This document shows, one piece after another, positions 1 to 34,871 of a stretch of DNA of 34,871 bases. How positions within the stretch are numbered: the stretch's first letter is position 1; every line of letters begins with the position of its first letter. This DNA is from a virus: the UHGV virus genome UHGV-0126185. The stretch is one strand, 5' to 3'. The position numbers and the translations under genes are program-made. The notes beneath the pieces were generated by a model that saw only the letters and a list, made by a program, of their open reading frames with translations, did no database searches and was not told the origin of the DNA.

Positions 1-10
1 AGGAGGGTAT

Positions 11-256
11 ATGCAATCACCGTTACGAATCTTGCGTAAATCGCAAGGTATGACTCTTTCCTATGTAGCAAAAGGGGTTGATATCGACCCGGGAAATCTA
101 AGTCGGATAGAGCGAGGGCAGCAAATTGCTTCCCTAGATATTGCTGAACGTCTAGTCCGTTTCTTCTCGGGAAAAATCAATGAGCTAGAAATCCTTTATC
201 CACATCGCTATTCGAACTGTACAGGCGTTAGTACAGACATAAAACCACAGGAATAA
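11..256 (+). CDS. Cro-like HTH transcriptional regulator (XRE family)
   Basis: 81-aa ORF; strong RBS aggagg at 1-6 before the ATG at 11; helix-turn-helix signature (MTLSYVAKGVDIDPGNLSRIERGQ); first gene of a rightward early operon, followed by a CII-position gene and a replication gene. Confidence 0.6.
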   Translation: MQSPLRILRKSQGMTLSYVAKGVDIDPGNLSRIERGQQIASLDIAERLVRFFSGKINELEILYPHRYSNCTGVSTDIKPQE

Positions 257-266
257 GGGGTTAACC

Positions 267-818
267 GTGGGTAACGAACCTATTTGGAAAGTTGAACGTC
301 AGCCAGCCTGGCTGGTGGTCGCGATTAAAAAGACGATTACCGATCTGCCTGGTGGCTACGCCGAAGCTGCGGAATGGTTGGGCGTGACAGAGAACGCATT
401 GTTTAACCGCCTTCGTGTGGATGGGGATCAGATCTTCCCTATGGGATGGGCGATGGTGCTACAGAAAGCCGCCGGTGTTAGCTACATAGCAGATGCGTTT
501 TCTCGTCAAACAGATAACGGGATTCATATCCCTGGCGCAGAACCAGAAACAGAGAACGAAGAAATTGGCTTAAAGCTGGCTGAGCTGGTGGGCAGGCTTG
601 GGGATCTGGTCAACGCATACCGTCGATACATCGATGATGGTGTAGTTGATAAAGGGGAGTGGGACAGTCTGAATGAAATCGCCTACCAGTTCCGGGTAAC
701 GCTTATGACGTTTCTGAACCTGATTTCACGAGTTTATTGCCTTCCAGAAAAGAGTGACGCCCGCGAGTGTGCAGCTCCGGGCGCCTTGGCGAACAACTCT
801 TCGAGTATGGAGAAATAA
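267..818 (+). CDS. phage early regulatory protein at the CII position (CII/CP76-like or YdaT-like, family uncertain)
   Basis: 183-aa ORF 10 nt after the Cro-like gene, same strand; assignment rests mainly on synteny (cro, cII, replication); no motif I can name with certainty. Confidence 0.4.
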   Translation: MGNEPIWKVERQPAWLVVAIKKTITDLPGGYAEAAEWLGVTENALFNRLRVDGDQIFPMGWAMVLQKAAGVSYIADAFSRQTDNGIHIPGAEPETENEEIGLKLAELVGRLGDLVNAYRRYIDDGVVDKGEWDSLNEIAYQFRVTLMTFLNLISRVYCLPEKSDARECAAPGALANNSSSMEK

Positions 819-990
819 TCCGCATGAGCAGTGTAACGGCTTTTAACCGTCTACCGCAACTCAGGATGATCCCGGTTTCGGGTACTCCGTTGTTTCGGTA
901 TGAACGCAGATTATCAAACCGCTGGGTTCCGTGTAACCACAGTAGGGCGGTTTCAATTGTGGGGGTCTACAACCGGAGGGCAAAACGCCT

Positions 991-1170
991 GTGCGCGAAC
1001 TTAACCGAAGGTTCAAAGACCACCGTGGAGTGCCAGTCCGTGTTATCCGCTGGGAGCCAGAAACACAGCGCGTTATCTATCTGCGTGATGGCTACCCGCA
1101 CGAATGCTTCAGCCCACTTGAGCATTTCAGGCAAAAATTCAGGGAGATAACGGACGATCATGAGCACTAA
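991..1170 (+). CDS. possible small protein with GTG start (hypothetical, about 59 aa)
   Basis: Frame absent from the ORF track (no ATG), but it translates to a protein-like sequence (...GVPVRVIRWEPETQRVIYLRDGYPHECFSPLEHFRQKFREITDDHEH); ggaggg at 975-980 lies 10 nt before the GTG at 991; the 3' end overlaps the replication gene start by 11 nt. Confidence 0.25.
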   Translation: MRELNRRFKDHRGVPVRVIRWEPETQRVIYLRDGYPHECFSPLEHFRQKFREITDDHEH

Positions 1171-2026
1171 ATTAACCGGCTACGTATGGGATGGTTGCGC
1201 GGCGTCGGGCATGAAGTTGTCTAGTGTCGCGATCATGGCTCGACTCGCTGATTTCAGCAGTGATGAGGGCGTATGCTGGCCGTCAATTGAAACTATTGCT
1301 CGCCAGCTTGGCGCAGGCCCGAGCACTATCAGAACGGCAATCGCAAAGCTTGAAAAAGATGGCTGGCTCACGCGTACACAGCGCCGTAATGGTAACCGTA
1401 ATGCTTCGAACGTATACCGCCTGAATGTGGCGAAACTTCAGGCTGCCGCATTTTCTCAACTGTCAGATTCTGACACGTCAAAATCTGACGCATCAAATTT
1501 TGACGCCTCAAAAACTGACCCGTCGAAATCCGTCAAAAACGGCGGTTTTGACCCGTCAGAATCTGGCGGGGATCCGTCAGTAAAATCAAAACAAGATCCA
1601 CAAGTAACTTCAAAACCCTCTTGTCCGGTTGCGGCGCAACCCGACCCTGAGATTGTGATTACTGATCAGGCAAGACAGGTTTTGTCTTACCTGAACCAGA
1701 CAACTGGTTCACGCTATCAGGTATGCAGCACGTCGCTGGAGAATATTCGTGCCCGTCTGCGGGAACGGTTCACTGTTGATGATCTGTGCCTTGTGGTGGA
1801 TTACAAAAACGCTGATTGGCGTGATAGCGAGCAGGCTCAATATCTCCGTCCGGCAACTCTGTTTATTCCAAAAAACTTCCCTGGTTACCTGCAAAGCGCG
1901 ACCAAATGGTCTGCCGCTGGGCGACCTGAGCGCGTTAACGGTAAATGGACGGCTAACTCAGCCAGCCGCGCAAGCTTCCAAAATGTTGACTACTCACTTC
2001 CAGAAAATTCGGGGTTCCGCTCATGA
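1160..2026 (+). CDS. phage replication initiation protein (N-terminal HTH, conserved phage C-terminal domain)
   Basis: 288 aa; N-terminal winged-helix/HTH-like region (SIETIARQLGAGPSTIRTAIAKLEKDGWLTR), a low-complexity S/D/K linker encoded by iteron repeats, and a C-terminal domain typical of phage replication proteins; sits at the lambda O position. Confidence 0.7.
   Translation: MSTKLTGYVWDGCAASGMKLSSVAIMARLADFSSDEGVCWPSIETIARQLGAGPSTIRTAIAKLEKDGWLTRTQRRNGNRNASNVYRLNVAKLQAAAFSQLSDSDTSKSDASNFDASKTDPSKSVKNGGFDPSESGGDPSVKSKQDPQVTSKPSCPVAAQPDPEIVITDQARQVLSYLNQTTGSRYQVCSTSLENIRARLRERFTVDDLCLVVDYKNADWRDSEQAQYLRPATLFIPKNFPGYLQSATKWSAAGRPERVNGKWTANSASRASFQNVDYSLPENSGFRS
1471..1586. repeat. iteron-like direct repeats (candidate replication origin) inside the replication gene
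   Basis: About seven degenerate ~15-bp repeats of the form TGAC(G/C)CNTCAAAANC at roughly 15-bp spacing (starts near 1471, 1486, 1501, 1515, 1530, 1549, 1570), followed by an A-rich stretch; mirrors the lambda arrangement where ori iterons lie inside O. Confidence 0.55.
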
Positions 2027-3342
2027 TGCCAAATAAATATTGCCAGGCGCTGGCAGAACTGCGCAGTAAACCAGCTCACGAATTGAAAGAAGTTGGCGAT
2101 CAGTGGCGAACACCGGATCTGCTGTTTTGGGGGATCAACGCACTATTTGGTCCATTAGTTCTGGACTTGTTTGCTGACGACGACAACGCGAAATGCCCGG
2201 CATGGTACACCGCCGAAGATAACGCGCTGACGCAGGACTGGTCTGAACGTCTTACAGAACTGGGTGGCGCTGGTTATGGCAACCCACAGTATAGCCGTTC
2301 GCAGTATCACGAGAAACAGGCGATCACTGGTATGACGCACATCATGAAGTACGCAGCAGCCCAGCGCGAGAAGGGCGGTCGCTATGTATTCCTGATAAAA
2401 GCCGCGCCGAGTGAAACGTGGTGGCCGGAAGATGCCGATCACATTGTATTCATTCGCGGGCGCATTGGGTTCGATCTGCCTGTGTGGTTTATACCGGCTG
2501 ACGAAAAACAGAAGCCCACCAGCGCGTTTTTTGCCGGTGCCATAGCTGTATTCGATAAGTCATGGCGTGGCGAGCGGTTCAGCTATATCAACCGCACAGA
2601 ACTGGAGGCAAAAGGGCGGGCGTTTATGGCTTTGCCACAATTTGCTGCCAGCAAGTCTCAACCTGTAACTGCCAGACCTCCTGCAGCTGATAAGCCAGAA
2701 GCAGAGTTGCCACTCACCCAGAAAGATATTTTTGCTATCAGCGGTGTCGAGGCGTGGGCATGCGTTAGAGCTGCGTTTGGCGATAAAGAAGAATACACAT
2801 TCAGTGAATCGAAGTTTGGGCATACCTGGGCGGCGGATTCTGTCGAAGCACCGGAATTCACTCAGGTATCACCTTTAACGATCGACAAAGCGAAGCTGCT
2901 TATTCGTGAGAGTATTTTGTTCGGTGTGGATGAGTGGCTGTTGTCGATTGAATTCGATGACGCTGCTGTGCGCCTGGATATGTCGGAACGTATTCGCACT
3001 GTTGCCCTTGAAGCATCCGGTGAATATGGCATGAACAGCACTGACTTCATTGCAGCCATGGGAAGCCTGGATGTTTCCAGTTGGTCCAATATTCGCCAGA
3101 TCCGCATGCACATTCGTGAGAAAGCTAAACCAGTATCGGATCCGCTTCCCGAGTCCCGTATCTGGCCGCTGGAGGTTAGAATTGTATTCGACCAGGTGGA
3201 TGGTGCTGACATGCTGGATGAGTCACTGCAACACAAGCTGAAAGCCAATATCAATCAACTCTGGCTGGAGCGGACTGCCACCAGCGAAATCATTACTGCT
3301 GCTTCTGAACTTGTTCGCAATATGCGGGGAGAGGCCGCGTGA
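2023..3342 (+). CDS. phage Dam-like N6-adenine DNA methyltransferase domain fused to an unknown C-terminal domain
   Basis: 439 aa; the N-terminal ~200 aa resemble the phage Dam family from memory (WRTPDLLF..., TAEDNALTQDW); the C-terminal ~240 aa are unrecognised; ATGA start overlap with the upstream replication gene; occupies the lambda P (helicase loader) position. Confidence 0.5.
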   Translation: MMPNKYCQALAELRSKPAHELKEVGDQWRTPDLLFWGINALFGPLVLDLFADDDNAKCPAWYTAEDNALTQDWSERLTELGGAGYGNPQYSRSQYHEKQAITGMTHIMKYAAAQREKGGRYVFLIKAAPSETWWPEDADHIVFIRGRIGFDLPVWFIPADEKQKPTSAFFAGAIAVFDKSWRGERFSYINRTELEAKGRAFMALPQFAASKSQPVTARPPAADKPEAELPLTQKDIFAISGVEAWACVRAAFGDKEEYTFSESKFGHTWAADSVEAPEFTQVSPLTIDKAKLLIRESILFGVDEWLLSIEFDDAAVRLDMSERIRTVALEASGEYGMNSTDFIAAMGSLDVSSWSNIRQIRMHIREKAKPVSDPLPESRIWPLEVRIVFDQVDGADMLDESLQHKLKANINQLWLERTATSEIITAASELVRNMRGEAA

Positions 3343-3737
3343 AACTGGTCCTGCCTTTTCCTCCGAGCGTGAACACTTACTGGCGCGCCCCTAACAAGGG
3401 GCCGCTGGCCGGTCGTCACCTCATTAGCGCTGATGGCCGTAAATACCAGAGCGCTGCCTGCGTGGCGATCATTGAGCAATTACGACGTCTCCCGAAGCCA
3501 TCGACTGAACTGGCAGCGGTAGAAATCACGCTGTACCCGCCGGATGCTCGCCGCCGGGATATCGATAATTACAACAAAGCCCTGTTTGACGCGCTGACGC
3601 ATGCGGGTGTCTGGGAAGACGACAGCCAGATTAAGCGCATGCTGGTGGAATGGGGACCGATAGTACCGAAGGGAAAAGTTGAGATAACCATAACGGCATA
3701 TAAAAAAGAGGTGGTTATATGTCCAGCTGTGGGTTGA
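3339..3737 (+). CDS. rusA: RusA-family Holliday junction resolvase
   Basis: 132 aa; N-terminus MKLVLPFPPSVNTYW and the acidic RRRDIDNYNKALFDAL motif are characteristic of RusA; start overlaps the upstream stop; nin-region position. Confidence 0.85.
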   Translation: MKLVLPFPPSVNTYWRAPNKGPLAGRHLISADGRKYQSAACVAIIEQLRRLPKPSTELAAVEITLYPPDARRRDIDNYNKALFDALTHAGVWEDDSQIKRMLVEWGPIVPKGKVEITITAYKKEVVICPAVG

Positions 3738-3823
3738 ATATTGGTCGTTATGGCAGTAATGTCGGAAAGTGCAAGCGAAAAGGGCGTGCAGGCCCTTCGC
3801 AACAATCAGAGTATGGAGAGAAT

Positions 3824-4195
3824 ATGAGCAATCATCATGTTATGGGCACTGCTACGCCCAAAAAAGACTCTTATCTTGTTGTTGATGGATGTTTAATCAA
3901 CTCATTCGAACCAAATCTTTATAGTCTCAATGATATTCATAAGGCTTCAGGTGGGTCTGCGTCCAAAAAACCTGCGTTTTATCTCAGGACGCTAACTGCA
4001 AAAAGAATTCTAAATGCTCTCCCTGGTGAACGTTGGGAAAAGTTGCATGTTATTCGCGGTGGAGTCTTACAGGGTACTTTCGCCTCTCAGGAGTTGGTTT
4101 TTGCCTATGCCCTCTGGTTGAGCCCTGACTTTTATGTTCGCGTTCTGAGCAATCTCCCTTTTATCAGTGATCTGCGCAACGGGGAGGCAAAATGA
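3824..4195 (+). CDS. KilA-N domain protein
   Basis: ORF track starts at 3719, but the ATG at 3824 has a ggagag RBS; KilA-N-like features (NLYSLNDIHKASGG...KKPAFYLRT...ELVFAYALWLSPDF). Confidence 0.6.
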   Translation: MSNHHVMGTATPKKDSYLVVDGCLINSFEPNLYSLNDIHKASGGSASKKPAFYLRTLTAKRILNALPGERWEKLHVIRGGVLQGTFASQELVFAYALWLSPDFYVRVLSNLPFISDLRNGEAK

Positions 4196-5013
4196 GTCAG
4201 CTACATCAGATCATCCCGATCACTCAGGGCAATATTGGCAACCACATAACCCCGATGGTCAGCGCTAAAAGGTTACATGCCTTTCTCGGCGTTGGGCGTG
4301 ATTTCACCAACTGGATTAAAGGGCGTATCAGTCAGTATGGTTTTGCTGAAAATACTGATTATGTGGTTTACGCCAATTCTGGCGAGAACCCCCTCGGTGG
4401 ACGCCCAACCGTTGATTACCTGATCACCATTGATATGGGTAAAGAACTGGCGATGGTGGAGAGAAACGAGAAGGGTCGTCAGGTTCGTCGTTATTTCATC
4501 ACATGCGAACAACAAGCGAAAATGCGAGTTGGTACACCATCATTACCAAATTTCTCTGATCCGGCACAGGCTGCGAGAGCATGGGCTGATGAATTTGAAG
4601 CCAGGCAGCGCGCGGAAACAGTTACCCACCAGCAGGCCGAATATATCGAGCATCTCGAGAGTCTCTTCACTGACGGGCTTTCCCCTGTACAGTTCTGTAA
4701 GCGTTTGAATGGTGTGAATACCTCCAAGATCAGTGCCTGGCTTGTCTCTGCTAACTGGCTGTACGACGACAATCCCGAAGGCCGCAGTGCACAGTGGCGT
4801 GTTCGTTCGTATGCCCGCGACAAATACCTCACCGAGAAAAGCAGTAAAGTATCGCCAAACTCTGCGGTGAGCTTTACTACCTACCAGCCCGTCCTGCTGC
4901 GTGAAGGCGCTGTCTGGCTGTACAAAAACTACCTGAAGGGGAAGCTTCCGATGAAGGTCACCTGGAACGGTAGTTTTACCCACGATAAAGATTTAGCAGG
5001 GGGTCTCCAGTGA
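4192..5013 (+). CDS. phage antirepressor (AntA-like N-terminal domain, KilA-C-like C-terminal domain)
   Basis: 273 aa; N-terminal region resembles the AntA antirepressor domain (LHAFLGVGRDFTNWIKGRI...FAENTDY), C-terminal region KilAC-like; ATGA overlap with the upstream gene. Confidence 0.65.
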   Translation: MSQLHQIIPITQGNIGNHITPMVSAKRLHAFLGVGRDFTNWIKGRISQYGFAENTDYVVYANSGENPLGGRPTVDYLITIDMGKELAMVERNEKGRQVRRYFITCEQQAKMRVGTPSLPNFSDPAQAARAWADEFEARQRAETVTHQQAEYIEHLESLFTDGLSPVQFCKRLNGVNTSKISAWLVSANWLYDDNPEGRSAQWRVRSYARDKYLTEKSSKVSPNSAVSFTTYQPVLLREGAVWLYKNYLKGKLPMKVTWNGSFTHDKDLAGGLQ

Positions 5014-5531
5014 GAGTGACCCCTCCGCACTTTCAGCCTGTATTGTCCAGGGTTAAACGGTTTGTTGAAAAACAACCTGATGGGGCAACGCTCACCCATC
5101 TGACGCACAAAGTATCAGCATATAGCTCGTTGAGCCGGAAGGATAAAGAAAACCTGATCGATATCATCCGCGAAAACAGCCTGCTCTGCATTACTGATGA
5201 CGGCAGGACAACAACCCTGCATCACCCTAAGTTTGGTCATAAATCCGTGGCGCCGGTTATTGCGTCGTCGAAGACATTGAAGGAAGCCACTATGAATAAG
5301 CCAACCGTGACCCCTGAAGAATTACGCAAGCAGGCTGAAGCCCTCATTCGTGCCGCTGAAGAAGCTGAAAAAAAGGCAGGTGACCGCGCTGAAATAAAAA
5401 AGCAACTCGATCCTCTGAAGCTTGAAATCCTCCAGGCTTATGGAATGGCAAGCCGTAAGTTTGATGAGTTTGTGGATGCTATGGCGGACATGGGGAAGGC
5501 CGTACAGAAATTTAAAGATCTGACGGTATAA
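5010..5531 (+). CDS. hypothetical protein
   Basis: 173-aa ORF with GTG start overlapping the upstream stop (GTGA); C-terminal half is helical and charged; no recognisable motif. Confidence 0.4.
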   Translation: MRVTPPHFQPVLSRVKRFVEKQPDGATLTHLTHKVSAYSSLSRKDKENLIDIIRENSLLCITDDGRTTTLHHPKFGHKSVAPVIASSKTLKEATMNKPTVTPEELRKQAEALIRAAEEAEKKAGDRAEIKKQLDPLKLEILQAYGMASRKFDEFVDAMADMGKAVQKFKDLTV

Positions 5532-5541
5532 GGGGTGGGCA

Positions 5542-6597
5542 TTGAGAGCCTTACTTACCCCTGAAATGGTGCCACGCCTTGGCGTGGTGCTGTTCAAGCC
5601 AGGACGGGAGTTAATGCCCCTGTTTGCATCAGGTCGCGTGCTGGTTGAACGGGAGCCAGAAAACATGGCCCGGCTTCCGTCTGGTCGGATCCCCGATGCA
5701 CAGCAACCGCTACTGGATGATGCCAGCCTTCACACTTTCTTTACCGATGAACGGGTCATTACTGCTGCTGGTGGTATGTCCGGGCTTGAGTACTGGCTTC
5801 GTCAGCGCGTTAAAAAGTGCCAGTACCCTGTTTCTGACTACCATCATGCCGAGCTCACAACACTATGGCATCCGCCTGGCGCGCTGGTGGTGTGCTGGCA
5901 TTGCGATAACAAATTGCGTGGGCAGACTACGGAGAGGCTGCAGGCGCTTGCCCTGAGCAATGTTGCCGAGTGGGTTATTGATACCGTACTGGTTGGGCTT
6001 GGCTACAACAAAGAGCGCTCCCTCTCTTTAGCCGAGCTTTGCTGGTGGGCTGTTCAGTCAGGTGTCGCTGATGCCGTCACTGAAGGAATGGCGCAACGGG
6101 CACTACGGTTGCCAGACGAACCATTATTATCTGTTTACCGGGAAAGTGACATCGTACCTATGCCGCCGGCCACCAGCATTATGCAGGAAAAAGTCAGGCC
6201 GATTGAAACGTTACCAGCTCGGCGGTCAGACAGCCTGGATGTGGAAACCCAAAAGCCAATACTGACGTTAACCGTCGATCCGGAGTCTCCGGAGTCTTTC
6301 ATGCTCAGGCCAAAACGTCGCCGCTGGGTAAATGATACGTACACCCGCTGGGTTAAAACACAACCGTGTGAGTGTTGCCGACGGCCAGCAGATGATCCGC
6401 ACCATATCGTAGGGCACGGTATGGGTGGTACAGCAACAAAAGCCCATGACCTCTTCGTGATCCCTCTGTGCAGAGAGTGCCACGATGAGCTGCACGCCGA
6501 TGTACCGGCATTCGAGCAGAAGCATGGTACGCAGCTTGAGCTGCTACTGCGTTTTATGGATCGGGCGCTGGCGATCGGCGTAATTGCGAAAGCTTAA
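5542..6597 (+). CDS. DUF968-like nin-region protein with HNH-like Cys/His C-terminus (YdfU-like)
   Basis: 351 aa; C-terminus carries paired Cys and His motifs (CECCRR...DPHHIVGHGMGG...PLCRECHDELHA); sits between the antirepressor genes and Q, as DUF968 proteins do in lambdoid prophages. Confidence 0.6.
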   Translation: MRALLTPEMVPRLGVVLFKPGRELMPLFASGRVLVEREPENMARLPSGRIPDAQQPLLDDASLHTFFTDERVITAAGGMSGLEYWLRQRVKKCQYPVSDYHHAELTTLWHPPGALVVCWHCDNKLRGQTTERLQALALSNVAEWVIDTVLVGLGYNKERSLSLAELCWWAVQSGVADAVTEGMAQRALRLPDEPLLSVYRESDIVPMPPATSIMQEKVRPIETLPARRSDSLDVETQKPILTLTVDPESPESFMLRPKRRRWVNDTYTRWVKTQPCECCRRPADDPHHIVGHGMGGTATKAHDLFVIPLCRECHDELHADVPAFEQKHGTQLELLLRFMDRALAIGVIAKA

Positions 6598-6618
6598 GTG
6601 TATGGAGCGCAAAGAAGC

Positions 6619-7308
6619 ATGAATCAACAAGACCTGAATTTTGTAAGAATAGAATTGCGCCGCGCGCTACCTGACCTCTCTGGGGGAACAAAAGGGCAGC
6701 TTGAGGCTTTCAGTGAACACCCACCAGCAGACAAAAATGCCACCCCGCGCCGTGGAATTCATCTCGTCGAACTCGAAGGAGAGAAGGGGCCACGCTTTGT
6801 TAACTTGCTTTCCGCGCCACTGTATGTGCTGGAAACACGCAGCCGCCGCAGGCCAATGCCGCCGATAAAAGATGCGGAATTTGAGTCCGCGCCGTGGCGT
6901 AGGGCAGTGTCCGCGCTTAGTGGATACCAGCAGGCCTGGTTGCGGTACTGCTACGGTTTTGACCTTAGCTATAAGCACCAGGTGATGATGTGTGAATACG
7001 TCTGGAAAACTTATCAGAAATGCCTGGGTGATAATTCCCTTCAGGAGCGCGTAGTAAAGAAACTGATTGGCCTGGTATGGCTGGCAGGGCAGGAAATTGC
7101 CGCAACCAGAAATAATGAAACCTATAAAGACTATGCTGGTGCAGCGTTGGCCCGCATGGTTAGCGTTGACCGTTCGACATGGTTGCGTGTCTATTCAGGG
7201 CACTGGGCTGGGTTAAAGGCCGCTTTTACCCAGCTTGATGAATCTGCGTTGGCAATGGCTCTTGAATACTATGAGGAAGAAGAAGCCCTCAAAGTGGCAG
7301 AAATGTGA
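6619..7308 (+). CDS. late-gene antitermination protein Q
   Basis: 229 aa from the ATG at 6619 (an in-frame GTG at 6598 is the alternative start); Q-like Cys/basic content; immediately followed by a promoter-like element and an intrinsic terminator, then the late/lysis genes. Confidence 0.65.
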   Translation: MNQQDLNFVRIELRRALPDLSGGTKGQLEAFSEHPPADKNATPRRGIHLVELEGEKGPRFVNLLSAPLYVLETRSRRRPMPPIKDAEFESAPWRRAVSALSGYQQAWLRYCYGFDLSYKHQVMMCEYVWKTYQKCLGDNSLQERVVKKLIGLVWLAGQEIAATRNNETYKDYAGAALARMVSVDRSTWLRVYSGHWAGLKAAFTQLDESALAMALEYYEEEEALKVAEM

Positions 7309-7338
7309 AGTAAATTTCACTATCTCCTTCAAACGCGC

Positions 7339-7395
7339 TTGCAAAATGCAACAAAATAAGCCATATTTGAAGCATATTTGATATGTTGCCAAAGT
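7339..7395 (+). promoter_or_regulatory. candidate late promoter (pR'-like) and Q-utilisation region
   Basis: TTGCAA (7339-7344), 17-bp spacer, CATATT (7362-7367); a second possible extended -10 TGaTATGTT at 7379-7387; lies between the Q stop and the terminator at 7404. Exact elements uncertain. Confidence 0.35.
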
Positions 7396-7403
7396 TTTAT
7401 AAA

Positions 7404-7427
7404 CCCGCCAATGAGCGGGTTTTTTTA
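7404..7427 (+). terminator. intrinsic terminator (tR'-like) downstream of Q
   Basis: Hairpin cccgc-caatga-gcggg followed by a T7 run. Confidence 0.6.
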
Positions 7428-7548
7428 TGGCAATTTAGCCATGCGCGGCGCATAAAGGCGCTGGTGGTCGCAGAATGGAATTCTTCTCTTGCTGGTGTCG
7501 CCAACCAGAGTTATCTGTATGTCACGCAAATAATTTTAGGTAAAAGAC

Positions 7549-7740
7549 ATGCTAAATCAGGAAGATATGACAGAAACCGCGAAGGCTGTTTTCAATGAGT
7601 TAAGCGATAAACCAGCAACGGCTGGGGAGATTGCACAGAATACCCACCTTAGCCGAGAACGTTGCCAGCTCATACTCACACAGCTGGTGATGGCGGGTTT
7701 ATCTGATTACCAGTTTGGATGTTATAAACGCCTCCAGTAA
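7549..7740 (+). CDS. small hypothetical protein, possible winged-helix DNA-binding protein
   Basis: 63-aa ORF (alternative ATG at 7567 with aggaag RBS); the segment ATAGEIAQNTHLSRERCQLILTQLVMAGL looks like an HTH recognition helix; first ORF after the late terminator. Confidence 0.4.
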   Translation: MLNQEDMTETAKAVFNELSDKPATAGEIAQNTHLSRERCQLILTQLVMAGLSDYQFGCYKRLQ

Positions 7741-7890
7741 TGGGGGCATTCTGCTGTGGAAATGGGCGGCTGGTGGGTGTTAGCGCACCCGGCCAGCCAT
7801 CAGCTCATGCTTTCAGGTCACAAGCTAACCAAGGCCCACTGCTTTAGCGCAAAAGCAACGTGAGCCTATCAGAGTTACGCTTACTGATCT

Positions 7891-8943
7891 ATGAAAAATA
7901 CTGTAAAAATAAACAGTGTTGAATTAATCAACGCTGATAGCCTGCATTACGTCGCCACCCTCCCGGATAACTCTATTGATCTGATAGTTACGGATCCGCC
8001 GTACTTCAAAGTGAAGCCCAACGGCTGGGACAATCAATGGAAGGGGGACGAGGACTACTTACGCTGGCTTGATAGCTGTCTGGCTGAGTATGCTCGCGTT
8101 CTTAAACCTGCTGGTAGCATTTACCTGTTTTGTGGTCACCGACTGGCCTCAGATATAGAGATTATGATGCGTGCCCGGTTCAACGTTTTGAATCACATAA
8201 TTTGGGCAAAACCATCGGGCCGCTGGAATGGATGTAACAAAGAAAGCCTGCGTGCGTACTTTCCATCTACGGAACGGATTTTGTTTGCTGAGCACTATCT
8301 TGGGCCGTACACAGGTAAAGAGGATGTTTACGAAAGGAAAAGCACAGAGCTAAAGCAGCACATTATGACGCCGCTGATTGATTACTTCCGTAATGCCCGT
8401 GAATCACTGGGTGTCAGCTCGAAAGAAATAGCTGAGGCAACCGGCAAGAAAAACATGGCGTCACACTGGTTTGGTGCAAGCCAATGGCAACTACCAAATG
8501 AAGTGGACTATAGAAAGTTGCAGGAACTGTTCACGCGGATCGCTATCGATAAGCACATTCAGCAGAAGCTTGAACATCCTCACCATCAGCTGGTGGCTAC
8601 CTACCAGTCATTAAACCGCAAGTATTCAGAATTGCTGGAGGAATACAAAACCCTCCGGCGCTGTTTCTCTGTTTCCGCTCTTGTTCCGTATACCGACGTA
8701 TGGACGCATAAGCCTGTTCAGTTTTATCCGGGCAAACATCCATGCGAAAAACCTGCCGACATGCTGAAGCAGATCATTAGCGCCAGCAGCAGGCCGGGGG
8801 ATATCGTTGCCGATTTCTTTATGGGCTCTGGTTCAACTGTGAAAGCAGCAATAGAACTTGGCCGTCGGGCGATCGGCGTAGAACTGGAGGAAGACAGGTT
8901 TATACAGACCACCGAAGAGGTGGAAAAACTGAAAAAATCATAA
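7891..8943 (+). CDS. DNA methyltransferase (N6-adenine/N4-cytosine family, DPPY motif)
   Basis: 350 aa; catalytic motif IV DPPY (LIVTDPPYF) near the N-terminus and AdoMet-binding motif I near the C-terminus (DIVADFFMGSGST); no restriction endonuclease partner visible. Confidence 0.85.
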   Translation: MKNTVKINSVELINADSLHYVATLPDNSIDLIVTDPPYFKVKPNGWDNQWKGDEDYLRWLDSCLAEYARVLKPAGSIYLFCGHRLASDIEIMMRARFNVLNHIIWAKPSGRWNGCNKESLRAYFPSTERILFAEHYLGPYTGKEDVYERKSTELKQHIMTPLIDYFRNARESLGVSSKEIAEATGKKNMASHWFGASQWQLPNEVDYRKLQELFTRIAIDKHIQQKLEHPHHQLVATYQSLNRKYSELLEEYKTLRRCFSVSALVPYTDVWTHKPVQFYPGKHPCEKPADMLKQIISASSRPGDIVADFFMGSGSTVKAAIELGRRAIGVELEEDRFIQTTEEVEKLKKS

Positions 8944-9088
8944 CGATCACCACGCTTCTCCGTTGCTGTGGTGATCACCATCTTCAGGCACCGGGAATCA
9001 TCCTTAATTTTTACTTGAACATAAGATCCCGGTTGCCTGATCCCCTTCAATCACACACAGCGCCATCCGAACTATCGGAGGTGAGGCT

Positions 9089-9367
9089 ATGACCAGAATG
9101 AGCACCATTTACAGCAGACTTTCATATGGAACAGGAACCACGCTGACCGGCTGCGGTGTATCAGCGAAGGCATATGCCGAAACAGCTAAAACAGCAAAAG
9201 AGGTGTCCTGGATGTTGGCCGACAGAATTGCAGGGTTAAGCCTGAGCGACTGGGCAATTATTGTCGGTATCTCATGCACTGTTATCACCTGTGCAGTGAA
9301 CTGGTACTACAGGAAAAAGGAAAGGGAGGACCGGCTTAATGGCAATGTCACCAAAGCTGAAGAATAG
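9089..9367 (+). CDS. holin (pinholin-like, phage 21 S21-type), dual-start motif
   Basis: 92 aa; resembles the phage 21 pinholin as I recall it (YGT...[12 protein letters not shown]...[10 protein letters not shown]); MTRM N-terminus gives two in-frame Met starts; 3' end overlaps the SAR endolysin gene. Confidence 0.6.
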
Positions 9368-9911
9368 CGTTATTGCAGCTATACCCGCTGGCGCTATTGC
9401 TATCGCAGCGGCGTTGATTATTGGTCCAACGGGTAATGATGGCCTTGAAGGAGTGCGCTATCAGCCTTATCGGGATGTTGTTGGGGTGTGGACGGTATGC
9501 TACGGGCACACTGGCAGCGACGTCAAAATCGGGAAGACGTACACCGAGACAGAGTGTGCCATTCTGCTCACAAAAGATCTGAATACCATCGCACGTCAGA
9601 TTGACCCCTACATCAAGGTTCCGATCCCGGCAACAATGCGGGGTGCACTTTACTCATTCGCGTACAACGTCGGTGCTGGCAACTTCAAAACCTCCACGCT
9701 GCTACGCAAAATCAACCTGGGCGACACAAAAGGGGCTTGCGAACAATTACGGCGCTGGACATATGCCGGTGGCAAACAGTGGAAGGGGTTAATCACCCGG
9801 CGTGAGATTGAGCGTGAAGTTTGTCTGTGGGCTGAGAAATCACAAAATCTGAGTGATGGATATGAGCCGCTTAACCCAGGCATTCCAGTATCAGTTTCGG
9901 GGGTATTTTGA
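9339..9911 (+). CDS. SAR endolysin (lysozyme with signal-anchor-release domain, R21-like)
   Basis: 190 aa; N-terminal Gly/Ala-rich SAR helix ([17 protein letters not shown]) followed by [28 protein letters not shown]; close resemblance to phage 21 R endolysin; catalytic Glu/Asp/Thr positions present. Confidence 0.85.
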
Positions 9912-10444
9912 TGAACCCGAAACACCAGATTGTTGTTGGGTTGCTGCTGGTGGCCGTCGCATTCATCGCCGGCAGTGTATGGAGCAGTCGCGGGTGGGAA
10001 AAAAAGTGGGCGGAACGTGACAGCGTGGAATCATCGCAAACAGCGAACGCACAGACCGCTGCCCGCATGATTGAACAAGGGCGCATTATTGCCCGTGATG
10101 AGGCTGTAAAAGATGCACAAGCGCAAGCCGCTAAATCTGCTGCCACTGCTGCTGGTCTGTCTGCCACTGTTAGCCAGCTGCGCACCGAAGCAACAAAACT
10201 CGCTACCCGCCTGGACGCCGCAAAGCACACCGCAGATCTTGCCGCTGCCGTCAGAAGCAAAACAACCGACGCCGACACCAGAATGCTCGCCGACATGCTC
10301 GGAGATATTGCAGCAGAAGCTAAACGTTATGCTGGAATCGCTGACGAACGCTACCGTGCCGGAATGACATGTGAACGCATTTACGATTCGGTGAGACAGT
10401 CGAATAACGGGAAGTGGCAAAAAGCGGGGACGAATCCCCGCTAG
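9908..10444 (+). CDS. Rz: i-spanin (Rz-like)
   Basis: 178 aa; N-terminal transmembrane segment ([14 protein letters not shown]) then a long Ala/Gln-rich coiled-coil periplasmic domain; follows the endolysin with an ATGA overlap. Confidence 0.75.
10113..10367 (+). CDS. Rz1: o-spanin (Rz1-like lipoprotein) embedded in the +1 frame of Rz
   Basis: 84 aa wholly inside Rz in another frame; signal peptide with lipobox LLASC, proline-rich mature region; classic embedded Rz/Rz1 architecture. Confidence 0.7.
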
Positions 10445-10447
10445 CTG

Positions 10448-10663
10448 TTAGCCAACTTTGCGATAAGGGTAGCCAGCTTTTTTGATGTGGGCATCAAAAT
10501 ACTGACCTTTTGACGGTGCATTCATTAGCGCTGTGTGCACGGCAGAAGGAACCCGAGAGTATTGATAAATGCCACTGCTATGGAATGCAATTTCCAGCGT
10601 TGAAGTGGCCGGGTCATAACCTACTGATTGGAGATTTGAAGATGAAACAGGTTGACGAATCAA
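10448..10663 (-). CDS. KTSC domain protein
   Basis: 71-aa minus-strand ORF whose pattern (SSNLQSVGYDPATSTLEIAFHSSGIYQYSRVP...A.SKGQYF...IKKAGYPY) matches the KTSC domain seen in small phage proteins. Confidence 0.55.
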   Translation of the reverse strand: MIRQPVSSSNLQSVGYDPATSTLEIAFHSSGIYQYSRVPSAVHTALMNAPSKGQYFDAHIKKAGYPYRKVG

Positions 10664-10812
10664 AGCAGTTTCCTCGTTTGAATGGGAAAAGTCCCGAGGA
10701 AATCGTAGAGCTATTCAAAGGGTATAACTTTGTCGACGATCATGGTCATCGACTGGATATGTGCCAGGACTTCATTGACTTAGTAGAGATGGCGACCGAA
10801 ACAGATAAGTAG
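10642..10812 (+). CDS. small hypothetical protein (about 56 aa)
   Basis: ATG at 10642 preceded by ggag RBS; acidic protein-like sequence; 22-nt antisense overlap with the 5' end of the KTSC gene. Tentative. Confidence 0.3.
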   Translation: MKQVDESKQFPRLNGKSPEEIVELFKGYNFVDDHGHRLDMCQDFIDLVEMATETDK

Positions 10813-10913
10813 CCATTCCAAAGCTCATCTGCGGATGGGCTTGATAATTGTGACTCCCAAGTCAAACCCGTGATTGTGGTAAAATTTAAAAAATCATCAA
10901 CACGGGGGTTACC

Positions 10914-11153
10914 ATGGAAAATTGTACGATTTCGTTACGTGTTACGCCTGGAATCAGAGTGAATGCTTTACGTATAAAAGAGGAAAACGGCGAAGTAAAT
11001 TACTTCATTGGCAGGGGGCCTGTGTCAGAAATGATTTTCCCTAAAATTCCCTTAGGAGCACTCCTCGATGTTGATATCGACTCTAATGCAAACATTCGCC
11101 TTATGTATCTCGGCTATGAAAGTGAAGACTACATCTTAACGAATGACTTCTAG
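10914..11153 (+). CDS. hypothetical protein (AT-rich cargo gene)
   Basis: 79-aa ORF with lower GC than the backbone; RBS-like gggggtt before the ATG; terminator follows; no recognisable motif. Confidence 0.45.
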   Translation: MENCTISLRVTPGIRVNALRIKEENGEVNYFIGRGPVSEMIFPKIPLGALLDVDIDSNANIRLMYLGYESEDYILTNDF

Positions 11154-11202
11154 AAGACGCATACAAGACCGTCTAAAGGCTATTTTTCATTGCCATCGCA
11201 AA

Positions 11203-11228
11203 GGCCACCTTCGGGTGGCTTTGTTGTT
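11203..11228. terminator. intrinsic terminator between convergent genes
   Basis: Hairpin gccacc-ttcg-ggtggc followed by TTTGTTGTT; lies between the + strand 79-aa gene and the minus-strand 143-aa gene. Confidence 0.5.
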
Positions 11229-11266
11229 GCCATCACCATGGGCAGACCCATCGTGATGGCTTTAAT

Positions 11267-11698
11267 TTATAGAAGTTGGGCTTTAACAGCGGCTTTGACC
11301 AACTCGTCCATGAAGTGATTTTCGAGGTTGTCAGCATAATCAATAGAGATTGATGGCGCCTCTGGCCTGCTTGGGATAGTCATCGTATTATCGCTATCGA
11401 TGTGGAAAACAGCAAACTTGATAATATCGTCCTTCTGCTTGATGCAGAAGGCTATTTCAGCTATCGGCTGATTTCCTATGAACTTAATCTTCGTCTTACT
11501 GAAGCAGTGGAAATCGCATTGCGGAATATTAATCTCAAGCTCATCATTCTCCATCACAAAGGTGATCTCGCGATTAAGTGTTTTTGAACGACTCCAGTAA
11601 TTGTACACGCGGTCAAATAGGCATTTTTTCTTAAAAAGTATGTCTTCTCCCTGCAATCCCAGGGCTCGCGATAGTGTTGCAAATTTCAGTATTTCCAT
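11267..11698 (-). CDS. hypothetical protein (AT-rich minus-strand cargo gene, about 143 aa)
   Basis: ORF track gives 11267..11725, but the ATG at 11698 has a GGAG RBS 5 nt upstream on the minus strand; AT-rich; opposite orientation to the whole late operon; no recognisable motif. Confidence 0.5.
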   Translation of the reverse strand: MEILKFATLSRALGLQGEDILFKKKCLFDRVYNYWSRSKTLNREITFVMENDELEINIPQCDFHCFSKTKIKFIGNQPIAEIAFCIKQKDDIIKFAVFHIDSDNTMTIPSRPEAPSISIDYADNLENHFMDELVKAAVKAQLL

Positions 11699-11718
11699 AA
11701 TCACTCCATAGGTTTTAC

Positions 11719-12291
11719 ATGGCACTTACCGACAAACAGGATATGTTCTGTCGTGAGTACCTCATCGATTTAAACGCCACTCAGGCAGCGATTCGTGTGG
11801 GGTACAGCGCAAAAACTGCTAACCGTACCGCTACAAAATTGCTGTCAAAAGCTGTCATTCAAAACAGGATTGCTGAACTCAAAGCGAAGCGCAACGAGGA
11901 TGTGGGCATTGATGCCGATTATGTGCTTCGGCGCTTGGTTGAAATCGACCAGATGGATGTTCTGGATATCCTCAATGATGACGGCAGCCTTAAGCCGATC
12001 ACCTCATGGCCAAAGGCCTGGCGAATATCGCTAACCGGCCTGGACATCAGCACCACGATTCAGAACTTCGACGAGGAGACGGCGGAAACCATCCTCAAAA
12101 AAGTTAAGTGGCCTGACAAAGTGAAGAACCTCGAGCTACTCGGCAAGCATGTATGCGTCCAGGCGTTCAAAGAGCAGGTTGAACAGAAAGTCGTAGCGAC
12201 TCATAACGTCATGCTGGTGCCAACCAGCGACAACGTGGATAGCTGGGAAGCCGCAGCACAGAAACAGCAGAGCGAGGTTCTTGGTGGATGA
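11719..12291 (+). CDS. terminase small subunit
   Basis: 190 aa; N-terminus MALTDKQDMFCREYLIDLNATQAAIRVGYS is typical of terminase small subunits; immediately upstream of, and overlapping, the large subunit gene. Confidence 0.85.
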   Translation: MALTDKQDMFCREYLIDLNATQAAIRVGYSAKTANRTATKLLSKAVIQNRIAELKAKRNEDVGIDADYVLRRLVEIDQMDVLDILNDDGSLKPITSWPKAWRISLTGLDISTTIQNFDEETAETILKKVKWPDKVKNLELLGKHVCVQAFKEQVEQKVVATHNVMLVPTSDNVDSWEAAAQKQQSEVLGG

Positions 12292-13859
12292 ATTACAAAG
12301 CTGTCTGGAAACCTTTGCCGGGATCACAATCGCTCTCCCTTAGTTGCCCGTGTAACGAAATCCTCTACGAGGGAACACGCGGGCCGGGTAAAACTGCCGC
12401 TCAGTTAGCGCGCTTCCGTCGTCTCGTTGGCCTGGGCTATGGCTCGTTCTGGCGCGGCGTCATTTTTGATACCGAGTATAAAAACCTCACCGACATCATC
12501 ACCCAGTCAAAGCGTATGTACCGCCTGTTTAACGATGGGGCGCGCTATCTGGCGTCAGCATCTGAACTGCGCTGGGTATGGCCGACTGGCGAAGAGCTGC
12601 TCTTTCGATTCGGGAAAGAAGAGAGTGACTACTGGGACTACCACGGTCAGGAGTTCCCATTCATCGGATTCAACGAGCTGACCAAGCAGCAGTCTGCTGA
12701 GTTCTACGAAATGATGTTCTCCTGCCGACGCTCGTCGTTCCGGCCAGAGAATTACCCGCTGGATGATGGCTCGCTGCTTAAGCCGATCCCGCTGGAGACG
12801 TTCAGCACCACCAACCCGTTTGGCATCGGCCATACTTGGGTGAAGAAACGCTTCATTGAGCCAGCACCGCGCGGCACTATCATTCGCGAAACGCAGAAGG
12901 TGTTTAACCCGCAGACCGAACGCGAAGAGGATGTGACGCTGACGCGAGTGGCTATTCACGGCTCGTTCAAAGAGAACCCGTATCTCGATCCCCAGTACAT
13001 CGCAACGCTGATGGCCATCAAAGACCCTAATCGGCGCAAAGCGTGGGTAGAGGGCTCGTGGGATGTCACCAGCGGCGGACGCTTTGACCACCTGTGGAAT
13101 GCCTCACTGCACGTTATTAAGCCGTTCCGCATCCCGGATAGCTGGACGGTCGACCGCTCCCATGACTGGGGTGAGTCGAAGCCGTTTTCTAATCTCTGGT
13201 GGGCGCGCGCCGACGGTACCGCCGCAGAGTTGCCCGACGGTCGCCAGTTCTGTCCGCCTGCCGGGTCGCTGATCCTGATTGGAGAATGGTACGGCTGCCC
13301 GCCTGATGAGCTCAACAAAGGCCTGAACATGTCATCCACTAACGTCGCCAGAGGCGTGGCGTGGGTGGATAAACGGCTGGTGGGCGAGGAACTGGCAGAA
13401 CCCGAAGAGATAAAGCTCAACGGAATCACTCAGGGGCAACTGAACATCATGCCCGGCATCTGCAAGAAAATTGTTGCTGGCCCTGCTGACGGTGCGATCT
13501 ATAACACCGGCGATGATGAGTTATCTATTGCGCAGAAGATGGAATCACAGGGCGTTAAATGGGTTCCATCCAACAAGAAACCGGGATCGCGTGTGAACGG
13601 CGCGGCCCTGTTTGCTGACATGCTAGAGGCCGTCATTGAGGGCAAGAAGCTGGAATCTGGCACTCCTGAGAAGCCAGCATTCTACGTATTCGACTACTGC
13701 CGTGGATGGATAAGCCGCGTGCCGGTGCTCGTTCGCGACAGTAAGAACCCTGATGACGTTGATACCCAGCAGGAAGACCACGACTGGGATGGTACGCGAT
13801 ATGCCGTCCTGCATTCACCGCCGAAGAAAGTCGGCAAAGTCACCAACCTGAGGCTCTAA
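12288..13859 (+). CDS. terminase large subunit
   Basis: 523 aa; Walker A-like motif GTRGPGKT near the N-terminus, nuclease-like acidic C-terminal region; ATGA overlap with the small subunit. Confidence 0.9.
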   Translation: MNYKAVWKPLPGSQSLSLSCPCNEILYEGTRGPGKTAAQLARFRRLVGLGYGSFWRGVIFDTEYKNLTDIITQSKRMYRLFNDGARYLASASELRWVWPTGEELLFRFGKEESDYWDYHGQEFPFIGFNELTKQQSAEFYEMMFSCRRSSFRPENYPLDDGSLLKPIPLETFSTTNPFGIGHTWVKKRFIEPAPRGTIIRETQKVFNPQTEREEDVTLTRVAIHGSFKENPYLDPQYIATLMAIKDPNRRKAWVEGSWDVTSGGRFDHLWNASLHVIKPFRIPDSWTVDRSHDWGESKPFSNLWWARADGTAAELPDGRQFCPPAGSLILIGEWYGCPPDELNKGLNMSSTNVARGVAWVDKRLVGEELAEPEEIKLNGITQGQLNIMPGICKKIVAGPADGAIYNTGDDELSIAQKMESQGVKWVPSNKKPGSRVNGAALFADMLEAVIEGKKLESGTPEKPAFYVFDYCRGWISRVPVLVRDSKNPDDVDTQQEDHDWDGTRYAVLHSPPKKVGKVTNLRL

Positions 13860-13864
13860 CCCCC

Positions 13865-15268
13865 ATGCCTGATATTTCAACACCCAATCTGGACTATGGG
13901 AACATGGTTCAGGCGTGGGACATTAACGACGCCCTGATGGGCGGCACGCTGTACATGCGCCAGCTTGGTGAGGCATACCTGCCGCGTTGGCCGAAGGAAG
14001 ACAAAGAGGACTACAAAAAGCGCCTGGCGGTGGCTACGCTGCTGCCGGCGTACGAAGAGACGATTAACCAGAACGTTGGGCGCGTTTTTGCTGAGCCCAT
14101 TCAGTTGGGCGAGAATGTGCCGGACCAGCTCCGTGAGTTTGCGAAGAATGTGGATCTAGAAGGTAGTCGCCTTGATGTCTGGGCGCAGGCATTCTTCAGC
14201 CTGGCGATGCAGTATGGCCTGTCTCATGCGCTGGTGGACTATCCCCGGGTGGACGCCGAACAGGTTAAGACTAAGGCTGATGAAAAGGCCACTGGCGCAC
14301 GGCCGTACGTCACCATGCTCAATCCCCGCCAGGTGATTGGCTGGAAGTCGAAGATGGTCGGCGGCAAGGTCCAACTCACTGCGCTGCGCATCAAAGAGGT
14401 TGTGGTTGAAGATGGCGACGATTTCGGGCAAACCAAGGTTGAGCAGATTCGACTGCTGACGCCCGGGAAGGTGCAGATTTACCGCAAGGCCACTGGCGAC
14501 AATGCCCAGGCGAACTGGACGCTGCACGAAGAGTGGGAAACCTCCCGCAGGGATATCACTCTGGTCACGCTCTATACCAAGCGCACCGGGTTTATGTGCG
14601 GTTCTCCGCCGCTGCTCAACATGGCGTTGCTGAATGTGAAGCACTGGCAGAGTCAGAGCGAGCAGGACAACATCCTGCACGTAGCGCGCGTCCCACTGCT
14701 CACGGTATTCGGGCTGGAGGAGGGGCAGGAACTTGTAATTGGCTCATCCTCTGCGACTCAGTTCTCCGATCGACAGAAACAGGGGCTTGAATATGTGGAA
14801 CACACTGGAACGTCAATCAGTGCCGGTAAAGAGTCGCTAACCGACCTGGTGGAGCAGATGCGTCAGGCAGGCGCGAAGCTGCTGCGCACTGATAACACCT
14901 CAACCAAGTCCGTAGACCAGACCTCGGAAGAGAAAATGCAGGAACAGTCGCCGCTCTACACTATGGCAACCAGCCTGGAAGATGCGATCGACAACATCCT
15001 GCAAATTATGGCCGAGTACATCGGGGAATCTGAGGGTGGTAACGTCGATGTCCGCACCGAGCTGGATGTCGAGTCGAAAGAGTTCAATCCTCCTGCTGCA
15101 CTGGCCATTCAGTCGCTACGTCAGGGCGGTGACCTTCGCCGCATCGATGCGATTAAATCCCTGCAAAAACTCAACCTGATTGATGCCGATGCAGACCCGG
15201 AGAAGGTCCTGGACGAATTGCTGGCTGAATCATCGTCTCTGGATACCAGAACGTTAGACGAGGTATAG
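13865..15268 (+). CDS. portal protein
   Basis: 467 aa directly after the terminase large subunit; size and position canonical for portal; acidic C-terminus. Confidence 0.75.
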   Translation: MPDISTPNLDYGNMVQAWDINDALMGGTLYMRQLGEAYLPRWPKEDKEDYKKRLAVATLLPAYEETINQNVGRVFAEPIQLGENVPDQLREFAKNVDLEGSRLDVWAQAFFSLAMQYGLSHALVDYPRVDAEQVKTKADEKATGARPYVTMLNPRQVIGWKSKMVGGKVQLTALRIKEVVVEDGDDFGQTKVEQIRLLTPGKVQIYRKATGDNAQANWTLHEEWETSRRDITLVTLYTKRTGFMCGSPPLLNMALLNVKHWQSQSEQDNILHVARVPLLTVFGLEEGQELVIGSSSATQFSDRQKQGLEYVEHTGTSISAGKESLTDLVEQMRQAGAKLLRTDNTSTKSVDQTSEEKMQEQSPLYTMATSLEDAIDNILQIMAEYIGESEGGNVDVRTELDVESKEFNPPAALAIQSLRQGGDLRRIDAIKSLQKLNLIDADADPEKVLDELLAESSSLDTRTLDEV

Positions 15269-15269
15269 C

Positions 15270-16376
15270 ATGGTCCGCTCTGTCAATGACCGCCTGCAGG
15301 ACGAGACCATAGCGCATGGCCTGTATGTGACCCGCTATGGTAATGGCGTCGCCCGGCGCATGGTGGCGCTGCTGAGTAAGATGGATAATGACCTGGCGGC
15401 CAGGCTGCTGGTGCTGCTGGATGGCAAGCGCGCAGACACCTACAGTGCCCGCCGCCTGGCTTCGCTGCTGGCTGGCGTACGCGACCTGAACCAACAGGCC
15501 TATGAGCCAGTTAACGATGCGCTGGCGCGGGAACTGAGGCGCTACGTTGAGTATGAGGCCGGGTATCAGTTGGACCTGTTCAGCAGCATCATTCCGAAGC
15601 AGATCCTCACTCACGTTCCGCTTCAGAGCATTGCCCCCGAGCAGGTATACGCAGCAGCAGTGGCACAGCCCTTCCAGGGGCGCCTGCTGAAGGAGTGGGG
15701 CCAGAAGCTTGAAGCCGATCGGCTGGACAAAATCACCAACGCTGTGCGCTCCGGTTTCCTCCAGGGTGAAACGGTAGAGCAGATTGTCCGGCGCGTCGCT
15801 GGCACGCCGAATCTCAACCGTGAAGATGGGGTGATTCACGCTTCCCGGCGCGACCTTGCTGTGGTGACCCGTACGGCAGTGAACCATATGGCCGCCACGG
15901 CGCGCCAGGAGTTCGCCCAGACCAACAGCGATATCGTGAAGGCCAAGCAGTGGTCCTCAACCCTGGATACGCATACCAGCCAGTGGTGCATCATCCGCGA
16001 CCGCAAGCTCTACACGCTCGACGGCAAGCCGCTGGGGCATGTGGTCCCGTACCTGCGCGGTCCCGGCAAAATCCACTTTTGCTGCCGCTCCTGCGAAATC
16101 CTGATCACTAAATCGTGGGAGGAAATGCAAATAGCCTCAGGCGAACTGAGCAACGCCACGCGCGCCTCAATGGACGGACAGGTGCCAGCGCATACCAGCT
16201 ATGCCGAATGGCTCGTCAGGCAGCCGTACGCACGGCAGGAACAGGTGCTGGGCGTTACTCGCGTGCGGATGCTACGCGACGGCAAAATCACGGTGCCGGA
16301 GATGTTTAACGATGCCGGGGAATTTCTCACTCTGGATGAACTGCGCCGCGTGGATGCGTCGGCGTTTGAGGGTTAG
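15270..16376 (+). CDS. head morphogenesis protein (Mu F-like / SPP1 gp7-like)
   Basis: 368 aa following portal; conserved central region (VTRTAVNHMAATARQEF...) as in Mu F-family minor head proteins. Confidence 0.7.
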   Translation: MVRSVNDRLQDETIAHGLYVTRYGNGVARRMVALLSKMDNDLAARLLVLLDGKRADTYSARRLASLLAGVRDLNQQAYEPVNDALARELRRYVEYEAGYQLDLFSSIIPKQILTHVPLQSIAPEQVYAAAVAQPFQGRLLKEWGQKLEADRLDKITNAVRSGFLQGETVEQIVRRVAGTPNLNREDGVIHASRRDLAVVTRTAVNHMAATARQEFAQTNSDIVKAKQWSSTLDTHTSQWCIIRDRKLYTLDGKPLGHVVPYLRGPGKIHFCCRSCEILITKSWEEMQIASGELSNATRASMDGQVPAHTSYAEWLVRQPYARQEQVLGVTRVRMLRDGKITVPEMFNDAGEFLTLDELRRVDASAFEG

Positions 16377-16378
16377 CC

Positions 16379-16522
16379 ATGCAAAATGAGAAAGGCAAAA
16401 CTATCACCCTGACAGAGGCTGAGCGCAAATTCATCATGATTGCGATGATTGCCTATACCTTATCTGGTGAGGCGTCAGAAGAAGACGCAAAAATCGCAGA
16501 GCAAATAATCAATAAGCTCTGA
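16379..16522 (+). CDS. small hypothetical protein (47 aa) not in the ORF track
   Basis: ATG at 16379 with gaggg RBS 7 nt upstream; protein-like translation MQNEKGKTITLTEAERKFIMIAMIAYTLSGEASEEDAKIAEQIINKL; followed by a GC hairpin and T-run. Confidence 0.3.
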   Translation: MQNEKGKTITLTEAERKFIMIAMIAYTLSGEASEEDAKIAEQIINKL

Positions 16523-16543
16523 GCATTACAAAATTCAACTCAA

Positions 16544-16568
16544 GGCTGCCTTCGGGGGGCCTTTTTTA
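16544..16568 (+). terminator. putative intrinsic terminator
   Basis: GC-rich hairpin (ggctgcc ttcg gggggcc) followed by TTTTTT. Confidence 0.4.
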
Positions 16569-16648
16569 TGCCTGCCGCTAAGCGGATGCGACGCGGTGCC
16601 CGGGTCGGATGACCCATTACGTATGGCCGGAAGGCTGGAGCAAAAACA

Positions 16649-17401
16649 ATGAAACTGAAACTTGATGCTAACGGAAATGTGGTCGTTGAAAACGGTATGC
16701 CTGTGTACATCCATGATGACGGCAAAGAAATCCCGTTCGATGCGGTCGCAGCGATGACCAAAATCACCTCTCTGAATGGCGAGGCGAAAACTCACCGTGA
16801 AGCGAAGGAAGCGGCGGAAGCCAATCTCGCGAAATTCTCTGGCATCACCGACCCGGCCAAGGCGCTCGAAGCTCTGGAAATGATGACCAAAATCGACCAG
16901 AAAAAACTGATCGATGCTGGTGCTGTTGACCAGGTAAAGGCGGAGATCACCAAAGTTTTCCAACAGCAGCTGGACGAAGCGAACGGCAAGACCCAGCAGC
17001 TGGAAACTCAACTCTACGACGAGATGATCGGCGGCCGCTTTGGTGGCTCTAAGTTCATTTCCGAGAAGATGGCGATCCCGACTGAGTTCGTTCGTTCCTA
17101 CTTCGGTCAGAACTTCAAAATCGAAGAAGGGAAGGTTGTGGCCTACGACGGCCAGGGCAATAAGGTGTTCTCACGCACCAAGCCCGGCGAGTTAGCCAGC
17201 TTTGATGAGGCCCTGGAGTCTCTGGTCGAGTCGCATCCGCAGAAAGATTACATCCTCAAAGCGTCCGGTAACAGCGGCGGCGGTTCTCACCAGTCGCAGC
17301 ACCAGGCCGGGCAAAAAACCATGAAACGCGCTGCTTTTGACGCCTTACCGCCAGTTGAACAACAAACGGTAATTGGCGGCGGCACGAGCATCGTTGATTA
17401 A
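16649..17401 (+). CDS. capsid scaffolding protein
   Basis: 250 aa, strongly helical and charged, directly upstream of the major capsid gene; aaggctggag RBS. Confidence 0.6.
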   Translation: MKLKLDANGNVVVENGMPVYIHDDGKEIPFDAVAAMTKITSLNGEAKTHREAKEAAEANLAKFSGITDPAKALEALEMMTKIDQKKLIDAGAVDQVKAEITKVFQQQLDEANGKTQQLETQLYDEMIGGRFGGSKFISEKMAIPTEFVRSYFGQNFKIEEGKVVAYDGQGNKVFSRTKPGELASFDEALESLVESHPQKDYILKASGNSGGGSHQSQHQAGQKTMKRAAFDALPPVEQQTVIGGGTSIVD

Positions 17402-17417
17402 TTGAAAGGAAACCTGA

Positions 17418-18554
17418 ATGTCCAATACCCTTACTGGCCTCATCCCAACCATCTTCACCGCGCTTAATCGCGTATCCCGCGAGCAGGTGGGCTTTATCCC
17501 CGCGGTGGCCCGTAACGCTAAGGCCGATGCCGCAGCAAAAGACCAGACCGTGACCGCGCCCGTTGCACCGAAAACCACCACCGTTGATATCACCCCGGCG
17601 GCAACCGCGCCAAACGACGGCGATCAGAACATCGGTACCGTGGACGTCAAGATCACCAAATCCAAAATGGCCCCAGTCAAATGGAATGGTGAAGAGCAGC
17701 TTGCTATCGGGCCATCAGGTACCTATGACATTGTCCTGGCTGACCAGTTCTCTCAGGCCTTCCGCGCGCTGAGCAACGAAATGGATGCTGACCTGGCAGC
17801 GCTGGCCTACAAATCTTCCCGCGCCGTCGGAACGCCTAAAGACACCCCGTTTAGCATCAAAGACGATCTGTCTGATGCAGCGAACGCTCGCCAAATTCTG
17901 ACCGATAACGGCGCCCCTACCACTGACCTTCGCATGGTGCTGGGCGGCGAAGCGATGGCGTCCATCCGTGGTAAGCAGTCCGTACTGTTCAAAGCAAACG
18001 AAGCCGGTACCGATCAGTTGCTGCGCGAAGGCATCATCGGCCGTGTGATGGGTTTTAACCTGCATGAATCCGCCAACATCAAGCGTACCGCGAAAAGCAC
18101 TGCGGCGGGCTATAAGGTAAACGGCGCGAAGAAAGAGGGCGACATCATTATTGCTATCTCTGCTGGCACTGGCGGTATTGCTGCCGGGACCGCAGTGAAG
18201 TTCGATGGCGATGACAACCAGTACATGGTCGTAGCGGCAACCTCTTCGACTATCACCATCGGCGCACCGGGCCTGCGTCAGGATCTGGCAGATCAGGCAA
18301 CTGTCACTGTGCTGAGCGAGTTCGTGCCAAACGTTGCCTTTGACCGTAACGCATTCCTGCTGGCTTGCCGTACCCCGGCCATGCCAAAAGGCGGCGATAC
18401 CGCTGACGACGTGATGAACGTAACCGATCCGGTCTCTGGTATTACCTTCCAGATCGCGCTGTACCGCCAGTACCGTCAGGTGCGTTACGAGGTTGGTGTG
18501 GCGTGGGGTGTGGCCTCCGTTCAGCCTGAACACTCTACCATCATCATGGGTTAA
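17418..18554 (+). CDS. major capsid protein
   Basis: 378 aa following the scaffold gene; strong RBS (aaaggaaacc); followed by a strong terminator, typical of highly expressed capsid genes. Confidence 0.8.
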   Translation: MSNTLTGLIPTIFTALNRVSREQVGFIPAVARNAKADAAAKDQTVTAPVAPKTTTVDITPAATAPNDGDQNIGTVDVKITKSKMAPVKWNGEEQLAIGPSGTYDIVLADQFSQAFRALSNEMDADLAALAYKSSRAVGTPKDTPFSIKDDLSDAANARQILTDNGAPTTDLRMVLGGEAMASIRGKQSVLFKANEAGTDQLLREGIIGRVMGFNLHESANIKRTAKSTAAGYKVNGAKKEGDIIIAISAGTGGIAAGTAVKFDGDDNQYMVVAATSSTITIGAPGLRQDLADQATVTVLSEFVPNVAFDRNAFLLACRTPAMPKGGDTADDVMNVTDPVSGITFQIALYRQYRQVRYEVGVAWGVASVQPEHSTIIMG

Positions 18555-18559
18555 CCCAG

Positions 18560-18582
18560 GGGGCTTCGGCCCCTTTGTTTTT
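18560..18582 (+). terminator. intrinsic terminator after the major capsid gene
   Basis: Hairpin ggggc-ttcg-gcccc (UUCG tetraloop) followed by TTTGTTTTT. Confidence 0.55.
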
Positions 18583-18593
18583 CAGGAGGCCCA

Positions 18594-18863
18594 ATGGCCG
18601 GATTGACCAAAGAGCAGCGCGCGCAGCGTGAGGCTGAAAAGCTTGCGGCGAAGAACGGCGCTGAACATGCTCCTGCCCAGCAGGAACAGCAGCAGGAACA
18701 GCAGCAGGAACAGCAGCAGGAACAGCAGCAGGAACAGCAGGGTATTGAGCTGGTGTTCATGGTACGTGACACCCCAGAATTCCCTGGCGGCCCGCTGCGC
18801 GCAGATGTTCATTCTGATGAAGTGGATAACTGGCTGGCGCTGGACTGGCGTCTGGAGGAATAA
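18594..18863 (+). CDS. hypothetical head-module protein with (QQEQ)n repeat
   Basis: 89 aa; ggaggcccaATG RBS; contains a poly-(EQQQ) tract encoded by a perfect 12-bp tandem repeat. Confidence 0.5.
   Translation: MAGLTKEQRAQREAEKLAAKNGAEHAPAQQEQQQEQQQEQQQEQQQEQQGIELVFMVRDTPEFPGGPLRADVHSDEVDNWLALDWRLEE
18681..18740. repeat. perfect tandem repeat, 12 bp x 5 (caggaacagcag)
   Basis: Read directly: five consecutive identical 12-bp units, in frame, encoding QEQQ repeats. Confidence 0.9.
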
Positions 18864-18865
18864 AC

Positions 18866-19348
18866 ATGCTGGTTGCCGATCCCAACTCTCCAGGCTTCAA
18901 CAGCTACGCAAGCGTGTCAGACCTGCGGGCATTTGCCGCCGGGCGCGGATATAGCATTCCTGCAGATGATGATGAGTGCGGCCAGATGCTGATGCAGGCA
19001 ATGGACTTTCTGGAAGGGAAGGCCTGGCGCGGTCAGCGTTCCAGCGCATCACAGCCTCTATCCTGGCCGCGTTCCGGCGTGCGCTTCGATGGTGTTGAGC
19101 TGCCGAATGATACTATTCCACAACGTCTGATTGATGCTCAATGTCGCCTGGCTATCGAATCGCAGGAGATTGACCTCACCCCGTCGGTCGCTGGCGGTGG
19201 GGCGGTGACGATGGAGCGCGTTGAGGGTGCGGTAACAATCCAGTATGAGCCGGGAACGAATAAAGCTTCTCCGTCATTCCCATGGTTCTATTCCGCACTG
19301 CGCGGGCTTGTAGTGGGCGGCAACCAGGTCCGGGTCGAAAGGGGGTAG
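18866..19348 (+). CDS. putative head-tail connector / head completion protein
   Basis: 160 aa, first gene after the capsid genes in the head-tail joining block; assignment is by synteny. Confidence 0.45.
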   Translation: MLVADPNSPGFNSYASVSDLRAFAAGRGYSIPADDDECGQMLMQAMDFLEGKAWRGQRSSASQPLSWPRSGVRFDGVELPNDTIPQRLIDAQCRLAIESQEIDLTPSVAGGGAVTMERVEGAVTIQYEPGTNKASPSFPWFYSALRGLVVGGNQVRVERG

Positions 19349-19349
19349 C

Positions 19350-19703
19350 ATGGCAATCGACTATCGCCGCATGCGTGCTACGGCAACGCGGCTGCTGACG
19401 GAGAACGGCAAAGCCTACCAACTGACTCGCGGAGGTACTACCACCCGCGATCAGTACGGGAAAGAAGTTGTTACCCCTGCTGTTACTGCCACTGTAACAG
19501 GCGTGATCACAGAGTATTCTGCTCGCGAAATCGACGGTTCTCTGATTGCTACTGGCGATAAGAAACTGGCAGCCACGTTTGAAACCGAAGTGCGCATTGG
19601 CGACCTTATCGATATCGAGGGAAAGAAGTGGCGCGTGGTACAGCCGAATCCGGTTAAGCCGGCAGACGTGCTGATCTCCTACAACATCCAGCTTAGGGCT
19701 TGA
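19350..19703 (+). CDS. putative head-tail joining protein
   Basis: 117 aa, tightly packed (1-nt gap) in the head-tail joining block; no specific motif recognised. Confidence 0.45.
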   Translation: MAIDYRRMRATATRLLTENGKAYQLTRGGTTTRDQYGKEVVTPAVTATVTGVITEYSAREIDGSLIATGDKKLAATFETEVRIGDLIDIEGKKWRVVQPNPVKPADVLISYNIQLRA

Positions 19704-20305
19704 TTATGACCAGTTCTGCAAATCAGCCGTTCCTGGCAGCCATTCAGTTGTTCGTAGATGGTTCTAAGCAGGAGATTGAGGAGGCGGTCCGCCGGACGGG
19801 TATCAAAATCCTCGGGCGGTTGGTGGACATGTCACCTGTCGGGCAGCCAGAAATCTGGCAGGTTAACCAGACGGCATCAGCCTATAACACCGCGGTGCGA
19901 GAGCATAACGCGGCGCTACGTGATGATCCGGCCAACCTTACAAAAGCAGGGCGGCTCAGGCGAGGCCTGCGTGTCAACGATTCGATGGACATCAAAAAGC
20001 CAGAGGGTTATGTCGGGGGGCGATTCAAAAATAACTGGTATGTGGGGCTCGACAGCCAGCCCACAGAGACGAACGATATCCCAGATGCTTCCGGGCAGGG
20101 TTCCAACTCCCGCGGGTTGGCGGTGCTCGAAGTGTTCCGGGTGGGGCAGGTGAACTCGATTTACTTTACCAATAACCTGCCATATGCCCAGGCGCTGGAG
20201 AATGGTCATTCGAATCAGGCGCCCGGCGGCATGGTCGGGCTGACCGCACTGGATGCTGCGCAATATTTCCGAGAGGCAATGAGCGAGGTATGCAATGGTC
20301 GGTGA
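19700..20305 (+). CDS. HK97 gp10-like neck / tail component protein
   Basis: 201 aa; ATGA overlap; position and features (NLPYAQALENG) resemble the HK97 gp10 family. Confidence 0.5.
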   Translation: MIMTSSANQPFLAAIQLFVDGSKQEIEEAVRRTGIKILGRLVDMSPVGQPEIWQVNQTASAYNTAVREHNAALRDDPANLTKAGRLRRGLRVNDSMDIKKPEGYVGGRFKNNWYVGLDSQPTETNDIPDASGQGSNSRGLAVLEVFRVGQVNSIYFTNNLPYAQALENGHSNQAPGGMVGLTALDAAQYFREAMSEVCNGR

Positions 20306-20741
20306 TCAGTCCATGCGAATAGCTGACCTGCTGGAGAGCCGGGTAGCCATAATCTCGGCCTCTCTCGGCTTGCCGATCGCCTGGCCGAATATCGTATTCG
20401 ATCCACCGGATGCGCCATTCGCCCGTGTTTATGTTTTACCTGCACAAACTGTAGGTCAGGACATCGAAGGTTTGATGCGTACCTATCAGGGGATATTGCA
20501 GGTAAACATCATTACTCCCGCAGGCTCAGGCGTGAGCCATGCGAGAGGGCTGGCCCAGTCGGTGGCAGATGCATTCCCTGAAGGACTGCCGCTGGTGGAC
20601 GGTGAACTGACGGTTTACATCAACGGGCCGCCGCAGGTGAGACAACCCATCCAGGACCGGCCAACCTCGGCGCCCAACGGGTCCAGTGGCTCCATAACCT
20701 ACACCATTCCCGTCAGCATGCAGTACCGCGCTGACTACTGA
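20295..20741 (+). CDS. tail terminator / tail completion protein
   Basis: 148 aa immediately upstream of the major tail protein gene; followed by an intrinsic terminator. Confidence 0.5.
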   Translation: MVGDQSMRIADLLESRVAIISASLGLPIAWPNIVFDPPDAPFARVYVLPAQTVGQDIEGLMRTYQGILQVNIITPAGSGVSHARGLAQSVADAFPEGLPLVDGELTVYINGPPQVRQPIQDRPTSAPNGSSGSITYTIPVSMQYRADY

Positions 20742-20765
20742 CCCGCCAGATGGCGGGTTTTTTAT
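20742..20765 (+). terminator. intrinsic terminator
   Basis: Hairpin cccgcc-agatg-ggcggg followed by TTTTTT. Confidence 0.6.
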
Positions 20766-20787
20766 TACCTAAATTCAGGAGAGTGCT

Positions 20788-21720
20788 ATGGCATTCGCAA
20801 TCCCTAACGGGTCGCGTGTTAACGTGGCCAAGGCGTATCTTGCGCCGATTGTCTTCACTGCGGCATCCAATGCGACGGAATGCGAACTGACCGTTGCCTC
20901 TGCGGCTGGCATCCTCGCGGGCGATGTTGTTCAGGTTAATTCAGGATGGCTGAAGCTTGACAACATGGTGGTGCGTGTCAAGTCAGTAACCGGTACGAAA
21001 ATCGTGCTGGAAGCATTTGATACCACCGATACCAAGAAATTCCCGGCGGGTACTGGGGCAGGTACGCTGCGTAAAATTGATTCGTGGATCACCATGCCTC
21101 AGGTGATGACGCTGTCCACCGAAGGCGGTGACCAGCAGACCATCAGTGTGCAGTTCCTGGAGGATGATAAGGCCCGTACCATCCCGACGTTCAAAAACGC
21201 CGTGGTTCAGGTCTACACCTTCGCACACGACCCGAATCTGGCGATTTACAAGCGCCTCATCGACCTGGACGACTCCAGCGACACCACGGCGGTCTGGTTC
21301 CACAACCCACGCGGCAAAGCGGATCGTTACTACTCTGCCAAAGTGTCGTTCCAGCGCGTGCCACGTACCGAAATCAACGCCGTCGAGAGTAACGAAGCGC
21401 GAATGAACTTCGAATCGGATATGCAGATTTACCCGATTGCCGATTCCTCCGCTACGCCGCTGGCGTTCCTGACCGACCTGCCAGCAACTAAGTCTGTTGC
21501 TGCTAATGCAGCTCTGGATCTGTCGGTGGTCATGCAGGGCGGTTCCGCGCCGTATACCTACGTATGGAAGAAAGACGGCACAGCCATTCCGGGCAAAACC
21601 GCATCCACGCTCAACATTCCGTCCGCTCAGTCTTCCGATGCTGGGGTGTATACCTGCGAAGTTACCGATGCCGCAGGCAAGACGCTCACTTCTGCCGGAT
21701 GCACCGTCAGCATTACTTGA
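20788..21720 (+). CDS. major tail protein with C-terminal Ig-like domain
   Basis: 310 aa; strong RBS aggagag; C-terminal ~90 aa show an Ig-like pattern (YTYVWKKDGTAIPGK...DAGVYTCEVTDAAGKTLTS), as in lambda gpV; precedes the G/GT chaperones and tape measure. Confidence 0.8.
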   Translation: MAFAIPNGSRVNVAKAYLAPIVFTAASNATECELTVASAAGILAGDVVQVNSGWLKLDNMVVRVKSVTGTKIVLEAFDTTDTKKFPAGTGAGTLRKIDSWITMPQVMTLSTEGGDQQTISVQFLEDDKARTIPTFKNAVVQVYTFAHDPNLAIYKRLIDLDDSSDTTAVWFHNPRGKADRYYSAKVSFQRVPRTEINAVESNEARMNFESDMQIYPIADSSATPLAFLTDLPATKSVAANAALDLSVVMQGGSAPYTYVWKKDGTAIPGKTASTLNIPSAQSSDAGVYTCEVTDAAGKTLTSAGCTVSIT

Positions 21721-21728
21721 TTAATCTG

Positions 21729-21745
21729 GCCCGGTAAGCCGGGCC
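21729..21745 (+). terminator. stem-loop (weak terminator or attenuator) after the major tail gene
   Basis: Perfect hairpin ggcccgg-taa-gccgggcc (7-bp stem) but no strong U-tract. Confidence 0.3.
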
Positions 21746-21761
21746 TTACCGAGATGAACAA

Positions 21762-22100
21762 ATGACCAAATTCTCCCTGCTCCCCAATCCGACATTTTCC
21801 GTTACTGCCAGCATCCCGCGCGCTGGGGCCGAAGATGGCAAGCTGACCTTCACTTTCCGCCATAAAACGCTGGACGAGCTGCGCTCCATGGACGAGAAGC
21901 TGCAAAAGGCTGCTGAAGGTAAAAAGGCTGCTATTGAGCCGCAGGCCAATTACCTCATGGAAATTGTCGAAGGCTGGGCGCTGCCGGATGAGTTCAACCG
22001 CGATAACGTGATCATCCTCCTGAAGAACTATCCGCGCGCTTTCGACAGCATCGGTCTGGCCTACACCAAAGAACTGATGGGTATCCGCGAAAAAAACTGA
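21762..22100 (+). CDS. tail assembly chaperone (gpG-like)
   Basis: 112 aa between the major tail protein and tape measure; ends at the slippery heptamer A AAA AAC (22091-22097) immediately before its stop. Confidence 0.75.
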   Translation: MTKFSLLPNPTFSVTASIPRAGAEDGKLTFTFRHKTLDELRSMDEKLQKAAEGKKAAIEPQANYLMEIVEGWALPDEFNRDNVIILLKNYPRAFDSIGLAYTKELMGIREKN

Positions 22101-22405
22101 GGCAGGTCGCCGCAGCGTTGTACACGCCGGGACCGACTCTCGCGGAACTGAGCGCTTTTGGTTTGACGCCTGAGGACGTGGAGGAAGAGGTGGGGATCCT
22201 GCCGTCGGTATGGAAAGCCTTCACTATCTTCTCCACGCTGGCGACTCAATGGCGCGTTGGCGCGGGTGGGGCGACCGGCCTTGATTACAACGTTCTCCCT
22301 TGGGTGTTTGAGTTACACGGGGTTGAGGATGCGGCGGCCTGCATGGCTGACCTTCAGATTATGGAAAGCGAGGCTCTCAAAGTAATGCACAAGGAGACGA
22401 AATAA
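22097..22405 (+). CDS. tail assembly chaperone gpT-like extension, expressed as a G-T fusion by -1 frameshift
   Basis: The ORF at 22118..22405 is in the -1 frame relative to G and stays open back to the slippery heptamer; it overlaps the tape measure start (TAATG). The lambda G/GT arrangement is conserved. Confidence 0.6.
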   Translation: MRQVAAALYTPGPTLAELSAFGLTPEDVEEEVGILPSVWKAFTIFSTLATQWRVGAGGATGLDYNVLPWVFELHGVEDAAACMADLQIMESEALKVMHKETK

Positions 22406-25400
22406 TGACAGACCAAATCGCCTCGATCACATTGCGTGCTGACGTATCCGATCTGAAAACAGCCAGCAATGAACTGGATAAACTCGGTGAAGCCGCGGCG
22501 GGTGCCGTCGGCAAAGCTGATGACCTCAACAGCGTATTCCGTGCTGGTGCTGAGTCTGCGAAGCAGGGCAGCGAAGGTATCAAAGAGCAGCAGATGGCGC
22601 TGAAAGGCCTGCTGGAGAATATCGACCCGGTAAACAAGGCGCTTAACCGGCTGGATGAACAGCAGGCCGCCCTGCGTAACTTCCAGACCAAAGGCTTCCT
22701 GGATACCGATGATTTTCAGCACTACAACAAAATCCTCGACGATACGCGGCTAAAGCTGACGGATACCGGCGAAGCTGCTGCCAGGGCACAAGCCGAACTG
22801 GCAGCGACTCAGGCCGCTGAGAAGCAGTCCGCTGCGCTGAAGAACCTGCTGGGCTCTATCGACCCGACGATCCGCGCATTCAACTCACTGGATGAGCAGC
22901 ACGCGCAGCTGGTGGCGCATTTCGAAGCTGGGCGCATCAACGGCGCGCAGTTCGAGCACTTCAATACAATCCTCAACCAGACGCGGGAGCGTCTGTCTGG
23001 CGTGGCTGACGTGCTGCCAGAGGCACTATCCCGACAGGAAGCAGCGGCGCGTCGTGCCGGTATATCGGTCGGCCAGTACAGCGCCGCGATGCGCACGCTA
23101 CCAGCACAGTTCACAGATATCGCCACACAGCTGGCTGGCGGTCAGTCGCCGTTCCTGATCCTGCTGCAACAGGGTGGGCAGATTAAAGACCAATTTGGTG
23201 GGGTTAAAGGGGCTCTATCGGGGGTGGGCGACTATTTACGCACTCTGTTAGGTTTCATTAATCCTATAACGATAGGTATTAGCGGCCTGGTTGTAGGCCT
23301 CGGGGCGATGGCTGTAGCTTGGTACAAAGGCAGCCAGGAAGCCAGTGAGTTTAATAAGCAGCTCATACTCACGGGTAATTATTCGGCCAGTTCGGCGAGT
23401 CAACTGTCAGACATGGCTCAAAAAATTGGAGGCTCCAGTGGTAAGGTTGCGGCTGCCGCTCGGACGCTCGCGGATGTGGTTGGGGTAGGGACGTTTAAAA
23501 CGGAGCAGCTCGAAACAGTTACCAGGGCGGCGCTGGCGATGCAGGAGGCCACTGGCCAGTCTGTTGACGCCACCATTAAGAACTTCCAAAAGCTGTATGC
23601 CAGCCCAACCAAGGCGGCGGAGGATCTTAATTCTACGCTCCATTTTCTTACCTCATCGCAATACGACTACATTTCGGCACTGGAGCGTCGGGGTGATAAA
23701 GAGGGAGCAGCAGAGGAGGCTGCAAAAGCTTATAGCCTAGCCGAGCAAAAGCGCAGCCAGCAAATCCTCGACAACATGGGATTAATTGAGAGAGCTGCTG
23801 GTAGCGTCAGCAAGGCCCTTAAGGGGATGTGGGATGAACTTCTGAATATTGGTCGCCCTGAAGCTCCGAACGACATGCTCCGCAAGATGCAGTCCGAACT
23901 TGCTGAGCGTGAGAAAGCCTTGCTTCCAGATAGACAGCGTCAGGGATATGGATATAGCTATGATGCGAGCAGTAACGATCAGGAATATGACGCACGTAGG
24001 AAAGCTCAGTTATCAGCGATAAGTGCTTTAAAGGCACAAATAGCGCCACTTCAGCAAGCTGCTCAGCTTCAGGAAGATATTAATGCTTCTATTCAGCAAG
24101 GAACCGAGGATGATAACAAGCGAACTAATGCCCTGATTTATCGAAACCGCATCCTTGAACAGTCAGCTACATGGCAGGAAAAACGCAGCAAGGCCCTGTC
24201 TGAACTTTGGAAAAATGTCGCGGCCTCGCCCGGCGACTGGAGCTCAGCACAGCGGCAGCAGGCTGTAGATGCCATTAATAAACAGTTTCATCCGGACAAA
24301 ACTCCCAAAACTCCAGCCGTTAAGGTTTCAACAGGTGATCGCTCAACCGACACCTACAATGCTGAGACTCTAGCTCTGCAAGCGCAGCTCAAAACGCTGC
24401 AGGATCATCGTGACATCAACGATGTAATCAGCCAGCAGCGTAAGCAGCAGTGGGAGTTAATCTCAAAAATCACCATCCTCGAGTCCACAGCTAACGATCC
24501 GAAAGGGCGTGCATTAACTTTCGATGAAAAATCGTTGCTGGCGAACAAAGAGAAGCTGCTGGCCCAGGCAGATATTAATGCCGGACTGGGTGATCAAATT
24601 GCCAAGCAGCAAAAATTGAACTCATTGGCTGACCAGGCAACTAAGTTCGCCCAGCAACAGTCTGCCAAGCAGGCGGAAATTGCGGCAGCAGCTAGAGGCT
24701 TGTCCACCAGAGAGGCTGAAAGGGAGGCGACGCGCCAGCGCCTGACTGAATCCTACGGCTTTAACCAAGACGCTCAGAAAAAGGTTCTCGCAGATCAAGA
24801 GGAGACCTACCGGAAAGAAGATGAACTTCGCAGCGACTGGCAGGCTGGCGCAAAGCGGGGCTGGGCCGATTATGCCGACTCAGCAACAAACACGTTTGAA
24901 GCAATGCGAAATGTGGCCGGTTCAACCTTCAGTGGTCTATCCGACATGTTGACAGATCTGGTTACTACCGGCACTGCAAGCTTCAAAGACTTCACCAAGT
25001 CCATGTTGAAGATGATCGCGCAGGTAACGAATCAGTTGCTTGTGGCTTACGCCGTTCAGGCTGCGATGGGGTGGATTAGCGGTAGTGCTGGTGGCAACAC
25101 GCCAGGCGGAGCATATGCCAGCGCTGCAAACTCTGGAGTTAGCCTGTTTGATTCCGGTGGTTACACAGGTGCGGGCGGTAAATATGAACCCGCAGGCATC
25201 GTGCATAAAGATGAGTTCGTTTTCACCAAAGAAGCCACTAGGCGGATCGGCGTAGATAACCTATATCGTCTAATGAACAACGGTAATTTAGGCCGTTACG
25301 CTTCTGGTGGGCTTGTTGGGGGAAATCAGGCTGGGGCGGCAGACTCTGGTGTGCCAATTATCAGCGTCAGTTTTGGTGACATAAACATTGGTTCAGGTGG

Positions 25401-25536
25401 ACAGGCCAATACAGGTGGCTCAGCAAATGCTGCAGCTATTGGCAGGCAACTCAACGATGCGATGATTGACACCATTAATACTCAAGTAAGAAAACCAGGC
25501 ACTCCGCTGTGGAATGCCGTTAGAGGGAAATACTAA
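22405..25536 (+). CDS. tail tape measure protein
   Basis: 1043 aa, highly helical with Ala/Gln-rich repeats and a Gly-rich central hydrophobic segment; canonical position after the G/GT chaperones. Confidence 0.9.
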   Translation: MTDQIASITLRADVSDLKTASNELDKLGEAAAGAVGKADDLNSVFRAGAESAKQGSEGIKEQQMALKGLLENIDPVNKALNRLDEQQAALRNFQTKGFLDTDDFQHYNKILDDTRLKLTDTGEAAARAQAELAATQAAEKQSAALKNLLGSIDPTIRAFNSLDEQHAQLVAHFEAGRINGAQFEHFNTILNQTRERLSGVADVLPEALSRQEAAARRAGISVGQYSAAMRTLPAQFTDIATQLAGGQSPFLILLQQGGQIKDQFGGVKGALSGVGDYLRTLLGFINPITIGISGLVVGLGAMAVAWYKGSQEASEFNKQLILTGNYSASSASQLSDMAQKIGGSSGKVAAAARTLADVVGVGTFKTEQLETVTRAALAMQEATGQSVDATIKNFQKLYASPTKAAEDLNSTLHFLTSSQYDYISALERRGDKEGAAEEAAKAYSLAEQKRSQQILDNMGLIERAAGSVSKALKGMWDELLNIGRPEAPNDMLRKMQSELAEREKALLPDRQRQGYGYSYDASSNDQEYDARRKAQLSAISALKAQIAPLQQAAQLQEDINASIQQGTEDDNKRTNALIYRNRILEQSATWQEKRSKALSELWKNVAASPGDWSSAQRQQAVDAINKQFHPDKTPKTPAVKVSTGDRSTDTYNAETLALQAQLKTLQDHRDINDVISQQRKQQWELISKITILESTANDPKGRALTFDEKSLLANKEKLLAQADINAGLGDQIAKQQKLNSLADQATKFAQQQSAKQAEIAAAARGLSTREAEREATRQRLTESYGFNQDAQKKVLADQEETYRKEDELRSDWQAGAKRGWADYADSATNTFEAMRNVAGSTFSGLSDMLTDLVTTGTASFKDFTKSMLKMIAQVTNQLLVAYAVQAAMGWISGSAGGNTPGGAYASAANSGVSLFDSGGYTGAGGKYEPAGIVHKDEFVFTKEATRRIGVDNLYRLMNNGNLGRYASGGLVGGNQAGAADSGVPIISVSFGDINIGSGGQANTGGSANAAAIGRQLNDAMIDTINTQVRKPGTPLWNAVRGKY

Positions 25537-25760
25537 TGAAAATTGCAGAAGTAAAGGTCTCTGATGTTGTTTGGTATGCCAACGAAAATGGAAAGGCGAT
25601 CAGTGCCTTCGTGACTTTCTATGGCCCAGACGATTGCACTCGCATTGCAAGTGTCCCTGTTAACTTGCCATATCAGCTAGACCTGACCCTTAAGCAAGTT
25701 GAAGAGCTTGCCATTGCCACTGCTAAGGGTACGCTAAAAGCGGTCGCTACTAGTTTCTGA
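25536..25760 (+). CDS. hypothetical small protein (cargo)
   Basis: 74 aa; start overlaps the tape measure stop (TAATG); lower GC than the backbone; no lambda counterpart between H and M. Confidence 0.45.
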   Translation: MKIAEVKVSDVVWYANENGKAISAFVTFYGPDDCTRIASVPVNLPYQLDLTLKQVEELAIATAKGTLKAVATSF

Positions 25761-25822
25761 TCGTTACATCCCTATCTCCCCTGGTTATCATGAGAAAAAA
25801 CATGATAATCATGGGGATGATA

Positions 25823-26233
25823 ATGAGAAAAATGTTTTGCTTAAGTTTGGCCTGTATTGCACTTACTGCGTGTAAACCTTCAGAGGAAAAAGCACTACAA
25901 CTCGGGCAACAAGAAATTGCAAATGGGTTGATGGATCCCGATAGCGCCAAATTTAAAATGGTTAGGTTCAATTTGGACAAAAACCAGCAGTCCGGGGATG
26001 TTGTGAGCGGTTTCGTATGTGGCAGGGTTGCTGGGAAGAATGGGCTTGGTGCGTATGTTGGCTACCATCCTTTCTATGTTCATATCAAGATGACTCCCAA
26101 AGGGGCGTTTTCTAAAGGCGTGAATTATGAGATCGGAGAAAAAGCGATATACCCCGATGGAAGAGATGAGTCATGGATAGATCTTGACGGAAACTCTTAT
26201 GTTAGCCGCTGCGGTGCCACACCATCCAAATGA
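25823..26233 (+). CDS. putative lipoprotein (cargo)
   Basis: ORF track starts at 25790; the ATG at 25823 has a gggga RBS and gives a signal peptide with lipobox LTAC (MRKMFCLSLACIALTAC); AT-rich. Confidence 0.55.
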   Translation: MRKMFCLSLACIALTACKPSEEKALQLGQQEIANGLMDPDSAKFKMVRFNLDKNQQSGDVVSGFVCGRVAGKNGLGAYVGYHPFYVHIKMTPKGAFSKGVNYEIGEKAIYPDGRDESWIDLDGNSYVSRCGATPSK

Positions 26234-26275
26234 GTTTATGTAGAGCCTTCTAACCACCACCACTCAACCGAAACC

Positions 26276-26302
26276 CAGCCTCGCTGACGCGGGGCTTTTT
26301 GT
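26276..26302 (+). terminator. putative intrinsic terminator after the lipoprotein gene
   Basis: Imperfect hairpin gcctcgc-tgac-gcggggc followed by TTTTTGTT. Confidence 0.4.
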
Positions 26303-26379
26303 TGCCAACGGGCTGGTGAATGCGGTTGAAATTTGAGCGCCACATTCAGAGGGCGCGAGATACTACAGCAATTTATGGT

Positions 26380-26540
26380 GCAATGCATTGTAAGCAGGGT
26401 CTGTTTTTGTGCAAAAAGTGCTATTTGTGCGCATTGGTACAGATTGAAACGCATTGGAACGTATTGCAACTTTGCACGATCATGTTGTGATTCTGCAATC
26501 ACCTTAGAGGTAATTTCGGTGAAACTGATTGCAACGTGCT
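26380..26540. promoter_or_regulatory. repeat-rich putative operator/promoter region upstream of the Doc-family module
   Basis: Perfect palindrome caatgcattg (26381-26390); direct repeats gcattggtac / gcattggaac (26431, 26451); ATTGCAAC at 26463 and 26528 with inverse TGCAAT at 26494; no convincing protein-coding frame. Confidence 0.3.
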
Positions 26541-26719
26541 TTAAGTGCTTCGGAAATGTCGTCGAACGTGCATCCATCTTCAGACATAGACCCATTGCTC
26601 AAATAAGAAGAATGGTATTAAATTGTCCTCAACCACTAAGAGTGGTCATGAATTCTTTGGATGTGTTTGCATCCTACAATTTGAGAAAGCACTGCCAAAC
26701 GTGCATGAGGGTGATAATC

Positions 26720-26899
26720 ATGGGTCACGCATTAAAAAAGGCAGATCGCTTGTACATTCCGCCTCGTGACAAATCCACAGTGGCGAAACCTCGTGCAGCG
26801 ATCAGCGAAGCATGTTCACATACTGGTCAAGTTAAAAATGCCTTTGAATTTGGATTTGCTCGTTACGAGAAGGCGATGGAAGAACTTTCAAAGGTCTGA
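26720..26899 (+). CDS. small ORF upstream of the Doc-family toxin (putative antitoxin)
   Basis: About 59 aa from the ATG at 26720 (gaggg RBS 8 nt upstream); alternative in-frame starts at 26648 and 26613; stop lies 10 nt before the toxin ATG; family not recognised. Confidence 0.4.
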   Translation: MGHALKKADRLYIPPRDKSTVAKPRAAISEACSHTGQVKNAFEFGFARYEKAMEELSKV

Positions 26900-26909
26900 G
26901 TAAAAACGG

Positions 26910-27407
26910 ATGACGATAGAGTATGTTGAAGGAATCAATTATCTTTCCATTGAAGATATAGTTTACATCAACAAGTCTCTGATCGAGACTCAGACGCCAA
27001 ATGAACCAATAGGTGTGCTGAATCCGAATAACCTCAGTTCTTCACAGTCCCGGCCAAGTACCATTCGATATTATGAGCAGACAGACGATATGTTTCGTCT
27101 GTCTGCTGTTCTAATTGAAAGTCTGATCCAGAATCATCCATTCGCAAATGCAAACAAACGCACCGCCATTATGACCGGTTACGTATTCCTGTTGCTGAAT
27201 GGATATGAGCTTACAGCACCTAGCGATGAGGTCGTTACAATCGCAGAGGGTTTGGCTCGTAAGGATTATTCAGTGGATGATCTGGAAAATTGGTTATGCC
27301 ACTGGTCTCGCGAGTATGATTCCAGAACATTATGTGCAACTGGCGGCAATTCGCTACAGGCTCTCGTGGCGACCTCGCAATACATTCGAATCATATCGAA
27401 TAACTGA
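26910..27407 (+). CDS. Doc-family (Fic/Doc) toxin
   Basis: 165 aa with the Doc signature HPFANANKRTA followed by a hydrophobic helix (IMTGYVFLLLNGYEL), matching the P1 Doc motif H-x-F-x-D/N-A/G-N-K-R-T-A; lysine at the position where Fic proteins carry glycine. Confidence 0.75.
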   Translation: MTIEYVEGINYLSIEDIVYINKSLIETQTPNEPIGVLNPNNLSSSQSRPSTIRYYEQTDDMFRLSAVLIESLIQNHPFANANKRTAIMTGYVFLLLNGYELTAPSDEVVTIAEGLARKDYSVDDLENWLCHWSREYDSRTLCATGGNSLQALVATSQYIRIISNN

Positions 27408-27452
27408 ATCCGCTGAGAGGCGTTTTTTGCAGATTAATACTGAACTATATAA

Positions 27453-27474
27453 CCCGCTTCGGCGGGTTTTTTTA
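27453..27474 (+). terminator. intrinsic terminator
   Basis: Hairpin cccgc-ttcg-gcggg followed by T7; same module as the terminator at 34557. Confidence 0.6.
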
Positions 27475-27484
27475 TGGAGCAAAT

Positions 27485-27835
27485 ATGGCCGTTGAGACAT
27501 ATAACTGGCACTCTCAACTGGGTGCTGGCGCAGTGGAATACAGCCAGACGGTGCGAACGGCTCAGTTTGGCGATGGTTATGAGCAGGTGGCCGAGAACGG
27601 CATTAACTCGACGGCTATTCAGGTACCGATGAAGCATGTGGGCGCTGATTCTGAAGTGAATACCGTTCGGGACTTTCTCCTGGCGCATACCGTTAAGGCT
27701 TTCATCATCACACCGCCGGGCGAAGAGAAGGGGCTATATCGCGTTGTCGCCGACTCCGTGCGCAAAAACCAGATTAGCAGCAAATTCGCTGAGCTGACAT
27801 TCACGATTAAGCGCGCCTATGGCGTCTATGCCTGA
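27485..27835 (+). CDS. minor tail protein M
   Basis: 116 aa; the motif QFGDGYEQVAENGINS matches lambda gpM (RFGDGYSQRAPAGLNA); precedes the L, K, I, J homologues. Confidence 0.8.
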   Translation: MAVETYNWHSQLGAGAVEYSQTVRTAQFGDGYEQVAENGINSTAIQVPMKHVGADSEVNTVRDFLLAHTVKAFIITPPGEEKGLYRVVADSVRKNQISSKFAELTFTIKRAYGVYA

Positions 27836-27843
27836 GGTGGAGC

Positions 27844-28617
27844 ATGACAGCACTGATTGATACGGCGGCAATGTTGGCGCCTGGTGGCAGGGTCCGCCTG
27901 GTCGAAGTAGATGCTTCAGAGTTCAGCGGCGGTATTCATCGCTTCCACTACAGTCCATTTCCCCATACACCCGCCGAGATAGATGCTGCGAACGGCGATG
28001 AGGCAAAGCTAGGACCAAAACCCATCATCTGGGATGGAAAAATCTTCGACTTCTGGCCATTCCAGATTTCCGACCTTGCACTGTCAACCGACCAGGCCGC
28101 AGAACCGAAGCTGAGCGTGTCGAACCTCGACGGGCATATCACTGCGCTCTGTCTGCAGTTTAAAGATATGGTGAATGCAAAGGTGAGCATCATCGACACC
28201 TATGCTGTTTACCTCGATGCCGTGAACTTCCCGGGTGGCGTGAACGCGACAGCTGATCCGTCAATGTTTACTCTCCAGACCTTCTGGCTGGACACCAAAA
28301 CCTCAGAAGATGATGAGGTGGTTACGTGGTCACTCAGTAGCCCTGCGGATTTGCAGAACCTGGTTATTCCCACCCGTCAAATTACATCGCTGTGCGAGTG
28401 GGCGCTGCGAGGCCAGTACCGCAGCGGTGACGGATGTACCTACAACGGAACAGCGTATTTTGATGCGAAGGGGAATGTGGTCGCTGACCCTGCGCTGGAC
28501 GTGTGCGGCGGATGCCTTAGTGACTGCCGTAAACGATTTGGCGCCGGGCTGGCAGAGCCAAACACCGCAATTCTTGATTTCGGCGGTTTCCCCGCAACGG
28601 TTTTATTCTCCCGATAA
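27844..28617 (+). CDS. minor tail protein L
   Basis: 257 aa; matches lambda gpL in YLDAVNF and the C-terminal Cys cluster (CGGCLSDCRKRFG vs lambda CSKCLSGCKFR). Confidence 0.85.
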   Translation: MTALIDTAAMLAPGGRVRLVEVDASEFSGGIHRFHYSPFPHTPAEIDAANGDEAKLGPKPIIWDGKIFDFWPFQISDLALSTDQAAEPKLSVSNLDGHITALCLQFKDMVNAKVSIIDTYAVYLDAVNFPGGVNATADPSMFTLQTFWLDTKTSEDDEVVTWSLSSPADLQNLVIPTRQITSLCEWALRGQYRSGDGCTYNGTAYFDAKGNVVADPALDVCGGCLSDCRKRFGAGLAEPNTAILDFGGFPATVLFSR

Positions 28618-28629
28618 ACGGAAATACCA

Positions 28630-29361
28630 ATGAACAAAACTATTATGGCTGCTATCCGGGCGCATGCACTGGAGGAGTCGCCACGAGAGTGCTGCGGCTT
28701 CGTCATCCAGTCTGGCCGACGCCAGCGCTATATCCCGGTGCCGAACAGCCACGAAAATCCGACCGAGCATTTCCGAATCGACGGAGAGCACTGGGCGAAT
28801 GCAGAGGATATGGGGACGATTATTCGAGTCATACACTCCCATCCAGGCGACGGCGCCCGGCCAATTCCGTCCGATTTGGACCGTCAGCAGTGCAATAACT
28901 CCAGTGTGGTCTGGGGCATCTACGCGCCGGACTGCGATGAATATGCTGAGGTAACGCCGGACGCTATCCCGCTAATCGGCCGCCCGTTCATCCTTGGCTC
29001 TCACGACTGCTGGGGGCTGATCATGGACTGGCATGCCACCCAGAGTGTAATGCTGACTGATTTTCGCGTTGAATACCCGTGGTGGGAAAGCCACTACCCA
29101 GACAACCTGTATTTCGATAACTGGGAGCGGGAGGGGTTTGTCGAATGCGACCCGTCGCCAGGCTGTATGGTCATCATGCAGGTTGAATCCAGTAAGTGGA
29201 ACCACGCGGGGATCATTACCGAGGAAGGCGAGCTGCTTCACCATCTGTACGGGCAACCATCCTGTATCACGCCGTATGCGCGAGGTTATTTCAAAGACAG
29301 GACGATGATCTGCGTCCGTCATAAATATTTGCCGCAGGAGATTCAGCCATGGCGCGCTTAA
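28630..29361 (+). CDS. tail assembly protein K (JAB/MPN and NlpC/P60 domains)
   Basis: 243 aa; ECCGFV and HSHPGDGARPIPSDLD (JAMM-like) plus C-terminal Cys/His peptidase-like region with GELLHH, as in lambda gpK. Confidence 0.85.
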   Translation: MNKTIMAAIRAHALEESPRECCGFVIQSGRRQRYIPVPNSHENPTEHFRIDGEHWANAEDMGTIIRVIHSHPGDGARPIPSDLDRQQCNNSSVVWGIYAPDCDEYAEVTPDAIPLIGRPFILGSHDCWGLIMDWHATQSVMLTDFRVEYPWWESHYPDNLYFDNWEREGFVECDPSPGCMVIMQVESSKWNHAGIITEEGELLHHLYGQPSCITPYARGYFKDRTMICVRHKYLPQEIQPWRA

Positions 29362-29942
29362 CCACGATTCGATTGTACGGCGCGCTGGGTGCGCGATTTG
29401 GGCGAGTGCATAAGTTGGCAGTGCAAACGTCAGCGGAAGCGGTGAAAGCCCTGTGCATCAATTTCGACGGGCTGGAGCAATATCTTTATGACGCCAAAAA
29501 GAACGGCATGACTTTCGCCGTGTTTCGTGGGAAACGCAATATCGGCGTGAAGGACTTTAAAGAACTGGCGGGGGATAGTGATATCCGTATTGCACCTGTA
29601 ATGGAGGGAGCGAAAAAAGCAGGGATATTCCAGACTATCCTCGGTGCTGTGATGGTGGTCGCGGGAATAGCCATATCATATTTCAGTTCCGGAGCGCTTG
29701 CCACCTTTGGCGCGAGCCTTGCTGCTGGTGGTGTTGGCATGATGGCCGGTGGCATTTACCAAATGCTATCACCTCAATCGAGAGGACTACAGGGACGTGA
29801 TGACCCTGATAATAAACCCAGCTATGCTTTCGGTGGTTCGGTAAACACTCTTGCCATGGGTAACCCGGTAGCGGTGCTCTACGGTGAGCGCGAGATTGGC
29901 GGCGCCATCATCAGTGCAGGGATTGTCGCCGAAGATATCTGA
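29349..29942 (+). CDS. tail assembly protein I
   Basis: 197 aa; overlaps the K stop; Gly-rich hydrophobic C-terminal half; canonical position before J. Confidence 0.75.
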   Translation: MARLTTIRLYGALGARFGRVHKLAVQTSAEAVKALCINFDGLEQYLYDAKKNGMTFAVFRGKRNIGVKDFKELAGDSDIRIAPVMEGAKKAGIFQTILGAVMVVAGIAISYFSSGALATFGASLAAGGVGMMAGGIYQMLSPQSRGLQGRDDPDNKPSYAFGGSVNTLAMGNPVAVLYGEREIGGAIISAGIVAEDI

Positions 29943-29963
29943 AGACTCCTTATCTTTCAATTA

Positions 29964-29988
29964 GCACCCAATTGGGTGCTTTTTTTAT
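29964..29988 (+). terminator. intrinsic terminator
   Basis: Hairpin caccc-aatt-gggtg followed by CTTTTTTT. Confidence 0.55.
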
Positions 29989-29997
29989 GGATGCAAT

Positions 29998-32900
29998 ATG
30001 GCAACGATTACTGGTGCGAAGGGCGGCAGCCAAAAACAGCATACACCTGTAGAACAGCCGGACTCCGCGCAGTCAATGGCTCGCTGCCGCATGCTTCTGG
30101 CTCTGGGGGAAGGTGAGTTTGCAGGTGGGTTGGATGCCACGCGCATTTTCCTGGATGGTACGCCGCTGGGCAATTCTGATGGCTCTATGAATTTTGAGAA
30201 TGTGTCATGGGATTTTCGCCCGGGAACTCAGATTCAGACAACGATCCCCGGCTTTCCTGCGGTAGAAAACGAAACCAGCATTGGTGTTTCGCTGACGAAA
30301 GTCGCTCCATGGACAAGGGCAATTAGCAATACCCAAATCGATGCTGTTCTGGTGCGTGTCGGTATTAATGGGCTTCAGCAGCAGGAGAATGATGGCGATA
30401 TCGTTGGCACAACCGTTCAGTATCACATTGATCTCGCCATTGATGGTGGTGCGTACTCTACGGTGATGACCAAAACGGTTACGGAGAAGCTCAGCTCACT
30501 GTACGAGATCACTCATCGTATTAATCTGCCGAAAGCCAACAACGGCTGGCAAATCCGGATTGTTCGCGATACTGATGACAGCACCAGCCAGATGCTTCAG
30601 AACAAAACTCAGGTACAGGCGATCACCGAGGTGATAGATGCTCGCCTGCGCTATCCGCATACCGCGCTGCTGTACGTGTCCTTTAACGCGAAGTCATTCA
30701 ACAATATCCCTAAGATTTCATGTAAACCTAAAGGCCGGGTAATCCGCATCCCGCAGAACTACGATCCGATTGCACGCACTTATAGCGGTACATGGGACGG
30801 TACATTCAAATGGGGATGGACGAATAATCCTGCATGGATCTGGTTCGATATTCTTACTGAACCTCGCTTCGGCCTGGGTCGCAGGGTTACACCAGCGATG
30901 CTCGATAAATGGGAGTTATATCGTATTGCCCAGCGTTGCGACCAGAAGGTGCCGGATGGTAAGGGTGGTAGCGGTACCGAGCCTCGCTTTATGTTTGACG
31001 TTTATATCCAGGCTCAGGCTGATGCCTGGCAGGTGATTAAGGATATTGCGGCTGGTTTTAACGGTATGACGTTCTGGGGAAACAACATGTTCAATGTTGT
31101 CTCGGATATGCCAGCTGATACGTCAAAGCTCCAGATCCTCACCCGAGCCTCGGTGGTCGGGAAACCAACCTATTCCAGCGGCAGTGAAAAGAACCGATAT
31201 AGCTCTGCGCTGATTAACTTTAGCGATCCAGAGAATCACTATCAGGACCGAACTACAGCAGTAATGTTTCCTGACCTGGTAAAACAGTTCAAGTTTAAGC
31301 AGACGCAATTGACGGCTATTGGCTGTACACGTGAAAGCGAGGCGCAGCGCCGCGGAGGGTGGGCCGTCTACTCCAACTCTTTGGACCGTATTATCACTGT
31401 TCAGACGGGACTTGATGGCTTCGCTTATGTGCCGGGGACCGTATTTGCGTTTGCAGATGAACGGCTATCTGGCCGTGTCTATGGTGGACGTATTACTGAA
31501 TACAACGGCGTTCTGAAATCTGTAACTACCGATCGGGGTACAAGCGCATTAGCCGGCGATACGCTGATGATTCGTACCCTGGGCGGTACCGTTGAGAGCA
31601 GAACCATTCAGGCGGTTAACGGCCAGCAACTGATACTGGTAACTGCCTTTACCGCTGAGCCACAACCTAATGCCATTTTTGTTATCGATGCTGGCCAGTT
31701 GCGCCTCCAGTACTTCCGCGTAACCAATCTGACATTTAACGATGAAGAGAACACCTACAGTATCACCGGTGCAGAGTACAACGCGACGAAGTATGATGCC
31801 GTTGATAACAACGCCCGACTGGATACGCCGCCGATCAGCCTGTTACCGACAGGCCTGGTAGGGCAACCGACAAACATTACGATTAGTAGCTACGACTCGG
31901 TTCGGCAGGGGCAGCGTATTGCGACCATGGTTGCGAGCTGGGATACGCCAGTAGATAAAAACGGGAAACCTCAGGCCGATATTGTCGCCTATCAGGCACA
32001 GTGGAAACGCGGTGATAATGAGTGGATCAATATCCCTGAAACGGGTTTGCGCAATATCGAGGTGCCTGGGATTTTCTCAGGCGATTATCTTGTGCGAGTT
32101 CGCGCCATTAACTCTGGAGGTGCGTCCAGTCTGTGGGCCTCTTCTGTTCTGACGCATCTCACTGGACGTACTGGGGATGTTCCTAAACCGATTGGACTTC
32201 GTACCACTGCAATCAACTGGGGTATTCAGGTTGACTGGTCCTTCCCGGCTGATACAGGTGACACGCTCCAGACCGAGTTGCAGTATTCAGCAAACGGTAA
32301 TGGAGATAATCCTCTGCTGCTTGCAGGAGTTCCGTATCCTCAACACACATATACCCAACTGGGTTTGAAGGCTGGTCAGGAGTTCTGGTACCGGGCTCGT
32401 CTGGTCGATCGCATTGGTAATCAGAGTGACTGGACCGACTGGATTCGTGGCCAATCCAGCGCGAATGCTGACGACTACCTGGGCGATATTGCTGATGACT
32501 TCCTGACGTCTGCAGACGGTGACCGCCTGACAAGCGACATTGATACCAACCTGGAAGCCGCGTTGCAGAATGCGCTGGCCAATCATGGAACGGTGGAACA
32601 CCAGTGGGCGCAGTATGGTGAAGTACGCGCGGATATTCTGGTAGTCAAAACGACCATTGCACAGGTCGATAAGGCCATGGCTGAAATGTCCACGCAAGTG
32701 CAGGCGCAGATTAAAGATGTAACCGCCTCGCTTGAGGATAAGCTCACTGCCACCGTTGATGCTACAAGTGCTACGGCCATTCATACCCTGAAAGTCGGAG
32801 TGCGCATCAACGATATTTTTTACGGTGCCGGGATGTCGATTGCAGTGCTGGCCGAAGCGGGTAAACCGGTAGTCACTCGTGTCGGATTTAACGCCAATCA

Positions 32901-33207
32901 GTTCGTCCTGATGAGTGGCAGCGGCGATACGCAATATTCACCCTTTGCGGTGGTCAATGGTCAGGTCTTTATCAGTGATGCATTTATCCAGTATAGCCAA
33001 ATCACGCTGGCAAAAATTAAAGAACTGCGATCAGAAAATTACGTTCAGGGACAAACGGGCACCATCATGAAATCGGACGGAACGTTTGAAATGAATGGAG
33101 CAGTTGCCGGGGAGGGGGCAATGAAAATTACCAACACAACCCAGAGCGTTAAGGACGGGAATGGCGTCCTTCGCGTGCAGATTGGGAAATTAACAGGAGT
33201 GTTTTGA
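29998..33207 (+). CDS. host specificity protein J (central tail fibre / tip attachment protein)
   Basis: 1069 aa; size and position after K and I, with fibronectin-III-like central region and variable C-terminus, as in lambda gpJ. Confidence 0.9.
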   Translation: MATITGAKGGSQKQHTPVEQPDSAQSMARCRMLLALGEGEFAGGLDATRIFLDGTPLGNSDGSMNFENVSWDFRPGTQIQTTIPGFPAVENETSIGVSLTKVAPWTRAISNTQIDAVLVRVGINGLQQQENDGDIVGTTVQYHIDLAIDGGAYSTVMTKTVTEKLSSLYEITHRINLPKANNGWQIRIVRDTDDSTSQMLQNKTQVQAITEVIDARLRYPHTALLYVSFNAKSFNNIPKISCKPKGRVIRIPQNYDPIARTYSGTWDGTFKWGWTNNPAWIWFDILTEPRFGLGRRVTPAMLDKWELYRIAQRCDQKVPDGKGGSGTEPRFMFDVYIQAQADAWQVIKDIAAGFNGMTFWGNNMFNVVSDMPADTSKLQILTRASVVGKPTYSSGSEKNRYSSALINFSDPENHYQDRTTAVMFPDLVKQFKFKQTQLTAIGCTRESEAQRRGGWAVYSNSLDRIITVQTGLDGFAYVPGTVFAFADERLSGRVYGGRITEYNGVLKSVTTDRGTSALAGDTLMIRTLGGTVESRTIQAVNGQQLILVTAFTAEPQPNAIFVIDAGQLRLQYFRVTNLTFNDEENTYSITGAEYNATKYDAVDNNARLDTPPISLLPTGLVGQPTNITISSYDSVRQGQRIATMVASWDTPVDKNGKPQADIVAYQAQWKRGDNEWINIPETGLRNIEVPGIFSGDYLVRVRAINSGGASSLWASSVLTHLTGRTGDVPKPIGLRTTAINWGIQVDWSFPADTGDTLQTELQYSANGNGDNPLLLAGVPYPQHTYTQLGLKAGQEFWYRARLVDRIGNQSDWTDWIRGQSSANADDYLGDIADDFLTSADGDRLTSDIDTNLEAALQNALANHGTVEHQWAQYGEVRADILVVKTTIAQVDKAMAEMSTQVQAQIKDVTASLEDKLTATVDATSATAIHTLKVGVRINDIFYGAGMSIAVLAEAGKPVVTRVGFNANQFVLMSGSGDTQYSPFAVVNGQVFISDAFIQYSQITLAKIKELRSENYVQGQTGTIMKSDGTFEMNGAVAGEGAMKITNTTQSVKDGNGVLRVQIGKLTGVF

Positions 33208-33521
33208 TGGAATGGGGGATACAGACATGGGACGCTAATGGCGTCCCTAATAACTACGGAATCAAACCAATCAGCGTAGTTGGTATAATCGACCTGTTAG
33301 TGGATCAGAAAACCGGCTCTTATTCTTTCAACCTGGAACCTGGCCTGAAAGTTGGCTTTACAGTAGGGACTGCGGAGGCTGCAAGTTTGATTGCGTACAC
33401 AAACAAAAGAAACATTCTTGCTTCCGGTAACACAATTACAATTCAGCCATCAACGGGCGACGGTGTTAACGACTATCCTGCAAATCAGGTTCAGCTGATT
33501 GTTTTTGCGGAGAAGGTGTAA
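33204..33521 (+). CDS. hypothetical protein downstream of J
   Basis: 105 aa; ATGATGG start overlapping the J stop (translational coupling); not recognised. Confidence 0.45.
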   Translation: MMEWGIQTWDANGVPNNYGIKPISVVGIIDLLVDQKTGSYSFNLEPGLKVGFTVGTAEAASLIAYTNKRNILASGNTITIQPSTGDGVNDYPANQVQLIVFAEKV

Positions 33522-34195
33522 TGGCAAAATATGGTGTTTTGCTAGCGTTACCCAATGGAAATCCTTTTGTTACTCCGGATTCCACACCATTGATACTTTA
33601 TAAAAAAGTGTCGTTAAACTCAAAGTATAATGGTGATTTTAACTCTGCGGTTATTGAGGAAAATATTGTTAATCAAAAGGCAGGGGTTGTATTCGCAAGA
33701 ACAAGTACTGCGGCAAAAATCTCAGCCGTAAAAGAAGGGAACTTATTTAATGTTTCTGCTTCGAACTATAGAAGGGCTGCTTTTACTCTTGAAGCTTACT
33801 TTTTCGCAATAACTCCACAAACCTTACCCAGTCACGGTATAGCTATATGGGACGCATCAGGCACACTGGTTCTTACAAACGAATCAAGGGTATTGACAGA
33901 TCTGACAACTATCGGGACGCCTGGAGCGGCTACGGGTGGAATTAATATCGATGTCACAATGCCGGGGAAATGGGCCGTAAATCCGATGGGGCTGGGATCT
34001 GTCATCATCCACGCTGGTTCTGCACCAGGTGGACAGCCAATATTTCAGTCCGTTGATGTGGGGACGGGGTGCCATGACGACGCTGGTGGTACAAGAATTA
34101 GGGGGCAAAGTTCAACCACCGCCAGTGGTGCTACTATAGGGTCAACGAATAGCGGAATTGTGATAACGGCGATAAACACAGCCGCATATGATTAA
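33521..34195 (+). CDS. hypothetical protein downstream of J (AT-rich 5' half)
   Basis: 224 aa; TAATG overlap with the preceding ORF; 5' half clearly lower in GC; Gly/Thr-rich C-terminus; not recognised. Confidence 0.45.
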   Translation: MAKYGVLLALPNGNPFVTPDSTPLILYKKVSLNSKYNGDFNSAVIEENIVNQKAGVVFARTSTAAKISAVKEGNLFNVSASNYRRAAFTLEAYFFAITPQTLPSHGIAIWDASGTLVLTNESRVLTDLTTIGTPGAATGGINIDVTMPGKWAVNPMGLGSVIIHAGSAPGGQPIFQSVDVGTGCHDDAGGTRIRGQSSTTASGATIGSTNSGIVITAINTAAYD

Positions 34196-34303
34196 ACCGA
34201 TCGATTTAAACGATCAATTTTAGAATATTGATCTATTAAAACTATTTTTATTATTCAATGCCATTGGTTATTTTTTGTTTAAATAATTAACTCTGGTATC
34301 GAA

Positions 34304-34543
34304 ATGAAAAATATAATTATTCCAGTTATTGTTTGCCTGGTGCTTTCAGCCTGTTCAGGACCTGTTCTGGAGAAACAGAAACCGGTTTGTCAGGCTGAGT
34401 TAATGTCAGGTGGGTTGACCCAGTCAGTACAGGTCTACGGTGTGCGAAAAGTTGCTAATCAGACTGAGTACAGAGCCGGTTATCCCTTTACCTGGCGATG
34501 GGTGAATAAAAGTAACTTCACCAGTTCGAATTGCCCTCAATGA
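34304..34543 (+). CDS. Cor-like superinfection-exclusion lipoprotein
   Basis: 79 aa; signal peptide with lipobox LSAC (MKNIIIPVIVCLVLSACSG); AT-rich promoter region upstream; position between J and the tail fibre gene and C-terminal W/N-rich region fit lambdoid Cor proteins. Confidence 0.5.
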   Translation: MKNIIIPVIVCLVLSACSGPVLEKQKPVCQAELMSGGLTQSVQVYGVRKVANQTEYRAGYPFTWRWVNKSNFTSSNCPQ

Positions 34544-34556
34544 AATACAAAAAATA

Positions 34557-34578
34557 ACCCGCTTCGGCGGGTTTTTTA
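34557..34578 (+). terminator. intrinsic terminator
   Basis: Hairpin cccgc-ttcg-gcggg followed by T6; near-identical to the terminator at 27453. Confidence 0.6.
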
Positions 34579-34601
34579 TTATCTGAATTCAGGAGACATC
34601 C

Positions 34602-34871
34602 ATGTCAGCAGGAACATTAACCTTGACGAATAACTCTGCTGCGGTCGCTGGCAACGGGACCGCGTTTACCACCGAGGTGGCGGCCGGAGATTTTATTGTT
34701 GTCACTATCGGCGGCGTTCCCTATACGCTCCCGATTAAATCAGTGGAAAGCGGTACAGCGTTGACGCTGGTAAGCAATTTTACCGGGCCAACACAATCTG
34801 GCGCGGCCTGGTCTGTAGTACCCCGTGTGGCGCTGAATATGGTTACCGCGGCGCTGGTGGCACAAAGTGCG
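34602..34871 (+). CDS. tail fibre protein, N-terminal part (runs off the window end)
   Basis: ATG at 34602 with aggaga RBS; open to the window end (90 codons); the N-terminus (MSAGTLTLTNNSAAVAGNGTAFTTEVAAGDFIVVTIGGVPYT) resembles side tail fibre N-termini. Confidence 0.6.
   Translation, partial: MSAGTLTLTNNSAAVAGNGTAFTTEVAAGDFIVVTIGGVPYTLPIKSVESGTALTLVSNFTGPTQSGAAWSVVPRVALNMVTAALVAQSA

Follow-up and report, generated by a model that had tools for sequence, protein, structure and literature searches.

The space between the DNA methyltransferase and holin genes of this virus encodes a conserved RNA hairpin on the + strand. It is linked to the methyltransferase 3′ end and stands in the slot where the lysis leader of related phages carries a terminator. 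We term this structure hairpin-1. The earlier note on this DNA had described a 9 bp inverted repeat with an adjacent palindrome between the two genes, and had suggested that it might control entry into the lysis genes. The repeat does lie at the entrance to the lysis cassette, where it may have such a role. The entire stretch of 34,871 nucleotides is here called the window.

The list of open reading frames, Pfam matches and a terminator scan identify the window as the late region of a lambdoid prophage, and the features of the region are summarized in Table 1. The methyltransferase has sub-threshold NCBIfam and PDB matches to YhdJ, CcrM and RsrI-type enzymes, and its stop codon (TAA, 8941–8943) lies 2 nt ahead of hairpin-1. 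The 145 nt that separate the methyltransferase from the holin contain hairpin-1 and, beginning 7 nt beyond it, a second stem–loop (SL2). The region from 8700 to 9300 is 97.5% identical to a prophage of Escherichia coli Nissle 1917, and the part shared with phages HK225 and mEp237 is restricted to position 9035 onward.

Table 1. Coordinates and properties of features in the late region of the window
Feature	Position	Strand	Remarks
Q antiterminator	6598–7308		
Strong terminator	7401–7422		~90 nt past Q, at the site where a tR′-type terminator is expected
63-aa ORF	7549–7740		Between the tR′-like terminator and the methyltransferase
DNA methyltransferase, 350 aa, beta-class N6/N4	7891–8943	+	ORF list; PF01555, E = 1e-44
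Hairpin-1 5′ arm, GAUCACCACGC	8945–8955	+	Variable arm among relatives; C-to-U tolerated as G·U
Hairpin-1 loop, UUCUCCGUU	8956–8964	+	Pyrimidine-rich; sequence not conserved
Hairpin-1 3′ arm, GC-U-GUGGUGAUC	8965–8976	+	U8967 bulged; core GCUGUGGUG nearly invariant in relatives
Palindrome, GGTGATCACC	8970–8979		End of the 3′ arm plus ACC; not kept as a palindrome
SL2, 57-nt stem–loop	8984–9040	+	Folds and covariation
C/A-rich box, AUCACACACAGC	9050–9061	+	Holin leader; complementary to the hairpin-1 3′ arm
Hairpin 3	9062–9082	+	Pairs Shine-Dalgarno GGAGG (9077–9081) with upstream CC..UCC
Holin, 92 aa	9089–9367	+	ORF; Pfam Phage_holin_2_3 and Phage_holin_2_1
Lysozyme, then DUF2514 protein in spanin (Rz) position	After holin		

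The inverted repeat is present as described, with GATCACCAC at 8945–8953 and GTGGTGATC at 8968–8976 separated by 14 nt. The perfect palindrome with its GATC is likewise found at the position given. On folding, the stem grows to 11 bp between 8945–8955 and 8965–8976, with a 9-nt loop. The predicted energy is −17.0 kcal/mol in a 55-nt context and −15.5 kcal/mol for the excised 32-nt hairpin, and the z-score of the local fold is only −1.8. The raw pattern occurs at chance frequency. Counting perfect 9-bp inverted repeats with loops of 3–20 nt, the window has four distinct sites (eight register hits), where dinucleotide shuffles give 2.7 ± 2.1 such hits. Nor is there any enrichment in the window of 10-bp perfect palindromes (24 against 36 ± 6 expected) or of GATC (137 against 134). 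As judged by sequence comparison, it is the retention of pairing in relatives, not the raw pattern, that places hairpin-1 above chance.

Methyltransferase homologues were taken from species-representative genomes, and more relatives were obtained from two pattern scans of viral contigs; in the first of these the matches were mostly due to chance, 26 of 120 being true modules. An alignment was made of 31 distinct regions with the same type of hairpin. Standard base pairs occupy 89.7% of the stem cells in this alignment, and this falls to 26–68% when the 3′ partner is slid by one to three columns. At 8946/8975, 12 sequences have A-U, 12 have G-C and one has U-A, and the observed covariation score was reached by none of 500 shuffles, though as the relatives share ancestry the compensatory changes amount to just a handful of separate events. 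The RNAalifold consensus retains both SL2 and the core of hairpin-1, CACCAC/GUGGUG. Pairing survives divergence of the methyltransferase to ~76% amino acid identity, over which the loop and 5′ arm vary.

The non-standard cells indicate which strand is folded. There are 47 G·U cells in the stem against three A·C, and pairing is 89.7% when read on the + strand but 76.8% on the − strand. The excess of G·U indicates that the structure is formed by RNA transcribed from the + strand, rightward, in the direction of the late operon. Pairing on the mRNA strand has therefore been kept through both compensatory and wobble changes, as in a conserved cis-acting mRNA stem–loop, which bears out the suggestion of the earlier note that the repeat might be an RNA structure. 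The note had also proposed conservation in related phages as a check, and here the outcome is divided: the pairing of the hairpin is kept in the 31 regions, but the palindrome and the GATC sequences are not conserved.

Hairpin-1 is closely linked to the gene that precedes it. It begins 1–4 nt past the methyltransferase stop codon, except in relatives from Mixta and Erwinia where one extra hairpin intervenes. In all 47 viral contigs checked that contain this type of hairpin, a methyltransferase homologue (72–99.6% amino acid identity) ends just upstream of it. Approximately 11 relatives bearing the hairpin belong to the genome set that was picked by methyltransferase homology alone, and in these the 3′ arm is mostly GCTGTGGTG, with GATGTGGCG in L003 and GGTGTGGTG in L026. 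We considered whether GCTGTGGTG might be Chi-like, but it differs from the Chi octamer GCTGGTGG. The near-invariance of the 3′ arm is partly explained by an asymmetry of the pairing, since a C-to-U change in the 5′ arm remains paired as G·U and a G-to-A change in the 3′ arm does not.

Two variations were observed downstream of the methyltransferase gene in relatives. In L010 (4054–4127), L019, L045 and L190 the extra hairpin, CGGCTCA...TGAGCCG, separates the methyltransferase stop codon from hairpin-1. The opening of the hairpin-1 5′ arm (CGGCTCAC) recurs in the 5′ arm of this extra hairpin, suggesting a local duplication. In L032, L036 and L047 (e.g. E. albertii) a tRNA-like gene (GGCCCTTTAGCTCAGTGGTGAGAGC...) follows the methyltransferase and replaces the hairpin/SL2 unit, a placement also seen in Stx-type phages.

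What might the hairpin do? The absence of a U-tract throughout the lineage makes it most likely that hairpin-1 works post-transcriptionally. Our best explanation, which we hold tentatively as one that is quite possible while falling short of probable, is that it lies at the 3′ end of the methyltransferase message and serves as a barrier to exonucleases or as a folding insulator. Hairpin-1 would be part of the rightward late or methyltransferase transcript, with SL2 after it opening the leader of the lysis genes. When the long late mRNA is cut, it would block 3′-to-5′ exonucleases and so leave a stable 3′ end on the methyltransferase segment. It would also keep its own G/U-rich arm from mispairing with the C/A-rich leader of the holin. 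We infer the stabilizing or insulating role from the anatomy of the element; its structure, strand, conservation, gene linkage and equivalence to terminators come from the comparisons of relatives. The near-invariance of GCUGUGGUG is not fully explained by the pairing asymmetry, nor by a role as stabilizer alone.

Stem–loops that stabilize segments of polycistronic mRNA are well known, for example the REP hairpins between malE and malF, and the hairpins that define the 3′ ends of Rho-terminated transcripts. Like these REP-type and 3′-UTR stabilizers, hairpin-1 is a stable hairpin lacking a U-tract, placed right after a stop codon in a long operon. In contrast to REP it is not a repeated genomic element, and it is linked to a single gene family. 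A second precedent is retroregulation by lambda tI/sib, where the structure of a hairpin at the end of a gene differs between terminated or short transcripts and those that read through. The likeness is that read-through RNA can here form a longer predicted helix with 9050–9061. However, the hairpin-1 stems are short (11 bp), the alternative helix finds weak support across relatives, and an RNase III site would be putative at most.

Hairpin-1 alone is a routine structural element of an mRNA, and its value is as a marker for the leader. The space between the methyltransferase and the holin is a conserved structured leader, comprising a hairpin or terminator, the covarying SL2, the C/A box and a hairpin that sequesters the Shine-Dalgarno sequence. 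The 160 nt from 8941 to 9100 fold with a predicted −52.5 kcal/mol (z = −4.8), and none of 200 shuffles was as stable. SL2 comprises a lower stem UCAGGCA/UGCCUGA, a bulge of 1–2 nt, a middle stem CGGG(A)/(U)CCCG and an A/U-rich apex. Its cells are 97.5% paired in 37 diverse sequences, with two covarying pairs (U-A/C-G/A-U and C-G/A-U/U-A). It is common to many enterobacterial prophages and phages, including HK225, Gifsy-2 and the Nissle prophage, and is always preceded by either a hairpin or a terminator. A search of 8944–9088 against Rfam 15 with E values up to 10 gave no match, with AgvB, AsxR, isrI/J/K and STnc100 among the families included, and searches of the homologous leaders of L002, L007, L208, L217 and L263 with E up to 0.1 gave none over the hairpin or SL2. 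A leader that is shared by many enterobacterial lambdoid prophages is absent from Rfam, and SL2 may be an undescribed cis-regulatory RNA motif. If hairpin-1 or SL2 affects leakage into the lysis genes or their timing, this would bear on the stability of prophages in both probiotic and pathogenic strains.

The leader also contains a boundary between differing sequences. Near-identity with HK225 and mEp237 begins within the 3′ strand of SL2, indicative of a mosaic joint. The SL2 of HK225 is its own, differing in the apex, and there a canonical terminator replaces hairpin-1. A boundary of recombination or divergence therefore lies inside the structured leader.

Closer to the holin, hairpin 3 is found in both the MFE and centroid structures and is kept in relatives with varied loops. 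The holin has two start codons, Met1 at 9089 and Met4 at 9098 (M-T-R-M). In these respects the leader resembles the sdi and dual-start arrangement of lambda S, hairpin 3 being placed like sdi. By analogy this suggests translational control of the holin.

The 3′ arm of hairpin-1 has a second potential partner. Its sequence GCUGUGGUGAU is complementary to the C/A box over 11 bp with one bulge, in a helix that would enclose SL2. The MFE structure of the leader takes this alternative helix and the centroid takes hairpin-1, and the equilibrium fold of the full leader has a slight preference for the former. Using constrained ensembles, the free energy difference between the alternative and hairpin-1 states is −0.7 kcal/mol for the window and −1.2 ± 3.4 kcal/mol over 31 relatives, with an absolute value of 2.1 kcal/mol or less in 17 of the 31. 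The modeled leader can thus form two mutually exclusive helices of similar stability, which is the property expected of a switch. Such a switch, in which the 3′ arm (8965–8975) pairs with either the 5′ arm or the box, would determine how accessible the holin leader is, and so tune holin translation or the timing of lysis; a possible trigger is a ribosome halted at the methyltransferase stop codon, 2 nt upstream, that melts the 5′ arm. Shuffling the tail makes the alternative state worse by 4.6 kcal/mol on average, and native tails are better than all 12 shuffles in most leaders with a C/A box. Moreover, L026 and the L003 group have arm and leader sequences that differ from those of the window yet match each other (GUGUGGUGG:CCACCACAC and GGAUGUGG:CCACAUCC respectively).

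Other observations weigh against the switch. The C/A box is no less conserved in relatives where an ordinary terminator, not complementary to the box, lies upstream. Cognate arm–leader duplexes are better than non-cognate ones by only ~1.7 kcal/mol, and there is no excess over shuffles in the leaders of L003, L018, L019, L107, L109 and L125, among others. The columns of the alternative helix are paired in 82.9% of cells but have almost no covariation, with a single pair changing on both sides, and RNAalifold passes the helix over. Against shuffles, the helix reaches significance in leaders with a C/A box and in no others. In addition, G/U-rich and C/A-rich sequences pair readily from their composition alone. 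We consider the switch unlikely, a minority hypothesis with weak support. A more elaborate version would join hairpin-1, SL2 and the C/A box into a three-part RNA switch of the lysis leader, coupling translation of the holin to the upstream gene. A ribosome terminating at the methyltransferase stop codon, or slow refolding of the read-through RNA, would free the G/U-rich 3′ arm, and this would then clamp the C/A box, which lies close before the sequestered Shine-Dalgarno sequence of the holin. We regard this version as doubtful. Were it true, lambdoid lysis cassettes would have a cis-regulatory RNA of a new kind, which would tie the timing of lysis to expression of the upstream gene.

The position of hairpin-1 raises the question of termination. 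The stem would serve for a terminator, having 11 bp with −15.5 to −17 kcal/mol on the + strand, 2 nt past the methyltransferase stop codon. The tail would not. Where a terminator has approximately five or more U in the 8 nt after the stem, the tail here is ACCAUCUUC, with three U in 9 nt and none adjoining the stem, the 3′ flank of the repeat reading ACCATCTTC. The terminator scan of the window did not flag hairpin-1. We used the nT term alone for comparison, as the d'Aubenton-Carafa d-score as implemented is distorted by A-U pairs that absorb the U-tract into the stem. The value of nT is 0.24 for hairpin-1 and 0.02–0.9 for hairpins of its type, compared with 2.5–4.5 for terminators at the same site. 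The earlier note had remarked on the lack of a U-tract and thought a simple terminator unlikely. We agree on both counts, as the U-tract is absent both at this locus and in all 38 unique contexts of the relatives, and its absence from every one of them shows that hairpin-1 is not a recently decayed terminator. Termination on the − strand was also considered, there being a T-rich tail 7 nt past the stem, and was rejected on the ground of the wobble asymmetry.

Nevertheless, hairpin-1 stands where terminators stand. Among 90 unique contexts gathered from the sequence ahead of the SL2 box, the element before SL2 is of the hairpin-1 type in 38, a canonical intrinsic terminator with a T-run in 39, and something else in 13, several of which are terminators on inspection. 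Terminators fill the slot in HK225 and Gifsy-2, and in L007, L021, L037 and L043, where the gene before them is again the methyltransferase. The unit of HK225 comes after a leftward gene, so that the terminator is not that gene's own. Hairpin-1 therefore takes the place of a guard terminator in front of the lysis leader. The lambdoid terminators at this site, which are also found in prophages of Salmonella, Enterobacter and Phytobacter, are on the + strand 7–12 nt before SL2, and several of them come directly after the methyltransferase gene, just as hairpin-1 does. Hairpin-1 differs from them in having no U-tract and a longer loop, and its 3′ arm is conserved, whereas the stems of the terminators differ freely between phages.

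On these grounds it could be argued that hairpin-1 is an atypical weak terminator or pause hairpin, which lowers read-through into the lysis genes by polymerase that has not been modified by Q, and is so the functional successor of the guard terminator in the relatives. The position 7–9 nt before SL2, shared with the canonical terminators, and the stable stem are consistent with this, and some relatives (L010 and L203) have three or four U a few nucleotides downstream. Yet the tail with no U adjoining the stem, the low nT, the lack of a call in the scan and the uniform absence of the U-tract all point the other way, and we think such a role rather unlikely.

It could also be that hairpin-1 has no function, and is an inverted repeat that arose by chance and travels with the methyltransferase 3′ end. 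The frequency of the raw repeat equals the chance expectation, and many of the relatives are closely related. Against this, the pairing has been kept down to ~76% identity of the methyltransferase while the loop and 5′ arm have changed, and there are compensatory changes from A-U to G-C together with an excess of wobble pairs specific to one strand. An absence of function is therefore improbable.

The earlier note had further proposed that the repeat could be a protein-binding site, and had named methylation of the embedded GATC as a check. The idea of a protein-binding palindrome or of GATC methylation fails in the comparison with relatives. Where the window has its two GATC sequences at the stem base, relatives have GGCC, GACC, GTCC or GATT, and in place of the palindrome they have GGTGATCATC, GGTGACCACC, GGTGGCCATC or GGTGTCCACC. 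Both features arise incidentally from a self-complementary tetranucleotide at the stem base. A DNA-level site regulating the lysis genes, whether a palindrome bound by a protein or a pair of GATCs sensitive to Dam/SeqA, is thus largely refuted by the comparative data and highly improbable: in its favor are the perfect 10-bp palindrome, two GATCs 28 bp apart, and four occurrences of GGTGATCACC with one mismatch or fewer in the window against 1.05 expected, but neither palindrome nor GATC is conserved, the other three copies, each with one mismatch, are all within structural genes with none at a regulatory position in the window, the 47:3 wobble excess means that the DNA dyad has degraded while the RNA pairing stayed, and the neighboring methyltransferase (PF01555) is of the beta class and not of the Dam family.

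The surroundings of hairpin-1 are known for small RNAs. The region 3′ of PR′ has been described as a hotspot for small RNAs and accessory genes (PMC4104026; bioRxiv 10.64898/2026.05.13.724894). AgvB and AsxR are prophage sRNAs located between Q and the holin, AsxR being antisense to the stx2 late transcript (PMC4104026), and PasA and PasC directly adjoin the holin/lysozyme operon, with PasA cut from a longer transcript (bioRxiv 10.64898/2026.05.13.724894). In relatives, Rfam places sRNAs in the stretch from Q to the hairpin or terminator unit, with isrJ directly after Q and also STnc100 and isrI, in agreement with the published descriptions of the PR′ hotspot. In L263 the isrI match ends ~40 nt ahead of the terminator and SL2 unit. 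AgvB/AsxR, IsrI/IsrJ/STnc100 and PasA/PasC thus share with hairpin-1 the same neighborhood, a 'moron' site 3′ of PR′. They differ in ending in a stem–loop with poly-U, which hairpin-1 lacks, the comparison with PasA/PasC being made by description. An antisense sRNA of the AgvB/AsxR type was rejected for hairpin-1, as strand and architecture are different and there is no match in Rfam.

Some further features of the window were observed. Just past Q, the segment 7339–7428 contains a promoter-like sequence TTGCAA-N17-CATATT, followed ~35 nt on by the strong terminator (7401–7422 plus T7), an arrangement that would give a short PR′-type RNA. In Rfam this segment has only weak similarity to terminator-bearing families, including isrK with E = 2.7, and isrJ occupies the equivalent position in relatives. 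The 63-aa ORF has a weak winged-helix match (DprA_WH, E = 3e-4, under the Pfam cutoff), and its product might bind DNA as a small partner of the methyltransferase. Of the perfect inverted repeats found in the window, the longest lies in the tail-gene region at 27076–27107, where AGCAGACAGACGA and TCGTCTGTCTGCT pair perfectly over 13 bp around a 6-nt loop.

What the first reader, a model, noticed from the sequence alone, without database searches (positions are those of the whole stretch)
10448..11725. Mixed-orientation, AT-rich cargo cluster between the lysis cassette and terminase
Between Rz/Rz1 and the terminase small subunit lie four small genes: a minus-strand KTSC-domain protein, a 56-aa + strand ORF overlapping its 5' end, a 79-aa + strand protein, and a convergent 143-aa minus-strand protein with a good RBS. 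They are separated by a bidirectional terminator. The GC content is clearly below the backbone, and the 143-aa gene would be transcribed from a promoter inside the 5' end of the terminase small subunit gene. None of the proteins resembles a family I recognise, which fits a lysogen-expressed exclusion or defence function.
Basis: partly seen in the sequence, partly recalled or inferred. Interest (0 to 1): 0.55.

Follow-up and report, generated by a model that had tools for sequence, protein, structure and literature searches.

The report
Swappable accessory-gene slot beside phage terminase
The four small genes between the lysis and DNA-packaging genes of this Citrobacter prophage are real, but they are three independently shuffled accessory modules rather than one cluster; the 143-aa backward-facing gene sits in a slot next to the small-terminase gene where related phages carry dozens of different unknown genes.

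Summary
Coordinates are KTSC gene 10448-10663(-), 56-aa gene 10642-10812(+), 79-aa gene 10914-11153(+), two strong hairpins 11201-11260, and 143-aa gene 11267-11698(-), 20 bp from terS (11719). GC is 43.0% against 52.1% for the window. All four genes show dN/dS of 0.08-0.26.

The genes assort independently:
- KTSC and the 56-aa gene travel with Rz.
- The 79-aa gene occurs without the 143-aa gene, and the reverse.
- The 143-aa gene travels with terS.

Of 80 related phage contigs, 68 carry an antisense ORF of at least 57 aa starting 37 bp or less from the terS ATG. The 76 upstream antisense ORFs found fall into 29 sequence clusters. A terminator plus a conserved imperfect palindrome often marks the far border of this slot.

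The 143-aa family is rare: 15 representatives in 1.84 billion proteins. It matches no Pfam, PHROG, NCBIfam, PADLOC or PDB entry. It models confidently as a frataxin-like alpha/beta sandwich with no conserved catalytic residues.

My best reading is a moron expressed from the prophage whose product binds a protein target, probably in phage-phage conflict. Expression and function are untested. It is a new member of a known kind, of moderate interest.

The parts
10448..10663 (-). KTSC-domain protein gene (71 aa, TTG start, GAGGA Shine-Dalgarno). It sits antisense to the late operon directly after Rz, the position lambda bor occupies. It is inherited together with Rz and the 56-aa gene.
   Evidence: Pfam PF13619 at 2e-25. 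YxY motif present (IYQYS). 94-99% identical copies lie after DUF2514 Rz genes in E. coli H6 and L025. dN/dS 0.16-0.20.
10642..10812 (+). 56-aa acidic protein gene on the late strand. Its 5' end overlaps the KTSC 5' end by 22 nt. GGAG ribosome-binding site at 10631-10634.
   Evidence: phrog_18255 at 4.8e-35, function unknown. Annotated or called as a gene in E. coli H6 and in L003, L006, L034-L038. dN/dS 0.17-0.20.
10914..11153 (+). 79-aa acidic protein gene on the late strand. It is an orphan restricted to Citrobacter prophages and is predicted to be all-beta, with low confidence.
   Evidence: Three homologue clusters at 72-99% identity. dN/dS 0.21-0.26. AF2 pLDDT 45.8, so unusable. Occurs without the 143-aa gene in L032 and L034-L038.
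11201..11222 (.). GC-rich terminator hairpin (AAGGCCACC-TTCG-GGTGGCTTT). A UUUGUUGUU tract follows on the + strand; only CUUUG follows on the - strand.
   Evidence: z = -5.2 and -6.0. The left edge of homology with other terS-side blocks falls here, at 11184-11205.
11229..11260 (.). Imperfect 14-bp-arm palindrome GCCATCACCATGGG-CAGA-CCCATCGTGATGGC, starting 6 bp past the 143-aa stop codon. It is the conserved left border of the cargo slot. Its function is unexplained.
   Evidence: Present upstream of terS in 26 of 80 related loci carrying at least 10 different cargo genes, usually preceded by a canonical terminator. Sequence is conserved, with no covariation signal.
11267..11698 (-). 143-aa soluble, mildly acidic (pI 5.6) protein gene, antisense to the late operon and divergent from terS. 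It is the cargo of the terS-proximal slot.
11699..11718 (.). 20-bp divergent spacer between the 143-aa ATG and the terS ATG. It holds the GGAG of the 143-aa gene (11707-11704, - strand) and at best a weak Shine-Dalgarno for terS.
   Evidence: Sequence. The spacer is 20-23 bp in every 143-family locus that abuts terS.
11822..11848 (-). Candidate sigma-70 promoter for the 143-aa gene inside terS: -35 TTGACA (11848-11843), 15-nt spacer, -10 TACGGT (11827-11822). Its use is inferred, not shown. It would give a leader of about 115 nt antisense to the terS start.
   Evidence: PWM score 9.4, against a background of about 0.47 hits per kb per strand. The same candidate occurs in 25 of 80 related loci with different cargos, but it is not universal. 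The strict consensus scan did not report it.
11719..12291 (+). Small terminase subunit gene (190 aa, Terminase_2). It forms the fixed right border of the slot.
   Evidence: Pfam PF03592 at 8.9e-37 and phrog_51 at 1.2e-51.

Best explanation
The interval is a mosaic of three independently assorting accessory modules in a Q-dependent lambdoid prophage of Citrobacter.

1. A divergent, 5'-overlapping pair, KTSC(-) and 56-aa(+), belongs to the Rz side.
2. A 79-aa gene lies on the late strand.
3. A 143-aa antisense gene occupies a cassette-like slot. The slot's right border is the terS start codon, 20 bp away. Its left border is a terminator plus a conserved imperfect palindrome.

Related phages fill this slot with many unrelated genes, or leave it empty. 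The 143-aa gene is therefore a moron in the classical sense.

Shown:
- It encodes a real, purifying-selected, soluble protein of about 16 kDa.
- The protein has a confident alpha-beta(5-6)-alpha sandwich model with frataxin-like topology.
- There is no conserved catalytic constellation. Only P59, F84 and A137 are invariant apart from the start Met.

Inferred:
- It is transcribed from a promoter inside the first ~130 nt of terS, independently of the late operon and therefore in the lysogen. The late-strand terminators upstream would shield it from convergent read-through until Q-modified polymerase arrives.
- Its product acts by binding another protein rather than by catalysis.
- The most likely role is in phage-phage conflict, such as exclusion or abortive defence against superinfecting phages. 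The target is unknown.

The 56-aa and 79-aa genes are late-expressed accessory genes of unknown role. KTSC is a small putative nucleic-acid-binding protein placed like lambda bor.
For: Gene reality rests on homologues and on dN/dS of 0.08-0.26.

Independent assortment:
- An identical 143-aa protein sits next to 79-, 64-, 161- or 186-aa neighbours and three different lysis cassettes.
- The 79-aa gene occurs in Nu1/GpA-type phages and in phages with a 328-aa terS, without the 143-aa gene.
- The blastn block boundaries are 9945-10799 (with Rz) and 11184/11205 rightward (with terS).

Slot:
- Family members examined at 27-100% identity to the window protein lie 20-23 bp divergent from a Terminase_2 terS, with several different TerL/portal types.
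- 68 of 80 TerS-related IMG/VR loci have an antisense ORF of at least 57 aa starting 37 bp or less from terS. The 76 ORFs found fall into 29 clusters.
- Some relatives have an empty slot (L101, L103).
- The palindrome and terminator border is present in 26 of 80 loci across at least 10 cargos.
- phiES15 has an unannotated 72-aa ORF in the same place.

Conflict flavour:
- Slot cargos include a Zn-ribbon plus DUF4145 (HEPN-type) protein at Pfam 1.1e-11, and several membrane proteins.
- A 20%-identical family member sits beside Abi_2, PemK and AbiEi-like genes.
- The only viral structural analogue is itself a moron with its own terminator in P2-like phage Mana.
- Precedent: JBD26 Tab is a minus-strand gene with its own promoter next to terS that is expressed from the prophage (PMC10884400).

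Structure and lack of catalytic residues.
Against: - There is no expression evidence of any kind.
- No convincing, universally conserved sigma-70 promoter lies on the antisense strand of terS.
- No PADLOC hit for the 143-aa protein, its distant relatives or other slot cargos.
- The - strand U-tract after the hairpins is weak, so even the 3' end of the proposed transcript is uncertain.
- Guilt by association with a variable slot is weak evidence. Morons also encode host-fitness factors unrelated to phage defence.
Confidence: 0.5

Rival explanations
1. The function is linked to terS. Either the 143-aa protein binds or modulates the small terminase (packaging specificity, interference with other phages' or satellites' packaging, in the manner of SaPI Ppi or PICI Rpp). 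Or the act of transcribing the gene produces an RNA antisense to the terS start region that keeps packaging silent in lysogens.
For: The family stays immediately divergent from a Terminase_2 terS down to 26-29% identity and across different TerL/portal modules. Any transcript must start inside terS and be complementary to its translation-initiation region. terS has no good Shine-Dalgarno.
Against: TerS proteins 88-96% identical pair with 143-family alleles only 27-35% identical, so there is no co-variation. 28 other unrelated clusters occupy the same slot. Adjacency is therefore a property of the slot, not of this protein. The antisense-RNA idea would apply to every cargo and says nothing about the protein. 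One member lies outside any phage packaging context.
Confidence: 0.15
2. It is a host-directed lysogenic-conversion factor unrelated to phage defence. For example, it could modulate a host pathway, Fe-S cluster assembly being suggested by the frataxin-like fold.
Against: Identity is 4-11%. Pfam returned no family, Frataxin_Cyay included. The profile found no PDB sequence. The conserved Cys61/Cys65 of the close group are not kept in distant members. The family is confined to prophage slots.
Confidence: 0.12
3. It is an anti-defence (counter-defence) protein that protects the phage or prophage from a host immune system.
For: It is small, acidic, fast-diverging between lineages, non-enzymatic and of unknown fold family. 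These traits are common among anti-defence proteins.
Confidence: 0.08
4. The four genes form one co-functional cargo cluster, a multi-gene defence system.
For: They are contiguous, share low GC and have mixed orientation with internal hairpins.
Against: Each module occurs without the others. Two of the genes are in the late transcript.
Confidence: 0.04

Closest known systems
Phage morons (Juhala et al. 2000 concept; lambda bor as the antisense example in the same Rz-to-packaging interval)
   Same: An extra gene sits between genes that are adjacent in some relatives (empty slot in L101, L103). GC is lower than the backbone. It has its own ribosome-binding site and flanking hairpins or terminators. 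It is oriented against the late operon.
   Different: The product is a cytoplasmic soluble protein, not a lipoprotein. The promoter has not been identified. The slot has unusually fixed borders: the terS ATG on one side and a terminator plus palindrome on the other.
Tab / anti-Tab of Pseudomonas phage JBD26 (PMC10884400)
   Same: A small protein of unknown family is encoded on the minus strand next to the small-terminase gene inside the late region. In JBD26 it is expressed from the prophage.
   Different: Tab lies between terS and terL and always has a late-strand partner (anti-Tab). Here the neighbouring late-strand 79-aa gene is not co-inherited. No sequence relationship is known, and no phenotype has been tested.
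Defence hotspots of P2-like phages and P4-like satellites (PMC9122126)
   Same: A fixed position between conserved phage genes holds many alternative cargo genes across related prophages. The only viral structural analogue of the 143-aa protein is itself a moron in a P2-like phage (Mana gp15).
   Different: The phage group is different (lambdoid, Terminase_2 terS). The slot is single-gene sized. None of its cargos matches a PADLOC model with confidence.
Frataxin / CyaY fold
   Different: There is no sequence-level relationship. An extra short helix and a long loop (residues 108-124) are present. There is no evidence of iron or IscS binding.

Membership tests
Moron (independently transcribed extra gene in a prophage) | Present in some genomes and absent between the same flanking genes in close relatives | tested here: met
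   The slot upstream of terS holds 29 different clusters and is empty in L101 and L103. An identical packaging block carries different left neighbours.
Moron (independently transcribed extra gene in a prophage) | Own promoter | tested here: inconclusive
   There is only one candidate, TTGACA-N15-TACGGT inside terS. It is shared by 25 of 80 loci but is not universal, and the strict scan is negative.
Moron (independently transcribed extra gene in a prophage) | Own terminator | tested here: inconclusive
   Two strong hairpins lie 6-65 bp past the stop codon, but the U-tract on the gene's own strand is only CUUUG.
Moron (independently transcribed extra gene in a prophage) | Base composition different from the neighbours | tested here: met
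   41.7% GC for the 143-aa gene against 50.8% for terS and 56.2% for terL.
Moron (independently transcribed extra gene in a prophage) | Expressed from the repressed prophage | not testable with these tools
   This needs RNA-seq or a reporter fusion in a lysogen.
KTSC domain (PF13619), for the 71-aa protein | HMM score above the gathering threshold over the full domain | tested here: met
   88.7 bits against 25, covering profile positions 1-57 of 58.
KTSC domain (PF13619), for the 71-aa protein | Central YxY motif (Pfam description, own knowledge) | tested here: met
   Residues IYQYS in the translation.
Frataxin/CyaY, for the 143-aa protein | Sequence-profile membership | tested here: not met
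   The Pfam search of the protein returned no family at E<=1, Frataxin_Cyay included. The family profile finds no PDB sequence below E=0.17.
Frataxin/CyaY, for the 143-aa protein | Fold topology alpha-beta(5-7)-alpha | tested here: met
Known anti-phage defence systems (PADLOC-DB 2.0) | Match to any defence-protein model | tested here: not met
   No hit at E<=1 for any of the four window proteins or for three distant 143-family members.
Tab/anti-Tab-type two-gene module | Obligatory late-strand partner gene co-inherited with the antisense gene | tested here: not met
   The 79-aa gene and the 143-aa gene each occur without the other.
Tab/anti-Tab-type two-gene module | Sequence similarity to Tab | not tested

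The most novel reading that the evidence does not exclude
The position immediately upstream of Terminase_2-type terS genes in enterobacterial lambdoid prophages is a cassette-exchange hotspot with conserved recombination borders: terminator plus palindrome on one side, and the invariant terS 5' end on the other. It carries dozens of families of lysogen-expressed single-gene systems, many of them new anti-phage or exclusion proteins, the 143-aa frataxin-like family among them. Because every cargo transcript must start inside terS, cargo expression would also be antisense to the terS initiation region. That would couple moron expression to the silencing of packaging in the lysogen.
Probability: 0.2. 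Interest if true: 0.6.

Novelty: new member of a known kind. Interest (0 to 1): 0.4.

Why it matters
Variable slots in prophages have been productive places to find new anti-phage systems. This slot is sharply delimited and occupied in 68 of 80 related contigs. Its cargos are almost entirely uncharacterised small proteins, so it offers a compact and testable candidate list.

The 143-aa family itself is rare. It has a confident structural model but no known relative, which makes it a tractable single-gene candidate for functional screening. For annotation, the result also corrects the idea that the four genes form one unit.

Tried and rejected
- Sequence families: the 79-aa and 143-aa proteins have no hit in Pfam, PHROGs, NCBIfam, PADLOC or PDB sequence profiles.
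- tblastn of the 143-aa protein against 50,697 phage genomes found nothing.
- megablast of the interval against phages found nothing. In E. coli genomes only the Rz/KTSC/56-aa part matched.
- Rfam found nothing in 10300-11900.
- Structure of the 79-aa protein: pLDDT 45.8, so it was not searched further.
- Foldseek of the 143-aa model against PDB gave nothing below E=0.09. The AFDB library was unavailable.
- BFVD gave one hit, phage Mana gp15, but hhalign shows no sequence homology.
- The search for related loci with the divergent family alignment failed for lack of conserved stretches.
- 79-aa gene as the anti-partner of the 143-aa gene (Tab/anti-Tab logic): rejected on co-occurrence.
- TerS co-evolution: rejected.
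- Palindrome as a structured RNA: no covariation, and two internal positions are unpaired in about 95% of copies.
- Palindrome as a cos site: judged unlikely, because cargo of variable length (about 0.25-1.5 kb) separates it from terS (inference).
- Integron attC analogy: considered and dropped, because the sequence does not fit the attC consensus as I recall it (not checked with a tool).
- Literature searches for a described lysis-terminase hotspot of this kind found only general moron and hotspot papers.
Full report
**What is there.** The window is a lambdoid prophage. The 143-aa protein is identical to proteins annotated from Citrobacter freundii. The gene order is as follows:
- Q antiterminator, 6598-7308
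- N6/N4 DNA methylase, 7891-8943
- holin, 9089-9367
- lysozyme, 9339-9911
- Rz (DUF2514), 9908-10444, with an embedded Rz1 lipoprotein ORF, 10113-10367
- the interval in question
- terS (Terminase_2), 11719-12291
- terL, a DUF4055 portal and the rest of the late genes

- KTSC, 10448-10663(-): Pfam 2e-25, TTG start with a GAGGA Shine-Dalgarno.
- A 56-aa gene, 10642-10812(+): overlaps the KTSC 5' end by 22 nt and matches phrog_18255 at 5e-35.
- A 79-aa gene, 10914-11153(+).
- A 143-aa gene, 11267-11698(-): GGAG lies five nt before its ATG.

Every close homologue of the last gene is 143-144 aa. The ATG at 11698 is therefore the start, not the upstream GTG at 11725.

**Are the genes real?** Yes. 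Pairwise Nei-Gojobori dN/dS is 0.08 for the 143-aa family (L015 against L047, 87% aa identity, dS 0.95). It is 0.21-0.26 for the 79-aa gene, 0.17-0.20 for the 56-aa gene and 0.16-0.20 for KTSC. All four products are soluble. None has an obvious signal peptide or membrane segment on reading the sequences, and no predictor was run. Three are acidic and KTSC is basic. The interval has 43.0% GC against 52.1% for the window, in the lowest 1% of equally sized windows.

**Signals.** Two adjacent hairpins lie between the convergent 79-aa and 143-aa genes. One is 11201-11222, GC-rich with a 4-nt loop. The other is 11229-11260, with 14-bp arms and one mismatch. The 91-nt stretch folds at about -39 kcal/mol on either strand, z = -5.2 and -6.0. 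On the late (+) strand both hairpins are followed by U-rich tracts. On the minus strand only CUUUG follows the second. They therefore look mainly like tandem late-strand terminators that Q-modified polymerase would read through, and 'bidirectional' is only partly justified.

Only 20 bp separate the 143-aa ATG from the terS ATG, so the promoter must lie inside terS. The strict consensus scan finds none. A PWM scan gives one candidate: TTGACA (11848-11843), a 15-nt spacer, then TACGGT (11827-11822). Its score is 9.4, and such scores occur about 0.47 times per kb per strand in this window.

**The four genes are not one unit.** The evidence comes from context and from block boundaries.
- An identical 143-aa protein (P0001) is found next to the 79-aa gene, to a start-truncated call of it, to a 161-aa gene or to a 186-aa gene, and downstream of three different lysis cassettes. 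It is always 20 bp from the same terS.
- blastn block boundaries show that 9945-10799 (Rz, KTSC, 56-aa) is shared with an E. coli H6 prophage and with L025.
- Homology with other packaging blocks starts at 11184-11205, in the terminator, and runs rightwards.
- The 79-aa gene occurs with the 56-aa gene in front of a 328-aa Terminase_2 terS, and in a Nu1/GpA (lambda-type) phage. In both cases there is no 143-aa gene.

The interval therefore contains three modules: KTSC with the 56-aa gene on the lysis side, the 79-aa gene, and the 143-aa gene on the terS side.

**The 143-aa family and its slot.** A profile search of 1.84 billion representative proteins finds only 15 members, 143-148 aa apart from one 69-aa fragment and a weak partial match in a 1624-aa protein. 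Apart from the start Met, only P59, F84 and A137 are invariant across the family.

Members at 100, 63, 53, 36, 32, 29, 27 and 26% identity to the window protein all sit divergently 20-23 bp from a 189-191-aa Terminase_2 terS, with several different TerL/portal types. One member at about 20% lies in the same lysis-terS gap, one gene removed. Another lies in a small island beside Abi_2, PemK and AbiEi-like genes.

TerS proteins 88-96% identical can be paired with 143-family alleles only 27-35% identical. The alleles are therefore swapped next to a conserved terS and do not co-evolve with it.

I then fetched 80 viral contigs encoding TerS at 66-96% identity.
- 68 have an antisense ORF of at least 57 aa starting 37 bp or less from the terS ATG.
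- The 76 ORFs found fall into 29 sequence clusters. They include DUF2158 (14 loci), a 77-aa family (11 loci), a 212-aa Zn-ribbon plus DUF4145/HEPN-type protein, DUF6173, several apparent membrane proteins (judged by eye from the sequences) and many proteins with no family.
- None hits PADLOC convincingly.
- Some relatives have an empty slot.
- Cronobacter phage phiES15 has an unannotated 72-aa ORF there.
- In 26 of the 80 loci, spanning at least 10 cargo types, the far border of the slot is the same imperfect palindrome seen at 11229-11260. It is usually preceded on the late strand by a canonical terminator and often lies 7-45 bp beyond the cargo stop codon.
- The palindrome is conserved in sequence, shows no covariation, and has two positions unpaired in about 95% of copies. 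Its role is unexplained.

**Structure.** With the 14-sequence alignment, AF2 gives pLDDT 86.3 and pTM 0.81. The model has a long N-terminal helix (6-36), a short helix, five to six antiparallel strands and a C-terminal helix.
- Foldseek finds nothing in the PDB.
- In BFVD, Foldseek finds only an uncharacterised 151-aa protein of P2-like Burkholderia phage Mana, with TM 0.75. By its length this must be CPT_Mana_015, a gene with its own terminator between tail-completion and tail-spike genes. It shows no sequence homology.

This is a fold resemblance, not family membership.

**Mechanism.** The steps shown are these: an autonomous-looking antisense gene in a hypervariable, sharply bordered slot; a folded, non-enzymatic-looking soluble protein under purifying selection; and alleles exchanged independently of terS.

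The inferred steps are these: transcription from within terS in the lysogen; action by protein binding; and a role in phage-phage conflict.

The inference rests on the moron anatomy, on the nature of some co-slot cargos and neighbours (HEPN-type and membrane proteins; an Abi_2/PemK island), and on precedent. In JBD26, Tab is a minus-strand gene with its own promoter next to terS that defends the lysogen (PMC10884400). I put about 0.5 on this reading as a whole. Confidence in the genomic architecture is much higher than in the function.

The rivals are a terS-linked role, a host-directed conversion factor, anti-defence, and a single four-gene system. They are weighed in the Rival explanations section.

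**Novelty.** Accessory genes between lysis and packaging genes of lambdoid phages are well known, so this is a new member of a known kind. The added value has two parts. The 143-aa gene belongs to a rare, undescribed family with a good structural model. It also marks a well-delimited cargo slot abutting terS that I did not find described in the literature searched.

Noticed in passing
window 11229-11260; also L040-L109 (26 loci), L015, L024: The imperfect palindrome GCCATCACCATGGG-N4-CCCATCGT(G/A)ATGGC is conserved at 92% mean column identity upstream of terS. It recurs whichever cargo gene lies between it and terS, and two internal positions are almost always unpaired. It could be a protein-binding site, a recombination border or an mRNA end element.
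   Followed up: partly
L040-L119 (upstream of terS in each); L039 2761-2979: The antisense slot abutting terS holds 29 unrelated ORF clusters across 80 related viral contigs. Examples are DUF2158, a 77-aa family, a 148-aa protein with a PD-(D/E)xK-like motif, a Zn-ribbon plus DUF4145/HEPN protein, DUF6173 and membrane proteins. phiES15 has an unannotated 72-aa ORF there.
   Followed up: partly
window 7891-8943 (+): A 350-aa N6/N4 DNA methyltransferase (PF01555, 1e-44) lies between the Q antiterminator and the holin. It is another accessory gene at the head of the late operon.
   Followed up: no
window 25700-26600, especially 26236-26595 (-): This is a second low-GC patch (about 44%) inside the tail-gene region. 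It holds a 119-aa minus-strand ORF and a 147-aa + strand ORF, neither with a Pfam match, and may be another antisense moron.
   Followed up: no
window 33050-34195: This is a third low-GC patch (about 43%), just after the J-type tail-tip gene (29998-33207). It has 105-aa and 224-aa + strand ORFs without Pfam matches, in the position of tail-fibre or exclusion-type accessory genes.
   Followed up: no
L020 3359-7100; L021; L022: A 20%-identical member of the 143-aa family lies outside a phage packaging context. It is antisense to its neighbours, in a small island with Abi_2, a GNAT acetyltransferase, PemK toxin and an AbiEi/HTH gene.
   Followed up: partly
window 11699-11718: terS has no clear Shine-Dalgarno in the 20-bp spacer (ccataggttttacATG). 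Relatives with an empty slot (L101, L103) have GAGGA or AAGGA instead. Cargo insertion seems to have replaced the terS translation-initiation region.
   Followed up: no
L024 6433-6711: In the lineage with the 32%-identical allele, an extra small minus-strand ORF and a separate terminator sit between the 143-family gene and the palindrome. The slot can therefore hold two cargo genes.
   Followed up: no

Follow-up and report, generated by a model that had tools for sequence, protein, structure and literature searches.

Between the head-morphogenesis gene and the scaffold gene of the virus genome UHGV-0126185 lies an open reading frame of 47 codons, here called orf47, and the question raised by this locus is whether so short a frame is a gene and, if it is, what kind of gene it might be. 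The stretch of DNA that was analysed, referred to as the window, is 34,871 nucleotides long, and the features of the region are collected in Table 1. A sequence-only reading of the window had described an unannotated frame with a plausible ribosome-binding site and a start 2 nt past the upstream stop, situated between the head morphogenesis and scaffold genes. The frame and its start were confirmed, the MuF stop codon (TAG, 16374–16376) being followed by the two nucleotides CC and then directly by the ATG; also the ribosome-binding site was found, and the neighbours proved to be a MuF-like gene on the left and a DUF6651 scaffold-like gene on the right. The frame is not unannotated, however: a protein identical to the orf47 product is present in public records as a 'hypothetical protein' (MDU2488376.1 and DAI78494.1, both with Citrobacter freundii as the source), and gene callers had predicted the ORF, of 47 aa (or 50 aa), in each of the 16 loci that were fetched via orf47 homologs. 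The answer reached here is that orf47 is probably a genuine, although weakly constrained and lineage-restricted, accessory gene, carried as cargo in a variable slot that HK639-like temperate phages have between their MuF and scaffold genes.

Table 1. Positions of orf47, of the signals around it and of the neighbouring genes in the window.
Feature	Position	Strand	Remarks
MuF-like head-morphogenesis (minor head) gene, 368 aa	15270–16376	+	phrog_241 (E=1.8e-157); PF04233 (E=6.5e-7); left border of the slot
Shine-Dalgarno sequence of orf47, GAGGG	16368–16372	+	6 nt before the ATG, within the last two MuF codons; read from the sequence
orf47, 47 aa	16379–16522	+	ATG 16379 to TGA 16520–16522; slot cargo in this prophage
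Spacer from the orf47 stop to the hairpin	16523–16543	+	21 nt; right edge of the insertion
Intrinsic-terminator-like hairpin and T6	16544–16567	+	backbone element, outside the cargo
Leader of the scaffold gene, non-coding	16568–16648	+	about 80 nt, near-invariant; scaffold Shine-Dalgarno GGAG at 16637–16640
Scaffold-like gene (DUF6651), 250 aa	16649–17401	+	PF20356 (E=4.9e-68); phrog_784, phrog_206; right border of the slot
Next gene	17418–18554		homolog in relatives annotated as P22-family major capsid protein

The contents of the slot were surveyed in 79 IMG/VR loci, which were picked by scaffold similarity alone and delimited with the MuF stop and the scaffold start as anchors. The slot was empty (123–125 nt) in 23 loci (about 29%), while 36 loci contained a 69-aa ORF, orf69 (phrog_3540), and nine contained orf47. 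Four loci had tm38, which encodes a 38-aa membrane peptide, and three had a Tad2-like gene (PF11195, E=4.6e-20; 154 aa) together with orf69. The remaining contents were present in one locus each: an HNH endonuclease (phrog_2340), orf69 together with tm38, a 41-aa ORF and an 83-aa ORF. The slot has at least seven alternative contents, or is empty, on closely similar backbones, and backbones that match the window as closely as the other orf47 loci do were found to carry empty, orf69, Tad2-like or tm38 slots. Judged from the sequences of these loci, the MuF–scaffold junction of HK639-like temperate phages is a variable cargo slot.

The closest sequenced phage was HK639, with 91% identity in the flanks. 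Both HK639 and all the E. coli relatives matched the window in two pieces, skipping orf47. In HK639 the slot is occupied by a different, unannotated 38-aa ORF of membrane type (tm38), in E. coli ET729 by the unannotated 69-aa ORF (orf69), and in E. coli EC09 and others by a DUF2829 gene together with the 69-aa ORF. Several of the small slot genes have been left uncalled in the reference annotations.

The orf47 homologs detected with a word-indexed protein search, which returned just close relatives with 81–100% identity to the query, formed 12 clusters at 90% identity, all of them with Citrobacter as the source name and all with a length of 47 aa except for one 50-aa allele. Scanning of genomes added carriers from Kluyvera and Enterobacter soli, where the position of orf47 was unchanged. 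The 16 loci retrieved with the homologs all had the gene order portal (DUF4055), MuF, orf47, DUF6651 scaffold and capsid. Altogether 14 distinct DNA variants of orf47 were obtained from at least three genera, all of them intact and none at any other position. Among the 47-aa and 50-aa alleles the length differs only by an in-frame duplication of 9 nt, which adds the residues MIA. Also a frameshifted allele was found, in which 1 nt is deleted from codon 25, at a site not within a homopolymer; at least five contigs contained it, and the three listed ones derive from three different sequencing runs.

A profile search among 1.84 billion representative proteins found no orf47 homolog beyond its own 50%-identity cluster, the other matches being one frameshifted fragment and two repeat-protein artefacts. 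Nothing was found with tblastn of orf47 against 50,697 phage records and 72,556 plasmids, nor with blastn of the orf47 cargo against 5,426 complete E. coli genomes, and orf47 was absent from most relatives, including phage HK639. Conservation across related phages had been proposed as a check on the frame. The outcome was divided: the frame is kept where the segment exists, but most relatives have other cargo or none.

The comparison of filled and empty slots showed that orf47 constitutes nearly the whole of the inserted sequence. With orf47 the slot is 271–272 nt long, against the 123–125 nt of an empty one, and the insert, when an extra MuF codon is included, amounts to approximately 150 nt, of which orf47 makes up 144 nt (about 96%). 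The GC content of the cargo is 0.41, compared with 0.61 in the 3' end of the MuF gene and 0.53 in the 5' end of the scaffold gene. At the right edge of the insertion, the 21-nt spacer appears, when compared by eye, to be the homolog of the one that empty slots have after the MuF stop (loci L024, L038, L055, L072 and L078). The frame is longer than would be expected by chance: when the 167-nt segment was shuffled with its dinucleotides kept, an ATG-initiated ORF of at least 47 codons occurred in 1.3% of the cases (P=0.013), and in 0.9% when the start was also required to lie within the first 12 nt.

The extra MuF codon was found to follow the cargo. In all 23 empty slots the MuF protein ends in F-(E/Q/D)-stop and the Shine-Dalgarno-forming codon is present in none, whereas an extra terminal codon for G or E was found in 9/9 orf47 loci, 36/36 orf69 loci and two of the four tm38 loci. 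The extra codon creates the sequence GAGG(G/A) or AAAGG(G/A) at a distance of 5–8 nt from the ATG of the cargo. In the window it is the last sense codon of the MuF gene, GGT (16371–16373), and such a codon occurs only where a cargo ORF abuts. The remaining two tm38 loci have a purine-rich, G-rich stretch (GAGGG in one, GGGG in the other) within the slot, just 5' of the cargo ORF. Three unrelated cargo ORFs thus each come with a ribosome-binding site, and this pattern is the best evidence for their translation.

A hairpin with a T-run downstream had also been counted in favour of orf47. The element is present: GGCTGCC (16544–16550) and GGGGGCC (16555–16561) form a 7-bp stem with one G.G mismatch around a TTCG loop, and a run of six T (16562–16567) follows directly 3' of it. 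Both the T-run and the first part of the leader were, however, found in 78 of the 79 related loci whatever the slot contained, and the hairpin was confirmed in those empty slots that were inspected (6/23). The stem pairs accept G-C/G-U/A-U exchanges across the relatives, and the HK639 record annotates the same element as 'terminator'. Because the hairpin is an element of the backbone and present even when the slot is empty, it gives no support to orf47, and in this respect the earlier idea has to be corrected.

Also the conserved leader between the T-run and the scaffold gene is to be read as a backbone element and not as a part of orf47. In 44 distinct sequences 58 of the 82 columns were invariant, and the nucleotide diversity (pi) was 0.05, compared with a synonymous divergence of 0.34–0.45 in the flanking genes. 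The Rfam search gave no credible match for the leader or the intergenic RNA, and the folding of the intergenic RNA was no better than that of shuffled sequences (z=0.06).

The alternative that survives best is that orf47 is a non-functional relic or a chance frame, a young leftover of a 150-nt insert, in which case any peptide made from it would have no role. This is considered unlikely, although the substitution data include several features that fit it. Pooled across the 14 distinct DNA variants, the Nei-Gojobori values for orf47 were pS 0.125, pN 0.054 and dN/dS 0.41; for the MuF gene pS was 0.45 and dN/dS 0.058, and for the scaffold gene 0.34 and 0.085, respectively. The variable sites of orf47 are distributed 10/12/16 among the codon positions, which is a weak asymmetry. 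Of the 46 inferred changes 16 are synonymous and 30 non-synonymous, while 10.9 ± 2.8 synonymous changes are expected under the null (P=0.056), and the probability that 46 random changes would introduce no stop codon into the frame was 0.15, so that the open frame could have survived by chance. The low synonymous divergence would have left little time for decay, a frameshifted allele is in circulation, and relatives outside the own cluster of orf47 are lacking. The nucleotide diversity of orf47 (0.077) is also near that of the adjacent non-coding leader, and hence a part of its conservation may reflect youth or linkage. The purifying selection on orf47 is weak and not statistically secure, and as coding evidence the substitution pattern by itself is only suggestive.

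Other observations argue against a relic. The dN/dS of the annotated frame is the lowest of the six frames, those of the other two frames on the plus strand being 1.45 and 0.77. The constraint is concentrated at residues 12–30, which non-synonymous changes avoid and where the hydrophobic first helix is nearly invariant; when counted from the substitution table, codons 11–30 have four non-synonymous and six synonymous changes, and the rest of the frame 26 and 10. To these are added the anatomical features described above: the frame fills 144 of the approximately 150 inserted nucleotides (shuffle P ~0.01 for its length), 14/14 distinct variants are intact over three genera with the sole change between 47 and 50 aa in frame, and the codon that forms the Shine-Dalgarno sequence goes with the cargo and is missing from 23/23 empty slots.

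The other cargo of the slot is informative in this respect. With pS 0.446, dN/dS 0.098 and the variable sites distributed 24/7/52 among the codon positions, the sequences of orf69 are unmistakably those of a coding region, and small ORFs in the MuF–scaffold slot can therefore be real genes. In orf47 the value of pS is far below those of the MuF (0.45) and scaffold (0.34) genes, which suggests a recent lateral spread of the orf47 cassette. All this evidence considered, it is rather likely that orf47 is a real, translated accessory gene. The implication of the sequence-only reading, that a size cut-off had hidden a real small gene, is probably correct in so far as the frame is open in 14 variants, but the constraint on it (dN/dS 0.41) is weak.

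If orf47 is a gene, its position between two head-morphogenesis genes, together with the probable coupling to MuF and late co-expression, could indicate a factor of head assembly or a component of the virion, for example a small chaperone or an adaptor between MuF or portal and scaffold. The orf47 loci share a very similar 5' region of the scaffold gene, in which their median identity is 0.983, compared with 0.89–0.92 in the other slot types. Co-inheritance within a block that spread recently would, however, account for this tie just as well. Moreover, 23 of the 79 relatives have near-identical MuF, scaffold and capsid genes but an empty slot, others carry unrelated cargo, and the frameshifted allele persists. 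Because the slot is empty or otherwise filled in relatives, head assembly clearly does not need orf47, and a role of this kind is very unlikely.

The product of orf47, MQNEKGKTITLTEAERKFIMIAMIAYTLSGEASEEDAKIAEQIINKL (47 aa), has a net charge of -2. AlphaFold2, run with an alignment of 13 sequences, predicted helices at residues 13–29 and 34–46 with a mean pLDDT of 77.6 and a pTM of 0.51, and the product is thus predicted to be an acidic helix-loop-helix, or helical hairpin. It had earlier been described as a protein-like amphipathic sequence, and this holds for the second helix, which is amphipathic (muH 0.49), but not for the first, which is hydrophobic on all sides. The latter property suggests that helix 1 may mediate self-association or docking onto a partner.

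The Pfam, PHROG, NCBIfam and PADLOC collections included no significant family match for the protein. One candidate, DUF7853 (PF25251), reached 15.7 bits (E=0.023), which is under the Pfam gathering threshold of 27 bits, and 7 of the 13 members of the orf47 family had similar sub-threshold matches to it (best E=0.017). These matches, like those to DUF1844 and COX2-transmemb, were rejected as chance matches of a short helical sequence. Among the sequence profiles of PDB only designed helical proteins were matched, with E-values of at least 0.0076. Foldseek searches against PDB and BFVD gave no fold match at E<1, which is expected for a two-helix hairpin.

That orf47 would encode a small membrane peptide similar to the 38-aa cargo of HK639, with a function in superinfection exclusion or in the timing of lysis, is highly improbable. 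The protein does have a hydrophobic stretch, FIMIAMIAYTLSG, the tm38 product of the same slot clearly spans the membrane (19-residue Kyte-Doolittle mean 2.43), and the COX2-transmemb model of Pfam gave the weak sub-threshold match already mentioned (E=0.03). The longest uncharged stretch of the orf47 product is, however, only 13 residues and its best 19-residue Kyte-Doolittle mean 0.79, well under the usual 1.6, and these values make a membrane span unlikely. The remainder of the protein is highly charged, and the scan with the sigma-70 consensus found no promoter from which it could be expressed in a lysogen.

Small ORFs are known to follow 89.4% of MuF toxin genes (Jamet et al. 2017, PMC5576092), and like the immunity ORFs of these toxins orf47 lies directly after the muf gene, which itself follows the portal gene. 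Also the approximately 90 C-terminal amino acids of MuF match a separate family, phrog_14819, as could be expected if MuF ended in a toxin domain to which the orf47 product gave immunity. Unlike the polymorphic MuF toxins, the MuF protein of the window is of the short form (368 aa), with no recognisable toxin extension, and short MuF genes likewise precede small ORFs in 25.5% of the cases (PMC5576092). In the relatives the 100 C-terminal amino acids of MuF are 82–98% identical to those of the window whatever the cargo, in all slot types with a homologous MuF: 87–95% with empty slots, 82–97% with orf69 and 90–92% with Tad2-like cargo. A toxin and its immunity protein would here show no co-variation, and 23 relatives would lack the immunity. 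The type of cargo being independent of the MuF C-terminus, a toxin/immunity pair was rejected, and of the functions considered this one has the least probability. A leader peptide or attenuator was likewise rejected. The orf47 stop and the hairpin are 21 nt apart, which would be too far for a ribosome terminating there to touch the stem, and since empty slots have a similar spacing from the MuF stop to the hairpin, orf47 would create no new geometry.

An accessory gene carried as slot cargo remains the preferred reading of orf47, and its expression can be outlined as follows. No sigma-70-like promoter was found upstream of orf47 in a scan restricted to the sigma-70 consensus; the sole match (9 of 12, at 16409–16437) lies inside orf47 and is within the expectation from shuffled sequences. 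Because no promoter of its own was found, orf47 would be transcribed with the late virion-assembly operon. The ATG being only 2 nt past the MuF stop, and the Shine-Dalgarno sequence lying in the last MuF codons, it would then be translated by ribosomes that arrive from the MuF gene or re-initiate after it. The product would be a 47-aa acidic helical hairpin with the first helix (residues 12–30) as its putative functional surface, and it would most likely bind another protein or associate with itself rather than act as an enzyme or span the membrane.

As to its role, an accessory function that is host-specific or related to conflict would be the likeliest, for example counter-defence or the modulation of some host factor, because Tad2-like genes are among the alternative occupants of the slot and orf47 occurs only in prophages of Citrobacter, Kluyvera and Enterobacter. 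Counter-defence specifically, for which the argument is one of analogy with the other occupants of the slot, is a doubtful assignment. Genes for counter-defence are usually expressed early, whereas orf47 sits in a late operon. More doubtful still is the suggestion that the MuF–scaffold junction would be a dedicated swap site for conflict cargo and orf47 a new, tiny counter-defence or host-takeover protein specific to hosts of the Citrobacter group. A bolder version of it supposes that late cargo made beside MuF would enter the capsid and reach the next host together with the DNA. If this were true, it would explain the presence of genes of anti-defence type (Tad2-like) in a late structural operon.

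The extra genes that are inserted in the late operons of phages are called morons, a concept introduced by Juhala and Hendrix. In P22-like phages the 'ant moron' is a known example, and in those studied no morons were present elsewhere in the morphogenetic clusters (PMC2629481). Like the morons of lambdoid and P22-like phages, orf47 is present, absent or replaced at a single fixed site flanked by syntenic morphogenetic genes, is dispensable for morphogenesis and departs from its neighbours in base composition. It differs from them in that no promoter of its own was found and in being, as it seems, translationally coupled to the upstream structural gene. Also a terminator of its own is lacking, as the terminator belongs to the backbone and is kept when the slot is empty, and the whole unit is just 150 nt long. 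The HK639-like phages evidently tolerate a moron between their MuF and scaffold genes, which is a modest extension of the known mosaicism and not a new kind of element.

Among the other cargo, the Tad2 (DUF2829) family has a known function, as Tad2 is an anti-Thoeris protein (bioRxiv 10.1101/2023.05.01.538930). The Tad2-like (PF11195/DUF2829) genes of the E. coli relatives have the same position and orientation as orf47, bordered by the MuF stop on one side and the terminator of the backbone on the other. Position is all that links them: unlike the Tad2-like proteins, the orf47 product has 47 aa, is predicted to be all-helical and has no family match, and the two have no similarity of sequence or fold. 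More closely comparable in build are orf69 and tm38, which like orf47 are small, start a few nucleotides past the MuF stop and end before the same terminator, and in which the Shine-Dalgarno sequence comes from the extra terminal MuF codon (in tm38 at 2/4 loci). The sequences of the three are nevertheless unrelated: the orf69 product is basic (net charge +8) and strongly constrained in comparison, with its dN/dS of 0.098, and that of tm38 spans the membrane, whereas the orf47 product is acidic, soluble-looking and weakly constrained.

The presence of orf47 in the slot is most likely a case of ordinary phage mosaicism, and orf47 itself one more 47-aa protein without a family among the many small accessory genes of phages. 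The slot delineated here is easily recognised, on the left by the end of the MuF gene and on the right by the backbone terminator and the near-invariant leader of 80 nt, and it could be used for harvesting candidates for accessory and anti-defence genes, such as the Tad2-like genes, orf69, orf47 and tm38, from the prophages of enterobacteria.

Among the loci carrying orf47, the 47-aa ORF found in the variable cargo slot between the MuF-like and scaffold genes, the synonymous divergence of the ORF (16379-16522) was 0.125, compared with 0.45 in the MuF-like gene (15270-16376) upstream and 0.34 in the scaffold gene (16649-17401) downstream, and was three to four times below that of both neighbours. 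In the same loci the median similarity was far higher at the 5' end of the scaffold gene (0.983) than at the 3' end of the MuF-like gene (0.867). Judged from these sequence comparisons, the low synonymous divergence of orf47 and the higher similarity on the scaffold side suggest that a recombination joint lies at the MuF/cargo boundary and that orf47, the leader and the scaffold gene have recently spread as one block.

A frameshifted allele of orf47 was read in at least five contigs, of which the three shown were from the sequencing runs SRR18370000, SRR18370006 and SRR30722388. The allele has lost a G in codon 25, where there is no homopolymer, and its predicted product is 42 aa long.

The C-terminus of the MuF-like protein is dimorphic at its last codon (window 16371-16376; at the MuF stop in loci L022-L101). 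In all 23 loci with an empty slot it ends F-(E/Q/D)-stop. An extra terminal G or E codon was present in the orf47 loci (9 of 9), in the loci with orf69, a second small cargo ORF (36 of 36), and in two of the four loci with tm38, a short membrane peptide; this additional codon forms the Shine-Dalgarno sequence of the cargo ORF downstream.

The other cargo of the slot included both small and larger genes (see the table). Besides ET729, orf69 was found in E. coli EC09 and in 36 IMG/VR loci. Its frame was intact in all 22 distinct variants, dN/dS was 0.098, and the variable sites were distributed 24/7/52 among the three codon positions; by its sequence orf69 is clearly coding, though it is missing from the annotation of the ET729 RefSeq record. 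The tm38 of phage HK639 has a strong predicted membrane-spanning segment (Kyte-Doolittle mean 2.43 over 19 residues), and its stop codon shares bases with the foot of the terminator annotated there. The Tad2-like gene is situated within the late head-gene cluster, upstream of orf69. The endonuclease could represent a selfish insertion of the homing type at this slot.

Features located in the window and in related loci
Feature	Location	Context	Description
orf69	L002 2054-2263 (E. coli ET729)	same slot as orf47	69 aa, basic (MRNDDFHCVGDG...); phrog_3540
tm38	L001 2080-2196 = NC_016158 4786-4902	phage HK639 slot	38 aa, MPQIMVGLVSIALGLAAIVISSRSIYEMWRFMREQKNK; unannotated
Tad2-like gene	L003 2079-2543 (E. 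coli EC09); also L044, L075, L080	same slot	154 aa; PF11195 (Thoeris anti-defence 2-like), E=4.6e-20
Endonuclease	L029 slot, 794 nt	one viral contig	178 aa; phrog_2340; Cys-rich and HNH-like motifs
Frameshifted orf47 allele	L102 2001-2129; L103, L104		1-nt deletion
Repeat gene	window 18594-18863; repeat 18678-18740	directly 3' of major capsid gene	small gene

The repeat of the gene following the major capsid gene is a perfect 12-nt tandem unit, CAGCAGGAACAG, present in 5.2 copies and encoding (QQEQ)n. As the gene in the matching position in relatives spans 61-93 aa, differences in the number of repeats may account for variation in its length.

The non-coding leader of about 80 nt that separates the T-run of the terminator from the start of the scaffold gene (window 16568-16648) is near-invariant among relatives: 58 of 82 columns were invariant and pi was 0.05 (n=44 distinct sequences), whereas the synonymous divergence of the flanking genes was 0.34-0.45. 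The leader had no match in Rfam and its folding energy was not unusual. It may act in scaffold expression, as a site of control or of processing, or else anchor cargo exchange by homology.

Follow-up and report, generated by a model that had tools for sequence, protein, structure and literature searches.

A probable pair of cargo slots between tail genes of a Citrobacter-type lambdoid prophage, one of them probably a toxin–antitoxin moron with a Doc toxin and a putative 59-aa antitoxin

What is the DNA that lies between the tail tape measure gene and the gene of minor tail protein M (gpM) in this virus genome, and what does it encode? The window, i.e. the whole stretch of 34,871 nucleotides that was analyzed (UHGV-0126185), had been described in an initial annotation as carrying at this position a single low-GC cargo island of approximately 1.9 kb with a Doc-family toxin gene. 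The interval 25537–27484 (1948 bp) indeed has a GC content of 0.443, compared with a window median of 0.52, a value below that of each of 659 equally long sliding windows, making it the lowest 1.9 kb of the window; all of the listed parts were present in it. The flanking genes and the first part of the interval comprise the following features:

22405–25536, plus strand: tail tape measure gene, upstream boundary of the island (phrog_24, 1012 bits)
25536–25760, plus strand: gene of a 74-aa protein (phrog_2891, E 3.5e-21), TAATG overlap with the tape measure stop
25823–26233, plus strand: predicted lipoprotein MRKMFCLSLACIALTAC with lipobox LTAC (longest ORF from 25790; phrog_2320, E 7e-32)
26277–26296, plus strand: intrinsic terminator (8-bp stem and T run), upstream boundary of a 1.2-kb unit
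27485–27835, plus strand: gpM, downstream boundary of the island (PF05939, 70.8 bits)
27844–28617: gpL (PF05100)

Comparison of the tape measure–M junction with related phages identified other genes at this site in HK639, an E. coli prophage, and the loci L012–L019, as expected for inserted cargo and not for a conserved part of the tail module. The assumption of a single island did not hold: the interval is divided into a variable slot after the tape measure gene and a separate 1.2-kb unit (26264–27472). Homology with L012–L019 and SW-37 resumes at the terminator 26277–26296, which is kept as GCCTCGCnnnnGCGGGGCTTTTT upstream of a conserved element in many loci. Taken together, the island in this tail operon of a lambdoid prophage of the Citrobacter type quite probably consists of two neighboring cargo slots, the second of which is a self-contained toxin–antitoxin (TA) moron.

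Slot 1 (25536–26296) would consist of a tape-measure-linked 74-aa gene, the lipoprotein gene, and the terminator. The proposed coupling of the 74-aa ORF to the tape measure stop was confirmed by their overlap. The same gene directly follows the tape measure gene in the E. coli prophage (L003), and it accompanies tape measure genes with this type of C-terminus; because of this linkage, it may be no cargo at all. The lipoprotein was correctly described as having its own terminator downstream, and its likely start at 25823 agrees with NCBI relatives of 136 aa. It is replaced by other genes in L003 and L012–L019, as expected for cargo of a variable slot; among the variable-slot proteins of related loci, a zinc ribbon was the only match to Pfam. 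A surface or exclusion role of slot 1 would be a guess.

The features of slot 2 downstream of the terminator are:

26297–26625, plus strand: conserved non-coding element, common to different TA cassettes (49 IMG/VR contigs, HK639, and SW-37)
26433–26470, plus strand: four ATTGnnAC direct repeats (26433, 26443, 26453, and 26463) in exact 10-bp phase
26595–26621, plus strand: promoter-like site TTGCTC, 15 nt, TG-n-TATTAA, deduced from alignments
26632–26674, plus strand: 5′ leader with the palindromes ACCACTnnnAGTGGT (26632–26646) and GGATGn6CATCC (26659–26674)
26720–26899, plus strand: putative antitoxin of 59 aa (phrog_2208), directly 5′ of Doc in all loci examined
26910–27407, plus strand: Doc-family toxin of 165 aa with H76-PFANANK-R84 (PF02661, 46 bits; TIGR01550, 139 bits; phrog_577)
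27076–27107, plus strand: perfect 13-bp hairpin inside the doc ORF (−24 kcal/mol)
27410–27428, plus strand: cassette-specific terminator in weakened form, CCGCTGAGAGGCG-T6; the majority of related loci have it intact (…GGCGG-T6)
27451–27473, plus strand: shared terminator AACCCGCTTCGGCGGGTTTTTTT, downstream boundary of the unit, directly 5′ of the gpM ribosome-binding site

In this arrangement, slot 2 (26264 to approximately 27473) would be organized as an upstream terminator, an element of approximately 330 bp ending in a putative promoter, a leader of approximately 100 nt, a bicistronic TA operon, and two terminators. Like a moron, the unit has its own terminators (26277–26296 and 27451–27473) and a deviant base composition, and it is present in some close relatives and absent from others, HK639 and the E. 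coli prophage differing at the tape measure–M junction. Homology breakpoints coincide with the terminators and with the −10 region. Where the downstream sequence extends far enough, most loci end at the terminator 27451–27473, which closes the majority of class A, C, and G cassettes and one class D locus; cassettes of classes B, E, and H end in slight variants of it. This terminator had been called identical to the one after a Cor-like gene. The stem-loop is identical to that at 34556–34578, which follows a Cor-like 79-aa lipoprotein, but the T tract differs by one mismatch. On our reading of the sequence, the cassette is a moron-type type II TA in an exchangeable slot.

The Doc family comprises Fic-fold kinases with the Doc-type motif HxFx(D/N)(A/G)NKR, and Phd-Doc of P1 is its prototype, as is also reflected in the name of TIGR01550 (DOC_P1). 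The scores of the 165-aa protein clearly exceeded the cut-offs for Pfam Fic (24 bits) and TIGR01550 (38.65 bits), in agreement with the assignment made from its HPFANANKR signature. The Doc-type motif is present, not the AMPylating HxFx(D/E)GNGRxxR, and alignments of 29 and of 37 homologues show no variation at residues H76, F78, N80, N82, K83, and R84. Among solved structures, PDB 9vzc was the closest (E 1.7e-14, residues 8–127), and P1 Doc matched with E 3e-7. Judged by its sequence, the protein is a true Doc. The C-terminal extension noted earlier is real, as Doc models stop near residue 130 of 165, leaving approximately 35 extra residues; approximately 15 of the extra C-terminal residues are conserved (W128-L-x-x-W-x-R-x-x-D-x-R-x-L-C142) and approximately 23 are variable. 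The structure prediction for Doc was poor (pLDDT 56).

The small ORF upstream of doc (26720–26899) is separated from it by a spacer of 10 nt. Conservation of a small, co-oriented, adjacent gene together with the toxin gene, as is typical for type II TA systems, was found in Enterobacterales and Pseudomonas phages. The pair is kept in Providencia, Izhakiella, and Rosenbergiella, in Citrobacter-type and related prophages, in two divergent family members, and in two Pseudomonas phages, in which Doc is just 59–61% identical; 26 IMG/VR loci carry it, of which four are truncated where the contig stops. Apparent loci with the antitoxin but without Doc were rejected, as tblastn identified full-length Doc in every one. 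Citrobacter, Salmonella, and Enterobacter commonly carry the Doc module. In a public assembly collection, 215 blocks are indexed for the exact Doc protein, and the exact 59-aa protein occurs on at least 1000 contigs, in Salmonella, Klebsiella, Enterobacter, and Citrobacter. The toxin already has a name at NCBI, and its partner carries no label beyond ‘hypothetical’ or ‘bacteriophage protein’.

Related phages carry different cargo downstream of the element: the Doc pair, a YafO pair (HK639_17/18; PF13957), or one of three Panacea-antitoxin pairs (SocA/Panacea, PF13274). Several cargo proteins in the slot belong to no family. The whole unit was seen at three positions: between the tape measure gene and M, between K and I, and in the nin region.

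The initial annotation had suggested an unusual TA or defence cassette. The TA assignment was retained by sequence comparison, but the cassette is neither rare nor odd, and no defence-system model matched convincingly: PADLOC models gave only weak, partial Fic-motif matches to the candidate systems PDC-S23 and PDC-S05 (E 0.003–0.03, best 0.0034), which do not directly support a role in defence. Its role may be prophage retention, abortive phage defence, or both. That the pair mainly acts as an addiction module punishing prophage loss or excision, as Phd-Doc does for the plasmid prophage P1, and not in anti-phage defence, is a serious possibility to which we nevertheless incline less than not. 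It would fit the P1 precedent, the missing match to any defence-system model, and the occurrence of the cassette at several positions in chromosomally integrating prophages. However, post-segregational killing is less obviously useful for an integrated prophage, and Panacea-type pairs, a family discussed with regard to phage defence (PMC10440598), occupy the same slot. Moreover, the two roles are not mutually exclusive.

The stretch upstream of the operon had been described as a repeat-rich, non-coding region of 400 bp. It is non-coding in that stops occur in all six frames across homologues (26297–26719), with a median of 4–8 stops in every frame of the element homologues; it is, however, more than spacer DNA, as it includes the conserved element, with its putative promoter, common to other TA cassettes. 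The element contains a block at 26324–26372, an invariant 21-mer at 26405–26425, and the promoter-like end. Generic repeat finders reported almost nothing, so ‘repeat-rich’ applies only to the four phased ATTGnnAC copies, a candidate protein-binding array; in the alignment, most other loci have palindromes in place of these repeats. Homology between cargo classes stops just past the promoter-like site 26595–26621. A consensus scan does not call this site; the −35 region matches at three of six positions and the −10 region lacks the final T. At the matching position of the leader, Izhakiella has a different palindrome. The element was found in none of 5,426 complete E. coli genomes and, among 50,697 phage records, in HK639 and SW-37 only.

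Strong conservation across differing cargo would also be expected if the 330-bp stretch encoded a small RNA or a small protein and did not serve as promoter/operator DNA. A minus-strand promoter-like sequence (TTTGCA-17-TACAAT, 26415–26387) facing the terminator 26296–26277, whose stem is palindromic, and several local palindromes inside the element are consistent with such a product. We rejected a structured small RNA for both strands, as RNAalifold gave no consensus structure apart from the terminator (element, −5.1 and −3.1 kcal/mol; a sub-region yielded the terminator hairpin only), and no Rfam family matched. The stop codons in every frame argue against a protein, and the 119-aa minus-strand ORF at 26236–26595, which was also called by JGI, was discarded as a gene because it is not conserved, being open in only three of 45 distinct homologues (the window, L035, and L023). 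Both products are considered improbable, and promoter/operator DNA is preferred.

The 59-aa partner had been noted as not resembling Phd, and this was borne out by sequence: HMM searches against Pfam and NCBIfam gave zero matches, and hhalign against P1 Phd yielded a probability of 0.3%. A PDB profile search with the 59-aa family retrieved no Phd chain and no significant similarity to solved proteins, so that a sequence link to either was dropped. Strictly, the pair is therefore no Phd-Doc system, which is defined by a Phd/YefM-family antitoxin. Searching 1.84 billion proteins with a profile retrieved only 33 representative clusters of the family; 29 of these have 38–69 aa, and four longer ones (82–95 aa) match in the C-terminal 55–57 residues only, which gives no sign of a fused second domain. 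The family shows a conserved N-terminal HALKKxDRLxIPPRDK motif and a C-terminal helix (34–57) ending in ELSKV, with 19 invariant columns and this fixed C-terminus at about 35–95% identity. In the AlphaFold2 model (pLDDT 68.5), residues 1–33 have low confidence and residues 34–57 form a helix. No folded N-terminal domain was predicted and no DNA-binding family matched, at variance with autoregulation via a DNA-binding domain of the antitoxin, a feature that many but not all type II TA systems have. The distances of the conserved residues F42, F46, Y49, M53, and L56 from the C-terminus equal those of the Phd hot spots F56, M/F60, H63, L67, and L70 (PMC9207808). Any amphipathic helix would give hydrophobic spacing of this kind.

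The 59-aa protein is likely the antitoxin of a Doc toxin annotated as an ‘orphan’. The absence of Pfam, NCBIfam, or PDB similarity and the only moderate model confidence would also fit a regulator, a chaperone, or a mis-called ORF next to a Doc that is inactive or otherwise controlled, but this is very unlikely, since the ORF shows conservation at the protein level, matches antitoxins in its position and size, adjoins Doc in every locus examined, and is accompanied by an intact catalytic motif of Doc.

The module shares with P1 Phd-Doc the toxin family and catalytic motif (HPFANANKR here, HIFNDANKR in P1), and the C-terminal helix of the partner has conserved hydrophobic residues spaced like the Phd hot spots (PMC9207808). 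It differs in that the partner has no PhdYeFM domain, no detectable Phd similarity, and no predicted folded DNA-binding domain, in that Doc has the additional C-terminal residues, and in its location in a tail operon, whereas P1 is a plasmid prophage. Among Doc proteins of solved structure, the nearest in sequence is that of the Enterococcus faecalis Phd-Doc (PDB 9vzc; PMC13034048), which is chromosomal and paired with a Phd bearing a DNA-binding domain. It is reportedly neutralized via antitoxin-mediated dimerization instead of occlusion of its catalytic motif (PMC13034048), so the binding mode in the present pair could differ. A portable ‘Phd-C’ element and stand-alone neutralizing elements have been documented in the NetFlax network (PMC10440598). 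The principle is the same as for Panacea with ‘Phd-C’, where a short helical element suffices against Doc, alone or on varied scaffolds, and Panacea-type pairs sit in this very slot in related phages; the element here would, however, stand alone with an extra N-terminal motif, and its likeness to Phd-C lies in this principle.

With regard to its setting, the unit resembles lambdoid morons, such as lom and bor of lambda, as a presumably independent unit of putative promoter, genes, and terminator that lies between late genes, has a deviant base composition, and is patchy among relatives. HK97 gp15 beside the tape measure gene has been cited as a moron (PMC11364771). In contrast to these, the flanks (330-bp element and terminator) are conserved here, and a two-gene cargo swaps among at least five TA types. 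P2/P4 hotspots (PMC9122126) likewise hold variable defence or TA cargo at a fixed phage-genome position, but phage group and position differ, the cargo found here consists of TA pairs only, and the slot with its conserved flanks occurs at three genome positions.

In the proposed mechanism, the cassette's own promoter would drive synthesis of the 59-aa antitoxin and Doc in the lysogen, with the terminators shielding gpM from cassette transcription; during lytic growth, antiterminated late transcription would pass the terminators. Doc most likely phosphorylates EF-Tu at Thr382/383, as established in the family, and translation would stop. Its partner would be a minimal antitoxin without a DNA-binding domain and with a disordered N-terminus, whose single C-terminal amphipathic helix could bind and neutralize Doc directly, much as Phd does with its own C-terminal helix; the conserved motif at the N-terminus of the partner may touch the subfamily-specific extension of Doc. 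Because such an antitoxin could not bind DNA, expression would be set by the cargo-independent conserved element, which would explain how one element drives unrelated TA pairs. We tentatively extend this to a joint proposal that we regard as rather doubtful as a whole: the 330-bp element and the shared terminator would form a plug-and-play expression socket for TA and defence cargo in lambdoid phages of Enterobacteriaceae, run by a cargo-independent DNA-binding factor reading the phased ATTGnnAC repeats or the palindromes, and the 59-aa protein would found a minimal antitoxin class, with a Phd-C-like helix and an IPPRDK motif acting on the Doc extension. The same late read-through could make Doc a host-takeover effector that shuts off host translation, timed or tempered by the 59-aa protein, for which the co-oriented position within the late tail operon and the PHROGs category of phrog_577 (‘moron, auxiliary metabolic gene and host takeover’) might speak, but this is highly improbable: the unit, equipped with a promoter-like element and terminators of its own, also occurs in the early nin region and beside integrases, so that it does not need a place in a late operon, and a late EF-Tu block would harm phage protein synthesis too.

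With the cassette read as a TA moron, a very common ‘hypothetical’ 59-aa protein can now be named as a likely antitoxin. Peptide inhibitors of Salmonella Doc are reportedly under study; if the 59-aa protein neutralizes Doc without a DNA-binding domain, it would represent a natural minimal Doc inhibitor of relevance to such work. The element and terminator framing at least five two-gene cassettes provide a handle to find new TA and defence cargo in prophages, and raise the question of whether the phage, rather than the antitoxin, controls the expression of phage-borne TA pairs.

The tape measure and gpM genes are separated by 1948 bp, in line with the initial annotation, which had placed about 1.9 kb of other DNA between them, and every part that it had listed for this island was found in the sequence. 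The features are as follows:

22405-25536, tape measure gene (phrog_24)
25536-25760, 74-aa gene
25823 (likely start), lipoprotein gene with the lipobox LTAC
26277-26296, terminator 3' of the lipoprotein gene
26297-26625 (approximately), conserved non-coding element
26720-26899, 59-aa ORF
26910-27407, 165-aa ORF containing HPFANANKRTA
27451-27473, terminator at the island end
27485-27835, gpM gene (PF05939)

The GC content of the island (0.443), described as low, is lower than in each of 659 sliding windows of equal length across the 34.9-kb stretch (median 0.52), and the coupling of the 74-aa ORF to the tape measure stop takes the form of an overlap with its ATG (TAATG). Some 420 bp without genes separate the small ORF from the terminator of the lipoprotein gene. 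The description of this non-coding region as repeat-rich was borne out in part: repeat tools report almost nothing, but four ATTGnnAC copies occur at an exact 10-bp spacing. Likewise, the terminator at the island end and that after the Cor-like gene (34556-34578) share the same stem-loop but differ by one mismatch in the T-tract, so that they are not fully identical as had been claimed. Positions 22001-29000 are 100% identical to the JGI metagenome contig 3300045988 Ga0495776_048738.

The assignment of the 165-aa protein to the Doc family passed every sequence test, including the HMM search asked for in the initial annotation. The protein scored 46 bits with Pfam Fic (cut-off 24) and 139 bits with NCBIfam TIGR01550 'death-on-curing family toxin' (cut-off 38.65), and it matched phrog_577 'Doc-like toxin' as well as solved Doc structures (9vzc, E 1.7e-14; P1 Doc, E 3e-7). 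The Doc-type motif residues H76, F78, N80, N82, K83, and R84 did not vary in alignments of 29 and of 37 homologues. At NCBI, the exact sequence is already named ('MULTISPECIES … [Citrobacter]'), with close relatives in Salmonella and Enterobacter; structure prediction yielded a poor model. The Doc core ends near residue 130, and the roughly 40 extra C-terminal residues noted earlier are real but conserved only in part. In the stretch W128-L-x-x-W-x-R-x-x-D-x-R-x-L-C142, residues W128, L129, W132, R134, and D137 are invariant and R139, L141, and C142 almost invariant; the tail beyond this stretch, about 23 residues long, is variable. The doc coding sequence also contains a perfect 13-bp inverted repeat (27076-27107, −24 kcal/mol, residues EQTDDMFRLSA), which is kept in close relatives through synonymous variation. 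Counterparts of this hairpin in Izhakiella (−17.7), Providencia (−11), Rosenbergiella (−9.5), and a Pseudomonas phage (−8.5) are weaker.

The 59-aa protein encoded upstream matches phrog_2208 (PHROG annotation: function unknown), with no match in Pfam, NCBIfam, PADLOC, or PDB. That it does not resemble Phd was confirmed by a comparison with the P1 Phd profile (probability 0.3%). An indexed search gave 25 clusters, and no more than 33 emerged when 1.84 billion representatives were searched exhaustively with a profile; judged by these searches, the 59-aa protein belongs to a real but narrow family. Family members measure 38-69 aa in 29 of the 33 cases, and the remaining four (82-95 aa), which match only in their C-terminal 55-57 residues, are read as products of mis-called starts. 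Fusion to another domain was not seen among the members examined. The family shares the N-terminal motif M-G/S-H-A-L-K-K-x-D-R-L-x-I-P-P-R-D-K and a C-terminal stretch Q-V-K-N-A-F-x-F-G-F-x-R-Y-E-K-A-M-E-E-L-S-K-V that forms the protein end in all members. AlphaFold2 with the family alignment predicted residues 1-33 at low confidence and a single helix at residues 34-57 (pLDDT 72-83).

In every locus examined, the 59-aa gene lies directly upstream of a Doc of the same subfamily, which is the signature of a cognate antitoxin. The pair was seen in Providencia, Izhakiella, and Rosenbergiella, in Citrobacter-type and related prophages, in two Pseudomonas phages whose Doc is only 59-61% identical, and with two of the most divergent 59-aa family members; 26 IMG/VR loci carry it, four of which are truncated at the end of their contig. 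Residues F42, F46, Y49, M53, and L56 of the 59-aa protein precede the C-terminus by 17, 13, 10, 6, and 3 residues, the same distances as those of the experimentally mapped hot spots F56, M/F60, H63, L67, and L70 of the 73-residue Phd (PMC9207808). The literature describes single-domain antitoxins and a neutralising 'Phd-C' element that is portable (PMC10440598). We treat the Phd-like spacing as a hypothesis, a lead and not a test, because any amphipathic helix shows such spacing. On one metagenomic contig (L073, 705-1920), a second protein with a Fic domain (242 aa) comes after a 56-aa family member and its 145-aa Doc. In the deposited genome of Salmonella phage SW-37 (L001, 6162-6849), frameshifts break both the 59-aa gene and doc, as a result of decay or of an error in sequencing.

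In prophages with the same Doc (L012-L019), homology to the window sets in again at 26254-26277, at the lipoprotein terminator. SW-37 has exactly 26264-27472 in common with the window, from terminator to terminator, in another genome context, and phage HK639 is 69% identical to 26277-26621 despite different downstream genes. An invariant 21-mer of the element, TTTTGTGCAAAAAGTGCTATT (26405-26425), is present in 49 IMG/VR contigs and in six species-representative genome contigs, five of which are from Enterobacterales (three Citrobacter, Buttiauxella, and Pantoea); the sixth belongs to a Campylobacterales-labelled MAG (L075) and is a suspected binning contaminant. None of 5,426 complete E. coli genomes contains the 21-mer. 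Among 45 distinct copies of the element, no frame was free of stops. A minus-strand 119-aa ORF that spans the terminator and the element (26236-26595; listed by JGI as a gene of 113 aa) is probably a false gene prediction, because only 3 of the 45 distinct homologous sequences keep it open. RNAalifold found no common structure on either strand of the element except the terminator, and Rfam gave no match. The centre of the element occurs in two forms, both of which look like protein-binding sites: four phased ATTGnnAC repeats (26433, 26443, 26453, and 26463) in the window and about six other loci, and a palindrome pair, CTTGAnnnnTCAAG and ATAGGCnnnGCCTAT, in most loci. A conserved ATTGCTC…TGGTATTAA or a GCTGGCTATAAAAT variant forms the end of the element, directly 3' of which the similarity between cargo classes stops. 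A consensus promoter scan made no call at this end, and for this reason the promoter with an extended −10 proposed there counts as inferred.

Several kinds of two-gene cassette were found downstream of the element, one per locus; the cargo of a few other loci is unclassified.

Two-gene cassettes found downstream of the conserved element (first gene; second gene).
Class A: 59 aa; Doc
Class B: ~200 aa; YafO toxin (PF13957); HK639_17/18, 'unknown' in GenBank
Class C: SocA/Panacea antitoxin (PF13274), 190 aa; 150 aa
Class D: SocA/Panacea antitoxin, 185 aa; 142 aa
Class E: SocA/Panacea antitoxin, 149 aa; 140 aa

In HK639 (L002, cassette at 3941-4959), the Doc slot is occupied by HK639_17, which has no family, and HK639_18, a YafO family member by its PF13957 match (73.8 bits). 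Three IMG/VR loci (L030, L052, and L051) carry three different Panacea genes, each followed by a 140-150-aa protein without a Pfam family, presumably an uncharacterised toxin. The slot accepts different cargo, invariably of a toxin–antitoxin-like kind. Most class A, C, and G loci with enough downstream sequence, and one of three class D loci, end in the terminator CCGCTTCGGCGGGT(6-8), and a close variant ends classes B, E, and H; a cassette-specific terminator often lies upstream of the shared one. The whole unit was found at three genome positions. In the window and HK639 it separates the tape measure gene from M, in L040 and others it lies between K and I, and in L063 and SW-37 it is located in the nin region, upstream of DUF1367-NinG-Q. 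A second moron at 34196-34600, in very AT-rich DNA (GC 0.378), carries the gene for a Cor-like 79-aa lipoprotein (34304-34543) and ends in the same terminator stem-loop as the Doc cassette.

The genes upstream of this unit form a first slot. The 74-aa gene co-occurs with this C-terminal half of the tape measure in Citrobacter and E. coli prophages; in one of the latter (L003, 74-aa gene at 5537-5761), a zinc-ribbon protein takes the place of the lipoprotein. Where the tape measure C-terminus of a prophage is different, the 74-aa gene is missing and other unknown genes replace it. Because it is present or absent along with the tape measure C-terminal type, the 74-aa gene is perhaps tied to the tape measure; it may belong with that gene and not with the cargo, and its product may be functionally linked to the tape measure protein. 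At 25787-25832, a 13-nt near-duplicate surrounds two candidate lipoprotein start codons (ATCATGAGAAAAA and ATAATGAGAAAAA), the second of which fits annotated 136-aa relatives.

The best-supported reading of the Doc unit is a moron-type type II toxin–antitoxin cassette. In such a cassette, Doc would act as a kinase with EF-Tu, by family inference, as its target, and the predicted antitoxin would be a minimal, helix-forming 59-aa protein that binds no DNA. Expression would be driven by the putative cargo-independent promoter element, and the terminators would insulate the cassette from the tail operon. The cassette may act in prophage retention, in abortive defence, or in both; a defence role found no support in PADLOC. 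Doc toxins, toxin–antitoxin morons, and prophage cargo hotspots are already known; in the literature searched, the coverage of which is incomplete, neither the phrog_2208–Doc partnership nor the element-plus-terminator frame was found described. What appears to be new is the assignment of phrog_2208 as the partner of this Doc subfamily, together with a conserved frame of element and terminator that surrounds several toxin–antitoxin pairs unrelated to one another and occurs at three positions in phage genomes.

Follow-up and report, generated by a model that had tools for sequence, protein, structure and literature searches.

What does the gene-free stretch of about 420 bp upstream of the Doc toxin module of this phage do, and does it belong to Doc at all? 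The window (the whole stretch of DNA that was analysed, 34,871 nt) is from an HK639-like lambdoid phage whose structural genes are ~85% identical to those of HK639. The neighbourhood is as follows:

22405-25536: tape measure gene
25536-26233: 74-aa ORF and lipoprotein gene
26277-26296, plus strand: intrinsic terminator of the upstream lipoprotein moron (terminator scan)
From this terminator to the 59-aa ORF: gene-free stretch of ~420 bp
26720-26899, plus strand: 59-aa ORF, putative protein antitoxin, with a GAGG Shine-Dalgarno at 26707-26710
26910-27407, plus strand: Doc toxin (Fic/DOC family; Pfam PF02661, E = 9.5e-12)
Between Doc and gpM: two terminators; gpM starts at 27485

The terminator at 26277-26296 is kept across alignments and shows compensatory stem changes. 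GC content is 39-47% over 25700-27400 versus 51-56% in the flanking tail genes, which marks this part of the genome as a moron region. A sequence-only reading had described 26300-26720 as repeat-dense and non-coding, and had proposed an operator array of the Doc module or a structured small RNA, possibly an RNA antitoxin.

We found the repeats and palindromes named in that reading in the window copy:

26381-26390: perfect 10-bp palindrome caatgcattg (CAATGCATTG), of which the family keeps only the core TGCATT (26384-26389, block B2)
26431-26470, plus strand: four tandem 10-bp units, GCATTGGTAC AGATTGAAAC GCATTGGAAC GTATTGCAAC, with the consensus GCATTGGAAC

The palindrome stands where it had been placed, as do the half-sites ATTGCAAC (26463-26470 and 26527-26534) and TGCAAT (26379-26384 and 26494-26499). 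The direct repeats gcattggtac (26431-26440) and gcattggaac (26451-26460), 20 bp apart, are present too, but as the first and third of four units in head-to-tail order rather than as a pair. Tandem Repeats Finder reports the array with period 10 and 2.8-4 copies, and a related 18-mer copy, TGAAACTGATTGCAACGT, lies at 26520-26537. TGCA occurs 10 times within 26379-26706, and the region is the top 330-bp stretch of the 34.9-kb window for TGCA density (9 versus 5 in the next best). Across all copies of the element described below, TGCA averages 4.1 per 315 nt versus 1.16 in shuffles. With TGCA and repeats enriched in this way, the observation of repeat density is real and above chance.

The conserved part of the region is shorter than first drawn:

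26321-26624, no strand: conserved non-coding element of ~305 bp that heads the cassette on its 5' side and runs from TGCGGTTGAAAT on the left to the -10 hexamer on the right

Positions 26625-26719 form a leader specific to the Doc cassette. By BLAST the element is 81% identical to a copy in Salmonella phage SW-37 and 69% identical to one in E. coli phage HK639, where it occupies the same place with another gene pair downstream (a hypothetical protein and a YafO toxin). An exact 20-mer seed from the most conserved block retrieved 51 IMG/VR contigs and Citrobacter genomes. Three more full copies, along with two truncated ones, came from an independent seed placed in a different block, and a two-block pattern gave 11 metagenome contigs. 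The total is 69 copies, 52 of them unique, in phage or prophage loci; the carriers are HK639, SW-37, Citrobacter prophages and metagenomes. A search of the phage collection returned HK639 and SW-37 only. No copy was found in 5,426 complete E. coli genomes or in PLSDB plasmids, and no second copy in the window. Exact 20-mer matches in Buttiauxella, Pantoea, Bacteroidaceae, Campylobacterales and Paenibacillus lacked the rest of the element and were treated as chance. We found no description of the element in the literature on HK639, on morons, tape measure genes and toxin-antitoxin modules, or on prophage defence hotspots.

In every copy the element lies 5' of two genes organised as antitoxin and toxin. 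It heads at least six exchangeable two-gene cargo types, so the tie to the Doc module drawn in the sequence-only reading does not hold. Several of these types lack a family assignment:

About 21 unique copies: 59-aa protein and Doc (class 1)
16 unique copies: SocA/Panacea antitoxin and a protein of 133-150 aa (class 2)
7 unique copies: protein of 190-202 aa and YafO
3 unique copies: 72-aa protein and a 280-aa membrane protein
2 unique copies: second Panacea type and a 140-aa protein
3 unique copies: other pairs

There are at least three insertion contexts. A conserved terminator precedes the element in 30/52 unique copies, the element sits at the gpK/gpI overlap in 13/52, and 9/52 lie elsewhere, including a nin-like region. 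Both main insertion sites carry every main cargo type.

The element, ~270 bp of which lie upstream of the predicted promoter, is made up of sequence blocks at near-fixed distances. The variable segments between them are of equal length and come in a small number of discrete haplotypes. Besides B2, the alignments define the following blocks, from left to right:

26324-26372: block B1, GGTTGAAATTTGAGCGCCACATTCAGAGGGCGCGAGATACTACAGCAAT
26405-26426: block B3, TTTTGTGCAAAAAGTGCTATTT, with an invariant 15-nt core, TTGTGCAAAAAGTGC, that contains the dyad TTTTG-TG-CAAAA
Between B3 and the first TTC-N3-GAA dyad: block ACCT.AG.GGTAA
26515-26523: block B5, the first dyad TTC-N3-GAA (TTCGGTGAA)
Within 26532-26570: block B6, CAACGTGCTTTAAGTGC (family consensus TAACTTGCAAAGTGGCC), a TAAC.TGCAAAG-type block that precedes the second dyad
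26558-26570: block B7, GTCGTCGAACGTG (consensus TTCGTCGAACGTG), the second dyad, TTC-GTC-GAA; repeat families D1, D4 and D6 cover B6 and B7
After the second dyad: block ATTGCT(C/T)AAA, the last in the series

The B3 core is also invariant in the BLAST-found copies of SW-37 and HK639 and in the three copies found with the independent seed; the invariance of the 15-mer's flanks is partly an ascertainment effect of the 20-mer seed. The core occurs once in the window and once in the HK639 genome, and a degenerate direct copy of B3, GTGCTTTAAGTGCT, lies 127 bp downstream at 26536 (repeat D6). As read from the sequence, the centres of the B5 and B7 dyads are 43 bp apart in the window and in the consensus alike, and the distance from the centre of B7 to the predicted start site downstream is ~65-70 bp.

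The distance from B1 to B3 is 50 or 51 nt. From B3 to the -35 block it is 186 or 187 nt in 49/52 copies and 176 nt in the other 3/52, a spacing shorter by one helical turn. Since length and helical phase are kept without coding or RNA pairing (see below), a constraint at the DNA level is suggested, such as protein binding or looping. The conservation of the blocks could also stem in part from recent common descent and recombination rather than from purifying selection; the left parts of the variable-segment haplotypes track the upstream context in the alignments, and the right parts track the cargo.

The 10-bp array belongs to one version of the central module, which we call variant A:

26471-26513: rest of the variant-A module, TTTGCACGATCATGTTGTGATTCTGCAATC, followed by block ACCTTAGAGGTAA

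Variant A is present in 10/52 unique copies, and the array with its ATTG phasing is kept in L003, L006, L007, L024, L033, L043, L049, L069 and L088. In 38/52 its place is taken by variant B, which has equal length and consists of CATAGG-N5-CCTATC and AATAGT-TT-ACTATT; the remaining 4 unique copies have other versions. The type of central module is independent of the cargo. The repeats that had drawn attention to the locus are therefore missing from most of its homologues, an outcome that the sequence-only reading had itself named as counting against it.

The right end of the element coincides with a predicted promoter of the cargo:

26595-26624, plus strand: predicted sigma-70 promoter, with -35 TTGCTC at 26595-26600, an 18-nt spacer and -10 TAAATT at 26619-26624

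When 44 copies were scanned with a position-weight matrix, this rightward promoter proved the best conserved (median score 7.7 bits; above 4 bits in 93%), its variants being TTGCT(C/T) at -35 and TAAATT, TAAAAT or TAAGAT at -10. In the window, with TAAATT and an 18-nt spacer, it is of only moderate quality. Homology between cargo classes stops at or just past the -10 hexamer, and cargo-specific sequence starts there.

The other end of the cassette is also shared:

27451-27489, plus strand: conserved 3' adaptor, consisting of terminator AACCCGCTTCGGCGGGTT, a T-run, GGAG at 27476-27479 and ATGGC, the start of the downstream tail gene

The 3' end ACCCGCTTCGGCGGGTTTTTTTATGGAGnAAATATGGC is common to more than 30 loci, whatever the cargo, before gpM or gpI, and its terminator stem has the compensatory variants CCCAGCCCCGGCTGGG and CCCGCCTTATGGCGGG. 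At the left end there is a stop codon, TGA at 26327-26329 in the window and the TAA of GGTTAAAAT in most copies. It ends a truncated gpK in the copies inserted between gpK and gpI, and an unrelated ORF in L047. Jointly, then, the two ends of the cassette stand in for two codons of the phage genes on either side, the upstream gene's stop and the downstream gene's start. Taken together, these features mean that the cassette brings its own stop codon, predicted promoter, terminator, Shine-Dalgarno and start codon.

Morons were defined for HK97 and HK022 as units of promoter, gene and terminator between phage genes ('The moron comes of age', PMC3594210). The cassettes resemble morons in that they lie between genes that are otherwise adjacent (tape measure and gpM here; in 13 unique copies the gpK/gpI overlap, which is uninterrupted in the window) and in that their GC content is 0.39-0.47 versus 0.51-0.56. 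Of the two signals in the definition, the terminator is well supported by compensatory stem variants, and the promoter is a conserved prediction. Like phage morons, they sit between tail genes with their own predicted promoter and terminator and lower GC, and their cargo is of a kind useful to a lysogen. Unlike known morons, they form a whole family with one ~305-bp 5' region, one 3' adaptor and variable cargo, and their ends give back to the interrupted genes a stop and a start codon, an arrangement of which we found no description in the literature.

Overall, with somewhat more belief than doubt, we read 26321-26624 as the promoter-plus-upstream control DNA of a self-contained, exchangeable moron cassette. 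Cis-regulatory DNA is thus the part of the earlier proposal that seems most plausible, but not a structured RNA, an RNA antitoxin or an operator of Doc. In a lysogen, transcription of the antitoxin-toxin pair would start at this promoter and would not depend on the late operon. The blocks upstream of it would be putative targets of one or more DNA-binding proteins of the host. Candidates are TTTTG-TG-CAAAA/GTGC-A5-GTGC, the two TTC-N3-GAA dyads 43 bp apart and the TGCA motifs; the four helically phased 10-bp units would be extra candidate sites in the window copy. Bound from the same face of the helix, such proteins might set or condition the activity of the promoter. Since the element is shared, it may also serve as a homology arm for the swapping of cargo between phages. 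A weak divergent leftward promoter is possibly present as well.

A host factor is suggested by elimination. Control by the prophage repressor (CI) was considered and rejected. None of the palindromes or blocks of the element recurs elsewhere in the 49.6-kb HK639 genome, and the OR/OL regions of HK639 have ATAACC-N4-GGTTAT-type dyads instead; together these two observations make the prophage repressor unlikely. No family of Pfam, NCBIfam or PADLOC matches the 59-aa protein. In its AlphaFold2 model the N-terminus is disordered and a single C-terminal helix spans residues 34-57 (mean pLDDT 71.7, moderate confidence); at this confidence the model shows no DNA-binding fold. Because the cargo proteins differ by class and the 59-aa protein is mostly disordered, regulation of the shared part by a cassette-encoded protein is unlikely as well, which leaves a host factor as the putative binder. 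A control region that is independent of the cargo also makes sense for an antitoxin without a predicted DNA-binding fold. To our knowledge, the blocks bear no convincing likeness to the consensus sites of CRP, LexA, sigma-54, sigma-E, MarA/SoxS/Rob, NtrC, OmpR, Cra or PdhR/FadR, nor to those of lambda CII, boxA or ops.

A bolder version of this reading, which we regard as unlikely, would make the element a portable, cargo-independent nucleoprotein platform. Bound by a host factor, it would switch prophage toxin-antitoxin or abortive-infection cassettes on or off at a common signal (e.g. superinfection or prophage induction), or else act as a DNA-level self-immunity site like the aba element of BstA; the central modules would be alternative input specificities.

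The main rival to the control-DNA reading is that the element, beyond its promoter, is only a recombination handle, a shared flank that frequent homologous exchange keeps similar and that, with the 3' adaptor, enables cargo swaps. We hold this to be possible but not likely. It would account for the presence of every cargo class at both main sites, for the mosaic of discrete haplotypes with linkage that decays from left to right, and for the conserved 3' adaptor; HK639-type phages also encode RecT-like and Gam-like recombination functions. However, hitch-hiking does not predict invariant blocks of 9-22 nt beside segments of ~50% identity. Nor does it predict that length is held to ±1 nt or one helical turn despite the non-homologous exchange of central modules.

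It is improbable that B1-B3 instead form a divergent unit, in which a leftward promoter and the 5' part of a short, unstructured RNA, antisense into the upstream gene or its terminator, would insulate or base-pair. The leftward -10-like hexamer TAGTAT (the reverse complement of 26360-26365 in B1; TAGTAT/TAATAT) scores above 4 bits in 98% of copies, B2 is placed as a weak -35, and B1 is highly conserved downstream of this -10. A further leftward candidate, TTTGCA-17-TACAAT (26415-26387), is strong in the window at 9.9 bits. Against this, the match at -35 is poor, and most copies lack the TACAAT hexamer. Nor did we find a conserved terminator or structure on this strand: RNAalifold of the leftward RNA in 31 copies recovers only the terminator of the upstream gene, and no Rfam family matches. 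A TCTGA-N9-TCAGA hairpin in B1, considered as a terminator, is not conserved (L010, for example, lacks it, and the two changes seen in L007 do not compensate each other).

The proposals of the sequence-only reading, that the small-ORF product binds the region as an operator array or that the region is an RNA antitoxin for Doc, are largely refuted, and we give them very little weight. In their favour, repeats and palindromes do lie upstream of a toxin-antitoxin module, and just outside the element there is a Doc-specific palindrome that could be an operator:

26632-26646, plus strand (about +1 to +16): Doc-cassette palindrome ACCACT-AAG-AGTGGT

In 18 unique class-1 leaders, the arms of this ACCACT-N3-AGTGGT palindrome are near-invariant and its centre is CCA, AAG, TGA, TAA, CGA or AAA. 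It folds at -7.2 kcal/mol and could be either an operator or a 5'-terminal mRNA hairpin. The element itself, however, precedes Panacea, YafO and other cargo, and its repeats occur in 10/52 copies only. We found 25 homologues of the 59-aa protein (55-84 aa, mostly 59 aa), which always adjoin a Fic/Doc gene, and in Providencia and Izhakiella prophages such pairs have a short, unrelated upstream region without the element. Heading other cargo, and missing from Doc pairs elsewhere, the element fits neither the role of a Doc operator nor that of an RNA antitoxin; to judge from these comparisons, it is neither specific to Doc nor needed by it. An RNA antitoxin is also at odds with the conserved protein that precedes Doc, and binding by that protein is at odds with its lack of a predicted DNA-binding domain.

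Tests for a structured RNA were negative throughout. RNAalifold energies over 44 copies and 333 columns were -6.96 (plus strand) and -1.52 kcal/mol (minus strand), with 0.0 for the right half, and sliding windows on both strands revealed no conserved structure in the element. Predicted pairs were invariant or broken, with no covariation. Z-scores for the folding of single copies ranged from -1.3 to +1.4, and the best Rfam hit in the region, at permissive E-values, had E = 1.9. With no covariation and no Rfam match, the suggestion of a structured small RNA is not supported.

The judgement that the region has no convincing coding frame stands, and we did not find a protein-coding frame conserved across it. 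In 45 copies, no ORF with a conserved start was found in any of the six frames. Nucleotide diversity showed no 3-nt periodicity, and in none of the frames was it raised at third codon positions; the copies also differ by 1-nt indels that break frames. The 119-aa minus-strand ORF and the Cys-rich plus frame are open in the window-type variant only, the latter in the window/L003 variant, where TGA is changed to AGA. A small protein, from the minus frame ...(E/Q)D..TFD(D/E)....HFAS* or the plus frame M.LTCKVAA.KFVE..., is the least probable reading of all: the minus frame keeps a TAA/TAG/TGA stop in most copies and has a TTG/ATG start in class 1 and class 3, but class-2 (Panacea) copies have no start codon, no Shine-Dalgarno lies at a usable distance, and the frame-breaking indels and missing third-position signal apply here too.

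We compared the element with known arrangements of similar appearance. Type II toxin-antitoxin operators, such as that of P1 phd-doc, are autoregulated by the antitoxin and specific to it. As in these, a promoter stands directly before an antitoxin-toxin pair with palindromes nearby. Unlike them, the element is common to unrelated antitoxins, dispensable for other Doc modules and not confined to one antitoxin family (it co-occurs with Panacea, YafO and others), and the 59-aa protein shows no DNA-binding domain by AlphaFold2, Pfam or NCBIfam. The ToxI-type RNA antitoxins of type III systems are arrays of tandem ~34-36-nt repeats that directly precede the gene for an endoribonuclease toxin. The presence of tandem direct repeats ahead of a toxin gene is a shared trait. 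However, the only tandem array here has period 10, with four units in a minority of copies, no terminator separates the repeats from the toxin gene, and the toxin is a Fic/Doc protein with a protein partner.

Promoters with several sites for a response regulator, such as the TorR decamer boxes or OmpR sites, have direct repeats in helical phase. The four direct 10-bp units of the window copy, helically phased and upstream of a promoter, are similar, and their TTGnAAC pattern presumably bears a loose resemblance to OmpR half-sites. In contrast to such promoters, the array lies ~160-200 bp upstream of the predicted start, and most copies have palindromes instead.

Variable cargo between conserved flanks is also known from the P2/P4 defence hotspots (PMC9122126). 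Like these and like integron cassettes, the present family has interchangeable cargo within conserved bounds and the same cargo in several places. It differs in that there is no integrase or attC-like site and that its conserved flank is not made up of core phage genes but of non-coding promoter DNA. No recombinase ORF was found in or beside the cassettes, nor a conserved long imperfect palindrome.

If the control-DNA reading is true, a set of lambdoid prophages of Enterobacterales uses plug-in cassettes of a standard design to carry toxin-antitoxin or defence-like genes. Owing to their common ends, the cassettes could be inserted between translationally coupled tail genes while leaving these intact, and their cargo could be swapped. 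This would be a concrete mechanism for the spread and diversification of morons, and it would point to a host factor that controls the expression of prophage toxins. The core TTGTGCAAAAAGTGC and the 3' adaptor provide a sequence handle for finding new two-gene cargo.

Downstream of the element, each cargo has a leader of its own. Class-1 leaders keep a second -10-like hexamer that lacks a good -35:

26675-26680, plus strand: TACAAT

In the class-2 (Panacea) leader, TTATAGC-TG-GCTATAA overlaps the -10 and is followed by ~38-40 nt with an AGAGG ribosome-binding site. The leader of HK639 forms a strong terminator-like hairpin (-14.9 kcal/mol).

The conserved non-coding element that heads the swappable two-gene cassettes carries a stop codon near its left end, and a second conserved segment, the 3' adaptor, lies behind the genes of every cargo class (more than 30 loci).

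Window 26324-26332: left-edge stop codon, within GGTTGAAAT; also in L018, L020, L044 and L047.
Window 27451-27489: 3' adaptor, ACCCGCTTCGGCGGG followed by T7 and ATGGAGnAAATATGGC; counterparts are found in over 30 loci, L018, L002 and L006 among them.

The left-edge TAA (TGA in the window) provides a stop codon for the interrupted upstream gene. In insertions between the tail genes gpK and gpI, the residues ...HKIVLGCG* take the place of the gpK tail, and in L047 the same stop ends a small lipoprotein-like ORF. At the other end, the Shine-Dalgarno sequence and ATG of the next phage gene (gpM, gpI or others) come from the adaptor, and compensatory variants are present in its terminator stem.

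A TGA-to-AGA change in the window and in L003 opens a 188-aa frame across the element (window 26333-26899), which is in frame with the 59-aa ORF and contains a GTG at 26520 with AGAGG just 5' of it. Across the element family this frame is not conserved.

Truncated copies of the element that retain only its left-end blocks B1-B2 occur in L063 (about 5320-5620) and L068. Here, the blocks are followed by ~100 nt of unrelated DNA and then by the terminator that elsewhere precedes the element. These copies could have arisen by decay of the full element, or they could represent a small unit of their own. The 20-mer TTTGTGCAAAAAGTGCTATT is also matched exactly in five unrelated genomes (L058 Buttiauxella, L061 Pantoea, L054, L056 and L060; about one match expected by chance, by our own estimate), none of which has further similarity to the element. 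Two of the five matches lie in intergenic DNA of Enterobacterales.

Several element-headed cargo pairs had no family match in Pfam, NCBIfam or PADLOC, which makes them candidates for new pairs of the toxin-antitoxin or defence kind.

72 aa + 280 aa: pair in L005, L024 and L044.
113 aa + 241 aa: pair in L019.
133-150 aa: second genes in L018/L033.

In Salmonella phage SW-37, the closest relative (L001 3349-4147; record without annotation), the 59-aa ORF is broken up into frames of 78 and 44 aa and Doc into frames of 69, 63 and 51 aa, as a result either of pseudogene formation or of sequencing errors. In HK639, the leader that separates the shared promoter from the YafO cassette's first ORF contains a strong hairpin of terminator-like form, GGGCUGAAGA...UCUUCGGCC with UUUCUU after it (15506-15535, L002 3376-3405; -14.9 kcal/mol), which may act as an attenuator.

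Immediately 5' of the element lies a second moron (window 25536-26233), comprising a 74-aa ORF, which overlaps the tape-measure stop codon, and a 147-aa lipoprotein; neither has a Pfam family. The related phages HK639, L006, L007 and L013 carry different lipoproteins in this position, all followed by the same terminator. In the Izhakiella capsodis prophage (L078 3732-5669), the 59-aa+Fic pair adjoins a KilA-N protein and a BstA_C-domain protein; this small defence cluster lies where the tail-fibre region ends.
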